Below are positions 1-64,000 of a stretch of 64,000 nucleotides of DNA, one piece after another. The notes beneath the pieces were generated by a model, which saw only the letters and a list, made by a program, of their open reading frames with translations, was not told the DNA's origin and did no database searches. This stretch comes from Candidatus Roizmanbacteria bacterium RIFCSPHIGHO2_02_FULL_37_13b (GTDB lineage: Bacteria; Patescibacteriota; Microgenomatia; UBA1406; HO2-37-13b): the NCBI GenBank assembly GCA_001789395.1, contig MFZK01000021.1, positions 2,114 through 66,113 on the forward strand. The letters run 5' to 3'. The number at the start of each line of letters is the position of its first letter. Position 1 is the first letter of the stretch. The translations under genes were made by a program, and so were the position numbers.

Positions 1-1905
1 TCGCTTGTTATCTCGACGATATTATCCATAGATCGTCACACCTCTTTTTTTGGTTATTATGGGAGATTTAATGGAGGCTTACTTTCAACAGTTGCATATT
101 TAGTACTTTATTATGGTTTTGTTTCCAATATTGACCTTGATAGACTAAATCTTCTGACAAATAATTTATTACTTAAAATTTCTTTGATTGCATCTTTAAT
201 CGTGATTTTATGGGGTTTGCCAGGTCATTTTGGCTATGATATGAGTTGTTTCGTATTTACCGGAGAATTAAGTAATAACTGTTGGACAAGCCAATTTCGT
301 CCTCATGAAAGGATGTTCTCGACGCTCGGGCAACCAAATTGGCTCGGTGCATATTTAGCCATTAATTTTTTTATCGGGTTATATTTTTTCATACAAAAAT
401 TTCTTAAAAAACAAAATTGGCTGTGGTTCTATATATATTTATTATTAAATTTCGTGGGCATACTTTTTACTCGATCAAGATCGGCTCTCATGGCTCTAAT
501 TGTTGGAATAGTTTTATGTTTTATGTACTTAAGTTTAAAAAAGCAGGTGAATAAAAAACTAATTCTTACGACTTTGATATTGTTCATTTTACCGATCATA
601 TTATTTAAAACAGGGATATCACAAGTTGATAAATACCTATCACTACCGCGTCAAGTCACAAGTAGCGTTTTAAAATCTACTTCAAGTCAGACTGCGATAC
701 CGAATGATTCTTCAGTGACTGAATCTTTTGATATTAGAAAAATTGTTTGGTATGGAGCAATTCAATTAGGATTCAAGTACCCGCTATTTGGGTCGGGTGT
801 TGAAACTTTTGCCTATGCCTATAATTTTGTCAGACCAGCCGCACATAATTTGACATCTGAATGGGATTTCATCTACAACAAAGCGCATAATGAGTATCTT
901 AATTTTTTGGCAACTACTGGTTTTATCGGATTGATATCTTATTTACTGTTGATAATTGGATATTTATTTTTTGTTTTTAGAGCGATTAAAAAACAACAGA
1001 ATTTACTGATCATTTTTTTAACGATTGGTTGGATAACCATTTTGATCACAAACTTTTTTGGGTTCTCAACCACGACGGTTAATATTTATTTTTACCTTAT
1101 ACCGGCCGTTGCCTTCGTTATTACTTTAGACAGTCAGAAGGAGATAATTTATAAGACATTATCATCGATTCAAAAAACATTCTTGATTGTCCCGGTGATT
1201 ATATTCATTTTAGGCACGACTTATATAGTCAATTATTTCTTAGCAGATATAAGTTATGCGGAGGGAGATAATTATTTCAAAATACAGCAATATTCCGCCG
1301 CGGAATCCAAACTGGATCAAGCACTCTCGATGCGTAGTGAACCGGTTTATATGGATAAATTGTCGTCAACTATCGCCAATAAATCCCTATTCGATCTCTC
1401 CTCTGGTCAAACCAATGATAAAAAAGCATTACAGGGGCAAATAAATAATAATTATAAAAAGGCAGTGATGTTTAGCCAACAAGCAATAAACAGTTCTTCA
1501 AGAAATGTTTACTATTGGCGAACGTTTTCAAAAGTTTTGTTTATTTTTTATCAAATAAGTCCGCAAGTGCAGATATATGATCAAGCAATTAAGACATTGG
1601 ATACGGCAATTAATCTTGCTCCAACTGATGCTAAACTTTTTTATACTAAAGCTCTTTTTTATATGTCAAGCGAGGATTCTGACTTAAATAAAGTTAAAAA
1701 TAGTAACGATAATTATGAGAAGGCTCTCATAAATATTGAAAAAGCAATAGAGTTAAAGAAGGATTATCGGGATGTATATCTTCTTAAAGGCACGACGCTT
1801 AATAGATTAGGTCGGAAATCAGAAGCTAAAGTTGTATTTCAATGGATGTTAGAGCAATTTAACCCAAAAGATGAGGAGGTCTTGCACGAATTACAATCCT
1901 TATAG
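1..1905 (+). CDS. O-antigen ligase/Wzy_C-like polytopic membrane protein with C-terminal TPR repeats (5' partial)
   Basis: Frame 1 has no stop from nt 1, so the Met at 184 is internal and the gene starts outside the window. It has many hydrophobic segments. TRSRSALMAL and KAHNEYLNFLATTGFIGL resemble Wzy_C/O-antigen ligase signatures. The C-terminal ~180 aa is TPR-like. Confidence 0.7.
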   Translation, partial: SLVISTILSIDRHTSFFGYYGRFNGGLLSTVAYLVLYYGFVSNIDLDRLNLLTNNLLLKISLIASLIVILWGLPGHFGYDMSCFVFTGELSNNCWTSQFRPHERMFSTLGQPNWLGAYLAINFFIGLYFFIQKFLKKQNWLWFYIYLLLNFVGILFTRSRSALMALIVGIVLCFMYLSLKKQVNKKLILTTLILFILPIILFKTGISQVDKYLSLPRQVTSSVLKSTSSQTAIPNDSSVTESFDIRKIVWYGAIQLGFKYPLFGSGVETFAYAYNFVRPAAHNLTSEWDFIYNKAHNEYLNFLATTGFIGLISYLLLIIGYLFFVFRAIKKQQNLLIIFLTIGWITILITNFFGFSTTTVNIYFYLIPAVAFVITLDSQKEIIYKTLSSIQKTFLIVPVIIFILGTTYIVNYFLADISYAEGDNYFKIQQYSAAESKLDQALSMRSEPVYMDKLSSTIANKSLFDLSSGQTNDKKALQGQINNNYKKAVMFSQQAINSSSRNVYYWRTFSKVLFIFYQISPQVQIYDQAIKTLDTAINLAPTDAKLFYTKALFYMSSEDSDLNKVKNSNDNYEKALINIEKAIELKKDYRDVYLLKGTTLNRLGRKSEAKVVFQWMLEQFNPKDEEVLHELQSL

Positions 1906-3243
1906 TTCTAACCTGTCATTTGAATCGAATTCGAATTTTATCTTCCCGGCGTTAAAAATAATTGATAGTAAAATCAATTGTGCTAGAAAATAATAATTGT
2001 TCATAAACGAATGGTAAAAAAAGTAATTATATACGATGGTTGTTGCAATAAGATAGTCCATAAATGACAATTTTAACGTCAAGATTATGAGCCAAAAAAA
2101 GACTAATAATATGAGACCGTATTTATTAATTAACTCAACATTCATATTGGGAGCAAGATGCCGCATGGCAGCTGGAACCGATAATGCTTGATAATAAGGA
2201 GGAATGAGTACTTTATCAGTAATGGGTGTTGTATTTTGAGAAGCCAATGTTGCAAACTTTTCCGGCAGATATGGAATCAAGATTCGATTTATGAAAGGGG
2301 GAGTTATATTTTTATACATGGCAGAACTTTGATATAGAAAAATAAACGTAAATATAAAAGGAATAAAAAATAAAAAAATTGCTTTAATAGATTGTCGGCG
2401 GACAATTTTTGAAAGTATATGGGGTAGATATATAAAATAATTATGTTTAAAAGAAAAGAAAAGACCGAGGAAAATAAAAGAAAACTTTAATTTTCTATTT
2501 ATGAAAAAGTATATAAATAACAGTAAAAACATTAATAACATAGGTTCTAAATAAGAAAATTCAAGAATATTAAATGTTTGGGGAAAAAAAAGAAAACAAC
2601 TGATTAATAAATTTGAATAACCGTTTTTCTTAAGCAGTTTATATAAAATAAGCGCACTGATTACATTGGCAAATATCAGACCGAATCTAGGGTCGTTAAA
2701 GATAACGACAAAGGGGAATAAATAAATAAGCGATGAGGGCAAATAACCGAGATCGTTACTTGTATTAGGATAAAGCTGGGTGTAATGAATTGCATAGGGA
2801 TCCTTTCCTTGGAATAATGCCATTGGTGATTCTTTCAGAAGGTAATAGACATCAATTTTGGGATCAGGCGAATTGGTAACGACAAATACTGAAATAAATA
2901 TGTAAACAAGCAGTAAGAAAATAATCGAGGTATTTTTCTTCAAAATAAACTGAGATATAAAAATATATCCGGTTAGTCCTAAAACCAATAGCTTTACCAT
3001 GACTCTTGCGTCGATGTTATGAAATATTCCTTGATAAGAAATTGCAGAAAAAAAAAGAATGCCAATAAAAAAGAAAGGGTGGGTTTGATATATCTCGTTC
3101 TTTGACGATTTTCTGATAAAAATAGCCAGAAAATACAATAAGACAATGGTCACTAATATAAAGCCGTAATACGAAAAATATCCCTGCGTTGGCACAAAAG
3201 CGATAAGTAATAACAATAATGGATAAATAGGATTATTAAACAT
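1900..3243 (-). CDS. polytopic membrane protein, putative GT-C-type glycosyltransferase (function uncertain)
   Basis: 447-aa ORF that is almost entirely hydrophobic helices with short loops. It lies between two other glycosyltransferase-like membrane proteins. I recognise no specific family motif. Confidence 0.5.
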   Translation of the reverse strand: MFNNPIYPLLLLLIAFVPTQGYFSYYGFILVTIVLLYFLAIFIRKSSKNEIYQTHPFFFIGILFFSAISYQGIFHNIDARVMVKLLVLGLTGYIFISQFILKKNTSIIFLLLVYIFISVFVVTNSPDPKIDVYYLLKESPMALFQGKDPYAIHYTQLYPNTSNDLGYLPSSLIYLFPFVVIFNDPRFGLIFANVISALILYKLLKKNGYSNLLISCFLFFPQTFNILEFSYLEPMLLMFLLLFIYFFINRKLKFSFIFLGLFFSFKHNYFIYLPHILSKIVRRQSIKAIFLFFIPFIFTFIFLYQSSAMYKNITPPFINRILIPYLPEKFATLASQNTTPITDKVLIPPYYQALSVPAAMRHLAPNMNVELINKYGLILLVFFWLIILTLKLSFMDYLIATTIVYNYFFYHSFMNNYYFLAQLILLSIIFNAGKIKFEFDSNDRLEL

Positions 3244-3249
3244 TGGTAC

Positions 3250-3335
3250 TTATTCCCGCTACGCGAAAACCGATGGGTTATTAACCCGCTTGATGAAGCT
3301 GTCATCGAGACTTTCGCTCCGCGGGATTTCAGCTA
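3250..3335 (-). repeat. structured intergenic element E1 (member of the CGAAGCGAA-core family)
   Basis: Outer stem TCCCGC(3254-3259)/GCGGGA(3321-3326) and inner stem GCGAAA(3263-3268)/TTTCGC(3312-3317). Two apical hairpins: GGGTT..AACCC and GATGA..TCATC. Same architecture and conserved flanks as 5945-6026. Confidence 0.5.
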
Positions 3336-3350
3336 TAAATCTCAATGAAT

Positions 3351-3371
3351 CCGAGGGCTGTTAGCCCTCGG
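3351..3371 (-). terminator. hairpin just downstream of the 3376 gene stop (possible terminator)
   Basis: CCGAGGGCT-gtt-AGCCCTCGG, a 9-bp GC-rich stem starting 5 nt after the stop codon. The U-tract is weak. Confidence 0.4.
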
Positions 3372-3375
3372 AGCT

Positions 3376-5139
3376 TCAATATAATGGTTTGTTTAGCTGT
3401 TTAAACTTATTCATAAATTCTTCTGCATTTTTGCTGTCTTTATAACAATTGGCATAAAGATCAATATATATTTTATAGACCTCTTTTAAATCAACTCGAT
3501 ATTTTTCCGAGGGGCCTAATATTTCTTTTGCTCTATTGCATTGTTTTACTTTTATGAGGCTTTTGGCAAATGCTAAAATATTTATAGTATTATCCGGCCA
3601 TAAATTAAAAGCCTGTTCATATTCACTACTTGAAAATTCATATTGTTTGTCTTTAAATAGGAGTTCCCCAAAGGTCCAATGGCCCAATGAATAAGTTCTA
3701 AGTACGTCAGATAAAAGCAAACTTCTGAATTTAGCTAAAGATCCGGACATTGGTGAATGATATTTATTCCAAAGAAGAATGTTACTGACGATTAATCCTT
3801 TTGCATCAGGCAAAGATTTTCCTTCTGAATAATATTTCCATAAAATACCCATGGGTAACCAGGAAGAATTTTTTGTGTTCAGGGGTTCATTACTATATAT
3901 AGGAAATCTTTCGCTATTAAAAAGTAAGAAATCATGGACAGTGATATCGTAATTACTATTAATTGCGGGTAGTTTTATATTCGGATAAAGTTTGCTTATT
4001 TTCACCTGATATTTAGCATCATTCAGCCGGAGAAAATTGATAAATTTGACGTCACGACGCTGGTGTTGTACCTCTTTTACAAACAGAGAATTGTAAGAAA
4101 TAGTATCACCTTTCAGATTTACTATTGAGTTTTTCTCTACACTATTTAATACGTCAAACCCAAAATTTTCAGCCGTAAAATCCTGTTTTAGAAGAAGAAT
4201 ACGAGGAGAATTATTGATAAAAAGTATTAGACAATAAATTAACAATGATATCGAAAAGGCGGCAGCTCCAGCGATTTTAAGAGTTTTATTGTGAAGTCTA
4301 TTATTTACCAGTCCATTAATTGTTTTAAATCCTAAAAGCAATGCAACTGTTAAGAAAAAGTAAGGTATTAAAAGGTATTTTTCAAAAGTTCCGATTGTAA
4401 AATTAATTGTTAGCGGAAAGGAGGTATAGAAAAAGAAAACAACAAAAATAATAAACTGAATGATAAAAAATTTCTTCATGGCCTCATCCTTCATTTTTAA
4501 TATCGTCACAAAACCGGCAATTATAAAGAATGTGCCAATTATTTTGAAATCAGTCAAAATAAAATTAAAAAAATTGAGTAATGACGTTGTCGCTGCCGAT
4601 AGTGAAAAAAAAGTTGTGCGTGATAATCGGAATATTCCATAATCACTCCGTGCGATCAATCGAAGTAAATCGACTAAATTGCTTGGAAAAGTTGTCTCAA
4701 GGGGTGTTACCGTACCAGCCCTAAAGAGGTAATAAAAATAAGGTGTTCCACCTAAAAAGAATAAAAGGAAGAGTATCAGTCGGTCATGGATCTTTTTAAA
4801 AAAAATAGTCTTTGTCCTGTATAGATAAAAACAAATGCCGGGTATTACCAAAAGTATCAGATAATTGTGAAAAGTTGCAAGTCCTAAGATAAAAAAGAAA
4901 ATACGCATTTGCAGAGCCGTCTTTATATTAGCTCCAAAAGCTAAGTACATTAGAATAGCTAAATATAATATGACCATTGTAATCACCTCAGGAATCGATG
5001 AAAATAGCCATACCGGGTATAGAAAGGAGAAAATAAATGCACCGCATAGCGCTAAATAATCAGACTTAAGTAATTTCCGTAAGGTTAGAAATAGAAAAAT
5101 TCGTGTAATGGCGATTGCAAAAGAAGACAGTAAAGTCAC
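3376..5139 (-). CDS. DUF2723-like GT-C family membrane protein with C-terminal TPR-like region; true N-terminus probably extends to ~5340-5352
   Basis: 587-aa ORF called from a GTG. The same frame stays open upstream to 5361. That upstream stretch encodes ...ICILSSGFLINVFFQSYSIYGGDGGELVTAAYLSSIPHPPGFPLYLLI, which resembles the conserved DUF2723 N-terminal motif (D.GE...HPPGYPLY). Confidence 0.7.
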   Translation of the reverse strand: MTLLSSFAIAITRIFLFLTLRKLLKSDYLALCGAFIFSFLYPVWLFSSIPEVITMVILYLAILMYLAFGANIKTALQMRIFFFILGLATFHNYLILLVIPGICFYLYRTKTIFFKKIHDRLILFLLFFLGGTPYFYYLFRAGTVTPLETTFPSNLVDLLRLIARSDYGIFRLSRTTFFSLSAATTSLLNFFNFILTDFKIIGTFFIIAGFVTILKMKDEAMKKFFIIQFIIFVVFFFYTSFPLTINFTIGTFEKYLLIPYFFLTVALLLGFKTINGLVNNRLHNKTLKIAGAAAFSISLLIYCLILFINNSPRILLLKQDFTAENFGFDVLNSVEKNSIVNLKGDTISYNSLFVKEVQHQRRDVKFINFLRLNDAKYQVKISKLYPNIKLPAINSNYDITVHDFLLFNSERFPIYSNEPLNTKNSSWLPMGILWKYYSEGKSLPDAKGLIVSNILLWNKYHSPMSGSLAKFRSLLLSDVLRTYSLGHWTFGELLFKDKQYEFSSSEYEQAFNLWPDNTINILAFAKSLIKVKQCNRAKEILGPSEKYRVDLKEVYKIYIDLYANCYKDSKNAEEFMNKFKQLNKPLY

Positions 5140-5361
5140 TCTCCATGCGATGCTAGCAAATGGTATAAATTTAACAAAAAACGATGATATTAAAAGATAA
5201 AGTGGGAATCCTGGTGGGTGTGGAATACTTGAAAGATAGGCGGCAGTGACTAGCTCTCCCCCATCTCCACCATATATGCTGTAGCTTTGAAAAAAAACAT
5301 TGATTAAAAAACCACTACTCAGAATACAAATTGTTACAATTCTTTTTAGCAGATTAGTATC

Positions 5362-5883
5362 TTATTGGACACACCAGTAACAGGTTGTTGATGTTCCGCA
5401 GGCTGCTCCCGGGCAGGTCGCATCATCAACACCGTATACATCATATTTTGTATTTGGATCACATCTGAACGACTTAGACGTTGGCTGAAAGCATACCCTA
5501 ATTGAGTCGCTTGTACCCGTTGCAAATACACGTTGAAGATTATTTCCTGCCAAACTTTGGAAATTACTCTTTAATTCTCCCGTAGTCACAATACTGGATA
5601 CTGCAGTAGACATAACAACCGTTGTGAGTGTATCTCCGGATGGTAATGTATCAGCCGTGCATGCTGCATCATCACAGTAAGGCATAAGACTTTTTAAAGC
5701 ATAATAGCGAATGACTGATCCATGGACTTCAGAAACAAGATTTCTGACACTTGTGTCATTTCCTTTTTTAAGCTGTTCAAAAGGATCAAGCGCAGCCAAC
5801 AGTCCAACTGCTAAAGCACCCAAAAGAGCAATTACTATTAAAAGTTCAATCAATGTAAAACCGTGAAGAAATTTTTTTTTCAT
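5362..5883 (-). CDS. type IV pilin (prepilin N-terminal cleavage/methylation motif), probable major pilin
   Basis: MKKKFLHG|FTLIELLIVIALLG is a class III signal peptide. The C-terminus is Cys-rich, and a promoter-like sequence lies upstream of the gene. GC looks higher than in neighbouring genes. Confidence 0.85.
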   Translation of the reverse strand: MKKKFLHGFTLIELLIVIALLGALAVGLLAALDPFEQLKKGNDTSVRNLVSEVHGSVIRYYALKSLMPYCDDAACTADTLPSGDTLTTVVMSTAVSSIVTTGELKSNFQSLAGNNLQRVFATGTSDSIRVCFQPTSKSFRCDPNTKYDVYGVDDATCPGAACGTSTTCYWCVQ

Positions 5884-5907
5884 AAGATTTTTTTAACTTA
5901 CATTTTA

Positions 5908-5937
5908 ATAATAATAACTTGCAGTTGGGTTTGTCAA
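5908..5937 (-). promoter_or_regulatory. sigma70-like promoter for the major pilin gene
   Basis: On the minus strand, TTGACA (5937-5932), an 18-nt spacer, then TATTAT (5913-5908), ~25 nt upstream of the ATG at 5883. Confidence 0.5.
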
Positions 5938-5944
5938 GGGCAAT

Positions 5945-6026
5945 TTTCAATCCTCCTTCGCGAAAATCTTGATCATCAGATTGCAAGACTTAAAAACCAT
6001 TTTTCGCTTCGGCAGGATTTCGGCTC
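5945..6026 (-). repeat. structured intergenic element E2 (member of the CGAAGCGAA-core family)
   Basis: Outer stem AATCCT(5949-5954)/AGGATT(6014-6019) and inner stem GCGAAAA(5960-5966)/TTTTCGC(6001-6007). Conserved CGCGAAAA, AGACTT, TTCGCT and GGATTTC.GCT blocks are shared with 3250-3335. Confidence 0.5.
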
Positions 6027-6071
6027 TTTTGATAAAAGTAAAATGTGTCCCGGTGTCTATTGGCAGGAGCC

Positions 6072-7271
6072 TCAAAATGCATTAGTTAGGTTGTAGATAG
6101 GCGTTATCACCGAAAAGACAATAAATCCGACACCAATAGCTAATACTACTAATATCACAGGTTCAATCATAGTGGTCAATGCTTTGATCGCCAGTTCTGA
6201 TTCCATTTCAAAAAAAACCGACATTTTAAATAAGACTTCATCCAAATGGCCAGTTTGCTCACCTACCGTGGTCATTTGCACCAATATTGGCGGAAAGAGC
6301 TCCAGTTGCCCCATACTTTTTCCCAAAGAATCCCCTTTTTCGACACGGTTTTTAATCGTGGCAAATGCGTCCTGAAAAACCAGATTGCTGGACGTTTCTA
6401 CAGCGATAGATAACGCCTCAATAATAGATACTCCTGATTTCATCAGTATTGAGAGAGTTCGAGTCGTATCAACCAATGCCGACATTTTTATGATCTTATT
6501 AAAAAGCGGTATTTTTAATATTAATCTATCAAACAATTTCTTACCTCGTTTAGTGTGAAGAATCCTTTTCGTCAAAACTACTGCACCAAATATAATTATT
6601 ATGACAAGCGGCCAAGCACGCTGGAAAAAAGAAGAAATTACAATTAGAATTTTGGTGGTTATCGGTAAATCTATATCAAAATCTTTATACAATTCGAGTA
6701 ATTTTGGGATGACAAAGGTTATCATAACAAATATGACTCCAATCATCCCGATAATAATTATCACCGGATATATTAATGCTCCTTTTATCTTAGCTTTAAA
6801 TGTGCGCTGCTTTTCGAGCTGATCTGCTAGGCGGACAAGTATTTCATCAAGTTTGCCAGATGCCTCACCAGACTTGACCAATGCAATATAGAGGTTGTTA
6901 AAGTGATGCGGATATTGACTCATCGCTAAGGATAAACTGTTTCCTGCTCTAATGCTGTCATCTAAACTATTGATAAGCCTGAGCATTGCCGGATTAGTCG
7001 TCTGCTTTTTTAAAATATCTAAGGCATCGATTATCGTCAATCCGGCATTAAACATAATCGCGAGTTGACGAGTAAAATCGACAATATCTGAATGACCAAC
7101 GCTTGCGAAATATTTATTCTGCATCTCATTGAATAAATTTTTATGCTCAAATATATCAACAATGAGGTAATTTTTTGCTTTGAGATATTCTATCAACTTT
7201 TGTTTGTTATCAGCCTCTATGTTTGCTTTAATCAGGACATTGTTTTTCAGAGCCTTATAGGTGAATTTCAT
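6072..7271 (-). CDS. pilC: type IV pilus platform protein PilC (GspF family)
   Basis: 399 aa with a duplicated GspF-like domain and three TM regions. It sits adjacent to the pilT and pilB ATPases. Confidence 0.85.
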   Translation of the reverse strand: MKFTYKALKNNVLIKANIEADNKQKLIEYLKAKNYLIVDIFEHKNLFNEMQNKYFASVGHSDIVDFTRQLAIMFNAGLTIIDALDILKKQTTNPAMLRLINSLDDSIRAGNSLSLAMSQYPHHFNNLYIALVKSGEASGKLDEILVRLADQLEKQRTFKAKIKGALIYPVIIIIGMIGVIFVMITFVIPKLLELYKDFDIDLPITTKILIVISSFFQRAWPLVIIIIFGAVVLTKRILHTKRGKKLFDRLILKIPLFNKIIKMSALVDTTRTLSILMKSGVSIIEALSIAVETSSNLVFQDAFATIKNRVEKGDSLGKSMGQLELFPPILVQMTTVGEQTGHLDEVLFKMSVFFEMESELAIKALTTMIEPVILVVLAIGVGFIVFSVITPIYNLTNAF

Positions 7272-7292
7272 AAGATTAAACAGAGAAACTTA

Positions 7293-8345
7293 TTAACCAA
7301 CTAGTTTTTTCATCTCTGCTTGTCTGATCGAATACGCAAGCGCGACATCTTTACTGATTTTTCCTTGAGTATAAAGACCATATAAATCCTTCTCAAAATA
7401 AATCATACCCTCGTTGGCTGAAGTTTGAATTACATTGTCGATCAAATGAGTTTTTCCTTCTCTAATTATGGAAGCAACAGCCGATGTATTGAGAAGTATC
7501 TCACATACTGGTAGACGACCATCATTACTTATATTAGGAACTAATCTTTGTGTCACAACAGCTTTTAAGACTGATGATAATTGAATCTTTACTTGACCTT
7601 GCTGATGGGCAGGGAAAACATCGATAATCCGGTCAATGGTTTGTGCTGCCGAATTGGTATGAACCGTAGAAAAAACCAAGTGACCAGTCTCAGCAATAGT
7701 TAAAGCAGCTTGAATTGTCTCATAATCCCGCATTTCTCCAATTAAGACTACATCCGGATCTTCTCGCAGAGCCGATTTTAATGCAATGGTCCAAGTATGA
7801 GTATCTTGTCCAATTTCACGTTGTGAAATTACTGATTTAATCGGTGGATAGATATATTCAATTGGATCCTCAATGGTCAATATGTGTTTTGAATATTTAG
7901 TATTTACTTCATTAATTATCGAAGCAAGAGAAGTTGATTTTCCCTCTCCGGTCGGGCCTGTCACCAAAATAAAACCTTGTTTTAAATCTATAAATTGATG
8001 CAATATTGTTGGTAAACCCAATTCTTCGATGGTCTTAATTTTCTCAGGAATTAGTCGAAATGATGCTGCTACTGCACCTTTGACATAGTACATGTTTATT
8101 CTGAAGCGATGGTTGAGGAAGTTATAGCCAAAATCCAGTTCTCTATCTACGTGAAGCTTTTCTTTATGTTCATCATTCAAAATAGTAAGTAGCATGGCTT
8201 CGCTTGTTTGATTATCAATGATAGAAAGAGTTCGGAGTTGTATTAAATCACCATTGACTCGAATCGTCGGATAATATTGAGGAATTATATGAAGATCAGA
8301 TGCTGCTCTTTCAATCGTTAATTTTAATAGTTGGCTTATGTCCAT
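7293..8345 (-). CDS. pilT: twitching-motility retraction ATPase PilT
   Basis: 350 aa with Walker A GPTGEGKST. It has typical PilT length and lacks the N-terminal T2SSE_N domain. Confidence 0.85.
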   Translation of the reverse strand: MDISQLLKLTIERAASDLHIIPQYYPTIRVNGDLIQLRTLSIIDNQTSEAMLLTILNDEHKEKLHVDRELDFGYNFLNHRFRINMYYVKGAVAASFRLIPEKIKTIEELGLPTILHQFIDLKQGFILVTGPTGEGKSTSLASIINEVNTKYSKHILTIEDPIEYIYPPIKSVISQREIGQDTHTWTIALKSALREDPDVVLIGEMRDYETIQAALTIAETGHLVFSTVHTNSAAQTIDRIIDVFPAHQQGQVKIQLSSVLKAVVTQRLVPNISNDGRLPVCEILLNTSAVASIIREGKTHLIDNVIQTSANEGMIYFEKDLYGLYTQGKISKDVALAYSIRQAEMKKLVG

Positions 8346-8369
8346 ACTTTAATAATAAATAAAAATAAA

Positions 8370-10094
8370 CTATATTTCAGCTACTCGTAAAACTTCTTCA
8401 ATTGTGGTGATTCCCTCAAGAACCTTCAAATAACCATCTTGAATCATCGTGATTAAGCTTTCCTTTTTAGCCTGTTTTTCTATTTCGTCTGCAGATGGAT
8501 GACTAATTATTAATTTAGTTATTTCTGGTGTCACCTTTAAAACTTCAAAAATACCAATTCGGCCTAAATATCCCATATGGTTGCATTCTTCACAACCCAC
8601 TGCTTTAAATATTTTTACTGATTGTGGATTTTCTTGAATTTTTTTAGGAAGAAAATTTTGCAGAACTGTGCTTATATTAGCTAATGCTTCTTGCGAAGGA
8701 CTAAAACTTAATTTGCAATATTGACAAAGCGTACGAGTGATACGTTGACCAATGACGGCGTTTAATACAGAGGCAATTAGAAATGGCTCAGCACCCAAGT
8801 CTACGAGTCGTGGAATAGCAGTTGATGCATCATTAGTATGAAGTGTTGAAAAAACTAGATGGCCTGTCAATGCCGCTTGAATTGCTAATTGAGTTGTCTC
8901 TTTATCGCGAATTTCACCAACCAAGATAATGTTAGGATCTTGTCTTAAAAAAGATCTAAGTCCCGTAGCGAAAGTGAGACCAGATTGCGGATTGATTTGT
9001 ACTTGATTGATTCCTAAAATTTGATATTCAACCGGATCCTCAAGAGTTAATATATTAACGCTTGGCTTATTAAGTTTTGACAGTACGGAATAAAGCGTTG
9101 TTGACTTGCCAGAACCTGTGGGACCAGTGACAAGAATAATACCGTAGGGCTTTTCTATAGCTTCTTCAAGTACTTTCAATTGTGGTCCTCTTAAACCCAA
9201 ATCATAAAGAGAGGGTAACCCACCCGTTTTTTTTAATAATCTCATGACGACTTTTTCGCCATTTATCGTGGGCAACGTCGATACACGCAGATCTACTTCT
9301 TCTGCTCCTATTTTAAAGTTAAATCGACCATCTTGAGGAATTCTTTTTTCATCAATTTTAAGCCCCGACAGTATTTTTATTCGGGAAATCAAGGATTCAT
9401 GGATGAGTTTTGGAAGTGTCAGCTTTTCTTGAAGAATACCATCAATCCGATATCTAATTTTAGTCCGATTTTCCTGTGGTTCAATATGGACGTCAGACGC
9501 TCGTCCTTTTACGGCAAATTCAAGTATCGTAGAAACAATTTTAGCAATGGGCGCTTCTTTAATAAGCTCGCCTAGATTCTCTACTCTTACTGTTTTAATC
9601 GCTGGTTCGACTTCTTTTAACGCCGCAACAATATCAGGTGAAAAAGTTTTTGTATAAAAAATGTCAATAGCACGTGTTATATCATCAGCTAATCCTAAAG
9701 TCGTAATGATTCTTTTACTTGTTTTTTTTTCTAAAAATTCTTTAACTTGAACATCAAAAGGATTCTCCATGACTACTTTGAGCGTGTTTTTATTATCATC
9801 TAGTTCTACTGGGATTAATACATATTTACTAGCTATAGATTCGGGTATTAAATTTAGAGCTTGAGGAGCAATCGGGGAAGTGTTAACATCGATATAGTCA
9901 ACCTTTAAAATTTGTGCTTTAGCTTTTAATATCGACTCCTTTTTAATTTTAGAGATTGTAAGTAAATATTCATCAATGGGTATATTTTTCTGAAGAGATT
10001 CTATTTCATAGTGCTGAGCTTCTTCTTGAGTTATAGCACCATCAATAACTAAGGCATTTAGAAAACTTTTAGCAGGAATGACCATATATTTCAA
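8370..10094 (-). CDS. pilB: type IV pilus assembly ATPase PilB (GspE family)
   Basis: 574 aa with Walker A GPTGSGKST and a tetracysteine motif (CQYC...CEEC). An N-terminal GspE-type domain is present. Confidence 0.9.
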   Translation of the reverse strand: MKYMVIPAKSFLNALVIDGAITQEEAQHYEIESLQKNIPIDEYLLTISKIKKESILKAKAQILKVDYIDVNTSPIAPQALNLIPESIASKYVLIPVELDDNKNTLKVVMENPFDVQVKEFLEKKTSKRIITTLGLADDITRAIDIFYTKTFSPDIVAALKEVEPAIKTVRVENLGELIKEAPIAKIVSTILEFAVKGRASDVHIEPQENRTKIRYRIDGILQEKLTLPKLIHESLISRIKILSGLKIDEKRIPQDGRFNFKIGAEEVDLRVSTLPTINGEKVVMRLLKKTGGLPSLYDLGLRGPQLKVLEEAIEKPYGIILVTGPTGSGKSTTLYSVLSKLNKPSVNILTLEDPVEYQILGINQVQINPQSGLTFATGLRSFLRQDPNIILVGEIRDKETTQLAIQAALTGHLVFSTLHTNDASTAIPRLVDLGAEPFLIASVLNAVIGQRITRTLCQYCKLSFSPSQEALANISTVLQNFLPKKIQENPQSVKIFKAVGCEECNHMGYLGRIGIFEVLKVTPEITKLIISHPSADEIEKQAKKESLITMIQDGYLKVLEGITTIEEVLRVAEI

Positions 10095-10127
10095 TATATA
10101 TGAAACTCGTGTTAAAATGCAACTAGA

Positions 10128-10802
10128 ATGTTGCCTATAATTTTAATTTCACCAAATCGGAAAGAGACAGAAAAATATATTAATTATTTGAAAAAAAAAT
10201 ATTACCCTAAAGCCTTAGTTCATGAGTTTGAAAAAGATCCAAATATTATAACCATTGACCAAATAAGAGAAATAACGTCTCTTTTTAAATTTGCCTCAAA
10301 AATGCAGCGAATAATAGTGGTTCATAATTTCGAAACAGCTAAAGAAGAAACTCAAAATGCTTTTTTAAAAACCCTGGAGGAGTCTTCCGTTAAAGCTCAA
10401 TTTGTTTTAGTGACTACGGACGTAAATGCCATGTTACCAACAATTCATTCTCGTTGTCGTATATTCAGATTGAATAAAAGTGAAGTTGATTCAGTAGATT
10501 TCGACTTCAATTTATCTCTCTTTAATTTGTTGTCTAGCATGACCTTAAAAAAAAGAGATAAGATTGAAGGCATTGCCCAATGTGATAGGTTGATATCATA
10601 TTTTAAAGCACGATTTATAGATCTCTCTAAAAAAAACATTGTAAAACTGAAAATCTATTCTGATATTTTGAAAGAGGTAATCAACGTACGTCGTCTTCTT
10701 GATAAAAACAATTTGAATCCACAGTTGGCCTTGGACCATTTAATTATCTTTATCAAAAAAACAATCTCAAAAGATTCGGATAAAGTACAACTAAAGGGTT
10801 GA
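10128..10802 (+). CDS. holB: DNA polymerase III delta-prime-like clamp-loader subunit (short form)
   Basis: 224 aa. It has the SRC motif (TIHSRCRIFRL) and NAFLKTLEE, both typical of the HolB/RFC family. Confidence 0.65.
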   Translation: MLPIILISPNRKETEKYINYLKKKYYPKALVHEFEKDPNIITIDQIREITSLFKFASKMQRIIVVHNFETAKEETQNAFLKTLEESSVKAQFVLVTTDVNAMLPTIHSRCRIFRLNKSEVDSVDFDFNLSLFNLLSSMTLKKRDKIEGIAQCDRLISYFKARFIDLSKKNIVKLKIYSDILKEVINVRRLLDKNNLNPQLALDHLIIFIKKTISKDSDKVQLKG

Positions 10803-10827
10803 CATGTTTTATAAAAATAACTATTCT
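10799..10827 (+). promoter_or_regulatory. sigma70-like promoter of the prepilin/pilMNO operon, overlapping the holB stop
   Basis: TTGACA (10799-10804), a 17-nt spacer, then TATTCT (10822-10827). The ATG at 10836 lies 8 nt after the -10 box and no SD motif is present. Confidence 0.45.
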
Positions 10828-10835
10828 TTTATATA

Positions 10836-11228
10836 ATGACATCAAAAAGATTTGGGTTTACATTGATAGAAATTCTGATTGCTATGTCAATTCTTGGCAT
10901 AATGGCCGCATTGATAACCGGTAATTATTTGATTACACAAAAACGAGCCCGTGATGCCCGTCGTAAAAGCGACCTCCATAATATTCAAAATGGGCTCGAA
11001 CAATATTATGCTAATTGTAATTTTGCTTATCCAACGCCCTTAGCAAATAATACTTTTTCAAGTCTTACCTGTTTATCTCCAAGTCTGGCGCTAATGCCCA
11101 CTGTACCAGTTGATCCTTTGACCATTTCACCTTATCCTTGTACTTCTTGTTCTGACAGTCAGTATCAATTATGTTCGACTTTGGAAGTTGAAACACCGCA
11201 GACATATTGTCTTACCAATGCTCAATAA
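10836..11228 (+). CDS. prepilin-type protein (PulG/type IV pilin-like)
   Basis: MTSKRFG|FTLIEILIAMSILG leader, followed by ARDARRKSDL, typical of the GspG/pilin N-terminal helix. Confidence 0.8.
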   Translation: MTSKRFGFTLIEILIAMSILGIMAALITGNYLITQKRARDARRKSDLHNIQNGLEQYYANCNFAYPTPLANNTFSSLTCLSPSLALMPTVPVDPLTISPYPCTSCSDSQYQLCSTLEVETPQTYCLTNAQ

Positions 11229-11235
11229 AACAAAT

Positions 11236-11691
11236 ATGCTTTATAAAAAAAAGTCAGGATTTACGTTACTAGAAATGTTGGTTGTAATTACCATTATTTC
11301 TCTTCTGGCATCAATCGGAATCACATCTTATACATCATTCAACAAAAATTCACGTGATGGGCGTCGAAAAGCCGATATTGAACAAATCAGAGCGGCATTA
11401 GAACTATACCGTAGTAATAACGGTTCTTATCCACTGCCAATAGGGACATTCGGGTTATCTTTTGGTTCAGGTGCATTGACCGATGGCAGCAATACTTATC
11501 TATCAAAAATTCCAAATGATCCTAAAAATTCAAAAAGTTATTTTTATACATCTGACGGGAATGATTACACTCTAGGCGGGCTTCTTGAAGGTGTGACAAC
11601 GATTCCTCCCTCATGCTCCACGACTAAATGTGACCCTTCTGATTTAGATGTCACCTGCAATTATTGCCTCGGTCCATATGGTGAAAAATAA
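11236..11691 (+). CDS. prepilin-type protein (PulG/type IV pilin-like)
   Basis: MLYKKKSG|FTLLEMLVVITIISLLA from the ATG at 11236. The ORF-track start at 11188 adds an implausible 16-aa extension. SRDGRRKADI helix motif. Confidence 0.8.
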   Translation: MLYKKKSGFTLLEMLVVITIISLLASIGITSYTSFNKNSRDGRRKADIEQIRAALELYRSNNGSYPLPIGTFGLSFGSGALTDGSNTYLSKIPNDPKNSKSYFYTSDGNDYTLGGLLEGVTTIPPSCSTTKCDPSDLDVTCNYCLGPYGEK

Positions 11692-12175
11692 AAAGGCCGG
11701 TAAGGGTTTTACTCTAATAGAGATATTAGTAGTCGCCTCGGCTATAATACTTTTTTTTGGGATTTCATTACGGTATTTTAATGACTTTAATGAACTTAAG
11801 AAATTGGAAGTAGAGACAGAAAATCTCGCTGAGACCCTTCGACAAGCGAGAAAAAGTGCTGCTTCAGGCGATAAAAGTCAATTTGCTACAGAAACCTGCA
11901 TTTTAACTGGGTATAGCGTCATTTATTCATCTGAAAATAATAAATATTCTCAGCATGCTATATGCAATGGTGATAAATTAATCGGTGAAGCAGCGCTGCC
12001 ATCGGAAATACAGCTTTGTCAATCAGGCACGATTACATTTAAACAATTTGGTTTAGGAGCAATAAGTGGATCGATCAAGCTGCGTAGCGCTCGAATAAAT
12101 AAGTGCCGGGAAATTGTCATTGACAGTTCAGGAGATATCAATATTAGTGAGTTAATTCAAAATTGTAGTTGTTGA
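11678..12175 (+). CDS. minor pseudopilin (GspH/FimT-like)
   Basis: MVKNKKAGKG|FTLIEILVV from the ATG at 11678. LAETLRQARKSAASG resembles the GspH/FimT family. Confidence 0.7.
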   Translation: MVKNKKAGKGFTLIEILVVASAIILFFGISLRYFNDFNELKKLEVETENLAETLRQARKSAASGDKSQFATETCILTGYSVIYSSENNKYSQHAICNGDKLIGEAALPSEIQLCQSGTITFKQFGLGAISGSIKLRSARINKCREIVIDSSGDINISELIQNCSC

Positions 12176-12176
12176 T

Positions 12177-12629
12177 ATGGAAATTAGAAAAGCAGGTTTC
12201 ACGCTGATAGAGGTTGTAATTTTTGTTAGTTTAATATCCGTGATTTTTGTCACTTTTGCAGCTTTGACAACGACAACTATCCGCTGGTCTAAAATAAACG
12301 AACATAAAATATTAGCCTCGCACAACACTGAAGAACTTCGGGAATGGTTAAGAGGTCAAAAAGAAGCTGATTTTGATGGGTTTGTAGCAAAAAATGGCAG
12401 TTGGTGTTTCAATAGTCATGCCTTTCCAGATGATTATTCAAGTTGGATTTCTTCATCTGATCCGAGTTGTGGTTATACGCTTGATAACAATATTTTCAAA
12501 AGAACGGTAACGCTGACGAGTCAGGAAAATGGTAATAAAGTGCTAATCTCTATCCATACTGAATGGTTTGAAGGCTCTCAATTTTATAAGATAGACGAGA
12601 AAGCTTTATTTTCTCTGTATGAGTTATGA
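12177..12629 (+). CDS. minor prepilin-type protein
   Basis: MEIRKAG|FTLIEVVIFVSLISVIF leader motif. Confidence 0.7.
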   Translation: MEIRKAGFTLIEVVIFVSLISVIFVTFAALTTTTIRWSKINEHKILASHNTEELREWLRGQKEADFDGFVAKNGSWCFNSHAFPDDYSSWISSSDPSCGYTLDNNIFKRTVTLTSQENGNKVLISIHTEWFEGSQFYKIDEKALFSLYEL

Positions 12630-13171
12630 AAAAGAAATCAGGATTTACTTTAATTGAGATGATTGTCGTTATAGGTGTTATTTCGATCACGATTCCGACA
12701 ATATTTAGTCTGATGTTTCTCAGTTTTCAGTCGCAAAAACGTGTTAAAGCTCTTGCGAGTGTGAAACAAAGTGGTGATTATACTCTCTCAGTAATGCAAT
12801 CTCTTATTCGTCAATATGCTAACTCAATCTATTCAATTGGTGATATTTCTCCGGTAAATCAGATCTGTTCATCTGCAGGAGATGAAGCGGTGGAACCACT
12901 ATACTTCAAAGATGATACCGATCATTTTTTCAATTTTGCTATTCAAGACGGAAGAATTGCGTCGTATTCAGGAACAATGGTTTATTATCTGACCCCTGAA
13001 GATGTAGTTGCCGATGATACCACGTTTTCGATGAGTTGTACACGACTAACAGATTTTGATCCGCCTCTTGTAACCATTGATTTTACCCTTTCTGTAGGAC
13101 AGGGTAAATTGCGACGCGAAGAAAAAGCCACTCTTCGATATCAAACAAAAGTGAAATTGCGTAATCTTTAA
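12626..13171 (+). CDS. minor prepilin-type protein
   Basis: MKKKSG|FTLIEMIVVIGVISI leader motif. There is a 4-nt overlap with the upstream gene. Confidence 0.7.
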   Translation: MKKKSGFTLIEMIVVIGVISITIPTIFSLMFLSFQSQKRVKALASVKQSGDYTLSVMQSLIRQYANSIYSIGDISPVNQICSSAGDEAVEPLYFKDDTDHFFNFAIQDGRIASYSGTMVYYLTPEDVVADDTTFSMSCTRLTDFDPPLVTIDFTLSVGQGKLRREEKATLRYQTKVKLRNL

Positions 13172-13183
13172 TGCATTCCTCTC

Positions 13184-14266
13184 TTGACAACAATTAATGA
13201 TTTCGCCATACTAAAAAAAGATATGACATCTACATCATTTAGTCTGGATATCGGAGAAAAATATATCAAAATTGGACAAGTAATCAAGAAAGGAAACCTT
13301 ATTGAGACGACTGCATTAGCTTATGAAGAAAGCGGATATAATATTTACTTGACAGAAGCAGATAAACCTCATCAATCAACGCTTCAGGTTATTTCACAAT
13401 TGATGAACGATTCGGGAATTAAAAAAAAATCAATCAATATAATCATACCCGATGGTCGAAGTTACAGCCGCATAATTGAAATGCCACTTTTGACCGATAG
13501 AGAATTATCATCCGCAATTAAATATCAAGCGGACCAATTTATTCCAATTCCCATTGACAAGGTCAATTTGGATGTTGAAGTATTATTGACGGACAAGAAA
13601 AACAAAAAATCTTTGATATTGCTTGTAGCTGCCGCTTCAAGCGTAGTTGACAAAGTGGTCAATATTGCAGAATCAGTTGGTCTTCTTCCTGAGCGGATTG
13701 AAAATGAATCAAGTGGTACATTTAAATTGCTCTCATATTTAAATCCTATATTCAAGTCTAAAACTGCAAAAACAGGAAGTCTTTTTTTAATAATGAATTT
13801 TGGATTTAGTTCGACATCTCTCTATATATATGATGCTACTCGTGATTTGCCATTAGATATTCATAATTTTGCTATTGGCTATGAATTGATGGCAAAGAGC
13901 ATAAAGAATAATTACAACATTAGTGACTCAGAAGTTAAGAATTTAATCGAGACAATCGGTTTAGGATCTCAATCCGGTACTTATGATTTAAGCCAAGTTT
14001 TAGCATCCGCGTATAGTGAATTAGTTTCTGAAATAGAAAAATTCATCGTATCAGCCAAATCTAAATTTGGATTACCTATTAGTGAAATTAATTATTTCGG
14101 TGAAGGTTTTAAACTTAAAGATTTACATCAAAAATTATCTGGATCACTGGGAATTAAAACTGAATTAATTGACATCTATGGAAATCTTTCAAAAAATAAC
14201 GTATCTGACTTTTTTAAAGCAGATCTTCCATTGTTTGTGCCAATTTTAGGTTCAGAAATAATTTAA
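13184..14266 (+). CDS. pilM: type IV pilus assembly protein PilM (actin-like ATPase fold)
   Basis: FSLDIGEKYIKIG phosphate-1-like motif, ~350 aa, and position ahead of pilN/pilO. The start may instead be the ATG at 13223. Confidence 0.7.
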   Translation: MTTINDFAILKKDMTSTSFSLDIGEKYIKIGQVIKKGNLIETTALAYEESGYNIYLTEADKPHQSTLQVISQLMNDSGIKKKSINIIIPDGRSYSRIIEMPLLTDRELSSAIKYQADQFIPIPIDKVNLDVEVLLTDKKNKKSLILLVAAASSVVDKVVNIAESVGLLPERIENESSGTFKLLSYLNPIFKSKTAKTGSLFLIMNFGFSSTSLYIYDATRDLPLDIHNFAIGYELMAKSIKNNYNISDSEVKNLIETIGLGSQSGTYDLSQVLASAYSELVSEIEKFIVSAKSKFGLPISEINYFGEGFKLKDLHQKLSGSLGIKTELIDIYGNLSKNNVSDFFKADLPLFVPILGSEII

Positions 14267-14270
14267 ATTC

Positions 14271-14852
14271 ATGGCAAGGAGAATAAACTTACTATTAAAA
14301 AGAAAGGATTATATTAAGAAAGAGATGATATTTAGTCGTCTCAGAATATTAACATCTTTTATTGGAGTATCTACTCTTTTCTTACTGATGGGATTATATT
14401 TTTTTAATTCCAAGTCTGAAGGTGAATATGAACGATTGCTATTTAGTAAAGAATTTATACTTAAACAGATTATCAATAAACAGCAAGAAGAAAAAAAAAT
14501 GATATCTTTTATGGACAAATCCGATTTCTATAACAAGACCCTGGCAACTGATGTTAATTTTGGCAATTATTATAATAAAATTCAGAGAGCTCTTCTTCCA
14601 GAGATCTCTGATAATTCTTCTCCATCAGCTTTATTAGTAAATCTTAATTTAGATAATAAAAGAGACTTTAAAGTTACGATCAAAGTCTTCAGTGAATCTG
14701 GACTTATGAATTTATTAAAACATATTGAAGATTCGAGTTTAAATGAAACGTTTGGAGCACTTGCACTCGAGTCCTTTACCATCAAATTAAATCCGATTTA
14801 CTATGACGTTAATATATCAGGAAAAGTAAAACCTATTAATAGCAAATTGTAA
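14271..14852 (+). CDS. pilN: PilN-like pilus assembly membrane protein
   Basis: N-terminal RRINLL motif, a single TM helix, ~190 aa, and position immediately after pilM. Confidence 0.6.
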   Translation: MARRINLLLKRKDYIKKEMIFSRLRILTSFIGVSTLFLLMGLYFFNSKSEGEYERLLFSKEFILKQIINKQQEEKKMISFMDKSDFYNKTLATDVNFGNYYNKIQRALLPEISDNSSPSALLVNLNLDNKRDFKVTIKVFSESGLMNLLKHIEDSSLNETFGALALESFTIKLNPIYYDVNISGKVKPINSKL

Positions 14853-14861
14853 TTTGATAAT

Positions 14862-15548
14862 ATGCCAAGAAAAATTGACATATATACAAGACGACTTCTT
14901 AAAGATAATATCATTTATATCATTTTATTACTAATATTTATTATTCTTCTAATAATTATTGTTCCGATGCAAATAAATAGATTGTATATACAGGGAGATA
15001 GAAACAGTAAATTGAACCTTGAATTAAATGAACTAAAGGATAAAAGAAATTTGGTAATCGATCTAAAAGCTAATCAACTTGATCAAGCGATTCAAACGCT
15101 GAATACCTTAATTCCGAGTAGTGAGGATTACTTTTCCATAATCAGAGCAATTGAAACATTATCGTCTCAGACTGGTTTTTCAATAACAAGCTACAGAATA
15201 TCATTATCGGATATAAGCAAACAATTGATTCCGATTCAAATTACAGGGACAGGTAGCACTACTTCAATAGTAAATTTTCTAAATGGATACCATCATAGCG
15301 GAGGAAGATTAATAACCATAAATAGCTTGGAATATAGCCCAAATGCCACAAAAATCGATTTAGCTATAAATTTTTATAATTACAAGTCAATGAAATCAGA
15401 TTCCTCAGTTGGTATCAGGTTCGATGCAAAGCGTATTGATAAATTTGTGGCTATTGGTGAATCATTAACGAAAAGTATCGGTAGTGAAGAGAAAATTAAT
15501 CCTCAAGATTTTAATTATCCCGCTCGAAGTAATCCTTTTGGTCAATAG
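14862..15548 (+). CDS. PilO-like bitopic membrane protein
   Basis: Single N-terminal TM helix followed by a coiled-coil segment. Assigned only by its position after pilM/pilN. Confidence 0.45.
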   Translation: MPRKIDIYTRRLLKDNIIYIILLLIFIILLIIIVPMQINRLYIQGDRNSKLNLELNELKDKRNLVIDLKANQLDQAIQTLNTLIPSSEDYFSIIRAIETLSSQTGFSITSYRISLSDISKQLIPIQITGTGSTTSIVNFLNGYHHSGGRLITINSLEYSPNATKIDLAINFYNYKSMKSDSSVGIRFDAKRIDKFVAIGESLTKSIGSEEKINPQDFNYPARSNPFGQ

Positions 15549-15562
15549 AAATAAATTCGGCT

Positions 15563-15811
15563 TTATGATGCTTCTTCAACCTTCAAAACTATTTTTTTAT
15601 GATCAGAAACATCTTTTTTAAGTGAGTAAACATTAAGTAATGTTCGAATAGCATTAATTGTCTTTCCTGATTTTCCAATTACTTTACCATAGTCGTCTTT
15701 ACTTAAAGTAATATGAAATACTTGAGCATCAACTTCATCGCTTTTGATTATATGAATGCCTGAGACGTCGTCAACAATTTCTTCGATTAAGAATTGTAGA
15801 AATTTATCCAT
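15563..15811 (-). CDS. KH-domain RNA-binding protein (UPF0109/YlqC-like)
   Basis: 82 aa with a GKSGKT GXXG loop. It shows the conserved position next to rpsP. Confidence 0.75.
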   Translation of the reverse strand: MDKFLQFLIEEIVDDVSGIHIIKSDEVDAQVFHITLSKDDYGKVIGKSGKTINAIRTLLNVYSLKKDVSDHKKIVLKVEEAS

Positions 15812-15821
15812 AAGACAAAAC

Positions 15822-16073
15822 TTAAATTTTTAGACTTGATAGTTCCGTTTTGAGTAGTTTTGTAGCACCTTCAGACAGTTTGGCGCCGACCTTTAACCAC
15901 TTAGTTAATTTTTCCTTATCAATGTTGATTATAGGTTTCAGCGGTATGGGATCATAAAAACCAATTTTTTCGATATAGCCCCCGTCGCGTTTTTTACTTT
16001 CTTCAATGGCCACAATACGATATTTCGGTTGATTTCTTTTGCCAATTCTTGTTAGTCTAATTTTGACGGCCAT
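15822..16073 (-). CDS. rpsP: 30S ribosomal protein S16
   Basis: MAVKIRLTRIGKRNQPKYRIVA from the ATG at 16073. The track start at 16082 adds MFF. Confidence 0.9.
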   Translation of the reverse strand: MAVKIRLTRIGKRNQPKYRIVAIEESKKRDGGYIEKIGFYDPIPLKPIINIDKEKLTKWLKVGAKLSEGATKLLKTELSSLKI

Positions 16074-16086
16074 AAAAAACATTATA

Positions 16087-16785
16087 TCATATCTTTAAAG
16101 TCTGTAAAGCTTGAGAAGCAGCATCATCCTGGGCATGCTTTTTTGAATGACCGGTACCTTTAGCAATAAGTTTATTTTCAAAAAAGACTCCTACATTGTA
16201 AATTTTATTGTGTTCCGGACCTTTTTGCTCAATTACTTTATAAGTGGGTAGCTTTTTAAATTTATCTTGCAGATATTCTTGTAATTTATTTTTTGCGGAT
16301 AGATATAAGTTATTTTTTATTATGGCATCCAGCTTATTTGCAAACAAATGTTCGCTTACAAAGCTATAGGCACTGGTAAAATCTTGATCTAAAAAAATGA
16401 CGGCAACCACTGCTTCAAATGTGTCAGCGAGAATTGAGGTATTGCTGGCGCCATTATTATCTTGCTCTCCTTTTGAGAGATATAAATATTTTCCTAAATT
16501 TAATTTTAACGCCGCCTCATAGAGACTCTCCGTTTTAACTATTGACGCTTTTATGTCAGTATAATGACCTTCGGATAACTCCGGATATTTGGTATATAGA
16601 TAGATTGATGTAATTAAAGATAGTACACTGTCGCCCAAAAATTCAAGTTTTTCATTGGAGGGTAATTTAAAACTCTTATTTTCATTTAAGTATGATCGGT
16701 GTACAAAAGCTGTTTGTAGAAGTGATTTGTTCTTGATAGCGATACCAATTTTTTTTTGAATATTATCAATTTGACTGTTATTCAT
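16087..16785 (-). CDS. rnc: ribonuclease III
   Basis: EKLEFLGDSVLSL signature plus a C-terminal dsRBD-like region. Confidence 0.9.
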   Translation of the reverse strand: MNNSQIDNIQKKIGIAIKNKSLLQTAFVHRSYLNENKSFKLPSNEKLEFLGDSVLSLITSIYLYTKYPELSEGHYTDIKASIVKTESLYEAALKLNLGKYLYLSKGEQDNNGASNTSILADTFEAVVAVIFLDQDFTSAYSFVSEHLFANKLDAIIKNNLYLSAKNKLQEYLQDKFKKLPTYKVIEQKGPEHNKIYNVGVFFENKLIAKGTGHSKKHAQDDAASQALQTLKI

Positions 16786-17132
16786 ATTTTAATCTTATTT
16801 TTAATAACGATTTTACCGAGAACGGCATTTACAAATCCGGGTGATTTTTCACTACCTAATTCTTTTGCCAGTTCTATGGCCTCATTGATAATAACTTTAG
16901 TTGGCTGAAGTTTAGAAATAAGCAGTTCAAAGGTGGCTAATCGAAGTATGGAAAGATCAACTTTTGCAATTTTACTTACTTCATATTTTGGAGCAGCACT
17001 TGATATTTCATTATCTAAATGGGGAAATTGATCAACTATTTTTTTTAAAAGAGGTTTTTTTATCTTAGCTTTAAACTCGTACGAAAATAATTCTTGAACA
17101 ATTTTTACTCGATTGCGATGTCGTACATCCAT
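16782..17132 (-). CDS. nusB: NusB-like transcription antitermination factor (short)
   Basis: 116 aa. INEAIELAKELGSEKSPGFVNAVLGKI matches the NusB C-terminal helices. Confidence 0.7.
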   Translation of the reverse strand: MDVRHRNRVKIVQELFSYEFKAKIKKPLLKKIVDQFPHLDNEISSAAPKYEVSKIAKVDLSILRLATFELLISKLQPTKVIINEAIELAKELGSEKSPGFVNAVLGKIVIKNKIKI

Positions 17133-17141
17133 GAACTAGAT

Positions 17142-17291
17142 TTACTTTTTACAACCTTTACACTGGCGGTGAGGAATTTTCAATTTACCACAATTTTTAC
17201 ACTTAACCGATTTTACTAGATTAAAATGCCTAGTTTTTAATCGTAGTCCTTTGCGTCTTGTTGAATGCTTCCGTTTTGGTAGAGGTGCCAT
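17142..17291 (-). CDS. rpmF: 50S ribosomal protein L32
   Basis: Not in the ORF track because it is under 60 aa. My translation: MAPLPKRKHSTRRKGLRLKTRHFNLVKSVKCKNCGKLKIPHRQCKGCKK, with the L32 N-terminal motif and a CxxC...CxxC zinc ribbon. Confidence 0.85.
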   Translation of the reverse strand: MAPLPKRKHSTRRKGLRLKTRHFNLVKSVKCKNCGKLKIPHRQCKGCKK

Positions 17292-17357
17292 ATATTAAAC
17301 AAATTTTACTATTTTGTAATGATTTTATCAATAGCGTGTACTGATATTGTTGTTCTA

Positions 17358-19442
17358 TTAATCCTGAGAGTATAAATCCGTTGAAAGATTATTTAACATT
17401 TTTGTAATTTCGGGTGACTTAATAAGTGATGGACGTGACATTACATAATCGGCTGCTTCTTGGGTCTTTTCTACAAGATCAAAATCAGAAAAATCAGCTA
17501 TTTTGAGATGCGGAATTCCATGTTGTTTGGTGCCAAATATTTCTCCGGCTCCCCTATTCTTCAAATCATATTCTGCCAGTTCAAAACCATTGACGGTTGA
17601 TGTAAATACTTTAAGTCGATTTTGTGTAGTCGGATTTCGGTTTTCACTAAATAGCAAACAATAACTCTGTATACTACCGCGACCGACACGACCACGAAGC
17701 TGATGAAGTTGCGCTAACCCATAACGATCGGAAGACTCAATAATTATTATTGCTGCGTTTGGAATATCAATGCCTACCTCAACGACAGGTGTGGACACTA
17801 ATATATCTATTGTCCCTTGTGTAAATTCCGTCATAACTCTTTTTTTTTCTGCAGATTTCATTTTGCCATGAAGCAGTGATAATCTAAACTTCGGAAACAC
17901 TTGCGTTTTCAAAGTTTCAAACTCACGACTAACCGCTTTTATATCTTTCATCGTTTCAACATCTGATTGGTCGATTAATGGACAGACAATAAAAACTTGA
18001 ATGTGCTCAGTTGTTATTTTTTTTCTAATCCACTCATATGCTTTTTCTCTTTTATCATATGGTACTAAGAAACTTTTAGTCTTTATTCTTTCTTGTGGTA
18101 GTTCTTTTATTCGTGAAACATCAAGTTGTCCATATAGGGTTAAGAGGACGGTTCGAGGTATTGGCGTTGCCGTCATCGTTAATAAATGCGGATGTTGAGC
18201 AATATTTTTTAACTTAGCTCTTTGAACAACTCCAAATTTGTGTTGCTCATCTATAACGATTAGTCCTACATTTGGATATTTCTTTTTGAATATCAAGGCC
18301 GTTGTACCAATAATAATATCTGCATCCTTTATGTCACCACTTTTGGTTTTGTTCGATCCGGTTAAGGTCAATATTTTCAATTTGTTTTTCAGTAATTTAG
18401 TTAAAGTCGTAAAATGCTGTTGACAAAGAATCTCCGTTGGCGCTAATATTAATGTTTTTTTTCCATTCAAATAAGAAAAATAAGCCGCTATAAGCGCAAC
18501 AACTGTTTTACCACTACCGACTTCACCTTGAAGCAAGCGATTCATCGGCTCGTTTTTTTTAAGATCTAAAACTAGTTCTCCTACCGCTATTTTTTGATCG
18601 TGGGTCAGTTTGAATGGTAGCTCTTCTTCAAACTGATTAAGTTTATCGATTATTTCATTAGTTTCCACCATCTGTGTTTTCACTTTTAAACGCTTGCGTT
18701 GTTCTCTTTGAATCTTACTTTTTAGCTGAAGAATAAAGATTTCGTCAAAAGCAAGTCGATGTTTCGCCAATTCAAAATTATGTTCATCGATTGGAGTATG
18801 AATATTCGATATAGCGTGACGTAAGTCTATCAATTGATATTTATTAATAATTTCTTGAGGCAGATAATCATATATTTCATCAATGTATGCCTTTAATAAA
18901 TGATAGATTTTTTCACGAATAAGCCGTGAAGATAATCCGTTTTTTTCCGAATAGACAGGAATAAGTCCACCTGTATGAATACCAACATCAGATAAATTAT
19001 TTAATAATTCATAGCTTTCTACAAGTACGCTTCGTGTGCCTCTTATTTGATCAAGCTTACCCGATATTTGAATGAGACTACCCGGTTTAATTAGAGAAAG
19101 TAGATAATATTGATTAAACCAAATAAGATTCATTTGCCCACTTTCATCTTTTAACGTTGCTTTTTGCACATGGCGTCCATTTTTGGTGCTAACATTAAGT
19201 ATTTTAGTAATTTCTCCTCTTATGGTTATCTGATTACTAAGCTTGAATTCGTTGGTAAACAAATTTTCATTATTGACTTGTACAACGACTTTGGATATTA
19301 ATTGGGGCTTTGGATAGAATTGGATGCGAAATGGGTAATAATTAAGCAGATCCCAATACGTTAGGATTCCTATCTTTTTTAATCGATGAATAGTTTGGGA
19401 AGCAGTTTTCGGTAGAAAATCTATATTTGAAAAAAGAGACAT
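17358..19442 (-). CDS. recG: ATP-dependent DNA helicase RecG
   Basis: 694 aa with an N-terminal OB/wedge region, Walker A GEVGSGKT, and a DEQHKFG box. Confidence 0.9.
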   Translation of the reverse strand: MSLFSNIDFLPKTASQTIHRLKKIGILTYWDLLNYYPFRIQFYPKPQLISKVVVQVNNENLFTNEFKLSNQITIRGEITKILNVSTKNGRHVQKATLKDESGQMNLIWFNQYYLLSLIKPGSLIQISGKLDQIRGTRSVLVESYELLNNLSDVGIHTGGLIPVYSEKNGLSSRLIREKIYHLLKAYIDEIYDYLPQEIINKYQLIDLRHAISNIHTPIDEHNFELAKHRLAFDEIFILQLKSKIQREQRKRLKVKTQMVETNEIIDKLNQFEEELPFKLTHDQKIAVGELVLDLKKNEPMNRLLQGEVGSGKTVVALIAAYFSYLNGKKTLILAPTEILCQQHFTTLTKLLKNKLKILTLTGSNKTKSGDIKDADIIIGTTALIFKKKYPNVGLIVIDEQHKFGVVQRAKLKNIAQHPHLLTMTATPIPRTVLLTLYGQLDVSRIKELPQERIKTKSFLVPYDKREKAYEWIRKKITTEHIQVFIVCPLIDQSDVETMKDIKAVSREFETLKTQVFPKFRLSLLHGKMKSAEKKRVMTEFTQGTIDILVSTPVVEVGIDIPNAAIIIIESSDRYGLAQLHQLRGRVGRGSIQSYCLLFSENRNPTTQNRLKVFTSTVNGFELAEYDLKNRGAGEIFGTKQHGIPHLKIADFSDFDLVEKTQEAADYVMSRPSLIKSPEITKMLNNLSTDLYSQD

Positions 19443-19465
19443 TTCAATTGCTTATAAATAATTCT

Positions 19466-19576
19466 TTAACGTATCAAAAAGACCGGTGCTAGCGATGTAA
19501 AAATCAGAAGGATACCAGAAACAACGACGATTAATTTCCATAGCACTTCTTTATTTTTTAAGATTTTTTTTATCAT
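19466..19576 (-). CDS. possible 36-aa single-TM peptide upstream of recG (speculative)
   Basis: My translation: MIKKILKNKEVLWKLIVVVSGILLIFTSLAPVFLIR. It ends 23 nt before the recG start. There is no homology evidence. Confidence 0.25.
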   Translation of the reverse strand: MIKKILKNKEVLWKLIVVVSGILLIFTSLAPVFLIR

Positions 19577-19632
19577 GGGGTGAATTATAAAGAAAATCTA
19601 TTAACTATTCATTATATATTATAATATCACTT

Positions 19633-22188
19633 ATGAACGTTCCGCGTTTAATAAGATATCGAAGTAGACGTCGACGGCTTATCCGTATCCCTGCGACTAC
19701 AAGTATCGTTCGTTTGTTTTTTTTTACCGTATTAATCGCAACAATTCTGGTTTTTGCTATGTTCTTATGGTATTCAAAAGATTTACCCGAGCCCGGAAAA
19801 GTAAAAAGAAGCAGTGGCTATTCAACGGTAATTTATGATCGCAATGACAAGATCATATTTGAAATGTACAAGGACGAAAATAGAATACCAGTGAAATTAT
19901 CAGAAATTTCAGTCTTTCTGAAAAAAGCAACGGTATCAATTGAAGATAAGGATTTTTATCGACATAGTGGATTTTCATTACGCGGATATTTGCGAGCTTT
20001 TGTGAGTTCATTGATTCATCGTCGAGTTGAAGGTGGATCGACATTAACGCAACAATTAGTAAAAACAGCTCTTCTTTCATCAGAAAGAACATTTACAAGA
20101 AAGATCAAAGAGTTCGTTTTGGCGGCTGAAATAGAAAGACGGTATACTAAGGATGAAATTTTAGAGATGTATCTTAATGAGATACCGTACGGTGGAACAT
20201 ATGTTGGTATAGAATCAGCAGCTAAAGGCTATTTCGGTAAATCTGCTAAGGATTTAACATTAGTCGAATCGTCAATATTAGCAGGATTACCACAACGACC
20301 TTCTTATTATTCCCCATTTATCGGGAAGCCCGGCGCATACATCGAAAGGGCAAAAAATGTTCTAAGAAGAATGAAAGAAGATAATGTGATAACATCTCCG
20401 CAACAATCGAAAGCTTTGAATGAATTAATTAATATTAAGTTCGAAAAAGCATATAGTTCTATAAACGCTCCTCATTTTGTCTTCTATGTTGCCGATCAAG
20501 TAACTCAAATGTTTGGTAAAGATATCATGGATCGTGGAGTAAAAATAAAAACGACAATCGATTTAGATCTTCAAAAAAAAGTAGAGGAAATTGTTAAAAC
20601 AGAAATCGAAAAGATTAAGAAATTTGATGCTACAAATGGTGCTATAGTCGTTCTAGATAATGACACTGGTGAAATATTAGCAATGGTTGGTTCTTATGAT
20701 TATAATGATGAAAAATTTGGGCGTTTCAATACAGCACTTGCGCATCGTCAACCTGGTTCAGCCATTAAACCGATTACTTATGCCGTTGCTTTAGAAAAGG
20801 GTTATACGGCATCGACAGTCTTAATGGATGTAAAAACCATTTTTCCAAATCAAGGGGGTAAAGATTATGAACCTGTGGATTATGATGGTAAATTCCGTGG
20901 ACCTATACAGCTTCGATTTGCATTAGGAAATTCAATCAATATTCCAGCTGTAAAATTATTGGCCATGGGTGGTGTTCGAAATTTCCTGCAGAAAGCTTAT
21001 GATTTTGGTTTGAATAGTTTTGAGCCGACCACTCAAAATTTAAAAAGATTTGGTTTAGCAATTACTCTAGGTGGAGGAGAAACTACACTTCTTGATTTGA
21101 GTTCGGCCTACGCAACAATAGCCAGAGGAGGAATAAGAAAAGATTATTTATCGCTTTTTGAGGTAACAGATTATAAAAATAACAAATTATATCAAGCAAA
21201 AAAAAGTCCGGAAAAAAAAGCTATAAATCAAGATGTAGCTTTCATACTTTCACATATCCTTTCTGATAATAATGCGAGAGCTGATGTATTTGGCCTACGA
21301 AGCTATTTGAATATCCCAGGCAAAACCGTTGCGGTAAAGACAGGTACGACCAATGATTTAAGAGACAACTGGACAGTAGGGTTTACAAAATCGGTAACAG
21401 TCGGTGTTTGGGTGGGAAATAATGACAATTCTCCGATGAATTCAAAAATTGCCTCAGGTGTCACCGGTGCATCCCCCATCTGGAGTCAAGTAATGGCTCT
21501 ACTTTTAAAAGAGAAATCCGATGGAATCATCGATAAACCAGATAATGTTCTTGCTTTAGAAGTTGATGCTATTTTAGGAGGTTTGCCAAGACAAGGATCT
21601 CCTACGCGTTCTGAATACTTTATTGATGGAACCCAACCAAAAGAAATCTCTCCTTTTTATAAACGTCTGAAGATTTCAAAAAGTACCGGTAAATTGGCTA
21701 ATGAAATTGAAATACGACTTGGTGATTTTGATGAAAAAGAATTTATAGTGATTGAAGAAGCTGATCCGATTTCTACAGATGGAATTAATAGGTGGCAACA
21801 AGCAATTGACGCCTGGAGTGCGAGTCAATCAGATGAAAAATATCATGCGCCTAAAGAATCTTCTACTGCCAAAGTTGATGATATCTCAGTTCAAATAAAA
21901 AACCCGGGAGATAAGACGCAAAATAGCAATAATGTTAATTTGAGGGCTCGTATAGCGTCCCTTGATCCTGTGACTAACATTGAGATCTCTGTCAATGGAT
22001 CTATTGTTAAAACTTATCGCGAAGATAAAAAAGAGATAGATGAAAATTTAACTCTCGATGATGGCTATTATATTCTTCGAGTAATGGCCGTAAATTCTAA
22101 AGGAAAAGCTGGTGATAGTGTGGTTAAAATAGGTGTTAATAAAGAATATAAAGATGAAGTTTTTATAACCCCGATAGTCACACCTTAA
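19633..22188 (+). CDS. class A penicillin-binding protein (transglycosylase/transpeptidase) with a C-terminal Ig-like extension
   Basis: Glycosyltransferase motifs EDKDFYRHSGF and GGSTLTQQL. Transpeptidase motifs SAIKP (SxxK), SIN (SxN) and KTGT. Confidence 0.9.
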   Translation: MNVPRLIRYRSRRRRLIRIPATTSIVRLFFFTVLIATILVFAMFLWYSKDLPEPGKVKRSSGYSTVIYDRNDKIIFEMYKDENRIPVKLSEISVFLKKATVSIEDKDFYRHSGFSLRGYLRAFVSSLIHRRVEGGSTLTQQLVKTALLSSERTFTRKIKEFVLAAEIERRYTKDEILEMYLNEIPYGGTYVGIESAAKGYFGKSAKDLTLVESSILAGLPQRPSYYSPFIGKPGAYIERAKNVLRRMKEDNVITSPQQSKALNELINIKFEKAYSSINAPHFVFYVADQVTQMFGKDIMDRGVKIKTTIDLDLQKKVEEIVKTEIEKIKKFDATNGAIVVLDNDTGEILAMVGSYDYNDEKFGRFNTALAHRQPGSAIKPITYAVALEKGYTASTVLMDVKTIFPNQGGKDYEPVDYDGKFRGPIQLRFALGNSINIPAVKLLAMGGVRNFLQKAYDFGLNSFEPTTQNLKRFGLAITLGGGETTLLDLSSAYATIARGGIRKDYLSLFEVTDYKNNKLYQAKKSPEKKAINQDVAFILSHILSDNNARADVFGLRSYLNIPGKTVAVKTGTTNDLRDNWTVGFTKSVTVGVWVGNNDNSPMNSKIASGVTGASPIWSQVMALLLKEKSDGIIDKPDNVLALEVDAILGGLPRQGSPTRSEYFIDGTQPKEISPFYKRLKISKSTGKLANEIEIRLGDFDEKEFIVIEEADPISTDGINRWQQAIDAWSASQSDEKYHAPKESSTAKVDDISVQIKNPGDKTQNSNNVNLRARIASLDPVTNIEISVNGSIVKTYREDKKEIDENLTLDDGYYILRVMAVNSKGKAGDSVVKIGVNKEYKDEVFITPIVTP

Positions 22189-24182
22189 AGTTTAAGCATT
22201 TCCTTTAATCGTAAAAGTTCCCCAATTGCTTCTTTTTCAGTTAAATTTCTGTCGGGTAGGTTAAATTCTAATCTGAGAGTGATCTTATCTTTAAAACTAT
22301 TTATAAAATAAACTTTTTTTAACATTTTACTTTGACTTATCATGGTAGAAGTAATCTTCTCATAAATGTTTTGAGGTGTTGATTGATAGGTCAAATCTTG
22401 AATTATTGTCGCATATTTTGAAGCTTTAACATACTCTGATAAGAGTCTGTAATTTCTAACAAATACATCTAACTCAATTTCGCAAATAAAGATTGATTGA
22501 GAAATGCCCAATTCAAGTTGATACTTAGAATCTAATTTCCCCAATAATCCACACTTATGATTGTCAATCAAGATATTTATCTGCAATCGAGGATCAAGGT
22601 ATTTGTAATTGGTTGAAATCTCGTAATTAATTTTAATATTTAAGAATTTGAATAAATTATCAATCAAACCTTTTATATTATGATAGTCTGTTGTCGTAGC
22701 TATGGTGAACATTTCTTTCTCGTCAGGTAAGCCCTCAAATTTCTTGTGATAAACTTTCGCTATTTCAAACAAAATGAACTTTTCATTATTAATAGCATTT
22801 TCTTTAATATTATTAACGAGCGAAAAGTAAAGATTTGACCGTAAATATTCAATATCTTGAGAGATGCTGTTTACTATTTTTAAATGGTCACTGAGTTTTA
22901 GCCCAAATGACTGCAAATTTTTTTCAGATATCATCGAATAGTTGTAGATTTCATTAACTCCGTTTGATTTTAAAAAGTAGCGAATCTTATTTTTTACTTC
23001 AAATTCCAAATCGGATTTGGTAGGTTGTGGAACAACTTCCGTCTGTTGTATGATGCCCGGGAGCCGATGCAAACCGTATATACGTACTACTTCCTCACTC
23101 AAGTCTTCGATTGAATCTATGTCATTATCACGAAAGAACGGTATTTCAACAATCTTTTTCCCCTGGTGAGTCTTAATATCAAATGATAAATTCTTTAAAA
23201 TTCGATTAACTTCAATTTCTTCAATTTTAACTCCGATCAAATCATTGATTTTTTTGTAATCAAGCTGAACTGTCTTTTTACTTTTTGGATCAGGATATAT
23301 ATCTATAATTTTGGATGAAATTTTGGCGTTGGCGTGTTTGTTTAGTAATTTAACTCCAAAATCAACGACTGGTCCAATAAGCTCACAATCTAAACCTTTC
23401 TCAAAATATGTTGCTGCTTGTGTACGCTGTCCGGTTAACATGGAAGTTCTTCTTATTTTAGTTTTATTGTATGTTTCAAGAAAAAAAAGAATTTTTTTGG
23501 TGTTGTTATCGATCATTGAATCGTATCCACCCATGATCCCAGCTAAATCCATGAGATGTCCACCACCATCTTCGATGACGATATCTCCTCCAGATAATGT
23601 AATCATACGGTCATCCAATGTTTTGATCCGTTCGCCTGCCTTAGATGATCGAACAATAAATTTTGAACCAGCAATTTTATCAAAATCAAATATGTGATTT
23701 GGTTGGCCAAGAGAAAGCATCAAGTAATTAGAAATGTCAACAATGTTATTAATCGATCTAATTCCACACATCTCAAGTCTAGATCTGATATATTTCGGGG
23801 ATTCGGAAACTTCAATGTCGGCTAAAACAACTGCTAAAATTCTCTGAGCTAAATCAGGTTCAATAATGGATACTTCAAAATTATCACTTCCATAAACAGG
23901 GGTAAATCGAGGGATGCTAAATTGTTTTATAGGATTTGAGGTGAACTTAGCATATTTCCCGAATTGCGGTAAAGTTGCAACCATTTCTCTGGCAATGCCA
24001 ATAACAGAGGCACAATCAACACGGTTGGATGTTATCTCAATATCAAATACGAAATCATCTCCAATTTTTTCAATCCGTTCAACCGCTGGACCACAGAGTG
24101 ATAAATACTTCTGGATTTCATAGGGGTCAGCATCAGTCTTAATAAAATCAAGTAACCAATTGTAAGTAATTTTTATATTCAT
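22185..24182 (-). CDS. pheT: phenylalanyl-tRNA synthetase beta subunit (short form)
   Basis: 665 aa, located immediately after pheS. B1, B3/4, B5 and catalytic-like regions are recognisable. The N-terminal OB tRNA-binding insert appears to be absent. Confidence 0.85.
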   Translation of the reverse strand: MNIKITYNWLLDFIKTDADPYEIQKYLSLCGPAVERIEKIGDDFVFDIEITSNRVDCASVIGIAREMVATLPQFGKYAKFTSNPIKQFSIPRFTPVYGSDNFEVSIIEPDLAQRILAVVLADIEVSESPKYIRSRLEMCGIRSINNIVDISNYLMLSLGQPNHIFDFDKIAGSKFIVRSSKAGERIKTLDDRMITLSGGDIVIEDGGGHLMDLAGIMGGYDSMIDNNTKKILFFLETYNKTKIRRTSMLTGQRTQAATYFEKGLDCELIGPVVDFGVKLLNKHANAKISSKIIDIYPDPKSKKTVQLDYKKINDLIGVKIEEIEVNRILKNLSFDIKTHQGKKIVEIPFFRDNDIDSIEDLSEEVVRIYGLHRLPGIIQQTEVVPQPTKSDLEFEVKNKIRYFLKSNGVNEIYNYSMISEKNLQSFGLKLSDHLKIVNSISQDIEYLRSNLYFSLVNNIKENAINNEKFILFEIAKVYHKKFEGLPDEKEMFTIATTTDYHNIKGLIDNLFKFLNIKINYEISTNYKYLDPRLQINILIDNHKCGLLGKLDSKYQLELGISQSIFICEIELDVFVRNYRLLSEYVKASKYATIIQDLTYQSTPQNIYEKITSTMISQSKMLKKVYFINSFKDKITLRLEFNLPDRNLTEKEAIGELLRLKEMLKL

Positions 24183-24185
24183 ATT

Positions 24186-25235
24186 TTAAAACTGTTCCAG
24201 AAATTTTATATCACCACTATAAAGTAGTCTCATGTCATCGAGCTTAATACCTTCTTTCATCATCATGATTCTCTCTAATCCAAAAGCAAATGCCCATCCT
24301 GAAAATATCTTGGAATCAATCTTTCCTTCTTGTAGGACCTTTGGGTGGACCATGCCTGCACCTGCTAGTTCTAACCATCCAGATTTGCAGACGCGACACT
24401 TTTCTGATGTCGATTTAAAACCGGTTCCCGAACAAATATCGCAGGTGATATCGACTTCAAAAGAAGGCTCAGTAAATTGAAAATGATGCGGTCTAAGTCT
24501 GATCTGCCGATTCTTGCCAAAGAAATTTTTAACAAAAAATTCTATTGTGCCTTTCAAATTAGTCATATTAATTCTTTTATCAATACAAAGTGATTCAAAT
24601 TGATGAAACATTGGAGTGTGGGACACGTCCCAATTTGGGCGGTAACATTTTGCAATATTTATCATTTTTATGGGGGGCGGTGTTCGCCACATTTCTCTTA
24701 TTTGACAGGATGATGTATGCGGTGAAAGTATCATTTTACCATATTTTTTATCGGTGTTTCCGTCTAAAAAAAAAGTCTCAAAGTCATCGCGACCAGGATG
24801 ATTTTTCGGCATATTAAGGGAATCAAACGAAAAATACTCATATTCTATTTCTCTGTAAGACATTCTAATAAATCCTAAACTGGCAAAAATTTTACTAATT
24901 TGTTCAATCGCATATGAAACAATATGTAAACTTCCCATTTTCTGACTTATACCGGGGAGTGTTGGATCGATAAATGGACTAGTGTCCGGCGCTTTAATGA
25001 GCTTATTTCTATAATCAACTAGTTTGATTGATATATTTTTTTTTAATTCATTAATTTCATTACCTAACTTTTTTCTATCAACTTGATTCCCAGATAAGTC
25101 CTTTTTTAATAAGAGGTTAATTTTTCCACGGCGTCCCAAATAGACAACCTCCAAACTTTTTAATTCTTGAAGGCTTTTAATTTGCTGAAGTTCGATATTA
25201 AATAAACGTTGAATTTCATCAATATCTTGACTCAT
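24186..25235 (-). CDS. pheS: phenylalanyl-tRNA synthetase alpha subunit
   Basis: Class II motifs FQFTEPSFEVD, GAGMVHPKVL and GWAFAFGLERI. Confidence 0.9.
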   Translation of the reverse strand: MSQDIDEIQRLFNIELQQIKSLQELKSLEVVYLGRRGKINLLLKKDLSGNQVDRKKLGNEINELKKNISIKLVDYRNKLIKAPDTSPFIDPTLPGISQKMGSLHIVSYAIEQISKIFASLGFIRMSYREIEYEYFSFDSLNMPKNHPGRDDFETFFLDGNTDKKYGKMILSPHTSSCQIREMWRTPPPIKMINIAKCYRPNWDVSHTPMFHQFESLCIDKRINMTNLKGTIEFFVKNFFGKNRQIRLRPHHFQFTEPSFEVDITCDICSGTGFKSTSEKCRVCKSGWLELAGAGMVHPKVLQEGKIDSKIFSGWAFAFGLERIMMMKEGIKLDDMRLLYSGDIKFLEQF

Positions 25236-25250
25236 ATATTATAAGTATAT

Positions 25251-25598
25251 TCAGTCGGATACTCTCTTTACAATAGCGGAAAAGATTTTCGGATGTTCAA
25301 GAGCCAGTTTAGCCAATATTTTTCTATCGATAATGATATTTTTTTTGCTTAACATATTGATAAATTTACCATATTTTAGATCGAGGTTCGACAATGCTGC
25401 ATTAATTCTGATAATCCATAGTTTGCGGAATTGTCTTTTCTTTAATTTCCTTCCAAAAAAAGCATATTCTCCGGCATGAAGAACGGCTTCCTTAGCTTTT
25501 TTTATTTGTTTACTCCGACTCATCCAATATCCTTTTGTTTGCTTTAAGATCTTTTTATGTTTAGCCCGCGTTGTCACTCCGCCTTTAACTCTAGCCAT
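25251..25598 (-). CDS. rplT: 50S ribosomal protein L20
   Basis: MARVKGGVTTRAKHKKILKQTKGY. Confidence 0.95.
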   Translation of the reverse strand: MARVKGGVTTRAKHKKILKQTKGYWMSRSKQIKKAKEAVLHAGEYAFFGRKLKKRQFRKLWIIRINAALSNLDLKYGKFINMLSKKNIIIDRKILAKLALEHPKIFSAIVKRVSD

Positions 25599-25600
25599 AT

Positions 25601-25786
25601 TTATTTACCTAACATACTTTTAACCTTTTTTCCTAATTTTCCAGATAAATGTTTCATTGTTTTTAAACTTCGCAATCTCTTTTTAGATTTATTGCTTTTA
25701 AGATGTCTAGAACCATGACCGCGATGCAATAATTTACCATTTTTTGTTAGCTTAAATCTTTTTCTGGCTGCTTTTTTTGTTTTCAT
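25601..25786 (-). CDS. rpmI: 50S ribosomal protein L35
   Basis: MKTKKAARKRFKLTKNGKLLHRGHGSRHL. Confidence 0.9.
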   Translation of the reverse strand: MKTKKAARKRFKLTKNGKLLHRGHGSRHLKSNKSKKRLRSLKTMKHLSGKLGKKVKSMLGK

Positions 25787-25788
25787 AT

Positions 25789-26322
25789 TTATTTTTTTCT
25801 ATTTAAGATTGTTAACATTATCTTACCTTGCATTTTTATTTCCGATCGTTGTGCGACATCATTCAATTCATTTGTAAAACTATTTATTAAATCTTGCGCC
25901 ATAGGTTTTTTGCCTAATTCTCGTCCTCTTAGCGGTAGCGATATTCTTACTTGATGGCCGTCATGTATAAAATCTCTTGTTTTATTTAGCATACGTTGTC
26001 TGTCCATAGGTCCTATGAACAAAGAGAGTTTAATATCTTTTGTTCCTCCTCTTTTTGCCCCTTTTTTTGCATCTTTATTCTTCTTATTTTCCTGATATAA
26101 AAACTTTTTAAAATCGATTAACTTTGCAACTGGTGGTTGACTTAACGGCGAAACTAAGACCAAGTCTTTGCCAAATTCTTTGGCGAGATTCAAGGCCTTA
26201 TCTTTGTCCATGATACCTAGAAATTTACCAGAATCATCAATCAATCTCAATTGAGAAGCAGTAATCTGGTAATTTAGAAGAAAGTGCTTTTTATTCCTTT
26301 CCCGATTAAATTTTTTTATCAA
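25789..26322 (-). CDS. infC: translation initiation factor IF-3
   Basis: ITASQLRLIDDSGKFLG plus the conserved infC-rpmI-rplT order. The called start is TTG and overlaps the thrS 3' end. A non-ATG start is typical of infC. Confidence 0.85.
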   Translation of the reverse strand: MIKKFNRERNKKHFLLNYQITASQLRLIDDSGKFLGIMDKDKALNLAKEFGKDLVLVSPLSQPPVAKLIDFKKFLYQENKKNKDAKKGAKRGGTKDIKLSLFIGPMDRQRMLNKTRDFIHDGHQVRISLPLRGRELGKKPMAQDLINSFTNELNDVAQRSEIKMQGKIMLTILNRKK

Positions 26323-28066
26323 CTTGATCTAATAAAGTCTTTACAAACTCATTAATTGAACTTTGTCCTAAATCTTTTTCTCGGCTACGTATTGATGCTA
26401 TGATGTCGTTATTTTTACTAGCTGCTACTTCCTTTTCACCAATTATACAAAGATATGGTATCTTTTGCAATACTCCCTGACGTATCTTTGCGCCAAGCGG
26501 TTTATTATCTTTATCTATGATTACTCTAATATTTGCTGCAGTTAATAAGTTATATACAGATTGACAATAATCGAGAAACTTATCAGAGACGGGGATTATC
26601 ATAACTTGCACCGGAGAAAGCCAAAGAGGAAATGCTCCAGCATAATGCTCAATCAAAATAGCTAGAGTTCTCTCTAATGATCCCGTTAAACCGCGATGAA
26701 TTATTACGGGATATTGAGGGTTACCTTTTTCGTCGGTATAGATTAGTCCCAACTTTTTCGCCATGAATAAGTCCAGTTGGAGCGTACTCATTTGCCAATC
26801 ACGTCCTAGTGAATCTTGGACAATGAAATCAATCTTAGGACCATAAAATGAAGCTTCGCCTTTGGCTATTTTAAAGTTTAGTTTGTTAACATTGATTATG
26901 TTTTGCAGAATCTGTGATGCATCATCCCAAGTTTTTTTATCTGCGATATATTTAATAGAATCAGAAGGATCTGCCAGAGATAATCGTACATAATACTTGT
27001 GTAAACCAAACGCGGTAAACATTTTTTTTATCAAGTTCAAACATAGTTCAAATTCACTTTCAATCTGATCTTCTCTCATTAAAATATGACTATCATCTAT
27101 AGTCAACGCTCTAACTCGCAATAATCCCGCCACCTCACCGCTTTTTTCATAACGGTAGCAGGTGCCGGGTTCGGTCAATCGAATCGGCAAATCTCTGTAG
27201 CTTCGCGGCTTGCTTTTGTAGATGCTATAGTGATGTGGACAGTTCATCGGTTTCAATACATATTCTTCATTATCGATTCCGAATGGTTGATACATTACTT
27301 CTTTGTAATGTTGAAAGTGACCAGTCTGGCGGTAAATTTCAGTTTTAGCAATGTGAGGGGTCCAAACATGAGAAAATCCCGCTCTAGATTCCAACTCGTA
27401 TTCGAAGTCAAGTATAGATTTTCTGATAATATAACCTTTTGGCGTAAGTAAAGGTAATCCTTTACCGATGTTATCGTCAATAACGAAAAGATCAAGACTC
27501 TTCCCTAATATTCGATGGTCTCGTTTCTTTGCCTCTTCAAGTTGCCAAAGATATTTATCAAGTTCATCCTTTGATGGGAAACATGTTCCGTAAATTCGGG
27601 TGAGCATTTTGTTTTTTTCGTCTCCCCGCCAATAAGCACCGGCGACTGACAGAAGTTTAAAATGTTTTAAGTCATGCGACGGATTATCAACGTGACCCAT
27701 TTTACATAAATCAAGAAAGTCACCTGGATCGTTAGTTTGAAGCTGTTTGCCATCCTTAGCAAATTCTTTTGCCAGTTCAATTTTATATGGGTTATCTTTG
27801 AAAAGCGCCCGTGCTTCATCAAGTGTGACTTCATTAAATATAAATTTTTTCCATTGAGGAAGAATCTGTTTCATTCTCTTTTCAATCTTTGCTAAATCTT
27901 CTTCAGAGATTTTTACTTTACCAAAATCAAAGTCCTGATAAAATCCATTTTCAATAGCTGGACCAATAGCATTGTGTGTCCCTGGCCATAAATCCTTGAC
28001 AGCTTTTGCCAGCAAATGAGCGCATGAGTGACGAAGATTTTGAAGATAGTCGTTTTTATTTTCCAT
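26306..28066 (-). CDS. thrS: threonyl-tRNA synthetase lacking the N-terminal TGS domain
   Basis: 586 aa. The HSCAHLLA editing-domain motif already appears at residue ~14. Class II catalytic and anticodon-binding regions follow. Confidence 0.9.
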   Translation of the reverse strand: MENKNDYLQNLRHSCAHLLAKAVKDLWPGTHNAIGPAIENGFYQDFDFGKVKISEEDLAKIEKRMKQILPQWKKFIFNEVTLDEARALFKDNPYKIELAKEFAKDGKQLQTNDPGDFLDLCKMGHVDNPSHDLKHFKLLSVAGAYWRGDEKNKMLTRIYGTCFPSKDELDKYLWQLEEAKKRDHRILGKSLDLFVIDDNIGKGLPLLTPKGYIIRKSILDFEYELESRAGFSHVWTPHIAKTEIYRQTGHFQHYKEVMYQPFGIDNEEYVLKPMNCPHHYSIYKSKPRSYRDLPIRLTEPGTCYRYEKSGEVAGLLRVRALTIDDSHILMREDQIESEFELCLNLIKKMFTAFGLHKYYVRLSLADPSDSIKYIADKKTWDDASQILQNIINVNKLNFKIAKGEASFYGPKIDFIVQDSLGRDWQMSTLQLDLFMAKKLGLIYTDEKGNPQYPVIIHRGLTGSLERTLAILIEHYAGAFPLWLSPVQVMIIPVSDKFLDYCQSVYNLLTAANIRVIIDKDNKPLGAKIRQGVLQKIPYLCIIGEKEVAASKNNDIIASIRSREKDLGQSSINEFVKTLLDQVDKKI

Positions 28067-28077
28067 TTTATTTGAGT

Positions 28078-28151
28078 GACCGCTAGAGGACTTGAACCTC
28101 TGACCTTCACAATGTCAATGTGACGCTCTAGCCAACTGAGCTAAGCGGTCA
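28078..28151 (-). tRNA. tRNA-Val (anticodon GAC)
   Basis: Hand-folded cloverleaf: acceptor GACCGCT/AGCGGTC, D-arm GCTCAGTTGGCTAGAGC, anticodon loop TTGACAT, T-arm GGTTCAAGTCC. Confidence 0.85.
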
Positions 28152-28153
28152 AG

Positions 28154-29446
28154 TCATTTAATTATTCTACCAAATAACTTGTCTTTTTGATACTTGATAA
28201 CCTCAATTCTTTTGATATCTCCCGGTCTTATCGATGTTTTTTCAACATACACTGGAACTTGATTATCTAAGAGAACCTCTTGTATGCTGTCTGTATTTTT
28301 TAAAAACAATGCGTTACTTTTATAGCCCAAAAGACTTTTCTGAAACGCTTCAAACTTTTCATCTGATAATTCTCGAAGCAATCGAGAACGTTCAATTTTA
28401 GTTTTATTATCAGGTTCTTTCAGTCTTTTTGCTAAATAATAACCGGCAGTCATTTCTCTTTTGGAAAATCTGAATACGTGAAATTTTGAAATTGGCGATT
28501 TATCAAGAAAATTATAAGTATCTTTAAAATCATTATCTGTTTCCTCGAGAAACCCAACAATAATGTCTGTTGATATAAAAATCCTTTTATTTATCGACGC
28601 GAGTCGTTTTACTCGATCTATCATGTCTTCTCTTGTATGACATCGTTTCATTAGGGTGAGTATTTTATTTGAACCGGATTGAAGAGGAATATGAAAAAAA
28701 TTGACTAAGCGATTGTTTATTTGCTCTTGTTGATAAAAATCGATAAATTCGTTTGTTATACTCCAAGGATGAACGGATCCAAAACTTAATCTAGGAACCT
28801 TCGTATTTTTTAACACCGATTTAATAAGTTCTATGAAACCTTCGTTTGAATCTTTGCCAAATGCTTCGGTATTTATAGCAGTTAAAACAACTTCTTTAAT
28901 ATTGTCTGAGGAATGATTTATGGTATTCACTATTTCTTTGATTGGTATAGACTTTGGTAAACCCCGTAAATATGGAACAATGCAGAATGAACAAAATCGA
29001 TGACAGCCATCCTGAATTTTGACCAATAATCTTCCAGATAACAAAAATTTGTCGGATAGTATATCAACCACTTTCGGACGGCCGTCTAAAAGTGGTATAT
29101 TCTTTAACAGTTTATTTTTAATTAATTGGACTAAGTATTCTTTTTGGAGATTATCAGTAATTAAGTCAACGGGTAAATCGGTATATTTGCCAGACTTTAA
29201 CCAATATGTGCTGCAACAGCCGGTGACGACTATCTTGGTCTGAGGTTGTTTTTTTCGAACTTGGTAGATAAGTTGTCTGGCCTCCCTTTCTGCTTTTTGG
29301 GTGACAGAGCAGGTATTAATGATATATATATCAGGCTCTACAGTAGTTTGTTTAAAACCTTTGATAATCATTTGTCGATCAATTTCTTCTTTTTCCGCTA
29401 TATTTACTCGACATCCAAAACTAAAAGAATCAAAGGTGGGTGGCAT
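28154..29446 (-). CDS. radical-SAM methylthiotransferase (MiaB/MtaB-like tRNA-modifying enzyme)
   Basis: N-terminal UPF0004 cysteines (FGCRVN, NTCSVT, GCC), a CxxxCxxC radical-SAM motif (CHRFCSFC), and a C-terminal TRAM-like region. Confidence 0.8.
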   Translation of the reverse strand: MPPTFDSFSFGCRVNIAEKEEIDRQMIIKGFKQTTVEPDIYIINTCSVTQKAEREARQLIYQVRKKQPQTKIVVTGCCSTYWLKSGKYTDLPVDLITDNLQKEYLVQLIKNKLLKNIPLLDGRPKVVDILSDKFLLSGRLLVKIQDGCHRFCSFCIVPYLRGLPKSIPIKEIVNTINHSSDNIKEVVLTAINTEAFGKDSNEGFIELIKSVLKNTKVPRLSFGSVHPWSITNEFIDFYQQEQINNRLVNFFHIPLQSGSNKILTLMKRCHTREDMIDRVKRLASINKRIFISTDIIVGFLEETDNDFKDTYNFLDKSPISKFHVFRFSKREMTAGYYLAKRLKEPDNKTKIERSRLLRELSDEKFEAFQKSLLGYKSNALFLKNTDSIQEVLLDNQVPVYVEKTSIRPGDIKRIEVIKYQKDKLFGRIIK

Positions 29447-29467
29447 AATTAGAATTAAATTTTATCA

Positions 29468-29866
29468 TTACATCGCAGTATCTTCAAAAGGAGGAGGCGC
29501 TGCTCGATTACCGACGAAGAGATGAGATGCTCTACTGACGACGTTTTTAAGCGCGTGGATGATGTTTTTGAAAAAATGTGGTAGATGATGACGGGCAGCT
29601 GGTTGGGCTTGAGTTTGATGGGTATCGACGGGATTAGACATATCAATTATTGGGTGTTCTTCTAACAGTTGAGTATGTAGTGCATCTCGGATTACGCTTT
29701 CAGCACCTACACGTACGGAGTCATCTGCTGTCGGATCAGGATCGGAATCAACCATAGGTCTATCTCCTTCATCCCTAAAAGTAGGTGATGGAATTGCAGG
29801 TTCTCGATTTGGAGTTCCATTAGCTATTACTTCGACTCCTTCTATCTCCGGAGCAGTATCCGCCAT
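29468..29866 (-). CDS. orphan acidic, Pro-rich, probably disordered protein in a GC-rich island
   Basis: Uninterrupted 132-codon ORF. My hand count is 182 G+C in 399 nt (~46%), against ~32% in the first 100 nt of the adjacent gene. TATAAT (29880-29875) lies 8 nt upstream of the ATG. I recognise no family. Confidence 0.55.
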   Translation of the reverse strand: MADTAPEIEGVEVIANGTPNREPAIPSPTFRDEGDRPMVDSDPDPTADDSVRVGAESVIRDALHTQLLEEHPIIDMSNPVDTHQTQAQPAARHHLPHFFKNIIHALKNVVSRASHLFVGNRAAPPPFEDTAM

Positions 29867-29887
29867 ATATAAATATTATAGACTATC

Positions 29888-30412
29888 TTACATTACCGAG
29901 CGAGTATTTTGAAGTTCTTGAGAAAGAGAATATTGAGTGCCTTTCTTTTTTGATAAAACAGCAAATAATGAACCCCGTTTTTTCTTTTTTGTCTGCATTG
30001 CTGACAGCCAGGTTTTTGCTTCAGTTGCTTTTGCACGAAGATCGCGAATTAAGCTGAGTAAAATTTCCAAGAAATGAATGTGGTAGATACCACCTTTTTC
30101 AGATATGGTTTGAAACGCAGCGTTTTCTATTTCTTCAGCTTGTGTTACTAGTTGCTTTTGAGATAATTTCAACGCCTTGATTTCTGCTCTAATCTCATCT
30201 TTTAATGATTCTATTTCTCTTGGGATCAATTCATTTTCTTGGTATTTTTGGTGACTGAATATTGTAAATTCCAGTCGTTGACTAAATCTAGAGACTGGTT
30301 TTTCGTTAGAAATTTGATTGGTTTTTGACTCTGCAGAACTACCTCGCCAACTTGGTAGTTTTTCGATATCATTTTTCTTATTTGGATCTTGCCACTTACC
30401 CATTGTTTTCAT
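29888..30412 (-). CDS. hypothetical coiled-coil protein
   Basis: 174-aa ORF with local AT-rich composition. The central region has heptad-like charge repeats and the C-terminus is basic. I recognise no family. Confidence 0.5.
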   Translation of the reverse strand: MKTMGKWQDPNKKNDIEKLPSWRGSSAESKTNQISNEKPVSRFSQRLEFTIFSHQKYQENELIPREIESLKDEIRAEIKALKLSQKQLVTQAEEIENAAFQTISEKGGIYHIHFLEILLSLIRDLRAKATEAKTWLSAMQTKKKKRGSLFAVLSKKKGTQYSLSQELQNTRSVM

Positions 30413-30435
30413 GGTTAAATTATAATATTATTATA

Positions 30436-31308
30436 CTACAGGCCAAGTAAATAATCAAGTGTTTTCTGGCGACGCACTAATGATGCGTAAAAATAAGAAT
30501 TTTTTTCAGCTTCTTTTCTTTTTTCAGGTTCTTTTATTTGAGAAAATAAACTTTCTAAATCAGCTTTTTCAACGACTATTTTTGCTTCTTCGGCAATTGC
30601 TTCAAGAGCAAATTCTAATTTATAGGTTTCCTCAATTTCCGTCTTATACTTGTTTTTGATTGATTCCATGGTTTCGTTCTTTGATTGTAGATATGCTTCC
30701 ATTTTTAATCCAATTTTACTGACATCATCCACCAATTGAGATAATTTTTTATTCAGTTCTTGTTCAATGATAATGTCAGAAATTTCTATTATGGTTTTTT
30801 TTAGAAGTACTTCAAGAATCTTATTTAATGTCTTTGACTGTTTTTGTTTAATTTGATCTTCAGTTTCTTTTTGTTTGTCTTTACCGGGAACCCATATATC
30901 GTCCTGTTTTAATTCTGCCTTAGCTTTTTTTATTTCATCTTGATAATTATTTAAATTAATGATCGGTTTTTGGGCGACTATAATTCTTAAACTCCAATCT
31001 TCATTTTCCTTTGCCTTTAGAAGTGACACTTGTGGTGGTACTAACGGTTGTAAATTTTCTTGTTTTATCAAATCCGAGTAAAGTTCCGGTATTAATAGTT
31101 CGACCAATTTCTTATAAACAAGATCCTTTTTAATATGTTTTGATAATATATTTTTCGGTGCTTTGCCGCGTCTGAAACCTTCGATTTGAGTCTCTGCTGC
31201 AATCTGATCGAATGCAGCATCGTATTTATCTTGAACTTGTGACCAAGTCACATTAACATCAAATTGAAAAGTGTTTTTACCGAGATCTTTTTTTATTGAA
31301 TTTGTCAT
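30436..31308 (-). CDS. tig: trigger factor, short form without PPIase domain
   Basis: The GFRRGKAP ribosome-binding signature is near residue 45. At 290 aa, the N-domain runs directly into C-domain-like helices. Confidence 0.75.
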   Translation of the reverse strand: MTNSIKKDLGKNTFQFDVNVTWSQVQDKYDAAFDQIAAETQIEGFRRGKAPKNILSKHIKKDLVYKKLVELLIPELYSDLIKQENLQPLVPPQVSLLKAKENEDWSLRIIVAQKPIINLNNYQDEIKKAKAELKQDDIWVPGKDKQKETEDQIKQKQSKTLNKILEVLLKKTIIEISDIIIEQELNKKLSQLVDDVSKIGLKMEAYLQSKNETMESIKNKYKTEIEETYKLEFALEAIAEEAKIVVEKADLESLFSQIKEPEKRKEAEKNSYFYASLVRRQKTLDYLLGL

Positions 31309-31373
31309 AATTATATTTTACCCACTTCCTCCCTGAAATTGTGCCGAGTCAATCTCGGCAACCAAGTATGACT

Positions 31374-31460
31374 TGGTGCCGCGAGGAGGACTTGAACCTC
31401 CATGCCTTTTCAGGCACACGGTCCTAAGCCGTGCCTGTCTACCAATTTCAGCATCGCGGC
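31374..31460 (-). tRNA. tRNA-Leu (anticodon TAG), CCA encoded
   Basis: Acceptor GCCGCGA/TCGCGGC, anticodon loop CTTAGGA, long variable arm, T-arm GGAGGTTCAAGTCCTCC, followed by ACCA. Confidence 0.85.
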
Positions 31461-31515
31461 AAATTCATGCGAATGCTTCCGCGGCCTGTTTCGCCTACCG
31501 CTAATTATAATTGAT

Positions 31516-32055
31516 TTATAGAAGATAAGATAATCGTTTTAACCTATTTTCCTCCTGATAAAATTTAGCAATGAATTTATTGACACGGGCAGCCCATGTA
31601 GGTGAAGCTGCGTATTTCCGTCCGATGTCAGAAATTGTCTCAGCACCGCGGTCATAATATTTAAATCTTAATGATCGGCTGATAGTGAAGATACCATGAG
31701 GCCAGCTTTCGAAAGATAAGTGGCCTCCACCCCATCCGTAGGCATTAAACGTATTTTCTTTCATTCTTTTACCAAAGGACGATTCCAGGCCGGATATGGA
31801 AACCAATAGATATGGGTCGATATTATAGGCATAACTCGCTGTTAAGTAATCATGAGTATATAATTTTAATATCGAATTATTTTTAGCCAAAACGTTTTCC
31901 ATCGCCTTTTTTTGGATATAGTATTCACGAGATTGATTTAATGCCGATTTCAAAGATGCTGAACCGGTGTGAATCATTTCCACTGCACTAATACCAGATG
32001 ATGTGCAATGGAACAGAGCGACTAGAAAAATGATGGAAATTATTTTTTTTGTCAT
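31516..32055 (-). CDS. secreted lysozyme-like peptidoglycan hydrolase (SLT/glucosaminidase superfamily)
   Basis: Signal-like MTKKIISIIFLVALF from the ATG at 32055. ISGLESSFG...NAYGWGG is a catalytic-Glu-type motif. It is a paralog of the next gene. Confidence 0.6.
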   Translation of the reverse strand: MTKKIISIIFLVALFHCTSSGISAVEMIHTGSASLKSALNQSREYYIQKKAMENVLAKNNSILKLYTHDYLTASYAYNIDPYLLVSISGLESSFGKRMKENTFNAYGWGGGHLSFESWPHGIFTISRSLRFKYYDRGAETISDIGRKYAASPTWAARVNKFIAKFYQEENRLKRLSYLL

Positions 32056-32116
32056 ATATAAAAAAGATCCCAAAGCCAATCTAGAGACTTCTAGAAGAAC
32101 CTTAGGATCTGATAAG

Positions 32117-32145
32117 ATTATAACATATTATTATAGGTTTGTCAA
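32117..32145 (-). promoter_or_regulatory. consensus sigma70 promoter
   Basis: On the minus strand, TTGACA (32145-32140), a 17-nt spacer, then TATAAT (32122-32117). Both hexamers are perfect consensus. It lies upstream of the 32055 hydrolase gene. Confidence 0.65.
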
Positions 32146-32189
32146 ATATCATAATGGGTAAAATATCTTTACGATAAATATCAGAATAA

Positions 32190-32780
32190 TTATTCAAGAA
32201 GGCTCATAAAGTGATTAACCGCAAAGGACCAGGTCCCCGGAGAATGCGGCGCGTATTTTGCCATGACCTCAGAGGGCGTGGTTAACCCTTTATCCACATA
32301 TAATCGCTTAATTCCGTCAGATACTACCTTTATACCCTCTTCATAACCACTGAATCTTCGAACGTTGCTACCGGTTATATCCCATCCCCAACAATTATAT
32401 GAGTTTTCAGGAATCTTCTTGCAGAGAGTCGATTCCTGCATAGCAATTGCAGGCAAGATCCGGTAGTCAAGGCCATGTTTATCAGCTTCTTGGACTATTA
32501 AGTCAGCATAGGGAAACAAATCGCTATTATATCGCCTGAAGAAACTCATTAGGTTAAGAGCTCTGCTATCAGCTGTCTTTACTTCAGTCTCAATCGATCC
32601 AAGGACCAAAGGTGCGGCAGAAAAAGCAAATTGATTTGCTTCTAGAGAAGCCTTATCAATCTCGCTAAGAAGCAATGATTGTTTTTGTGATATCGAATTA
32701 GCATAAGTAATCTTAGCGACAAGCATGAAATTCGTAATATAGATGATAATAAATAATACAGCCAGCAGAATTTTATTCAT
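32190..32780 (-). CDS. secreted lysozyme-like peptidoglycan hydrolase (paralog)
   Basis: N-terminal TM/signal segment. AIAMQESTLC...NCWGWD aligns with the motif of the downstream paralog. Confidence 0.6.
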   Translation of the reverse strand: MNKILLAVLFIIIYITNFMLVAKITYANSISQKQSLLLSEIDKASLEANQFAFSAAPLVLGSIETEVKTADSRALNLMSFFRRYNSDLFPYADLIVQEADKHGLDYRILPAIAMQESTLCKKIPENSYNCWGWDITGSNVRRFSGYEEGIKVVSDGIKRLYVDKGLTTPSEVMAKYAPHSPGTWSFAVNHFMSLLE

Positions 32781-32831
32781 TTACTATTTATATAACCAAA
32801 AAACAAAGATTATGTCAAGTTTTAGCCTTGT

Positions 32832-33374
32832 CTACAAACGATAATAGTAAGTATTCGAGTCATTTACAGTAATAACTTTGATGAGCTTATCAGGTGAAAA
32901 AGGAATCGTGAATCGATGCGAGATAATTATTGTGCCATGTTTGCATTCTTTGATGAATTTCGGAGTCAATTTAGCAATTGTTTTAGGTAATAAATATACA
33001 TAAACATAGTCACAAGAAGACAAGTCATACTTAAAAAAATCTTTTATAATATATGAAATATTGTTAAGATGTGAAAATTTTGTAATAATTCTGGAGTAAA
33101 TTATCAAGACTGGATTAATTTCTAGACCAATGCATTTAACTCCGTATCTAAGGTTTGCTAATCTCAATAATCGGCCATCACCTGATCCCATTTCCAGGAA
33201 AATTTTGCCTTTTATTAAATTGGCTTCCTTTAAGATTTTATTACACCAATCCGATGAAGTAGGTACAAAAGGAGATCCTTTGATGAAAGCATAGATACCA
33301 AACCAGTGAAACAAATTAAATATTATTAAAAAAAGAAAGAGAATAAATACGATTATTAAAACAAAAATAGTCAT
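32832..33374 (-). CDS. membrane-anchored class I SAM-dependent methyltransferase
   Basis: N-terminal TM helix and motif I LEMGSGDGRLL. Confidence 0.65.
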   Translation of the reverse strand: MTIFVLIIVFILFLFLIIFNLFHWFGIYAFIKGSPFVPTSSDWCNKILKEANLIKGKIFLEMGSGDGRLLRLANLRYGVKCIGLEINPVLIIYSRIITKFSHLNNISYIIKDFFKYDLSSCDYVYVYLLPKTIAKLTPKFIKECKHGTIIISHRFTIPFSPDKLIKVITVNDSNTYYYRL

Positions 33375-33413
33375 AAAAAAACTGCTTTGGTATAATCATT
33401 ATACATAAATCAT

Positions 33414-33485
33414 GCCTCCGTAGCTCAATGGACAGAGTACGTGGCTTCGGACCATGGGATGGGGGTTCGATTCCCTCCGGAGGCA
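33414..33485 (+). tRNA. tRNA-Arg (anticodon TCG)
   Basis: Acceptor GCCTCCG/CGGAGGC, anticodon loop CTTCGGA, T-arm GGGGGTTCGATTCCCTC. Confidence 0.85.
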
Positions 33486-33699
33486 CTAGAAACTGTTTGC
33501 GACTCAGTCGGAAATACAGTTTCTTGTGTCCTTAAATGAAGCAAAGGGAGTTTAAGGACTAGTTATTGGTGACTGTAGCCCGAAGGTTTATCGCGTTGCG
33601 ATAAACTGAAGGTCCCTTAGAGTGATAACGACAAGGGATCATTGAGAAGATATCATATAAAATTAGGAGGTAAGATATTGAAATATAGTAGAAAAATTT
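33486..33699 (+). other. 214-nt hairpin-rich tRNA spacer containing a duplicate of the tRNA-His 5' end
   Basis: Hairpins: AGAAACTGT..ACAGTTTCT, GTCCTTAAA..TTTAAGGAC, GTTTATCGC-gtt-GCGATAAAC and TCCCTT..AAGGGA. GGTGACTGTAGC at 33568-33579 is identical to the tRNA-His start at 33700-33711. Confidence 0.5.
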
Positions 33700-33773
33700 G
33701 GTGACTGTAGCTCAGTTGGTAGAGCGTCGCCCTGTGGAGGCGAATGTCGCGGGTTCGAATCCCGTCAGTCACC
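33700..33773 (+). tRNA. tRNA-His (anticodon GTG) with encoded G-1
   Basis: G-1 + GTGACTG/CAGTCAC + C73, anticodon loop CTGTGGA, T-arm GCGGGTTCGAATCCCGT. Confidence 0.85.
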
Positions 33774-33774
33774 C

Positions 33775-33932
33775 ATTAGAGCCTCTTGACGAGCTTAAGC
33801 GAGTTATAGAGGCTCTTTGTCCTGAGTCGCCGAATAGTGACGCGACGAAGGGCATTAGAGAATTATAGCGAGTTATAGAGGCTCTTTGTCCTGAGTCGCC
33901 GAATAATGACGCGACGAAGGGCATTAGAGAAT
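33775..33932 (+). repeat. tRNA-trailing element, tandem copies (R-A, R-B and the start of a third)
   Basis: 65-nt units at 33799-33863 and 33868-33932 are identical except one position (33837 g vs 33906 a), with a 69-nt period. The first copy carries the hairpin AGAGCCTCT..AGAGGCTCT followed by TTTG. Confidence 0.8.
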
Positions 33933-35504
33933 ATAATGACATCCAAGACTTTTTTTTCGGGAGATAGCCGATTGAGTAATTAACTTAGCAACTTGCAGCA
34001 TATTCAATGTCTCCATGAAGTATATTAGATCCGATGGTAAAACCTCTTTATCCAATAAATATCCATGTTTTTTCTTCTTAAATAGTGTAATCATTTTGTC
34101 GACCTCATACAGAGTTGTCTTTAATAGGTTTTGATGCCTGATTATGCCAACATTTTGCCACATAATGTCCTGAAGACGACGTCTGATCTTAACAGCCTTT
34201 TGCAGGTCATTTTTTGTAAATATTACTTTTTTTACATTGACCACTTTCAGACGGCCGTCTGAAAGTGGTATGGGTAGAAAATGATCTTTATTAATAGAAT
34301 GCTTAGTTGTAGACATTTTATTTAATATATTTTGAGCTACACGAGTGCCAAACACGACTCCTTCAAGGAGTGAATTCGATGCTAATCGGTTTGCTCCGTG
34401 AACGCCGGTATTGGCAACTTCCCCAACTGCATAGAGATTCTTGACATTTGTTTGACCATTGAGATCGGTATTAACACCTCCGCAAAGATAATGAGCTGCC
34501 GGAACTACAGGAATTAGACTACGGCAAAGATCCAATTCCCTAATTTTAAGTTCACGATAAATATTTGGAAAGCGTTTTTTCAACCTTTCACAGTTGAGAT
34601 GATTAAACAATAAAAATATTTCTTTACCTGTGATTTCCATCTGATAGATCGCCTGAGCTAGTTCATCGCGGGGCGATAATTCCGCCCGACTTAATTTGTT
34701 TATAAAAATTCGTCTTCGGGTTTTATCCACTAAATACCCTCCTTCACCTCGAAGAGATTCTGAAAGAAGAAAAAGAGGTGATATGTCCCCTTTTAGTGCT
34801 GTCGGATGAAATTGTATAAATTCCATATTACTGATCTTTGCTCCTGCAGAATTTGCAAGTACAATACCATCACCCGTAGACACAGATGGATTGGTAGTAT
34901 ATTTATAAAGCTGTCCCAAACCTCCGGTGGCTAAGACTATTGATTTTGAATTTGTAGACTGAATCTCAATTTTCCGGCTTTTATCTTTAAGGTTTATATA
35001 CGTGACACCAAAACAAATTCCGTTCTTCACTAAAAGTTTAGTTACAAAAACTTCGCTGTAAAAATCTATACCAATCTTTTTCGCAGTATTGATTAAAGCT
35101 TTTTCAATATTTTGGCCAGTAAAATCCGATGAATGGACAATTCGTTTAGCTGAATGGGCTGCTTCAAGAGATGTGATAATGTTATTATGAGCATCCTTAT
35201 CGAAAACTACGCCAGAATTTTCCAAAAAGTCAATTGCCTTTTTACTTTCATGAGAAAGAGTGGATACTGCTTTTTTATCATTAATAAATTTACCAGCCGA
35301 TAAAGTATCATCGATATGAGCTTTATAACTGTCAATATTACCAAGGACAGCGACAATGCCTCCTTGTGCGAGTGAAGTCGCGCAATCATCAATTTTAGCT
35401 TTAGTATAAATAGCAACGGATTTACTTTTCTTTTTTAAATTGATTGCCGTCGTTAAACCGGCGATTCCCGATCCTATGATTAATGCATCATAATTGTTTT
35501 CCAT
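33924..35504 (-). CDS. nadB: L-aspartate oxidase
   Basis: FAD-binding DALIIGSGIAGLTTA, 526 aa, adjacent to nadA and nadC. Confidence 0.85.
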   Translation of the reverse strand: MENNYDALIIGSGIAGLTTAINLKKKSKSVAIYTKAKIDDCATSLAQGGIVAVLGNIDSYKAHIDDTLSAGKFINDKKAVSTLSHESKKAIDFLENSGVVFDKDAHNNIITSLEAAHSAKRIVHSSDFTGQNIEKALINTAKKIGIDFYSEVFVTKLLVKNGICFGVTYINLKDKSRKIEIQSTNSKSIVLATGGLGQLYKYTTNPSVSTGDGIVLANSAGAKISNMEFIQFHPTALKGDISPLFLLSESLRGEGGYLVDKTRRRIFINKLSRAELSPRDELAQAIYQMEITGKEIFLLFNHLNCERLKKRFPNIYRELKIRELDLCRSLIPVVPAAHYLCGGVNTDLNGQTNVKNLYAVGEVANTGVHGANRLASNSLLEGVVFGTRVAQNILNKMSTTKHSINKDHFLPIPLSDGRLKVVNVKKVIFTKNDLQKAVKIRRRLQDIMWQNVGIIRHQNLLKTTLYEVDKMITLFKKKKHGYLLDKEVLPSDLIYFMETLNMLQVAKLITQSAISRKKSLGCHYIL

Positions 35505-35539
35505 AGATAAGAACTATATAATAATACAGCCAAAAATAT

Positions 35540-36532
35540 ATGACAAGTCAAACACATGGAATATCTAAAACAAAATATGACAAGGCAAGTCTAATAAGTG
35601 AGATCAAGCGTCTTAAAAGGCAGCATGACGCCTTAATAGTTGCTCACAATTACCAAATTCCTGAAATTCAAGACTTAGCCGATTACGTTGGTGATTCTTT
35701 AGGTTTATCGAGACAATCTGCTTTATCTGACAAAAAAATTATTGTATTTTGTGGAGTTCACTTTATGGCTGAAACAGCTGCAATTTTTTCACCTGAAAAG
35801 ATGATATTGATACCCGATCTACAAGCAGGATGTTCATTGGCAGCATCAATTGATGTAAGTGAGCTTAAAAAATGGAAAAAAAAGTATCCCGATGCGGTTG
35901 TTGTCTCGTATGTTAATACCAGTGTTGAAGTTAAGGCAGAGTCTGATTACTGTTGTACCTCGACTAATGCAGTTGATATCGTTAATGCTATACCAAAAGA
36001 AAAAAGAATTTTATTTATCCCAGACATGTTCTTAGGGCAATATGTAGCGAAAATCACAGGTCGTGATATTATCATTTACCCTGGAGAGTGTCATGTCCAT
36101 GCAAGGGTCAGATTTTCCGATATGCAAAAAAAAATACAACATTATCCAAATAGTGATTTTCTGATCCATCCCGAGTGTGGTTGTGTCACTAACTGCATGC
36201 ATCATTTAGCTTCAGGAGATCTTGATGCAAACTCGACATATATTTTATCAACAGGTGGTATGGTCAAACATGCTAAAAAATCTAATAAAAAGCAATTTGT
36301 CGTCGCTACAGAGGTAGGTATGCTTTATCCTCTTAGAAAAGAAAATCCTGAAAAAGAATTTATACCTCTTCGGAGTGATATGATTTGTGAATATATGAAA
36401 ATGATCAATTTACCAAAATTGCGCGACAGTTTAAAATATCTACAATATCAAGTCAAAGTTGAAAAAAAAGTTGCAACAAAGGCCTATGTTCCAATTAGAA
36501 GAATGTATGAAATTTCGAAAATAAAAAAATGA
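35540..36532 (+). CDS. nadA: quinolinate synthase A
   Basis: VAHNYQ and FCGVHFMAETA motifs, 330 aa. Confidence 0.85.
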   Translation: MTSQTHGISKTKYDKASLISEIKRLKRQHDALIVAHNYQIPEIQDLADYVGDSLGLSRQSALSDKKIIVFCGVHFMAETAAIFSPEKMILIPDLQAGCSLAASIDVSELKKWKKKYPDAVVVSYVNTSVEVKAESDYCCTSTNAVDIVNAIPKEKRILFIPDMFLGQYVAKITGRDIIIYPGECHVHARVRFSDMQKKIQHYPNSDFLIHPECGCVTNCMHHLASGDLDANSTYILSTGGMVKHAKKSNKKQFVVATEVGMLYPLRKENPEKEFIPLRSDMICEYMKMINLPKLRDSLKYLQYQVKVEKKVATKAYVPIRRMYEISKIKK

Positions 36533-37431
36533 GAAATCACATTATTAAATCATATTTTGATAAATCAAGACTGCTCACATTAAAAAATGCCAATTATATT
36601 AAACACTTCACGAAATTATTTGATTCATTAGTGGATTTCGATGATGTCAAAAGCGATATCACGAGTCGCATCCTGTCATTTGGGTTAAAGCGTGGTATAG
36701 CTAAGATTATATTTAACGAGTCTGGACTTTTGGCTGGAATGGAGGAAATTAAATATTATATTGAAAAAAGAACCGAGATTAAATTTATTAATGAATTGCA
36801 AGATGGCAGTAAAATTAATAAAGGTATTTGTATTTGTGAATTGCATGGTTCTTTGCAAGAAATTTTGAAGTATGAGAGATTAATATTAAATGTTTTACAA
36901 CGATTATCAGGAATCGCAACTCAAACAAATAAGTTAGTCACAAAAAGTTTTAGTATGCGTATAGCCGCAACCAGAAAAACACACTGGGGTTGGTTGGATA
37001 AAAAAGCCGTCTCTATCGGTGGCGGTTTAACACATAGGCTTTCATTAGCTGATGGCATATTAGTGAAGGATAATCATATTGACCTATTATCTAAAGAAAG
37101 AAAAAAAGCCATTAAAATGATTTTAGATTCATGTCGGGGGAAATTAATTGAGATTGAAGTGGAATCGAGTGATGAAGCAATCTTTGCTCTTGACGAGTGG
37201 CATTACCTCTATGCTCTTAAACCTATTATTATTATGCTTGATAATTTTTCCATTCAAGATGCAAATAAAACTATAATGAAAATAAAATCTAATAATATTG
37301 TGATTGAATTATCCGGTGGTATCAATAAGCAAAATATAGCTAAATATAAGCAAACTGAGGCAGACGTTATTTCAATTGGAGCACTTACACATTCTGCAAC
37401 TGCTCTTGATATGTCGCTCCAATTTGCATAA
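36529..37431 (+). CDS. nadC: quinolinate phosphoribosyltransferase (nicotinate-nucleotide pyrophosphorylase)
   Basis: RKTHWG...GGG..HR..L.D..LVKDNHI pattern, 300 aa, 4-nt overlap with nadA. Confidence 0.8.
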   Translation: MRNHIIKSYFDKSRLLTLKNANYIKHFTKLFDSLVDFDDVKSDITSRILSFGLKRGIAKIIFNESGLLAGMEEIKYYIEKRTEIKFINELQDGSKINKGICICELHGSLQEILKYERLILNVLQRLSGIATQTNKLVTKSFSMRIAATRKTHWGWLDKKAVSIGGGLTHRLSLADGILVKDNHIDLLSKERKKAIKMILDSCRGKLIEIEVESSDEAIFALDEWHYLYALKPIIIMLDNFSIQDANKTIMKIKSNNIVIELSGGINKQNIAKYKQTEADVISIGALTHSATALDMSLQFA

Positions 37432-37444
37432 AATATTTGAGATC

Positions 37445-37517
37445 GGGTCCATAGCTCAACTGGCAGAGCAACTCCCTCTTAAGGAGTCGGTTGGAGGTTC
37501 GAGTCCTCCTGGACTCA
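37445..37517 (+). tRNA. tRNA-Lys (anticodon CTT)
   Basis: Acceptor GGGTCCA/TGGACTC (one G-T pair), anticodon loop CTCTTAA, T-arm GGAGGTTCGAGTCCTCC. Confidence 0.85.
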
Positions 37518-37518
37518 C

Positions 37519-37623
37519 ATTAGAGCTTCTTGACGAGCGTAAGCGAGTCCTAGAAGATTTTTGTCCTGAGCGAAGCGAAGGGCATGGGTTAAGTTGCATG
37601 CAAAAGAGAACTTCGTTTTTTTT
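37519..37623 (+). repeat. tRNA-trailing element R-C ending in a hairpin plus T8 (possible terminator)
   Basis: ATTAGAGCTTCTTGACGAGCGTAAGCGAGTCCTAGAAG...GTCCTGAGCGAAGCGAAGGGC aligns with the element after tRNA-His. CGAAG(37576-37580)/CTTCG(37611-37615) pairs and is followed by T8 at 37616-37623. Confidence 0.6.
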
Positions 37624-37629
37624 CATTAC

Positions 37630-38514
37630 ATGAAAAGTGTAACCTTAATTGGTCATATAAGTGATGATCTTCTCCCCTCTTCCCATTTGGGAGGTTCTGT
37701 AACCTATGCAGGCATAGTTTTCCAAAAATTCGGATTCGATACGACAATTATAACTAAAGCTCCTCCAAATCATCCATATCTTCAAAAACTATCCAAACTG
37801 AATATTAAAGTTATCAATTTAGAAAGAGATAAAAATTCTGAAATTACATCATTTAACAATTCATTCAATGATCAAGGATTGAGAACACAAATGGTGGATA
37901 AAATAGCCAAATCTATTAAATTATCAGATTTAAAACAATATAAAAAACTAATAATCAGCCGACCGGTAGTTTTAGCGCCGATTTTGAATGAAATCGATGT
38001 GAATATTATTTCTCATTTTTATAATCAATGTGATTTATACTTGATTGCTCAAGGTCTATTTAGGAAGACTATTGATCAGAATTTGGTTACGTTTACTGAT
38101 ATGAATGATAGATCGATATTTTCAAAAGTAAAAGTGACCATATTAAGTTATGAAGACTTAATGATTAAAGCGAAGGTTCAAGAAAAAGAGTTAAATAGCT
38201 TAATTAGAGATACCAAGCTTCTTATTATCACAAACGCTGATAAGAAAACTGACACTTATACCAATGGTAAATATTTTGGTGGTGTCGATACGTATGATAT
38301 AGGAAACAAATTAAGTGATCCAATTGGTGCCGGCGATGTGTTTGCAGCAGCTTTTATAATCAGTTTTCTTGAGACAAGAAATATATTGGATTCTGTTAAA
38401 TTTGGTAATTTATATGCTGCATGTAAAATCAGTCGAACATTAATAAAGACCGGTATAGATAATCTTCCGACACCTGAAGAAGTTGAAAGATTTAAAGAAT
38501 CTCTTCTTTTCTAG
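37630..38514 (+). CDS. PfkB-family carbohydrate/nucleoside kinase
   Basis: DPIGAGDVFAAAFI (PfkB motif 2) and an N-terminal GG dipeptide region. The start is taken at the ATG at 37630, because the track start at 37594 runs into the T8 terminator-like tract. Confidence 0.7.
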   Translation: MKSVTLIGHISDDLLPSSHLGGSVTYAGIVFQKFGFDTTIITKAPPNHPYLQKLSKLNIKVINLERDKNSEITSFNNSFNDQGLRTQMVDKIAKSIKLSDLKQYKKLIISRPVVLAPILNEIDVNIISHFYNQCDLYLIAQGLFRKTIDQNLVTFTDMNDRSIFSKVKVTILSYEDLMIKAKVQEKELNSLIRDTKLLIITNADKKTDTYTNGKYFGGVDTYDIGNKLSDPIGAGDVFAAAFIISFLETRNILDSVKFGNLYAACKISRTLIKTGIDNLPTPEEVERFKESLLF

Positions 38515-40123
38515 CTCTTACAAAGTTTATCCACTCTTCGACAATTTCAGAAATAAGTTTAAATGGCGCCTCAATAAAAAAATCAAATATTAAAATAAAA
38601 ACGTTAAGTTTAGCGATTTCACTGCTTAAAAATTTACCGAGGAAAAGAATTGGTACGAAGAAAAAATCAACAATTGGTGATAATACACCTGGTTTATCTG
38701 CAAGTGTATATTCCTTAGTTGTTTGACGTATTCGATAACCGAAAAATGCTACCAAACTAACAAAAAAAATAAACACAATCATCCCTATAGGGTTAAAACC
38801 AAGTTGAGCTAACATCATATATATAGTCATAAATGTGGCACCAAAAGTGAATAGATAAAAAGTGGTAAAACCCAATAGTAAAAATGGTCTACGTTGTTTT
38901 GCTTTTTTTGCAATAAAATTCTTTGATGTCTCATATCCAGGATCTTTGTTTAAAATATTAACTACTCTCTCATTTATTTTTTTGGTATTTTTTGATCCGG
39001 GAATTCTGACAAAAGATACTATAAGGCCCATCAAGAGAACTGGAAATATGGAATTTATCGCAAGTGGATACCAATGTATTGCGCCATATAGCCATTTTGA
39101 TAGAGGGTATTCTAGTAAAAGTGCAAATACAGCTTTGGTTAAAAATATATATATAATACTTCTTATCGCTGCATTCCTCAATTTAAGACTAGTTTCCTGA
39201 TATTTACTGCGACAAATTTCATCAACTTTATTCCACAATTCAGTTTTGTTTGTAAGAATCTGTCTAATATTTTTTGGATATCTATCGATAATTGAAAATA
39301 AAATTAAAAAAGGTGGGACTTGTCTTTTTGTAAATCGGTTCAGTCGATCGTGAAATGGATTGTTTATGATTTTATCGATATGGGTGACGATATTTTCGAA
39401 ATTATGAACAAGTAGTTCATATTGTTTACGACTCAATTCATTTATACGATCAAATTGTAATTGCATTAAATGATAGCGGGTATAGGCAATATCATTTTTA
39501 GCAAAGGCAGCCTCACAAGATACATAAAAATAGGAATTTAACTCTTCGTCCGTTATCCCATCAATAGCAATTTTTTTATTCAAAACCTGATAAAAATAAT
39601 GTAAAAAAGCTGCTTTTTTTTGAGTTTTGTCAGTATTCAATTCTTCCTCAAGTTCACAAGTTAAAAAGTCATTAATATATTGAGCTAATCTTTGCTTAAA
39701 ACCTAAACTTCGACCAGATAGGACTTGGTGTTTTAAATCCAGATATCGGTCTATTATCGATTGATAATCATCTATTTCATTTATGGTGATTGAATCCGGA
39801 GGAATATATCGAGCCCACATTAATTCTCTAATCAAATTTTCGGCCTCATTTTGACCACTCGGATTTAAGGCTAAACGTCGACTTAAAATTCTTTCAATTG
39901 CCGCACGTCTAATCAGGTGTTCTTCTCTAAATTCAACTGCATTCCTAATTTTTTCGTACAAAATCGCAAAGAACGAAACAGTTTGTGAAACAGATAGAGT
40001 TTGAGCGTCTGGATCGATATTCCTCTGCTTTATTTCCGATAATGACTTTAAAAAATAGTCGGAATATTCTGATAGTTCAATACGGATTCCGTCTGGATTA
40101 TCTTGTCTACTTTCCCTTTTCAT
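38492..40123 (-). CDS. hypothetical protein: ~330-aa helical soluble N-terminal region plus a C-terminal multi-TM region
   Basis: 543-aa ORF with at least five hydrophobic segments in the C-terminal 220 aa. I cannot verify any family. Its 3' end overlaps the convergent pfkB gene by 23 nt. Confidence 0.5.
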   Translation of the reverse strand: MKRESRQDNPDGIRIELSEYSDYFLKSLSEIKQRNIDPDAQTLSVSQTVSFFAILYEKIRNAVEFREEHLIRRAAIERILSRRLALNPSGQNEAENLIRELMWARYIPPDSITINEIDDYQSIIDRYLDLKHQVLSGRSLGFKQRLAQYINDFLTCELEEELNTDKTQKKAAFLHYFYQVLNKKIAIDGITDEELNSYFYVSCEAAFAKNDIAYTRYHLMQLQFDRINELSRKQYELLVHNFENIVTHIDKIINNPFHDRLNRFTKRQVPPFLILFSIIDRYPKNIRQILTNKTELWNKVDEICRSKYQETSLKLRNAAIRSIIYIFLTKAVFALLLEYPLSKWLYGAIHWYPLAINSIFPVLLMGLIVSFVRIPGSKNTKKINERVVNILNKDPGYETSKNFIAKKAKQRRPFLLLGFTTFYLFTFGATFMTIYMMLAQLGFNPIGMIVFIFFVSLVAFFGYRIRQTTKEYTLADKPGVLSPIVDFFFVPILFLGKFLSSEIAKLNVFILIFDFFIEAPFKLISEIVEEWINFVRARKEEIL

Positions 40124-40173
40124 AACCCTTAATTATACTTCAAAGATGTCCTTAATGTGATATACTGGACTTT

Positions 40174-40647
40174 GTGGTGATTCTCAGCATGGATTCGGGT
40201 TTAGAAAGAACCGGATACGCAATAATAAGTAAGAATGGGGAATTAATCACTATTGATGATTTTGGATTGATCAAAACAGAAAAAAATATTTCAATTGAGA
40301 AAAGATTACTTAATATATCTACATCGCTTGAAAAGTTATTACTCAAATTCAAACCTGAAATTGCTATTCTTGAACAAATTTTTTTTAATATCAACAAGAA
40401 AACTATTATTTCGGTTGCACAGGCTCAAGGAGCATGTTTATCTGTCCTCGCAAAGGCGAAAGTGAAGGTTGAATATCTGACGCCGCTACAGATTAAACAG
40501 ATATTGACGGGTTATGGTCGGGCTGATAAAAAACAGATTGAAAAGATGCTTAAAATAATATTAAATATTGATAATTTACCGGAATCGGATGATGTCCGTG
40601 ATGCCATAGCATGTGGATTGGCGTATTGCTATTTAAAAAAATTTTGA
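40174..40647 (+). CDS. ruvC: Holliday junction resolvase RuvC
   Basis: ILSMDSGLERTGYAII (catalytic Asp motif), a C-terminal DAIACGLAY motif, and the order ruvC-ruvA-ruvB. GTG start. Confidence 0.85.
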   Translation: MVILSMDSGLERTGYAIISKNGELITIDDFGLIKTEKNISIEKRLLNISTSLEKLLLKFKPEIAILEQIFFNINKKTIISVAQAQGACLSVLAKAKVKVEYLTPLQIKQILTGYGRADKKQIEKMLKIILNIDNLPESDDVRDAIACGLAYCYLKKF

Positions 40648-40668
40648 TCTCACTTTGTTAAGCACAAT

Positions 40669-41244
40669 ATGATCGGTAAAATCAAAGGAACTTTAATCGA
40701 AATTAGTGGTAATGAAAGTTTGATAGAAACATCAAGTGGTGTCTCATATCAAGTATTTCTTCCCCCATCGGTAATTTTAAATAGTAAATTAGGAGAAAAA
40801 ATCGATATTTATACTTATCTTCAAGTAAAAGAAGATGCGCATACTCTTTTTGGATTTTCCAATAAATCTGACTATAACATTTTTAAACTATTGTTATCAG
40901 TTGATGGTGTTGGTCCGAAACTTGCATTCACGATCATATCCTTCACAAATTCGCATGACATCGAGACTGCCATAAGGACATCTGATGTAACGTATTTTAA
41001 CGCAATCCCCGGGATTGGCAAAAAGACTGCACAAAAAATTTTATTAGAATTGTCGGGTAAATTTGATAGCGAATTTAATATAAATAAAATGACTCTCTCC
41101 GAGAATGACAATTTGGTAATACAAGCGTTGCTTTCACTTGGTTTTGATAGGCGCAGTGCTCATCGAGCTTTAAGCCAGCTTGAACCAACGTTCTCCGTAG
41201 AGGATAAAATTAAACACGCTATAAAAAAAATGACTAACAAATAA
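40669..41244 (+). CDS. ruvA: Holliday junction DNA helicase RuvA
   Basis: MIGKIKGTL start and HhH motifs (VDGVGPKLA, IPGIGKKTAQKI). Confidence 0.9.
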   Translation: MIGKIKGTLIEISGNESLIETSSGVSYQVFLPPSVILNSKLGEKIDIYTYLQVKEDAHTLFGFSNKSDYNIFKLLLSVDGVGPKLAFTIISFTNSHDIETAIRTSDVTYFNAIPGIGKKTAQKILLELSGKFDSEFNINKMTLSENDNLVIQALLSLGFDRRSAHRALSQLEPTFSVEDKIKHAIKKMTNK

Positions 41245-41246
41245 AT

Positions 41247-42269
41247 ATGAAAATTGTTGTCAACGGAAAAAAAGCATCTGAAATAAATACTATCACCGAA
41301 CTTAGACCGCAGCAATTTATTGATTATATAGGTCAACAAAAAGTGGTTAGGGCAATCAGACTTTTCGTACAGGCCGTTTTAGATAGAGGTACAGTAGCTG
41401 AACATATTTTATTATATGGACCACCAGGAATTGGTAAAACAACTTTAGCTAATATTATTGCAAAGGAGCTTAAAGGTGATTTGAAAATAACCTCAGGACC
41501 GGCATTGACGAAAACTGGTGATTTGGCTGCGATATTAACAAATTTGAAAGATAATGACGTCCTATTTATTGATGAAATTCACAGGCTTCCTAAACCAGTT
41601 GAAGAAGCTCTCTATCCTGTTATGGAAGATTTTTTTTTGGATATTATTATTGGAAAAGGACCATCTGCTAGAACGGTTAGATTACCAATTCCTCATATAA
41701 CCATAGTCGGCGCTACGACAAGGGTCGCGCTTCTATCTGCACCTCTCCGTGATCGATTTGGTATGGTACTTAGACTTGATTATTATAGTAGCAGTGAAAT
41801 GATTGAGATTATCCTGCGATCTGCCAAGATTTTAAAAATACCTATCAATCGAGAAATGGCGAGTATGATTGCGCAAAGATCAAGACGGACCCCACGGGTG
41901 GCAAATAGAATTGTCAAGAGAGTGAAAGATTTTTATGAAGTCAAGAAACTAAATAAACTAGATGCTAAATCACTTGAAGAATTATTCTCTATTATTCAAA
42001 TAGATGAAATGGGTCTAAATGAAGTAGATAATGAGTATATACATGTTCTAATTAATAAATTTAGTGGTGGACCTGTCGGAGTTTCAACCTTAGCAACTGC
42101 CATGTCGGACGATATTCAAACATTGGAAGAATATATTGAACCATATTTAATTAGAACGGGATTTATTAAAAAAACCTCTCGTGGTCGTGTCGCAACAAAT
42201 AAAGCATATGAACATCTTCATCTTACCATACCCACTGCCTTAGTCGATCCACAACAAGCACTGGTTTGA
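41247..42269 (+). CDS. ruvB: Holliday junction DNA helicase RuvB
   Basis: LRPQQFIDYIGQ, Walker A GPPGIGKTT, Walker B FIDEIHR. Confidence 0.95.
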   Translation: MKIVVNGKKASEINTITELRPQQFIDYIGQQKVVRAIRLFVQAVLDRGTVAEHILLYGPPGIGKTTLANIIAKELKGDLKITSGPALTKTGDLAAILTNLKDNDVLFIDEIHRLPKPVEEALYPVMEDFFLDIIIGKGPSARTVRLPIPHITIVGATTRVALLSAPLRDRFGMVLRLDYYSSSEMIEIILRSAKILKIPINREMASMIAQRSRRTPRVANRIVKRVKDFYEVKKLNKLDAKSLEELFSIIQIDEMGLNEVDNEYIHVLINKFSGGPVGVSTLATAMSDDIQTLEEYIEPYLIRTGFIKKTSRGRVATNKAYEHLHLTIPTALVDPQQALV

Positions 42270-42289
42270 TATAATCTAATTAAGATACC

Positions 42290-42373
42290 GCCGCGGTGGT
42301 GGAATGGTAGACACGCAGGACTTAAAATCCTGTAACTGCATAAGTTGTGAGAGTTCGACTCTCTCCCGCGGCA
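42290..42373 (+). tRNA. tRNA-Leu (anticodon TAA)
   Basis: Acceptor GCCGCGG/CCGCGGC, anticodon loop CTTAAAA, long variable arm, T-arm GAGAGTTCGACTCTCTC. Confidence 0.85.
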
Positions 42374-42412
42374 CTCTCTTGAAACGAAAGTAACTAGTTG
42401 GGATAAGGCACA

Positions 42413-42460
42413 GCCGACTTAGCTCAGTGGTAGATCCACCTGCTTTCATGCAGGAGGATC
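42413..42460 (+). other. tRNA-like 5' fragment fused to an 11-bp hairpin (probable tRNA remnant)
   Basis: GCCGACTTAGCTCAGTGGTAGA looks like a tRNA acceptor 5' strand plus D-arm. It continues into GATCCACCTGC-tttcat-GCAGGAGGATC (one mismatch, 6-nt loop). No T-arm or 3' acceptor strand follows. Confidence 0.35.
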
Positions 42461-42482
42461 CGCTTTGTATAGGAAATTGTAA

Positions 42483-42557
42483 GCCGTCCTAGCTCAATGG
42501 CAGAGCAAACGCTTTGTAAGCGTTAGGTTATCGGTTCAAGTCCGATGGACGGCTCCA
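42483..42557 (+). tRNA. tRNA-Thr (anticodon TGT), CCA encoded
   Basis: Acceptor GCCGTCC/GGACGGC, anticodon loop TTTGTAA, T-arm TCGGTTCAAGTCCGA, 3' TCCA. Confidence 0.85.
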
Positions 42558-42558
42558 T

Positions 42559-42631
42559 GTCCTCGTAGCTCAACGGATAGAGCAACTCCCTTCTAAGGAG
42601 TAGGTTGCGTGTTCGATTCACGCCGAGGACG
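42559..42631 (+). tRNA. tRNA-Arg (anticodon TCT)
   Basis: Acceptor GTCCTCG/CGAGGAC, anticodon loop CTTCTAA, T-arm GCGTGTTCGATTCACGC. Confidence 0.85.
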
Positions 42632-43108
42632 CTTATTAAGATCAATATTACTGCCAATTTCAAGTTTAGATCTCGCTACTTCACCGGCATTTAATTCAAT
42701 TACTTTATCAGCTGATTTATCAGACGTGAATACTTTAGGAAAAGTATTGGGTGTAATGTTTACTAAAGTATCAACTATTTGGTTGTTATTTAAATAAATA
42801 AAATCAAGAGAATAATTCATATCCTTCATCCAAAATCCGAATTTACCAGCCGTTGGAAAAATAAATAGCATTCCTTCATCACTATTTAGTTTTTTGCTAT
42901 ATGATAATCCTTTTGTTCGTTTAGAATCATCGTCCGCCACATATAAGTGATATCTATTAGAGCCGATTTGCACATGTTCAATTTGATAATCTTTAAATTC
43001 AGGATTAACCGAATAAAAAAAACTGGAAATTATGTTATTGAGAGATTGGTGATATAAAAAAAAAGCCAGACCTAAGAATATTATAATAGCTATAGAATTT
43101 TTTTTCAC
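42593..43108 (-). CDS. DUF192-family secreted protein
   Basis: GTG start at 43108 gives VKKNSIAIIIFLGLAFF (signal/TM). GMLFIFP...FWMKDMNYSLDFIYL matches the DUF192 core. The track's longer N-terminus reads through two tRNA genes. Confidence 0.7.
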   Translation of the reverse strand: MKKNSIAIIIFLGLAFFLYHQSLNNIISSFFYSVNPEFKDYQIEHVQIGSNRYHLYVADDDSKRTKGLSYSKKLNSDEGMLFIFPTAGKFGFWMKDMNYSLDFIYLNNNQIVDTLVNITPNTFPKVFTSDKSADKVIELNAGEVARSKLEIGSNIDLNKRPRRESNTQPTP

Positions 43109-43115
43109 AAATGGG

Positions 43116-43188
43116 TGGTCGCTGAGGGATTTGAACCCCCGACACCTGCGATGTAAACGCAGTGCTCTAACCGCTGAGCTAAGCGACC
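43116..43188 (-). tRNA. tRNA-Val (anticodon TAC)
   Basis: Acceptor GGTCGCT/AGCGACC, anticodon loop TTTACAT, T-arm GGGGGTTCAAATCCCTC. Confidence 0.85.
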
Positions 43189-43196
43189 TTATATTG

Positions 43197-43280
43197 TGCC
43201 CAGGAGAGGACTTGAACCTCCACGCCGTTGCCGGCACAGCCTCCTCAAGACTGCGCGTATACCAATTCCGCCACCTGGGC
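43197..43280 (-). tRNA. tRNA-Leu (anticodon GAG)
   Basis: Acceptor GCCCAGG/CCTGGGC, anticodon loop TTGAGGA, long variable arm, T-arm GGAGGTTCAAGTCCTCT. Confidence 0.85.
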
Positions 43281-43308
43281 ATGAGATTGATAGTTTCATT
43301 ATATTATA

Positions 43309-44667
43309 CTATTTTCGACTGACGGTATAGCTATAAGGGTAATATAAGAAAATGGCTGGTACCTCATCAGCGATCACTTTTTGAAGATCGACATAAATTT
43401 GTTTTCTTTGTTCAATATTCGTCACCTTTCGACCATCCTCAAGAAGTTTATCGATTTTAACATTTTTTAAATTGGTGATATTCTGATTAGTTTGAGTCGA
43501 GTGCCAAAAATAATATTGATCGGGATCGATTGGTGGATTCCAGAGAGTTAGCAACATATCAAATTCAGGAGGTATGTACGATAAAATATGTAAATTTATC
43601 TTAAAACCAATGTCCTCCAATTCCGATTTCAATCTTTCAGCAATATTTATATAGTCAAAAAAAGTATAAAAATTAAGTTCTGCGGATTCAGTTGCACTAA
43701 TTTCATCGCTAACCATTTTCTTGGCTTTTTCTTTATCTCGAGTATATGCTTTTAACTTGTCATCATAAGCCCAAGATAATGGGGAGATCGGTCCAACAGA
43801 TCGGACTCCTACGTCGCTAAAATTCGGAATTGCATAGGTCAATGCTTTTCTAAGATCCTTTGAATTAAGTTTATTTGATTGAGTATTAATAAACAGAGTC
43901 ATTATTTGTGAAAAATCCGTTCGATTTTGATAGTTTATATTTTTCCAATTTCTGAATTTATCAGCTAAATTTTTTTTGTATGTCTGAAACTCAGTAATTT
44001 CTCCCTTTTTAAATGCAATAATAAGATCATTTTCATTATCATAGAATTTAAAAGTTTTATAAGGTAGATCCTTCTTGTTTGGGTATAGATTAATTTCAGT
44101 CACATAGTATTTGGATTTTAAATTATAACTTTGCGCTTGATATAGACCACCTATTCCCAAAAGAGGGTATTTTATTACCGGTTTAGATAAATATGCGGGA
44201 AAGATTGATAACGGCTGATTTAGATAAAAATCAATTGTATTATCGTCAATGACTTTCGTCTCAATGCCCTCAAAGTTAAAGTTTAGATCTTTTGTTGTAA
44301 ATTTCTTACCGTTATCCCAATAAAGATTTGTTTTCAAGTGAAAACGGTATGTTTTATTATCGTTATATAACTCCCATTGATTTGCCAATACTGGTGTTAA
44401 ATCACCTTTTTCACTCGCGGCAACCAGTGGACTAGATACAAGCGTGGTAATTTCTAAAGGCAAGTATTGGAGGGAATATTTTCCTAAGATTCCTACAGTT
44501 ACTTTCTTTTTCAAAAAAAGCGAATTTATAACAGGATAGCTATTTATGAAAAATGAAATAAAAAAAAAGGATAAAACAGCACTTACGATAAGATAAACCC
44601 ACTTTTTACTTATAAAGGACGCTACCAGCCAATAATAATAACGTGCCTTTTTGTGAATTAAATTCAT
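43309..44667 (-). CDS. ABC-transporter substrate-binding protein, family 5 (peptide/nickel type), membrane-anchored
   Basis: LANQWELYNDNKTYRFHLKTNLYWDNGKKFTTKDLNFNF resembles the SBP_bac_5 N-lobe. An N-terminal TM anchor is present. Confidence 0.65.
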   Translation of the reverse strand: MNLIHKKARYYYWLVASFISKKWVYLIVSAVLSFFFISFFINSYPVINSLFLKKKVTVGILGKYSLQYLPLEITTLVSSPLVAASEKGDLTPVLANQWELYNDNKTYRFHLKTNLYWDNGKKFTTKDLNFNFEGIETKVIDDNTIDFYLNQPLSIFPAYLSKPVIKYPLLGIGGLYQAQSYNLKSKYYVTEINLYPNKKDLPYKTFKFYDNENDLIIAFKKGEITEFQTYKKNLADKFRNWKNINYQNRTDFSQIMTLFINTQSNKLNSKDLRKALTYAIPNFSDVGVRSVGPISPLSWAYDDKLKAYTRDKEKAKKMVSDEISATESAELNFYTFFDYINIAERLKSELEDIGFKINLHILSYIPPEFDMLLTLWNPPIDPDQYYFWHSTQTNQNITNLKNVKIDKLLEDGRKVTNIEQRKQIYVDLQKVIADEVPAIFLYYPYSYTVSRK

Positions 44668-44879
44668 GTCAGCAAGTTAGCTACTGAGATGACAAAAAAA
44701 GCGATAATAAGAGCGGCGGTTAGTCTAAGTGTCCACTTTTCAATGCCTCTACGCGTTTGGAATGTTTCGCCACCCCCACCCCACGCGCTTCCAAGCCCGG
44801 CTCCACCACCCTGCGTTAAAATCAAAACGACAATAATAAGTCCAATTATGATATTTAGTATTAAAAGTATGTTTTCCAT
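44664..44879 (-). CDS. secG: preprotein translocase subunit SecG
   Basis: 71 aa with two TM helices flanking the Gly-rich loop QGGGAGLGSAWGGGG. Confidence 0.8.
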   Translation of the reverse strand: MENILLILNIIIGLIIVVLILTQGGGAGLGSAWGGGGETFQTRRGIEKWTLRLTAALIIAFFVISVANLLT

Positions 44880-44893
44880 ACAAGATACTCATA

Positions 44894-46183
44894 TTATATC
44901 AAGATTTTTTTTCTACGTAGAAGTAGATGGTATTTTTTTGCAAAACGATGTGATTCATCTCTTATATGTTGAATTAGTCGGTAAAAAAGATCATTTGATG
45001 AAAAAGGTATTTGTGTAAAGTTCTCTGATGAAATGATTCTATCGGGATTTTTAACAATACCTATTAACGGTATGTTAATATTCAAATGATTAAGATATTT
45101 TTTTATCGGCGCTAATTGCTGTTTACCTCCGTCAACAATAAGGAGATCGGGAAGATTTTTTTCTTTCGAGAATCGTCTTTTAATAACTGATAGAAGCCGC
45201 TGACTGTCTGATGGAAAATTATCTATCTTATATCGGCGATATTCTTTTTTATCACTCTCTTCATTTATAAATACCACTCGTGAAGCTACGACATCTCTAT
45301 CAAATAGATTGCTAATATCATAACATTCGATCCGGAAGTGTTTCTTATCCCCATTAAAGCGGAAATAATTATTTAAAAATTCACCAATAAGTTGTTGATA
45401 ATTAATTGAACGAGTGGCGTTATAGCCGTCAATTTCGGAAAATGATCTCGAAGCAAGGCTTTTTAAAATGTATAGCGAATTACGACAATCTATGGCTTTT
45501 TCATAATTCTGATTATCAATACACTCGCTCAACTCATTCTCCATCTTTTTGATTGCTAAATCGGATTTACATTCCAGAATTCGAATAATCATATTTATAT
45601 TAGCTCGATATTTATTCGTTAAAATTAAGGCCTCATGTGTTTTGCCTGATTTCTTTAATTTAGTAATGTAATTTGGACACGGATTGCACAGATTGATCTG
45701 GGAATAAAAACACGCGCGTTTGCTAATTTTCGACGCTTGGCAAAAAGGAATGCTTTGTCTTAATAAATTCAAAATTTTACGACCTATTTTTGTGGATTGA
45801 AATGGACCGAAATATCTACTATTTGAATCATTTTCGTGCCTGACAAGGTATATCTTAGGATATTTTTCTTTAATTGATATTTTTATATACAAAAAACTTT
45901 TATCATCCTTCCATACGACGTTATATTTTGGTTTATACTTTTGTATTAATTTAGCCTCCAATAGAAGTGCGTCAAACTCTGAAATGGTTGTAAAATAACT
46001 TATATCGGTGGTTTCAGACATCAATGATCTTTCCTTATTGTCTTGTAATTGATTTTGCAAATGAGATCGTAATCGGACCTTGATATTAACTGCCTTACCG
46101 ATATATATAATGCTTTGTTTATTTGCTAATATATAAACGCCGGTAGTAGATGGCATCGTCGAAATTTGTTTAACCGACATCAT
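44894..46183 (-). CDS. uvrC: excinuclease ABC subunit C, short form lacking the C-terminal (HhH)2 domain
   Basis: GIY-YIG (GVYILANKQSIIYIGKA), a UVR-like helix, and an endonuclease domain ending at IRDESHRFAKKYH. 429 aa. Confidence 0.8.
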   Translation of the reverse strand: MMSVKQISTMPSTTGVYILANKQSIIYIGKAVNIKVRLRSHLQNQLQDNKERSLMSETTDISYFTTISEFDALLLEAKLIQKYKPKYNVVWKDDKSFLYIKISIKEKYPKIYLVRHENDSNSRYFGPFQSTKIGRKILNLLRQSIPFCQASKISKRACFYSQINLCNPCPNYITKLKKSGKTHEALILTNKYRANINMIIRILECKSDLAIKKMENELSECIDNQNYEKAIDCRNSLYILKSLASRSFSEIDGYNATRSINYQQLIGEFLNNYFRFNGDKKHFRIECYDISNLFDRDVVASRVVFINEESDKKEYRRYKIDNFPSDSQRLLSVIKRRFSKEKNLPDLLIVDGGKQQLAPIKKYLNHLNINIPLIGIVKNPDRIISSENFTQIPFSSNDLFYRLIQHIRDESHRFAKKYHLLLRRKKILI

Positions 46184-47991
46184 AAATATTTTGCTTTGTT
46201 AAATACAAGCGCTACCACAATGAATACTATTATAGGTCCAGCGATCAGAAGAACCGTCGACATCAACGTCGTTTGTTTAATATTGATCTCTTTACTTTGC
46301 ATTAATTGGCCATCAAAAAAAATTTTAAGATTATCTGCGGAATCAAACGAAGGATTGCCTTGATAATTAATTATATATTTTTTATTCTCAAAAGGGACTA
46401 AATAGTCTATGACAATTTCTGCAGGGTGTAATTTTATATGTTGAGCGGTCAAGTTTATTTTATTTCCTTTTAAAATGACATTGCTTTGATTCTTAAGTTG
46501 TAATTCTAAGCTATAGTTCTTTTGTGAAAGAATATTTTGACGTAAATTATGATTAATTTCAATAGTTTTTGATTGTTGCGGTATTTCTTTAACTGCAGTT
46601 ACAATTAGATCTTTGGATCTTTCTGTTTTATATGTTCCAGCTGCCTTAGGAAATGTGGAATTTTGTCCATGGATAACTAAAGCTATATGGTTTAGATCAA
46701 ATGATGAAAAGTAATCTAGTCCAGAAGTCCGTTGCCAAGTAGGATCGATAGCTTGCCAATTATTTTCTTGTTCACTATAATATTCTGGCCAAGAGTGCAA
46801 AACATCTGAAGTTAATGTCAACGGTCTTAATTTAGCGTCGAAGCTATATCCAAATCCCTGAATTTCACGAGCATAGAAACCTGATTTTCGTGAAACAGCA
46901 ATAAATGTGTCGGTAAATTCGGTGCATAAAGAACTCAATGGATTTATTAAGGCTTTTTGTGCACCCAGCCTGATAACAGGATTCTTAGTACGTTCAAAAT
47001 CATAGTCAAAATTATCAATAATAAACTGATATATAGTTTGAGGATTCGTTCTATTTATTTTATTATACATGTTATTGTCACTGTCTAGATGCCAATAATC
47101 TTCGGTTTTTAAAAGGTATAATTTTTGTTTGGAAAAATGATTCTTCATATAATTTTGATATTCGTTTGAAGATGAAGTAGTTAAAATAGCATAACCCTCG
47201 TAATTAATAGTCAATTTTGAATTTGGTTTGACTGTATATTTTGCCAAAAAATTGCCATCGATATCACTAAAAGTTTTAATTGGCAACGGGTTAATACTTG
47301 TTAAAAGGACATTTTGGTGTTGGGTGTCAGGTGGTAAAGCAATTGTCTGCTCGACAGGTGTCAGTGAGGTGTTTATTAAATTATAGACAGTAGAAATTTT
47401 ATAGTATTGTTGATTGCCAAAAATAGCATAAATAAATTGTTGTTTAACATCAGTCCATTTAATTTCGCCATCCTTATATGAAGATGGTGGAGGTTTGGAA
47501 ATTGATAAAGGTGACAATTGATCTAGTTTGTTAACTATTACAGTGTTTGTTCTCTGGTGACTATCATTTATTAATGGTATAAACATCTCGGATACTCTAC
47601 CGACTTTTTTGATAATTTTTGATTGGTCAAAAAATATGGTAAAGTGAGTATCCTTATTATTTTCAAAATTGGATTGCGAAAAAGCAATTGTTATTTGGTA
47701 TTGACCATTCTCATCACGCTTTGTTTCTAGTATTTTATATAAATCTGATTTTGATCTAACGTTTTTAACTTCAATTTCGTCAGGAAAAAAAAGAGTAAAT
47801 TCTTTTATATAAGTTGCTTTTTTTTGATTGTTAAGAATGACTGATAATTGAACAGATGCGTCGCCATTTTCATTGAGAGTATAAATAGTCTCATAATTCG
47901 TAGTATATTCTTCAGCATGAATATCTGGACAGTGAAATAGTAGCATGAAAAACGATCCAGCAAAAGCTAATATCTTAAGATTTTTTTTCAT
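46180..47991 (-). CDS. exported transglutaminase-like cysteine protease-fold protein with a C-terminal TM anchor
   Basis: Signal peptide MKKNLKILAFAGSFFMLLF. Cys-His-Asp core candidates are CTEFTDTFIAVSRKSGFYAREIQGFGY, HSWPEYY and AIDPTW. A hydrophobic C-terminal helix is present. Confidence 0.7.
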   Translation of the reverse strand: MKKNLKILAFAGSFFMLLFHCPDIHAEEYTTNYETIYTLNENGDASVQLSVILNNQKKATYIKEFTLFFPDEIEVKNVRSKSDLYKILETKRDENGQYQITIAFSQSNFENNKDTHFTIFFDQSKIIKKVGRVSEMFIPLINDSHQRTNTVIVNKLDQLSPLSISKPPPSSYKDGEIKWTDVKQQFIYAIFGNQQYYKISTVYNLINTSLTPVEQTIALPPDTQHQNVLLTSINPLPIKTFSDIDGNFLAKYTVKPNSKLTINYEGYAILTTSSSNEYQNYMKNHFSKQKLYLLKTEDYWHLDSDNNMYNKINRTNPQTIYQFIIDNFDYDFERTKNPVIRLGAQKALINPLSSLCTEFTDTFIAVSRKSGFYAREIQGFGYSFDAKLRPLTLTSDVLHSWPEYYSEQENNWQAIDPTWQRTSGLDYFSSFDLNHIALVIHGQNSTFPKAAGTYKTERSKDLIVTAVKEIPQQSKTIEINHNLRQNILSQKNYSLELQLKNQSNVILKGNKINLTAQHIKLHPAEIVIDYLVPFENKKYIINYQGNPSFDSADNLKIFFDGQLMQSKEINIKQTTLMSTVLLIAGPIIVFIVVALVFNKAKYL

Positions 47992-50866
47992 ACTTTTTAA
48001 GATATTGTCCTGTCAAAGATTTATTATTTTCAATAATATTTATTAATTTACCTTGATAGAGCAGATGTCCGCCTTTATTACCTCCTCCTGGACCCAAATC
48101 AATGATGTAGTCACACTGGGCAATTACATCTAAATTGTGTTCAATAATTATCACAGTGTTCCCTTTATTAACCAATGCTTTTAACGCGACGATAAGCTTT
48201 TCAGTATCGTAAAGATGTAAACCGGTCGTTGGTTCATCTAATATATAAAGCGTTCTTCCCGTCTCCTTCTTTGCTAATTCATGAGATAGTTTTATTCTCT
48301 GTGCTTCTCCCCCGGATAATGTCGTTGCTGGTTGGCCTAATTGGAGATAGTCTAAACCGATATCAGCCATAACTCGTAATTTCGTATAAATTTGAGGATG
48401 GTTTTTAAAAAAATCCAAGGCTTCTAATACAGTTAAATTCAAAATATCATAAATATTTTTCTCTTTATATTTAACTTCTAGAGTCTGTGAGTTGTAACGT
48501 TTGCTTTCACATATATCACAGTTGACATATACGTCGGGAAGAAACTGCATCTCAATTTTTAAAGTGCCGGCTCCACCACATTTTTCACATCGACCGCCCT
48601 TAACATTGAATGAAAAACGGCCTTTTTTGTACCCACGAATTTTAGCATCGGAAGTTTGTGCAAAGATATCACGAACAAAATCAAAAATACCGACATAAGT
48701 TGCCGGATTAGATCTTGGGGTGCGGCCTATGGCCGATTGATCTACCAAATAGATTCTATCGATATAGCCGGACCCGTTGATTGAATCATGTTTACCCTCA
48801 ACTCCGGATATCTTACCGCCGAGTTGTTGATATATAGCTTTATACAATGTATCGACGACTAGAGTTGATTTCCCCGATCCCGAGACACCCGTGACGCAAC
48901 TTAAACGGTTTAGTGGGATTTTAACATCTATATTTTTTAAATTATATTGACAACAACGATTAATTTCGATGAAAGAATCGCCGATATTTGAATTATTGTT
49001 TAGTCGGGATTTAGTCTTATAATTGAATAAATATTTTGCTGTTAAAGATTTTTGATCATATTTGAGATTTTTTATATCTCCTGAATAAATTATATTACCT
49101 CCTTTTTTACCAGCATAAAGCCCGAAATCAACTATGTAATCAGCTGCCATAATCGTTTCCGGATCATGTTCAACGACTATTAAAGTATTGCCGATGTCTC
49201 GAAGATGTTTTAACGAATTAATTAATGAACCGACATCTTTCGGATGAAGTCCGATAGACGGTTCATCTAAAACATAAAGAATACCTGTTAGACCACTGCC
49301 AATTTGTGATGCTAATCTAATACGTTGTGATTCACCATTTGAAAGAGTTCTTGCTGAACGATTCAAAGTCAGATAATCCAAGCCAACATCAATTAAGAAA
49401 TTCAACCGTTTTATAATTTCCTTCATTACTTCACCAGATATTTTTTTTTGATACTCGGATAAAAGCTCCATCGTTTCAAGTAAGAAAGCAACAGACTCGT
49501 CAATTGAAAGATTACCAACCTCAAATACATTTTTTGAATTGATTCTGACTCCTAACACTTCGGGTTTTAAGCGTTGCCCATGACATTTGTCACATATCGA
49601 CTCATGCATATACTGTTCAATTTCTTGCCTGACATACTCTGAATCTGTCTCGAAGTAACGACGTTGAAGTTCACCAATAATTCCCATGAATTTTTCCTGA
49701 ATTTTCGTATCATGTCCAAATCGATTTTTACCTTCGACCTGATATACTCTATCATTACCAAAAAAAAGCAAACGTATTTTATCAGCGTTTAACAATCCAA
49801 GCGCAAGTTTTGAATCTATATTGTTCTCATTAATAAATGTATAAAATAATCTTGAATACCAGGTTGTTTGTAAAAAAATTTTACTCAAGGGTAATATGCC
49901 GCCCTCATTAATCGATAATTTTTTATTCATCACTAAATCTGGATCAATTTTCAAGACGTATCCCAAACCTTTACATTGAATGCAAGCTCCGGTTGGAGAA
50001 TTAAACGAAAAGAGTCTAGGTTCAATTGCCGGTAAGGATAATCCACAATTAGGGCAAGATAATTGCTCTGAGAATAAAATACGTTGGTTTGAATTTTGAT
50101 CAAATAATATTGATAAACCACTAGCTAAAGTTAGAGATTGTTCAACAGAATTAAAAATTCGCAATTTTAAATTTTCAACATATACTTTATTTTTGAAATC
50201 CCTGTAAGAAACAGAAATTTTATCAATAACCACATCTATATTATGACGATTGGTTTTGATAAGGCCGAGGTCAGTCTCTAAATCGATCAGATTCCCGTCA
50301 ATAAAAGCATGATGAAATCCCTTGCCTAATAAATTCTTTAAAAGATCACTAAACTCACCCTTTCTATCCCTCACAACAGGAGAAAGAAGAAAAAAAATAA
50401 GTGGCTTAATTTTTTCTAGTGTAAGTTGCCGATTAATGTAAGTGATAATTTTATCAACTATTTCATCAATTGACATTTTAGAAATCAAAATATTACATGT
50501 TGGACAATATGGTTGACCTATTCGTGCAAACAGCAATCTTAAGTAGTCAGAAACTTCTGTAATCGTGCCCACGGTAGATCTTGGATTATGAGAAACGGAT
50601 TTTTGATCGATTGAAATTGCCGGAGATAATCCTTCAATTGAATCCATATCGGGTTTACGCAACATCCCTAAGAATTGACGAGCATAAGTAGAAAGTGATT
50701 CGACATAACGCCTTTGTCCTTCGGCAAATATAGTATCAAATGCCATGGAAGATTTACCCGAACCAGAAATACCCGTAAACACTATCATTTTATTCTTAGG
50801 AATCTTAAGAGAAACATTTTTTAAATTATGCTCACGGGCCCCTTTGATAATTAAATAGTCATTCAT
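47975..50866 (-). CDS. uvrA: excinuclease ABC subunit A
   Basis: 963 aa with two ABC ATPase modules (GISGSGKSS, GVSGSGKST) and zinc-finger CxxC pairs. Confidence 0.95.
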   Translation of the reverse strand: MNDYLIIKGAREHNLKNVSLKIPKNKMIVFTGISGSGKSSMAFDTIFAEGQRRYVESLSTYARQFLGMLRKPDMDSIEGLSPAISIDQKSVSHNPRSTVGTITEVSDYLRLLFARIGQPYCPTCNILISKMSIDEIVDKIITYINRQLTLEKIKPLIFFLLSPVVRDRKGEFSDLLKNLLGKGFHHAFIDGNLIDLETDLGLIKTNRHNIDVVIDKISVSYRDFKNKVYVENLKLRIFNSVEQSLTLASGLSILFDQNSNQRILFSEQLSCPNCGLSLPAIEPRLFSFNSPTGACIQCKGLGYVLKIDPDLVMNKKLSINEGGILPLSKIFLQTTWYSRLFYTFINENNIDSKLALGLLNADKIRLLFFGNDRVYQVEGKNRFGHDTKIQEKFMGIIGELQRRYFETDSEYVRQEIEQYMHESICDKCHGQRLKPEVLGVRINSKNVFEVGNLSIDESVAFLLETMELLSEYQKKISGEVMKEIIKRLNFLIDVGLDYLTLNRSARTLSNGESQRIRLASQIGSGLTGILYVLDEPSIGLHPKDVGSLINSLKHLRDIGNTLIVVEHDPETIMAADYIVDFGLYAGKKGGNIIYSGDIKNLKYDQKSLTAKYLFNYKTKSRLNNNSNIGDSFIEINRCCQYNLKNIDVKIPLNRLSCVTGVSGSGKSTLVVDTLYKAIYQQLGGKISGVEGKHDSINGSGYIDRIYLVDQSAIGRTPRSNPATYVGIFDFVRDIFAQTSDAKIRGYKKGRFSFNVKGGRCEKCGGAGTLKIEMQFLPDVYVNCDICESKRYNSQTLEVKYKEKNIYDILNLTVLEALDFFKNHPQIYTKLRVMADIGLDYLQLGQPATTLSGGEAQRIKLSHELAKKETGRTLYILDEPTTGLHLYDTEKLIVALKALVNKGNTVIIIEHNLDVIAQCDYIIDLGPGGGNKGGHLLYQGKLINIIENNKSLTGQYLKKYEKKS

Positions 50867-52880
50867 AGTGATTTAATTCTTCTATTTTGTCACGAATTGC
50901 AATTGCCATTTCGAAATGTAAATCTTTTGCTTGTTTTTTCATCTCTCGTGTAAGTTGATGGCGTATTTTTTTTATATCATGTGGGGTCATAGAATCAATT
51001 TTAATCTTATCTAAATCGCTTATGAATTGTGGGATAATGAATAGTCCTTCTTGCGTTTGTGGGTAATTTTCAACAATATCATCCTTGATTAACTTAGATA
51101 TTGAAACAGGAGTGATATTATGGCGTTTATTATATTCAATCTGATATTTCCTTCGTCGATTGATTTCATCTATCGCTTGATTAATTGATTTTGTCATCGT
51201 GTCCGCGTAGATTATCACTCTTCCATTGATATTTCGAGAAGCCCTACCCATGGTTTGAATAAGCGCAGTTTTACTTCTTAAAAAACCTTCATTTTCAGCG
51301 TCAAGAATAGCTACCAATCCTATTTCAGGTAGATCCAATCCTTCTCGAAGAAGGTTTATACCAACAAGTACATCAAACTCACCGCGTCTAAGACTTATAA
51401 GTATTTTTGTGCGTTCTAATGTTTTGATATCAGAATGCAAATATTTTGTCTTTATATTCTTTTCACTTAAATACTTTGTCAAATCTTCAGCAATGCGTTT
51501 TGTCAAAGCCGATACTAGGACTTTAAAGGATTGGGTAATAGTTTTTTCGATTTCTTCAATTAAATCCATAATTTCGTTTTTTGAAGGTTTTATTATTACT
51601 TCAGGATCTATAATACCTGTCGGTCTCGTCAGAAGTTCAAATACATGTTTTTTTGATTTATTAAGTTCCCATTCATCAGGAGTTGCCGATGCATAAATAA
51701 ATTTTGGTACTTTTACGTAAAATTCATCAAATTTAAATGGTCGATTATCAAGAGCTGCTTGCATTCGGAATCCATAATCGATTAAAGTCTTTTTTCTCGA
51801 ATTATCACCGTGATACATTCCTCTAATCTGAGGTATGGTCATATGTGATTCATCAATTATTGCTAACCATTTATCTTTATAGCGGTGTGAAAAGTAATCT
51901 ATAAGTGTAAACGGTGGATCACCAATTGCTCTACCATCAAAGTACCTTGAATAATTTTCAATACCATTTACATATCCCACCTCCTTAATCATCTCAAGAT
52001 CATAGTTGACTTTTCTTAACAATCTTTGCGCTTCTATCAATTTACCGGAATGAAGTAATTGATCACACTCAAGTTTTAAGTCATGTCGAATTTTTGATTC
52101 AACGTTTAGATATTCGGTTTGATCTGCTAAATAATGTTTAGCGGGATATATTACAAGCGGATCATTGAAACTAATTGCCGCAATCTTTTCCCCAGAAATA
52201 GGATTAATAAAATATCCATTCCTTAGTTTATCACCGAGAATCTCAAGATGAATAGCCGTATCTTCATAAGCAGGATAAATATCAATATTATTGCCTCTAA
52301 TTCTAAATGTACCTCTAGAGAAGTCAAATTCGCTACGTTCATATTGTAATTCAATGAGTCTCTTGGCTAAATTCTTGTTCGATAGCGGTTGAAACTTATC
52401 GATAGTCAATACGTTTTGTCCATATTCACGAGGTGAACCAATATTGTAAATGCATGAGACGGATGCCACGACAACGACATCGTCTCTAGTCATGATGTTG
52501 CTTGTCGCTTTTAATCGCATTTTGTCGATTAAATCATTAATCATTGCCTCCTTCTGAATGTAAATATCTGTCGCGGGTAAATAGGCTTCAGGTTGATAAA
52601 AATCATAATAAGAGACAAAATAGGATATACTATTTTTTGGAAAAAAATCTCTCATTTCCTGGAAAAGTTGACCGGCAAGCGTCTTATTATGAGAGATAAT
52701 CAAAGTCGGTAAATTGCTCTGTTTTATAATATTGGCCATGGTAAATGTCTTTCCGGAACCTGTAACGCCCAAAAGCACCTGATTTTTTATGTTCGATTTA
52801 ATTCCGTCAACAAGCTTGGCTATTGCTTGTGTTTGATCGTCGGTTGCGGAAAAATTGGATTCGAGATTAAATATATTCAT
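50859..52880 (-). CDS. uvrB: excinuclease ABC subunit B
   Basis: GVTGSGKTF Walker A, DESH box, and a C-terminal UVR domain (FEMAIAIRDKI). Confidence 0.95.
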   Translation of the reverse strand: MNIFNLESNFSATDDQTQAIAKLVDGIKSNIKNQVLLGVTGSGKTFTMANIIKQSNLPTLIISHNKTLAGQLFQEMRDFFPKNSISYFVSYYDFYQPEAYLPATDIYIQKEAMINDLIDKMRLKATSNIMTRDDVVVVASVSCIYNIGSPREYGQNVLTIDKFQPLSNKNLAKRLIELQYERSEFDFSRGTFRIRGNNIDIYPAYEDTAIHLEILGDKLRNGYFINPISGEKIAAISFNDPLVIYPAKHYLADQTEYLNVESKIRHDLKLECDQLLHSGKLIEAQRLLRKVNYDLEMIKEVGYVNGIENYSRYFDGRAIGDPPFTLIDYFSHRYKDKWLAIIDESHMTIPQIRGMYHGDNSRKKTLIDYGFRMQAALDNRPFKFDEFYVKVPKFIYASATPDEWELNKSKKHVFELLTRPTGIIDPEVIIKPSKNEIMDLIEEIEKTITQSFKVLVSALTKRIAEDLTKYLSEKNIKTKYLHSDIKTLERTKILISLRRGEFDVLVGINLLREGLDLPEIGLVAILDAENEGFLRSKTALIQTMGRASRNINGRVIIYADTMTKSINQAIDEINRRRKYQIEYNKRHNITPVSISKLIKDDIVENYPQTQEGLFIIPQFISDLDKIKIDSMTPHDIKKIRHQLTREMKKQAKDLHFEMAIAIRDKIEELNHYE

Positions 52881-52924
52881 TGGAAACTTTTTATTGTACT
52901 AATTTTTCGATATAATGTATAGTC

Positions 52925-53560
52925 ATGAATCTGGAAACGATATTACCGACAATAGGTTATGTCGGTATTTTTGCGATTGTTTTTGCCGAATCCGGACTTT
53001 TAATTGGTTTTTTTCTGCCTGGAGACAGTCTTTTATTTACTGCTGGTTTTTTAGCATCTCAAGACAACTTTCATATTGGATATTTATCGATAGGTTGTTT
53101 CATCGCAGCGATATTGGGTGATAGTGTTGGTTATGCCTTTGGTCATAAAGTAGGTAGACGCCTTTTTCACAAAACAGATTCTGTGTTTTTTCACAAAGAC
53201 CACCTTCTTAAGGCAGAACGATTCTACGAACAGCATGGTAAAAAAACAATTGTACTAGCTCGTTTTATGCCAATTGTTCGAACGTTTGCACCGATAGTTG
53301 CTGGTATCGGGAAAATGGAATATAGAACGTTCATAGTTTACAACATCATCGGCGGCTTTCTATGGGCTATTGGTTTAACTGGAGGGGGTTATATATTAGG
53401 TAATTCAATACCTAATGTGGATAAGTATTTATTACCGATAGTTGCTACAATTATTGTTCTCTCAATACTTCCACAGACAGTACACATACTTAAAAATCCA
53501 AATAATCGAAGAGTAATAACTAAATTTATAAAAAGTAAAATACCAAAAATCTATTCTTAA
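52925..53560 (+). CDS. DedA-family membrane protein
   Basis: The pattern E.G......PG...L...G and FFGR-like RFMPIVRTF resemble the DedA/SNARE-associated family. Confidence 0.75.
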   Translation: MNLETILPTIGYVGIFAIVFAESGLLIGFFLPGDSLLFTAGFLASQDNFHIGYLSIGCFIAAILGDSVGYAFGHKVGRRLFHKTDSVFFHKDHLLKAERFYEQHGKKTIVLARFMPIVRTFAPIVAGIGKMEYRTFIVYNIIGGFLWAIGLTGGGYILGNSIPNVDKYLLPIVATIIVLSILPQTVHILKNPNNRRVITKFIKSKIPKIYS

Positions 53561-54252
53561 TGTTATATATAGTAGCTACACCGATTGGCAATATTGAAGA
53601 TACGTCCCTTCGAGCTGTCAAAACATTAATTCAAAGTGATGTTCTCCTAGTTGAAGATACCGCTACTTTTGATAGCTACTATAAAAGAATTCAGAGTATT
53701 TTTTGTATTACAGCAAAAGAAAATCAAAAAATCATTCATTTCCATAAAGAAAATGAATTTTTAAAAATTCCTGAGTGTATTTCACTATTAAAAGAGGACA
53801 AACTGATTAGTCTTGTTTCTGAATCCGGTTTACCGACAATTTCGGATCCAGGATATATTCTCATTGATCGATTAATAAAAATGAATATAAAATATTCTGT
53901 TATTCCTGGTCCAACAGCATTTACCACAGCTGCCGTTATGTCGGGATTTCCACTAAATCATATCATATATCTAGGTTTTTTACCTAAAAAAGAACAACAA
54001 ATAATACATTTGATAAACAATTTATCACACTCGCAGTTAATAAATATCAAACCAACCATTGTATTCTATGAATCACCACACAGGATAAAAAAAACTCTAG
54101 AGATAATTTATCAAATATTGCCCGATTGTAGTATTGCTGTTTGTCGTGAGATGACTAAGAAATTCGAAGAAATAATCAGAGGAGATATCAAAAACTTAAA
54201 AAAAGAAGATTATAAGGGTGAATTAACAGTGGTGATTCAAATTAAATCATAA
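53560..54252 (+). CDS. rsmI: 16S rRNA (cytidine1402-2'-O)-methyltransferase
   Basis: MLYIVATPIGNIEDTSLRAVKTL start and tetrapyrrole-methylase fold length (~230 aa). Confidence 0.8.
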   Translation: MLYIVATPIGNIEDTSLRAVKTLIQSDVLLVEDTATFDSYYKRIQSIFCITAKENQKIIHFHKENEFLKIPECISLLKEDKLISLVSESGLPTISDPGYILIDRLIKMNIKYSVIPGPTAFTTAAVMSGFPLNHIIYLGFLPKKEQQIIHLINNLSHSQLINIKPTIVFYESPHRIKKTLEIIYQILPDCSIAVCREMTKKFEEIIRGDIKNLKKEDYKGELTVVIQIKS

Positions 54253-54267
54253 TTCCTTTTGATAAAT

Positions 54268-55992
54268 CTAATACTCTTCAAGAGTTGAGGTATCCCCTAT
54301 TGGAAGACCTAATTCTTTTGCTTTCAATATTCTTCTCATTATTTTTCCAGATCGAGTTTTAGGTAGATGGTCTACAAATTCAATTTCTCTTGGGTAAGCA
54401 TGACCCGCAAGATTCTTTTTAACAAACATTGATAATTCTTCTTTAAGCTTATCTGATTGTTTAAAGGTGGGTTTAAGGACGACAAAGGCTTTTATTATTT
54501 CGCCACGCATTGGGTCTGGTTTACCTATCACGCCGGCTTCAACGACTGCCTCGTGAGCGACTAGAGCGGATTCAACTTCAAATGGTCCAACTCGTTCTCC
54601 CGCAGTCTTTATAACATCATCTGCTCGACCGACAAACCAATAATATCCGTCCCTATCCTTATATGCTAAATCTCCCGTAATATACAGCTTCTTTTTGAGG
54701 TCTTTGGAATATAAAAAGTATGACTGATATTTTTTTGGTCGTCGCCAGACTTTTTTCATCAATGATGGCCAATTTGGCTCAAGTGTGAGATTGCCAACCT
54801 TATTAACGCCAACTTCGTCACCGCTCTCTGCGATAATGTGTGGTTTTATACCCGGAAAAGGTTTGCCCATACTACCAGGTTTAATCGGTAATGCTGCATA
54901 ATTAGCAATGACAATGCCACCCGTTTCAGTTTGCCAATAATTATCATGGAAGGGTAAGTTAAATGCTTTTAAACCCCATCTTATAGGCTCAGGATTAAGG
55001 GGTTCACCAACAGATGCAAGAAATCGAAGACTGCTTAAGTCATATTTTTTTACTTTGGTTAGTCCTTGGGAAGCCAGCATGCGAATAGCTGTAGGAGCTG
55101 TATACCACACGGTGACTTTAAGTTTTTCAATGATTCTATACCAACCGTCAGCACTAAATCGACCCGGAAAAACGACCGTTGACGATCCACAAGCCCATGA
55201 TCCTAATATTTCATAGGCAATTCCCGTGACCCAACCCGGATCTGCCGTACACCAGTAAATATCGCTATCTTTAATATCTAAAACCCATTTCGCGGTTAAA
55301 TACTCATGAATAATTGCCTTATGTTGATGTACAATCCCTTTTGGTTTACCTGTGGTTCCTGAAGTATAGAGCATAAAAGCATCATCTGTCATGTCTGTTT
55401 CAGTGGTATTTAGAACGTCTGAATATTTATCTATCTCTGTCATTAAACCCTTGTCAATTAAAAGAATTCTTTTTAGATTTGGTAATTTATTTCGAATCGA
55501 TTTAAGACGTGTTGCCATTTCAGAGTTAGTTATTAGAAATTTGGCTTCAGATTGGCTGAGTCTGTCAAATATTGCTTGAGGACCGAAAGCTGAAAACATT
55601 GTTCCAGCAATGGCTCCTATTTTTAGAATTCCAATAAAAGATATATACAATTCAGGTACTCTTGGTAAAAAAATAAATACTCTATCACCCCTATTGCAAC
55701 CTATTGCTTTCAAGAAATTTCCCAGTTTATTAGAAGATAGCTCAAGGTCTAAGAAAGTGTATTTATTTACCGATTCATTTTCATCAACATAATAAAGTGC
55801 GACTTTATTTTTTCTATCAGAGAGAGCGTTTTTTGTGATAGCATTATATGCAGCGTTGATATGACGGGGGGAAAACCAAACTAGTTCACTAATATGTTTA
55901 TCATAATGAAAACCTTCGACTGCTTTTGAGTAATCAGGTAAATTAGGCGGCGATTTTAGATATTTATCTTTATGAATTGTGTCCACTATCAA
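54268..55992 (-). CDS. acs: AMP-forming acetyl/acyl-CoA synthetase
   Basis: AMP-binding signature YTSGTTGKPKG and a C-terminal PKTRSGKIMRR motif. Confidence 0.8.
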   Translation of the reverse strand: MIVDTIHKDKYLKSPPNLPDYSKAVEGFHYDKHISELVWFSPRHINAAYNAITKNALSDRKNKVALYYVDENESVNKYTFLDLELSSNKLGNFLKAIGCNRGDRVFIFLPRVPELYISFIGILKIGAIAGTMFSAFGPQAIFDRLSQSEAKFLITNSEMATRLKSIRNKLPNLKRILLIDKGLMTEIDKYSDVLNTTETDMTDDAFMLYTSGTTGKPKGIVHQHKAIIHEYLTAKWVLDIKDSDIYWCTADPGWVTGIAYEILGSWACGSSTVVFPGRFSADGWYRIIEKLKVTVWYTAPTAIRMLASQGLTKVKKYDLSSLRFLASVGEPLNPEPIRWGLKAFNLPFHDNYWQTETGGIVIANYAALPIKPGSMGKPFPGIKPHIIAESGDEVGVNKVGNLTLEPNWPSLMKKVWRRPKKYQSYFLYSKDLKKKLYITGDLAYKDRDGYYWFVGRADDVIKTAGERVGPFEVESALVAHEAVVEAGVIGKPDPMRGEIIKAFVVLKPTFKQSDKLKEELSMFVKKNLAGHAYPREIEFVDHLPKTRSGKIMRRILKAKELGLPIGDTSTLEEY

Positions 55993-56057
55993 ATGCTAAC
56001 TAGTTTTCATTTTATTGTCAACAAATAAATAAAGTTGCGACAATTCCCATATTTTGT

Positions 56058-56063
56058 TAATGT
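56058..56063 (+). promoter_or_regulatory. -10 box of a promoter placed 7 nt before the start codon (paired -35 TTGCGA at 56035-56040)
   Basis: TTGCGA, a 17-nt spacer, TAATGT, 7 nt, then the ATG at 56071. No SD motif is present. Confidence 0.4.
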
Positions 56064-56070
56064 AATTATT

Positions 56071-56973
56071 ATGTATGATCTATTGACAATAGGAGATATA
56101 ACATTGGACCTGTTTTTTAAAGGCGAAAGTTTAACTGAAGATAAAGATCGTTTTGCCCTTGCAATTGGAGGTAAATATCGTGTTGAAGATTTTTATTTTT
56201 CGTTAGGTGGTTGTGGAGCCAATGTCGCAGTTGGCACTGCTAACATTGGTTTAAGTACGGGCATTGTTAGCGTTATAGGCGATAATCCATTTAAAGGAAT
56301 TATTTTACAAAAAATAATTTCCAGCCAGGTATCAATTAGGGAGCTAATCTATGTTAGAGATTTTATTAATATTTCTACAGTTTTAATTGCAAAAAATGGC
56401 GATAGAAGTATTATTCATTACGTACAAGATAATTTAGATGCTATCCCAACAACAAGTTTTATTTCTTCCATCAACAAAACTAAATTCTTATACCTGGGTA
56501 ATTTACCCCATCTTAAAGCTAAAATAAAAGAGACGATTTTACTTCAAGCCAAGCGCTCTAAAATCACATCTTTTTTAACAGTGGGTAGTAATGATTGTCG
56601 GAATTTCAGGCAGGATGTACTTTCTTTGGTTGAACTAGCCGATTTTTTTGCATTAAATACACATGAGTTTGCTGAGCTTGTACAAAAAAAATATAGTGAT
56701 ATTGATTTTAAGCAGGGATTTAAAATGTTGAACACAAATAGATGTAGGATAATAGTAACTGATGGCAATAGAGGAAGCTATTTATACTACAAAGGCAAAT
56801 CGTATTTTCATCCGCCAGCAGCAATTCAAAAAATTATCGATACGACCGGAGCAGGTGATGCATATTTAAGTGGTTTTATATATGGATATTTTAAAACAGG
56901 GAATATTGAGATTTCTATGTCACAGGCAACGGATTATGCGGGGCGAGTAATTTCAAAAATAGGCGCTCAATAG
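56071..56973 (+). CDS. PfkB-family sugar kinase (ribokinase-like)
   Basis: MYDLLTIGDITLDLFF start, GGCGANVA, and DTTGAGDAYLSGFIYG motif 2. Confidence 0.75.
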   Translation: MYDLLTIGDITLDLFFKGESLTEDKDRFALAIGGKYRVEDFYFSLGGCGANVAVGTANIGLSTGIVSVIGDNPFKGIILQKIISSQVSIRELIYVRDFINISTVLIAKNGDRSIIHYVQDNLDAIPTTSFISSINKTKFLYLGNLPHLKAKIKETILLQAKRSKITSFLTVGSNDCRNFRQDVLSLVELADFFALNTHEFAELVQKKYSDIDFKQGFKMLNTNRCRIIVTDGNRGSYLYYKGKSYFHPPAAIQKIIDTTGAGDAYLSGFIYGYFKTGNIEISMSQATDYAGRVISKIGAQ

Positions 56974-58604
56974 GCATGAATATCTTCTAATAAATTTCTT
57001 CCTGTCATATCCGATGGAATAGGAATATGGAGCAATGATAATATTGTTGGAGCAATGTCAGCTAAAATACCGGATTGTAATACTGAGTTTGTGCCTTTCA
57101 GCCGACTGTTTATGACATAAAACGGCACTGGATTGCCACTATGCTCTGTAGATGCTAAGCCGGTTTTTGGATCAATCATTTCTTCAATATTTCCGTGATC
57201 GGCAGTTATAAATAGAGTATAGCTGGTATTAAGGACGCAATCGATTAATGATTTTAAACAAGTGTCTATCGATTTAATTGCAGAAATTGCCGCTTTAAGA
57301 TTGCCGGTATGAGCCACCATGTCAGGATTTGCGAAGTTAACCAAAATAAAGCGATATTTATCCTCGTATATTTTTTTAATTAATATCTCAGTCAGCTCCG
57401 TCGCCGACATTTCTGGTTTTAAATCGTATGTGGCCACCTTCGGAGAAGGTATAATGATTCTATCTTCATAGGGAAAACTTATCTCTCGCAGTCCATTAAA
57501 ATAAAATGTGACAAAGCGTTCTTTTTCACTTTCAGCCATTCTAAGTTGAGGCATTTGCCTTTGAGACAATACTCTTCCCAAAGGCATATGAATGATATGA
57601 GGTGGAAAAGCAACAATGGTCGGTAAATTTCTCTCATACTCTGTCATCGTTACGAAATATAAGTTGTCAATTTTTTTACCTCGAGTAAATGGTTGTTCAA
57701 ATACTGCTTTTTGCACAATATGAGAACCTTCATATTTTGTGGCATATGGGTCATAAGAAACTTGATTTGCATCTGTTTCAAATGATGGTAGAACAAATGC
57801 CTTTGTCAATTCTCTTGGACGATCTATCCTATAATTAAAAAAAATAATAGCATCACCTGGTTTAATTAAATCCAGTGGTGTTCCTGACTCATTGACAATA
57901 TTTGTTGGTTCCACAAATTCATCAGTCTTACCTTCAGAATATGAGATGTCTATAGCTTCGCGCCATGACATTGCTTTTTTACCGATACCTTCGGTCAAAC
58001 AGCGATAGGCTTTTTCAATTCTAGGCCATCTCTTATCACGATCCATAGCATAATAACGCCCCATGATTGAAATTATTTTACCGATACCCATTTCCTTAAT
58101 TTTCATCTCTAAATTTTCTAAATAATTTTTTGCTGATCTCGGCGAAGAATCCCTACCATCAGTAATGATGTTCATATTAATACGATCAAATTTATTCTCT
58201 TTAAAGAAGTACATCAAAGCATATAAATGATCAATGCTTGCGTGAACTGTACCTGAACCTACAAGTCCGATTAAATGAATATTTCCGCCGGTTTTAGACA
58301 CATGAGCAAGCGTACCTAAAAAGGCTTCATTTCGATAAAAAGAACCATCGGCTATAGCTAAATTGATACGCGGTAAACTTTGATAGACAATACGACCAGC
58401 ACCAATGTTCAAGTGTCCAACTTCAGTACTGCCAACTTCATTTTTTGGTAATCCAACCGATTCTCCTGAGGCTACCAGTTGTGTATTTGGATATAAATGT
58501 ATGAGACTATTAATTGTAGGAGGAACAGCCTGACTGATGGCGTTTCCCGATCCGACGGGTCCGATTCCAAATCCGTCTAAAATAACCAAAATTGCCGAAT
58601 TCAT
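56967..58604 (-). CDS. gpmI: 2,3-bisphosphoglycerate-independent phosphoglycerate mutase
   Basis: VILDGFG start region, 545 aa, and metal-binding ADHGN near the C-terminus. Confidence 0.9.
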   Translation of the reverse strand: MNSAILVILDGFGIGPVGSGNAISQAVPPTINSLIHLYPNTQLVASGESVGLPKNEVGSTEVGHLNIGAGRIVYQSLPRINLAIADGSFYRNEAFLGTLAHVSKTGGNIHLIGLVGSGTVHASIDHLYALMYFFKENKFDRINMNIITDGRDSSPRSAKNYLENLEMKIKEMGIGKIISIMGRYYAMDRDKRWPRIEKAYRCLTEGIGKKAMSWREAIDISYSEGKTDEFVEPTNIVNESGTPLDLIKPGDAIIFFNYRIDRPRELTKAFVLPSFETDANQVSYDPYATKYEGSHIVQKAVFEQPFTRGKKIDNLYFVTMTEYERNLPTIVAFPPHIIHMPLGRVLSQRQMPQLRMAESEKERFVTFYFNGLREISFPYEDRIIIPSPKVATYDLKPEMSATELTEILIKKIYEDKYRFILVNFANPDMVAHTGNLKAAISAIKSIDTCLKSLIDCVLNTSYTLFITADHGNIEEMIDPKTGLASTEHSGNPVPFYVINSRLKGTNSVLQSGILADIAPTILSLLHIPIPSDMTGRNLLEDIHAY

Positions 58605-59872
58605 ACTTTTGTAATTTGCGAATCTATTTGAAGTAAACGATTATATTTCGCAATTCGTTCTCCTCTGACAGGTGCACCAAATTTAACAAAATCGGCTTGT
58701 ATGCCAACGGAAAAATCAGCCAAGATGCTATCGTTACTTTCTCCCAAACGATGTGAGATTATTACCTTAAGATTGTTTTGTTTAGAAAGCGCAACTAGTT
58801 CCAATATTTGACTCATTGTTGCACATTGATTAAATTTTATAACTACTGCAGAACAACATTTATTCTTAACAGCACGCTCTAATCTATCCTTTCTTCCAGC
58901 GATAAAATCGTCACCTGCTAAATATATATTATTACTAACTTTTTCATTTAGAATGGTCCAATTATTGAAGTCTTGTTGTTCAATCGGGTCTTCCAGTATT
59001 AACAAATCATAGTCTTTACTAATTTGTACAAGAAAATCTATATATTCTTCAACTCGTAAACTTTGGGACTTGTCTTTTATTGAATAGCGACCATTAATAA
59101 AGTATTGTGATGCTGCTAAGTCGAGACCTAAATGAACATCTACTCCGAGTTTAACTTTACGTTGAATGAGTGATTCCTTGATAACTTCCAAGGCGTCCAT
59201 ATTTGTTAGAAGACTTGGAGCAAATCCACCCTCTTCGGAAACAGCTATTCCAGCATTACGATAATCTAAAACCTGCTTAAGATTATGATACGATTCAACT
59301 GCAAATTGTAATGATTGTTTATAACTCATTGATGTCGCCGGGATAATTTGAAATTCCTGCATTTCTAAATTTCTAGTACCATGTTTACCACCATTAATTA
59401 ATGTCACGATAAGATTTGGTATCTTTTCGATTACAGTGGTTTTTCCATAAAACTGATTAAATATTTTGTTGATATAAACAAAAAGCGGAATCCCTGATGC
59501 CTGGGCTCCTGCTTTTAGTATAATCTGCGATACTGAAGATATGGTATTTACACCAATTTTTTCCTGATTTGGTGTGCCATCTGCTTCTATTAACCAACGA
59601 TCAATGTCAAATTGTCGAAGTGGATCTATACCAATTAATTTTGGAGCGATTAATTCATTGATATAAGAAATAGCTTTATTGACCCCTAAGCCAAAGTATC
59701 TAGTCGGGTCTTGATCACGCAGCTCAACTCCTTCATATTTCCCGAGAGACTCTCCTGAACTAGCATATGAGCGTATTAACATATCATTATCTAATTCAAG
59801 AAGACATTCTATAGTAGGATAACCTCGACTATCTAAAACTTCTGTTGCGACTATTTTTTTAATTTTGGCCAT
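58601..59872 (-). CDS. eno: enolase
   Basis: IVATEVLDSRGYPTIE N-terminus and SHRLGES near the C-terminus. Confidence 0.9.
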   Translation of the reverse strand: MAKIKKIVATEVLDSRGYPTIECLLELDNDMLIRSYASSGESLGKYEGVELRDQDPTRYFGLGVNKAISYINELIAPKLIGIDPLRQFDIDRWLIEADGTPNQEKIGVNTISSVSQIILKAGAQASGIPLFVYINKIFNQFYGKTTVIEKIPNLIVTLINGGKHGTRNLEMQEFQIIPATSMSYKQSLQFAVESYHNLKQVLDYRNAGIAVSEEGGFAPSLLTNMDALEVIKESLIQRKVKLGVDVHLGLDLAASQYFINGRYSIKDKSQSLRVEEYIDFLVQISKDYDLLILEDPIEQQDFNNWTILNEKVSNNIYLAGDDFIAGRKDRLERAVKNKCCSAVVIKFNQCATMSQILELVALSKQNNLKVIISHRLGESNDSILADFSVGIQADFVKFGAPVRGERIAKYNRLLQIDSQITKV

Positions 59873-62187
59873 AATCTCTTTTCAATATCATGAACTAATT
59901 GTCGTGTACTATCTATAACGTCCGGTGTAACCGATAGACTTGTTATTCCCCATGCGACTAATTGCTCTGCTAAATCCGGATGATCAGAAGGTCCTTGACC
60001 ACAAACTGACACGGTAATATTTGATTTCTTACAAGCATCAATTACACGTTTCAAAGCCCATAAAACCGCGGGGTTTCGTTCGTCATAAAGATGAGCTATT
60101 TCCTGATTGTCTCTATCGACTCCTAGTATCAACATAGTCAAATCATTAGTTCCAATTGATACTCCATCTACACCTACTTTGATAAATTCATCAATTATTA
60201 TTGCTGATGATGGCACCTCAACCATAATCCAAAGTTTAAATGAAGGTTTGTTAAGTAAATCGTGCTGATCTAATATATCGCGAATTTGTTTAAGTTCATA
60301 AGGCGTTCTGATAAAAGGAATCATTAAATGTAGATTTTTATATCCCTTCGCGCGAATTTTCTTAATAGCTTGAAGTTCCATCGCAAAAACATCAGATGAA
60401 GCTATATATCGACTTGCTCCTCGAAAACCTATCATGGGATTTTCCTCATGTGGTTCATACAATTCCCCTCCCTTTAGGTGACGATACTCATTTGTTCTGA
60501 AATCTGTTGCTCTGTATACTATCGGTCGAGGAGAAAATGGTTTAACAAACATCAGCAATTTATCTACCAACTTATCAATAAAATCATTTTGTTTGTGTTG
60601 TTTAATAACCAATTTTGGATGAACTCCGATGTCTGCCATTATAAATTCAGCTCTAAGTAAACCTATGCCGTCGACATTGAATTTTGATATCCGTTGCGCT
60701 GCTTCAGGCTGAGCCAAATTTACATAAACTTTCGTCAATGTTTTAAGATGATGATTTGACGGCGTAATCTTCTTCATAAATTGAGACGCAGTTTTATACA
60801 CATTTCCACGATATACCAAACCTGTTGAACCATTTACGGTCACAATAGATTCGTGTTTTAATAGTGCTGTTGCTTTAAGAGCACCAACAACTGCGGGAAT
60901 TCCCAATTCTCGAGAAACAATTGCTGCATGTGATGTACGACCTCCCATCTCAGTGATAATGGCAGAAGCTCGTTTCATAGCAGGGACATAATCCGGGCTG
61001 GTATATCGAGCAACCAATATATCTCCCTTTTTAATTAAATCGTTTTCTGCAGGTGAGGATAATATTACCGGACGACCATAGCCGACACCCGGTGAAGCTG
61101 GGTCAGCTTTTATCAGATGATATTTATCCAGACTTATATCGGTCTCAGCTTTGAACATAGCTTTACCTGTTGTAGTAATCGGTCTTGACTGGACAATGTA
61201 GACATGTTTATTTTCTATCGCCCATTCAATATCTTGAGGAAAAAAGTAATGCTTTTCAATATTTTTGACCAATTTCGCAATTTGAATGACTTCAGCATCG
61301 GATATTTTCACACTATTTCCAGCTTTTTTTGAGATCCGAATCTCTATGTTTTGGTTACCCTTCTTTACCAGAGCTACGTCTTGGTGTCGGATTTGAACTT
61401 TTTTTATAGCTAAGTTTTTCTTGTCTACCTCAAAGTGATCAGGTGTAATTTTACCTTGTACTATATATTCACCAAGTCCTAAAATAGCTTCAATAGTAAT
61501 TAATGATTTGTCATTTGTGACAGGGTCTATGCTAAAGGCTATCCCTGATTTTTCTGATTGAACCATCAACTGTACTACTGCTGCAAGCCCTACTTTAAGA
61601 TCGTTAAATTTTTGATTGTGGCGATAATATATCGCCCTCTCAGTAAAAAGAGATGCCCAACACTCTCGAATTTTATTTATCAAATGGTTCTCACCTTGGA
61701 CATTTAAATACGATTCTTGCTGACCGGCGAATGATGCCGTTGGAAGATCTTCGGCCGTGGCTGATGACCGTACAGCTACAAGGGGTGAGTGTATTAACGA
61801 CTTAAAGCCTAGGGTCGTATGATCAACTATTGATAATTTCTTATAAATTTCCTCTTGTCTAGTTCTCAGTATTTCGTAATGATCGGCAATTCCATTAAGT
61901 AAATCGTTCGGTATTTTGCCCTCATTAAAGGCCGATCTTAGAGTTTTAGAAGCATAGGATAATTCTCCAGCATTTTCATGATCCAGATTTTTTAGAGTTT
62001 CTTGGATCTTGGTTTGTAACTTGTTGCTTTCGACAAAATAGAAATATGCAGCCGACGTTACGATAAAACCATATGGTACAGGAAATCCAGCTTGAAGCAT
62101 TTCCCCCAAATTTGCCCCTTTGCCACCAACAATTGAAACATCAGATTTGCCAACTTCTTCAAACCATTTAATATATTTAGTTCTCAT
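59851..62187 (-). CDS. ppsA: phosphoenolpyruvate synthase (pyruvate, water dikinase)
   Basis: GGKGANLGEM, the phosphohistidine motif GGRTSHAAIVSRELGIPAV, and a C-terminal PEP-utilising TIM barrel. Confidence 0.9.
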   Translation of the reverse strand: MRTKYIKWFEEVGKSDVSIVGGKGANLGEMLQAGFPVPYGFIVTSAAYFYFVESNKLQTKIQETLKNLDHENAGELSYASKTLRSAFNEGKIPNDLLNGIADHYEILRTRQEEIYKKLSIVDHTTLGFKSLIHSPLVAVRSSATAEDLPTASFAGQQESYLNVQGENHLINKIRECWASLFTERAIYYRHNQKFNDLKVGLAAVVQLMVQSEKSGIAFSIDPVTNDKSLITIEAILGLGEYIVQGKITPDHFEVDKKNLAIKKVQIRHQDVALVKKGNQNIEIRISKKAGNSVKISDAEVIQIAKLVKNIEKHYFFPQDIEWAIENKHVYIVQSRPITTTGKAMFKAETDISLDKYHLIKADPASPGVGYGRPVILSSPAENDLIKKGDILVARYTSPDYVPAMKRASAIITEMGGRTSHAAIVSRELGIPAVVGALKATALLKHESIVTVNGSTGLVYRGNVYKTASQFMKKITPSNHHLKTLTKVYVNLAQPEAAQRISKFNVDGIGLLRAEFIMADIGVHPKLVIKQHKQNDFIDKLVDKLLMFVKPFSPRPIVYRATDFRTNEYRHLKGGELYEPHEENPMIGFRGASRYIASSDVFAMELQAIKKIRAKGYKNLHLMIPFIRTPYELKQIRDILDQHDLLNKPSFKLWIMVEVPSSAIIIDEFIKVGVDGVSIGTNDLTMLILGVDRDNQEIAHLYDERNPAVLWALKRVIDACKKSNITVSVCGQGPSDHPDLAEQLVAWGITSLSVTPDVIDSTRQLVHDIEKRLWPKLKK

Positions 62188-62225
62188 TTTTTATTACAAA
62201 CTATTAAGAAATCAGTATAACCTAT

Positions 62226-63242
62226 TTAGTGTGATGATTGTAATTCTTTTTTGAAAAAATCTACCCACGGTATAGCAACTGGATCAACTTTGTAATGCTG
62301 ACTTAAATAATAAGAAATAAATGAATTTAATTGCAAAAGATATAAAAATTGACCTATATTATCTAATTGACTCGGCATATTTATTGATATCAAAGGAAAT
62401 TTCTGTCTCTCTAAAAGTGTTTTTGTTATCAAGATTCGTCGTTTATTTTGATTAAAATATAGATTTGATTCATAAATTACAAAAATAATTCTTTTATCTT
62501 CCGGATATTTTAATCCCTCTATCAAATGATGATTTAATTCAGGAATCAGATGATATTCCGCATAACATTTAGCTGTTTCATTTAATTGATTTCTAAAAAC
62601 ATGTACATTTCCCGATAAATGATCTGAAGCTACTAGGATAATTATATTGTTTTTAAGTTTCTCTATTGTCTTTTTGGCTTCTGCTTCGATATCCTGTTTG
62701 TTATCTGAAAGATACCTAATATTTGTTGCGAAGCTATTGACATTGATATTAAGTAGTGAAAGTCGCAATAATATTGCTATTGGGGAAAATATCATATAGC
62801 CTAATCCTAATCGCGGTTGGCCTGAAGGATTATAAATTGATGAAAATTGATAGTTGCAAAGATTGTTATCCTTCGATATTTGACCTAAAGCACCGCCTGA
62901 TGATATGGTTATAATTTTAGCACGTCGTCTTATAGCCTCCTGCGTAGTCTGAACAACTTCTTCTGTATTTCCTGAATAAGATGAACCGATAAAAAGTGTA
63001 TTTTCATTAATAAACGACGGAATTTCGTAATTGTTTACTTTATAAATTGGGATTTTAAGATTTTGTTTAAAAAGTGATTTTAAAACATAGTAATTGTAAA
63101 TTGACCCACCCATTCCTGATATGACGATATTTGTGACTTTTATGTAATTAATTGGAATATTTATTTTTTCAACGTCTGCTAGAACCTGGTTAATTTGATC
63201 CGGAAGATGGACTATAGATTTATAAACAGAATCGGCCAACAT
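62226..63242 (-). CDS. bifunctional phosphoglucose/phosphomannose isomerase (SIS-domain PGI/PMI type)
   Basis: SGMGGS and SYSGNTEE SIS motifs, ~338 aa, in a glycolytic gene context. Confidence 0.6.
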   Translation of the reverse strand: MLADSVYKSIVHLPDQINQVLADVEKINIPINYIKVTNIVISGMGGSIYNYYVLKSLFKQNLKIPIYKVNNYEIPSFINENTLFIGSSYSGNTEEVVQTTQEAIRRRAKIITISSGGALGQISKDNNLCNYQFSSIYNPSGQPRLGLGYMIFSPIAILLRLSLLNINVNSFATNIRYLSDNKQDIEAEAKKTIEKLKNNIIILVASDHLSGNVHVFRNQLNETAKCYAEYHLIPELNHHLIEGLKYPEDKRIIFVIYESNLYFNQNKRRILITKTLLERQKFPLISINMPSQLDNIGQFLYLLQLNSFISYYLSQHYKVDPVAIPWVDFFKKELQSSH

Positions 63243-63243
63243 A

Positions 63244-64000
63244 TTATTTTAAGATTCCACCTTGTTGAACAATCAAACTTGTAATCATCAATTTTATGCT
63301 CGATAACATTTGCTTGGTCGAAGCTTCAATATTAAGCCTGACAAGCGGTTCAGTTTTAGAGATTCTGACGTTAAACCAATAATCTTTATGAATAAATGTC
63401 AATCCATCCAGATGATCGATTTTACAATCGGATCCAAATTTTTCTTCCAACGTCCTTAGAATACCCGTCATATCAGTTACTTTAAAGTTAAGTTCTCCAC
63501 TTTGAAAATATTTTTCGTATTTTTTTTTCAACTGAGAAAGAGGTAGCTTGCTCTGAGATAATAACTCTAACATTTTTAATCCTCCAAGTAGCGATGATTC
63601 AGCACCAAAGTTATCAGAAAAATACAAATGACCAGAATGTTCGCCTCCAAATTCCGCTTTGGTTTCTTTCATTTTTTCTTTAAAAAAAGAATGTCCGACA
63701 GGCATTCTAATTGGTATGCCGCCATTCGCCTGAATAGTTTCAGGCACGATATTACCGCAAATTAAACCATACAATATCGGTCCTGCTTTTTTCTTTAAGA
63801 ATAGATCTGCAAGTAATGCTGTTGTAATTGTCCCTGATAACTTTTCACCTTTATCATCTATAAAGAAAATTCTATCAGCATCACCATCTAACGCAATACC
63901 TAAATCTGCTTCTTTTTCTACGACCATTTTTTTTAACTCAAGGACATTTTCGTCTTTTAGCGGATCGGCTAAATGGTGTGGAAAATTACCATCAGGATCT
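63244..64000 (-). CDS. phosphoglucomutase/phosphomannomutase (3' part; 5' end lies beyond the window)
   Basis: GIALDGDADR metal-binding loop. The frame stays open upstream of the track Met (...DPDGNFPHHLADPLKDENVLELKK) to nt 64000. Confidence 0.85.
   Translation of the reverse strand, partial: DPDGNFPHHLADPLKDENVLELKKMVVEKEADLGIALDGDADRIFFIDDKGEKLSGTITTALLADLFLKKKAGPILYGLICGNIVPETIQANGGIPIRMPVGHSFFKEKMKETKAEFGGEHSGHLYFSDNFGAESSLLGGLKMLELLSQSKLPLSQLKKKYEKYFQSGELNFKVTDMTGILRTLEEKFGSDCKIDHLDGLTFIHKDYWFNVRISKTEPLVRLNIEASTKQMLSSIKLMITSLIVQQGGILK

What the first reader, a model, noticed from the sequence alone, without database searches (positions are those of the whole stretch)
37519..37623. All visible members of the TCCTG..CGAAGCGAA element family are co-oriented with local transcription
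The copies I can align are R-A and R-B (33775-33922, plus), a diverged copy in the tRNA spacer (33532-33563, plus), R-C (37519-37600, plus), and E1 (3250-3335) and E2 (5945-6026). E1 and E2 match the others only on their minus strand, which is the strand of the surrounding genes. Every copy therefore has the same polarity relative to the transcripts it would be part of. That polarity favours an RNA-level role (terminator, processing site or stabiliser) over a randomly inserted DNA repeat. R-C ends in CGAAG...CTTCG plus T8, right before the next gene, consistent with termination. The elements are markedly GC-richer than their surroundings.
Basis: seen in the sequence. Interest (0 to 1): 0.55.

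Follow-up and report, generated by a model that had tools for sequence, protein, structure and literature searches.

The report
GC-rich double-hairpin repeats after tRNA genes
In this AT-rich Roizmanbacteria (CPR) genome, short GC-rich two-hairpin repeats start within 0-1 bases of the 3' end of the tRNA-His and tRNA-Lys genes; they look like small inserted hairpin DNA that is transcribed as tRNA trailers, which is interesting but is a variant of a known kind of bacterial repeat.

Summary

- **R family.** R-A and R-C are clear homologues. R-B is a 69-nt tandem duplication of part of R-A.
- **Position.** R-A starts at the first base after tRNA-His. R-C starts one base after the tRNA-Lys discriminator. 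Neither tRNA encodes CCA.
- **Structure.** Each R has two hairpins with tandem G.A pairs.
- **Conservation.** An R element follows tRNA-His at the same junction in an unrelated metagenome contig, with compensatory stem changes. It is absent after tRNA-Lys and tRNA-His in three relatives.
- **E1/E2.** These form a separate ~130-nt family, with a third copy just outside the window.
- **The 'diverged copy'.** It belongs to a third element whose first hairpin recurs directly after the 16S rRNA.
- **Orientation.** All copies are sense to local transcription, but the number of loci is small.
- **Wider distribution.** The hairpin modules occur widely in Bacteria, including in-frame inside genes where an empty site was found. 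In GC-rich contigs they show no orientation bias.
- **Known families.** No Rfam family matches and there is no canonical terminator.

Best reading: REP- or RPE-like inserted hairpin DNA sitting in 3' trailers. Any RNA-level role, such as a 3'-end barrier, is unproven.

The parts
33701..33774 (+). tRNA-His(GTG) with no encoded CCA. Its last base, C73, abuts R-A.
33775..33853 (+). R-A. AUU linker. Hairpin 1 has stems at 33778-33786 and 33808-33816, with the apex module ACGAGC-UUAA-GCGAGU at 33789-33804. UUU spacer. Hairpin 2 (33819-33853) reads GUCC-UGAG-[UCGC..GCGA]-CGAA-GGGC, with tandem G.A pairs. An 8-nt direct repeat CATTAGAG lies at 33774-33781 and 33853-33860.
   Evidence: MFE -37.7, z -5.6; 63.4 bits
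33867..33935 (+). R-B, a 69-nt tandem duplicate of 33798-33866 (98% identical). It keeps hairpin 2 (33888-33922) but lacks the 5' arm of hairpin 1.
   Evidence: (family D5)
37445..37518 (+). tRNA-Lys(CTT) with no encoded CCA. A promoter-like site lies at 37406-37434.
37519..37583 (+). R-C. Hairpin 1 has arms at 37522-37530 and 37552-37560, with the apex ACGAGC-GUAA-GCGAGU at 37533-37548. Hairpin 2 is GUCCUGAGC-GAA-GCGAAGGGC at 37563-37583.
   Evidence: 73.8 bits
37584..37623 (+). Downstream tail of R-C. It holds a GCAUG..CAUGC hairpin, then CUUCG (37611-15) and U8 (37616-23). An alternative helix CGAAG:CUUCG lies 1.2-1.5 kcal/mol above the MFE, and the two CGAAG:CUUCG closing pairs have pair probabilities of 0.19 and 0.10. 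This tail is not conserved in R-A or L207.
   Evidence: (no terminator call)
33487..33560 (+). A-type double hairpin, starting 2 nt after tRNA-Arg(TCG). Hairpin 1 is UAGAAACUGU..ACAGUUUCU. Hairpin 2 is GUCCUUAAA..UUUAAGGAC. The same hairpin-1 stem recurs 5 nt after the 16S rRNA (L215 16308-16350).
3250..3380 (-). E1, a separate family. Its 5' end AUUGAAGCU contains the stop codon of the upstream ORF. It then has a GC hairpin CCGAGGGCU-AAC-AGCCCUCGG, followed by a long hairpin AAUCCCGC-GGA-GCGAAAG..UUUUCGC-GUA-GCGGGAAU.
   Evidence: (z -4.05)
5949..6077 (-). E2, a diverged E member with a GAA/GAA internal loop. The upstream stop codon lies in its 5' end. A near-consensus promoter (5937-5908) follows it.

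Best explanation
R-A/R-B and R-C are copies of a small (65-80 nt) GC-rich double-hairpin repeat. It was acquired as DNA, by insertion or duplication, and it sits in the 3' trailers of two CCA-less tRNA genes in a Candidatus Roizmanbacteria genome.

**Anatomy.** Each hairpin carries the same kind of cap, a tandem sheared G.A motif. Hairpin 1 has 5'-CGAG/CGAG over a GC clamp and an NNAA loop. Hairpin 2 has 5'-UGAG..CGAA. These caps are modular. The same modules occur on unrelated stems in many bacteria, can be nested in one another, and are found inside ORFs.

**How it works (inferred).** Because R begins within 0-1 nt of the tRNA's 3' end, it is transcribed as the tRNA trailer. RNase Z would cut it off before CCA addition. 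While attached, two very stable hairpins a few bases after the mature end would act as a 3'-end barrier, blocking exonucleases or pausing polymerase, much as REP elements do. The E elements would do the same at the ends of protein genes.

**Shown:** homology, position, structure, covariation, sporadic distribution, and insertion into ORFs in other genomes.

**Inferred:** transcription, RNase Z release, the barrier function, and the insertion mechanism.
For: - **Organism.** Protein accessions name Candidatus Roizmanbacteria.
- **Homology and junction.** Shown.
- **Folds.** R-A has z -5.6 and the L207 copy z -4.8.
- **Covariation.** Over 9 R-like sequences, 8 pairs change on both sides. 88.5% of cells are paired, against 29-44% when partners are slid.
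- **Second organism.** L207/L208 have tRNA-His followed at the same base by R. One stem pair changes C-G to U-A, and the hairpin-2 apex is replaced by a nested CGAGC-GUUA-GCGAG module. No L207 ORF of 90 aa or more matches the window by tblastn (E<=1e-3).
- **Sporadic distribution.** The syntenic relative L217 has tRNA-Lys with CCA and no R. L218 and L219 have tRNA-His without R, although the L218 tRNA-His is closer to the window's (94.6%) than L207's is (89.2%).
- **DNA insertion.** An R-like element (61 bits) sits in-frame in a Levyibacteria S1-domain gene. An allele whose protein is about 85% identical has an empty site, and a third allele carries a different module there. Another copy lies in the N-terminus of a 145-aa ORF.
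- **Modularity.** The apex module sits on unrelated stems. The 21-22-nt form GTCCTGAGC-N3-4-YCGAAGGGC accounts for 55 of about 130 pattern hits in viral contigs, often several per contig.
- **Strand asymmetry.** tRNA-flank intergenic regions fold 30-50% better on the sense strand.
- **Local pattern.** tRNA-Arg, tRNA-His, tRNA-Glu and the 16S rRNA are each followed by a strongly structured double hairpin; tRNA-Lys has the same hairpins but a weak z of -1.8.
- **Compact genome.** Most convergent genes overlap with no hairpin at all, so these elements are extras rather than obligatory signals.
Against: - No transposase, integrase or reverse transcriptase lies in the window or in about 20 kb of flanks.
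- There is no consistent target-site duplication. Only R-A has the 8-nt CATTAGAG repeat.
- Two different tRNAs carry R at an almost identical junction, and a second organism shares it. That fits selection for a trailer function as well as it fits targeted insertion.
- Double hairpins from at least three sequence families follow stable-RNA genes here. This argues for function rather than mere tolerance.
- Homology between the CPR elements and the GC-rich 21-mers is motif-level only.
- No expression data are available.
Confidence: 0.5

Rival explanations
1. The double hairpins are a dedicated RNA signal for stable-RNA 3'-end formation. They would be a lineage-specific termination or processing module, recognised through the tandem-G.A motifs by a nuclease or termination factor. 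On this view they are not selfish DNA.
For: - Four stable-RNA genes in one genome are followed within 5 nt by strongly structured double hairpins drawn from three sequence families (z -3.9 to -7.3); tRNA-Lys has the same hairpins but a weak z of -1.8.
- Seven of seven independent loci are sense.
- R is conserved after tRNA-His in a second organism, with compensatory changes.
- The sense strand folds more stably than the antisense strand.
- CGAAGCGAA is shared by R-C, E2 and the 16S trailer.
- An RNase III gene lies in the window.
Against: - R is absent after the same tRNAs in L217, L218 and L219.
- R-like copies lie inside ORFs, where termination or cleavage would be harmful.
- One antisense module sits next to the L203 element.
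- The module shows no orientation bias in GC-rich contigs.
- tRNA-Ala and several other tRNAs lack such trailers.
Confidence: 0.25
2. R-C is a Rho-independent terminator. The helix CGAAG..CUUCG followed by U8 would stop transcription of tRNA-Lys before pfkB.
For: - The sequence elements are present.
- The alternative helix lies only 1.2-1.5 kcal/mol above the MFE. The two CGAAG:CUUCG closing pairs have pair probabilities of 0.19 and 0.10.
Against: - The consensus scan calls no terminator there.
- The helix encloses about 30 nt and competes with the conserved hairpin 2.
- R-A/R-B and L207 have no comparable U-run. The T8 near R-B lies inside nadB coding sequence.
- Canonical terminators are not enriched in the regions scanned.
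Confidence: 0.1
3. R elements are relics of site-specific integration next to tRNA genes, that is, the end sequences of integrated elements whose interior has been lost.
For: - In L201, an R-like double hairpin lies in a 110-nt insert flanked by a 22-bp direct repeat of the tRNA-Gln 3' end.
- A 14-nt direct repeat of the tRNA-His 5' end flanks a 117-nt hairpin-rich insert at 33581-33697.
- R-C and pfkB are both missing from the syntenic L217 locus.
Against: - No repeat of a tRNA 3' segment flanks R-A or R-C.
- No integrase lies nearby.
- This does not explain the ORF-internal copies.
Confidence: 0.1

Closest known systems
REP/BIME and REPIN elements of proteobacteria (RAYT-associated; PMC3116915 seen; functional details from own knowledge)
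   Same: - Short, imperfect, GC-rich hairpin repeats.
- Extragenic and typically at the 3' ends of transcription units.
- Strand-asymmetric mismatches.
- As RNA they can block 3'-5' exonucleases.
   Different: - R has no GTAG head and no inverted doublets.
- R is a two-hairpin unit with tandem G.A caps.
- R abuts tRNA 3' ends.
- Copy number appears low.
- No RAYT gene was seen in about 85 kb.
Rickettsia palindromic elements (RPE) (own knowledge)
   Same: - Small palindromic repeats in a reduced, AT-rich genome.
- They insert in-frame into protein genes, as R-like elements do in L188 and L209.
   Different: - RPEs are 100-150 bp.
- They are unrelated in sequence.
- The window's own R copies are not in ORFs.
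Mitochondrial GC clusters, double-hairpin elements (Allomyces) and sponge repetitive hairpin-forming elements (PMC2800124, title and abstract seen; the rest from own knowledge)
   Same: - GC-rich hairpin or double-hairpin repeats invading AT-rich compact genomes.
- Often found beside tRNA and rRNA genes.
   Different: - They occur in organelles, not bacteria.
- There is no sequence relationship.
- No tandem-G.A cap has been described for them.
tRNA 3' external transcribed spacers such as E. coli 3'ETS-leuZ (own knowledge)
   Same: - RNA that begins at the tRNA 3' end, is co-transcribed, and is released by processing.
   Different: - 3'ETS-leuZ acts by base-pairing as an sRNA sponge.
- In R the conserved parts are structural (G.A motifs and stems), and the loops vary.
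Rho-independent terminators
   Same: - A stable GC-rich hairpin at the end of a transcription unit.
   Different: - No U-tract directly follows the stem in R-A, R-B or L207.
- The consensus scan was negative.

Membership tests
Any Rfam family (including hammerhead, twister, pistol, hatchet and HDV-like ribozymes) | Covariance-model score at or near the gathering threshold | tested here: not met
   Only tRNAs reach the gathering threshold. With E<=10 nothing relevant appears on R, on E or on the GC-rich module loci.
Hammerhead ribozyme | Core CUGANGA ... GAAA around three stems | tested here: not met
   The sequence reads CCUGAG-[stem]-CGAAGG. The N-G-A of the core is missing, and Rfam gives no hit.
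Kink-turn | A 3-nt bulge next to tandem G.A pairs | tested here: not met
   The tandem G.A pairs lie in continuous helices with no bulge (folds).
Rho-independent terminator | GC-rich stem-loop | tested here: met
Rho-independent terminator | U-tract within 0-2 nt of the stem | tested here: not met
   No site was called at R or E. The U8 of R-C lies 32 nt after hairpin 2. The alternative helix is sub-optimal.
REP/REPIN | Imperfect palindrome of 20-40 nt, repeated in the genome | tested here: met
   Hairpin 2 is 21-35 nt and occurs three times in the window. The same form is multi-copy in other genomes.
REP/REPIN | Conserved 5' GTAG head and inverted doublets | tested here: not met
   R has neither. 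GTAG and doublets were seen only in the GC-rich contig L089.
REP/REPIN | RAYT (Y1 transposase) gene in the genome | not testable with these tools
   None lies in the window or in about 20 kb of flanks. The whole genome is not available.
MITE | Terminal inverted repeats plus target-site duplication | tested here: inconclusive
   R-A is flanked by the 8-nt repeat CATTAGAG. R-C and L207 are not. The inverted repeats are internal hairpin stems, not element termini.
IS200/IS605-derived palindrome-associated element | Similar sub-terminal hairpins at both ends, no TIR or TSD, and a fixed short target 5' of the left end | tested here: inconclusive
   The two hairpins share GAGC-loop-GCGA caps. The left flanks are CACCC and CTCAC, so no fixed tetranucleotide is seen. 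TnpA cannot be tested.
RPE-like in-frame insertion element | Filled and empty alleles of a coding site, with the reading frame preserved | tested here: met
   This holds for the R-like element in Levyibacteria. L188 carries a net +42 nt relative to the empty site in L220, and L221 has a different module at the same site. It was not shown for the window's own copies.
tRNA 3' trailer RNA | Starts at the discriminator +1/+2 of a CCA-less tRNA, on the same strand | tested here: met
tRNA 3' trailer RNA | Transcribed and released by RNase Z | not testable with these tools
   No expression data are available.

The most novel reading that the evidence does not exclude
The tandem-G.A double hairpins are a previously undescribed, factor-recognised signal for 3'-end formation of stable RNAs in a CPR bacterium. 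It would serve tRNAs lacking CCA and the 16S rRNA. The widespread GTCCTGAGC..CGAAGGGC / ACGAGC-GNRA-GCGAGU mini-hairpins seen across Bacteria would be the same functional RNA or single-stranded-DNA motif, spread by an unknown mechanism.
Probability: 0.15. Interest if true: 0.7.

Novelty: new variant of a known kind. Interest (0 to 1): 0.4.

Why it matters
CPR bacteria have tiny, compact genomes, and almost nothing is known about how they end and process transcripts.

- **If the repeats act as RNA.** GC-rich double hairpins that begin within 0-5 bases of the mature ends of tRNA and 16S rRNA would point to an unusual route for stable-RNA 3'-end formation.
- **If they are only inserted DNA.** They would show that very small hairpin elements still invade even these reduced genomes, including protein-coding sequence, as RPEs do in Rickettsia and GC clusters do in mitochondria.
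- **For annotation.** The tandem-G.A mini-hairpin module seen in many phyla has no Rfam family. It is a likely source of spurious ORFs and of contig breaks.

Tried and rejected
- **Known RNA families.** Rfam searches at gathering and permissive thresholds on R, E and the GC-rich module loci gave nothing.
- **Ribozyme, k-turn and HDV-like readings.** Rejected on sequence and fold.
- **Generic scan for tandem-G.A hairpins in the window.** It found 42 hits against 42.3 +/- 6.6 in shuffles. No general excess exists; only the R copies stand out.
- **Searching translated spurious ORFs to find more R copies.** Only the query itself was returned (after the length error).
- **Literature searches.** Searches on peptide and DNA strings, and on CPR repeats, found nothing relevant.
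- **E-family pattern in viral contigs.** No hits.
- **BLAST of the phage-like L025 locus against phage records.** No match.
- **GC skew as a guide to replication direction.** Uninformative.
- **Extending the genome by exact protein look-up.** It failed for two end ORFs and worked for two others.
- **Two intergenic regions that looked GC-rich.** Both 5140-5361 and 17133-17357 are coding sequence, not elements.
- **Pfam on ORFs of the GC-rich island in L215.** Nothing found.
- **Strain polymorphism at R-C, E1 and E2.** None across 9 metagenome contigs.

Full report
**Source and setting.** The window is AT-rich (GC 0.34). Exact protein look-ups assign it to a Candidatus Roizmanbacteria MAG from Rifle groundwater. 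It carries ten tRNA genes and otherwise housekeeping genes. No transposase, integrase or reverse transcriptase was found in the window or in about 20 kb of same-genome flanks.

**The R family is real and is fused to tRNA 3' ends.**
- R-A (33775-33853) and R-C (37519-37583) align far above chance: score 69 against 13.3 +/- 2.3.
- GTCCTGAG..CGAAGGGC occurs three times against 0 expected.
- GACGAGCNTAAGCGAG occurs twice, both exact matches.
- R-B is a 69-nt tandem duplication, 98% identical, that lacks the 5' arm of hairpin 1.
R-A starts at the base after C73 of tRNA-His. R-C starts one base after the discriminator of tRNA-Lys. Neither tRNA encodes CCA.

**Anatomy of R.**
- It consists of a 3-4 nt linker, hairpin 1, a UUU spacer and hairpin 2.
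- Hairpin 1 has a 9-bp stem capped by ACGAGC-NNAA-GCGAGU. That cap contains tandem G.A pairs in the context 5'-CGAG/CGAG.
- Hairpin 2 reads GUCC-UGAG-[variable]-CGAA-GGGC, again with tandem G.A pairs.
- R-A folds at -37.7 kcal/mol (z -5.6). Its antisense strand reaches only -27.4.

**E1/E2 and the 'diverged copy' are other families.**
- E1 and E2 are related to each other.
- A third copy, E3, lies just beyond the right end of the window (L213 6540-6680).
- E is about 130 nt. Its 5' end, UUGA(A/G)GCU, contains the stop codon of the upstream ORF in E1 and E2. It then has a GC-rich hairpin and a long hairpin with 3x3 G.A-type loops.
- Similarity between E and R is not significant. The best case is R-C against E2, 16 nt with a gap, p=0.018 before correction. 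The R covariance model does not find E or the tRNA-Arg trailer at E<=10.
- The interval 33532-33563 is part of the second hairpin of the tRNA-Arg trailer. The first hairpin of that trailer (UAGAAACUGU..ACAGUUUCU) recurs exactly 5 nt after the 16S rRNA of the same genome (L215).
- A loose motif link does exist. CGAAGCGAA occurs in R-C, in E2 and in the 16S trailer. With 0.41 expected in the window, this is only suggestive.

**Orientation.**
- All independent loci are sense: R x2, E x3, A-type x2. That gives p of about 0.008 if orientation were random and the loci independent.
- At all four tRNA-flank intergenic regions the sense strand folds 30-50% better than the antisense strand.
- tRNA-Glu is also followed at +1 by two GC hairpins of unrelated sequence.
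- So immediate double hairpins after stable-RNA genes are a recurring architecture here. The trailers of tRNA-Arg, tRNA-His, tRNA-Glu and the 16S rRNA have z from -3.9 to -7.3. The tRNA-Lys trailer has z -1.8 but clear hairpins.

**Comparative evidence.**
- Strict pattern scans found few full R-like elements.
- In L207/L208, tRNA-His is followed at the same base by R. One stem pair changes from C-G to U-A. The apex of hairpin 2 is replaced by a nested CGAGC-GUUA-GCGAG module. No L207 ORF of 90 aa or more matches the window by tblastn at E<=1e-3.
- Across nine R-like sequences, 8 pairs change on both sides. 88.5% of cells pair, against 29-44% when partners are slid. That alignment was fitted to the model, which favours the structure.
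- R is nevertheless sporadic. The syntenic relative L217 has nadB-nadA-nadC and a tRNA-Lys with encoded CCA, but no R and no pfkB.
- L218 and L219 have tRNA-His without R. The L218 tRNA-His is closer to the window's (94.6%) than L207's is (89.2%).

**The hairpin caps are widespread modules that behave as inserted DNA.**
- The apex ACGAGC-GNRA-GCGAGU sits on unrelated stems in phage-like, Chloroflexi, Acidobacteria, Rickettsiaceae, Saccharibacteria and gammaproteobacterial contigs.
- The 21-22-nt form GTCCTGAGC-N3-4-YCGAAGGGC makes up 55 of about 130 pattern hits in viral contigs. It is often multi-copy or present as inverted pairs.
- In those GC-rich contigs its orientation relative to flanking coding sequence is unbiased: 17 sense against 22 antisense upstream. 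This rests on a crude codon-phase method.
- An R-like element (61 bits) lies in-frame in a Levyibacteria S1-domain gene. An allele whose protein is about 85% identical has an empty site. A third allele has a different module at the same place. The native codons GAAGGGTTC form the 3' strand of hairpin 2.
- Another copy lies in codons 8-24 of a 145-aa ORF.
- These copies cannot be terminators or cleavage sites.

**Terminator reading.**
- No canonical terminator is called at any R or E copy.
- R-C's CGAAG..CUUCG helix plus U8 lies 1.2-1.5 kcal/mol above the MFE. The two CGAAG:CUUCG closing pairs have pair probabilities of 0.19 and 0.10.
- It competes with the conserved hairpin 2 and is absent from R-A and L207.
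- Most convergent genes in this genome overlap with no hairpin at all. These elements are therefore extras, not obligatory signals.

**Conclusion.**
- The best-supported reading (about 0.5) is a REP/RPE-like family. These are small GC-rich double-hairpin DNA insertions built from tandem-G.A modules. In this genome they lie in the trailers of CCA-less tRNAs and so are co-transcribed.
- A barrier or stabiliser role as RNA is plausible but inferred.
- A dedicated signal for stable-RNA 3' ends remains a serious rival (about 0.25). A whole-genome census and transcript-end mapping would decide between them.
- Polarity alone does not discriminate. Strand-specific insertion of single-stranded DNA would give the same bias.

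Noticed in passing
window 33567-33580 and 33698-33711 (insert at 33581-33697): A 14-nt direct repeat TTGGTGACTGTAGC, which is the 5' end of tRNA-His, flanks a 117-nt hairpin-rich insert just upstream of tRNA-His. The insert includes a tandem-G.A hairpin at 33611-33640 with an 8-bp stem. It looks like an insertion or duplication that regenerated the tRNA 5' end.
   Followed up: partly
window 33774-33781 and 33853-33860: An 8-nt direct repeat CATTAGAG flanks R-A, which could be a target-site duplication. R-C and the L207 copy do not have it. The right flank of the L207 copy (CAAAGGAGAAT) resembles that of R-A (CATTAGAGAAT).
   Followed up: partly
window 42412-42470: The spacer between tRNA-Leu(TAA) and tRNA-Thr holds a truncated tRNA-like fragment (GCCGACTTAGCTCAGTGGTAGA..CCTGCTTTCATGCAGG). 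It has an acceptor 5' arm, a D arm and an anticodon arm but no T arm. Neither ARAGORN nor Rfam calls it.
   Followed up: no
window 29060-29098 and 34233-34271: A 39-nt sequence, 87% identical between the two copies and containing a 30-nt near-perfect palindrome (ACCACTTTCAGACGG/CCGTCTGAAAGTGGT), lies inside two unrelated genes. One is a radical-SAM MiaB-like gene and the other is nadB. It encodes PL(L/S)DGR(P/L)KVV in both. Alignment with the L217 NadB shows no clean indel at that position.
   Followed up: partly
L215 17600-19900 (same contig as the window's left flank, beyond the 16S rRNA): A 2.3-kb island of GC 0.56-0.58 sits in a genome of GC 0.33. It carries small ORFs with no Pfam hit. 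It is preceded by a cluster of at least four hairpin modules in mixed orientation (17700-17945), including GTCATTGCGAG..CGAAGCAATC. This could be a foreign element or a chimeric join at the rRNA gene.
   Followed up: partly
L201 2719-2960: In a gammaproteobacterial MAG, tRNA-Gln is followed by a 110-nt insert that contains an R-like double hairpin. The insert is flanked by a 22-bp direct repeat of the tRNA 3' end, an att-like signature.
   Followed up: no
L013, L025, L026, L027, L034, L042 (AT-rich viral contigs): A conserved non-coding region contains GACGAGCGTAAGCGAGTC followed by AGATTAGC-GAA-GCTAATCT, a GCGAAGC mini-hairpin. It lies downstream of about 200 nt of conserved, apparently structured sequence. 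There is no tRNA nearby and no match in phage records.
   Followed up: partly
L203 / L210 (Saccharibacteria), about 190 nt upstream of the 16S rRNA: An R-like element in sense orientation is immediately followed by a second hairpin-2-type module on the opposite strand (CCCTTCGACTCGCCCC..GGGGCTCGCTCAGGG). Orientation is therefore not uniform even within CPR genomes.
   Followed up: no
L001, L005, L007-L009 contig ends: Several independent metagenome contigs of this organism break inside or next to tRNA-His/R-A or tRNA-Lys/R-C. Assemblers seem to treat these as repeats, which hints at further copies elsewhere in the genome.
   Followed up: no
Levyibacteria S1-domain proteins P0129-P0138 (alignment A6, columns 275-300 and about 388-398): One surface loop of the S1 domain carries a different short insertion in almost every close homologue, for example GGPRLRDGELVD and ARSPTRRASGLREQASGPGG. 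This looks like a hotspot for repeated insertion of hairpin modules.
   Followed up: partly
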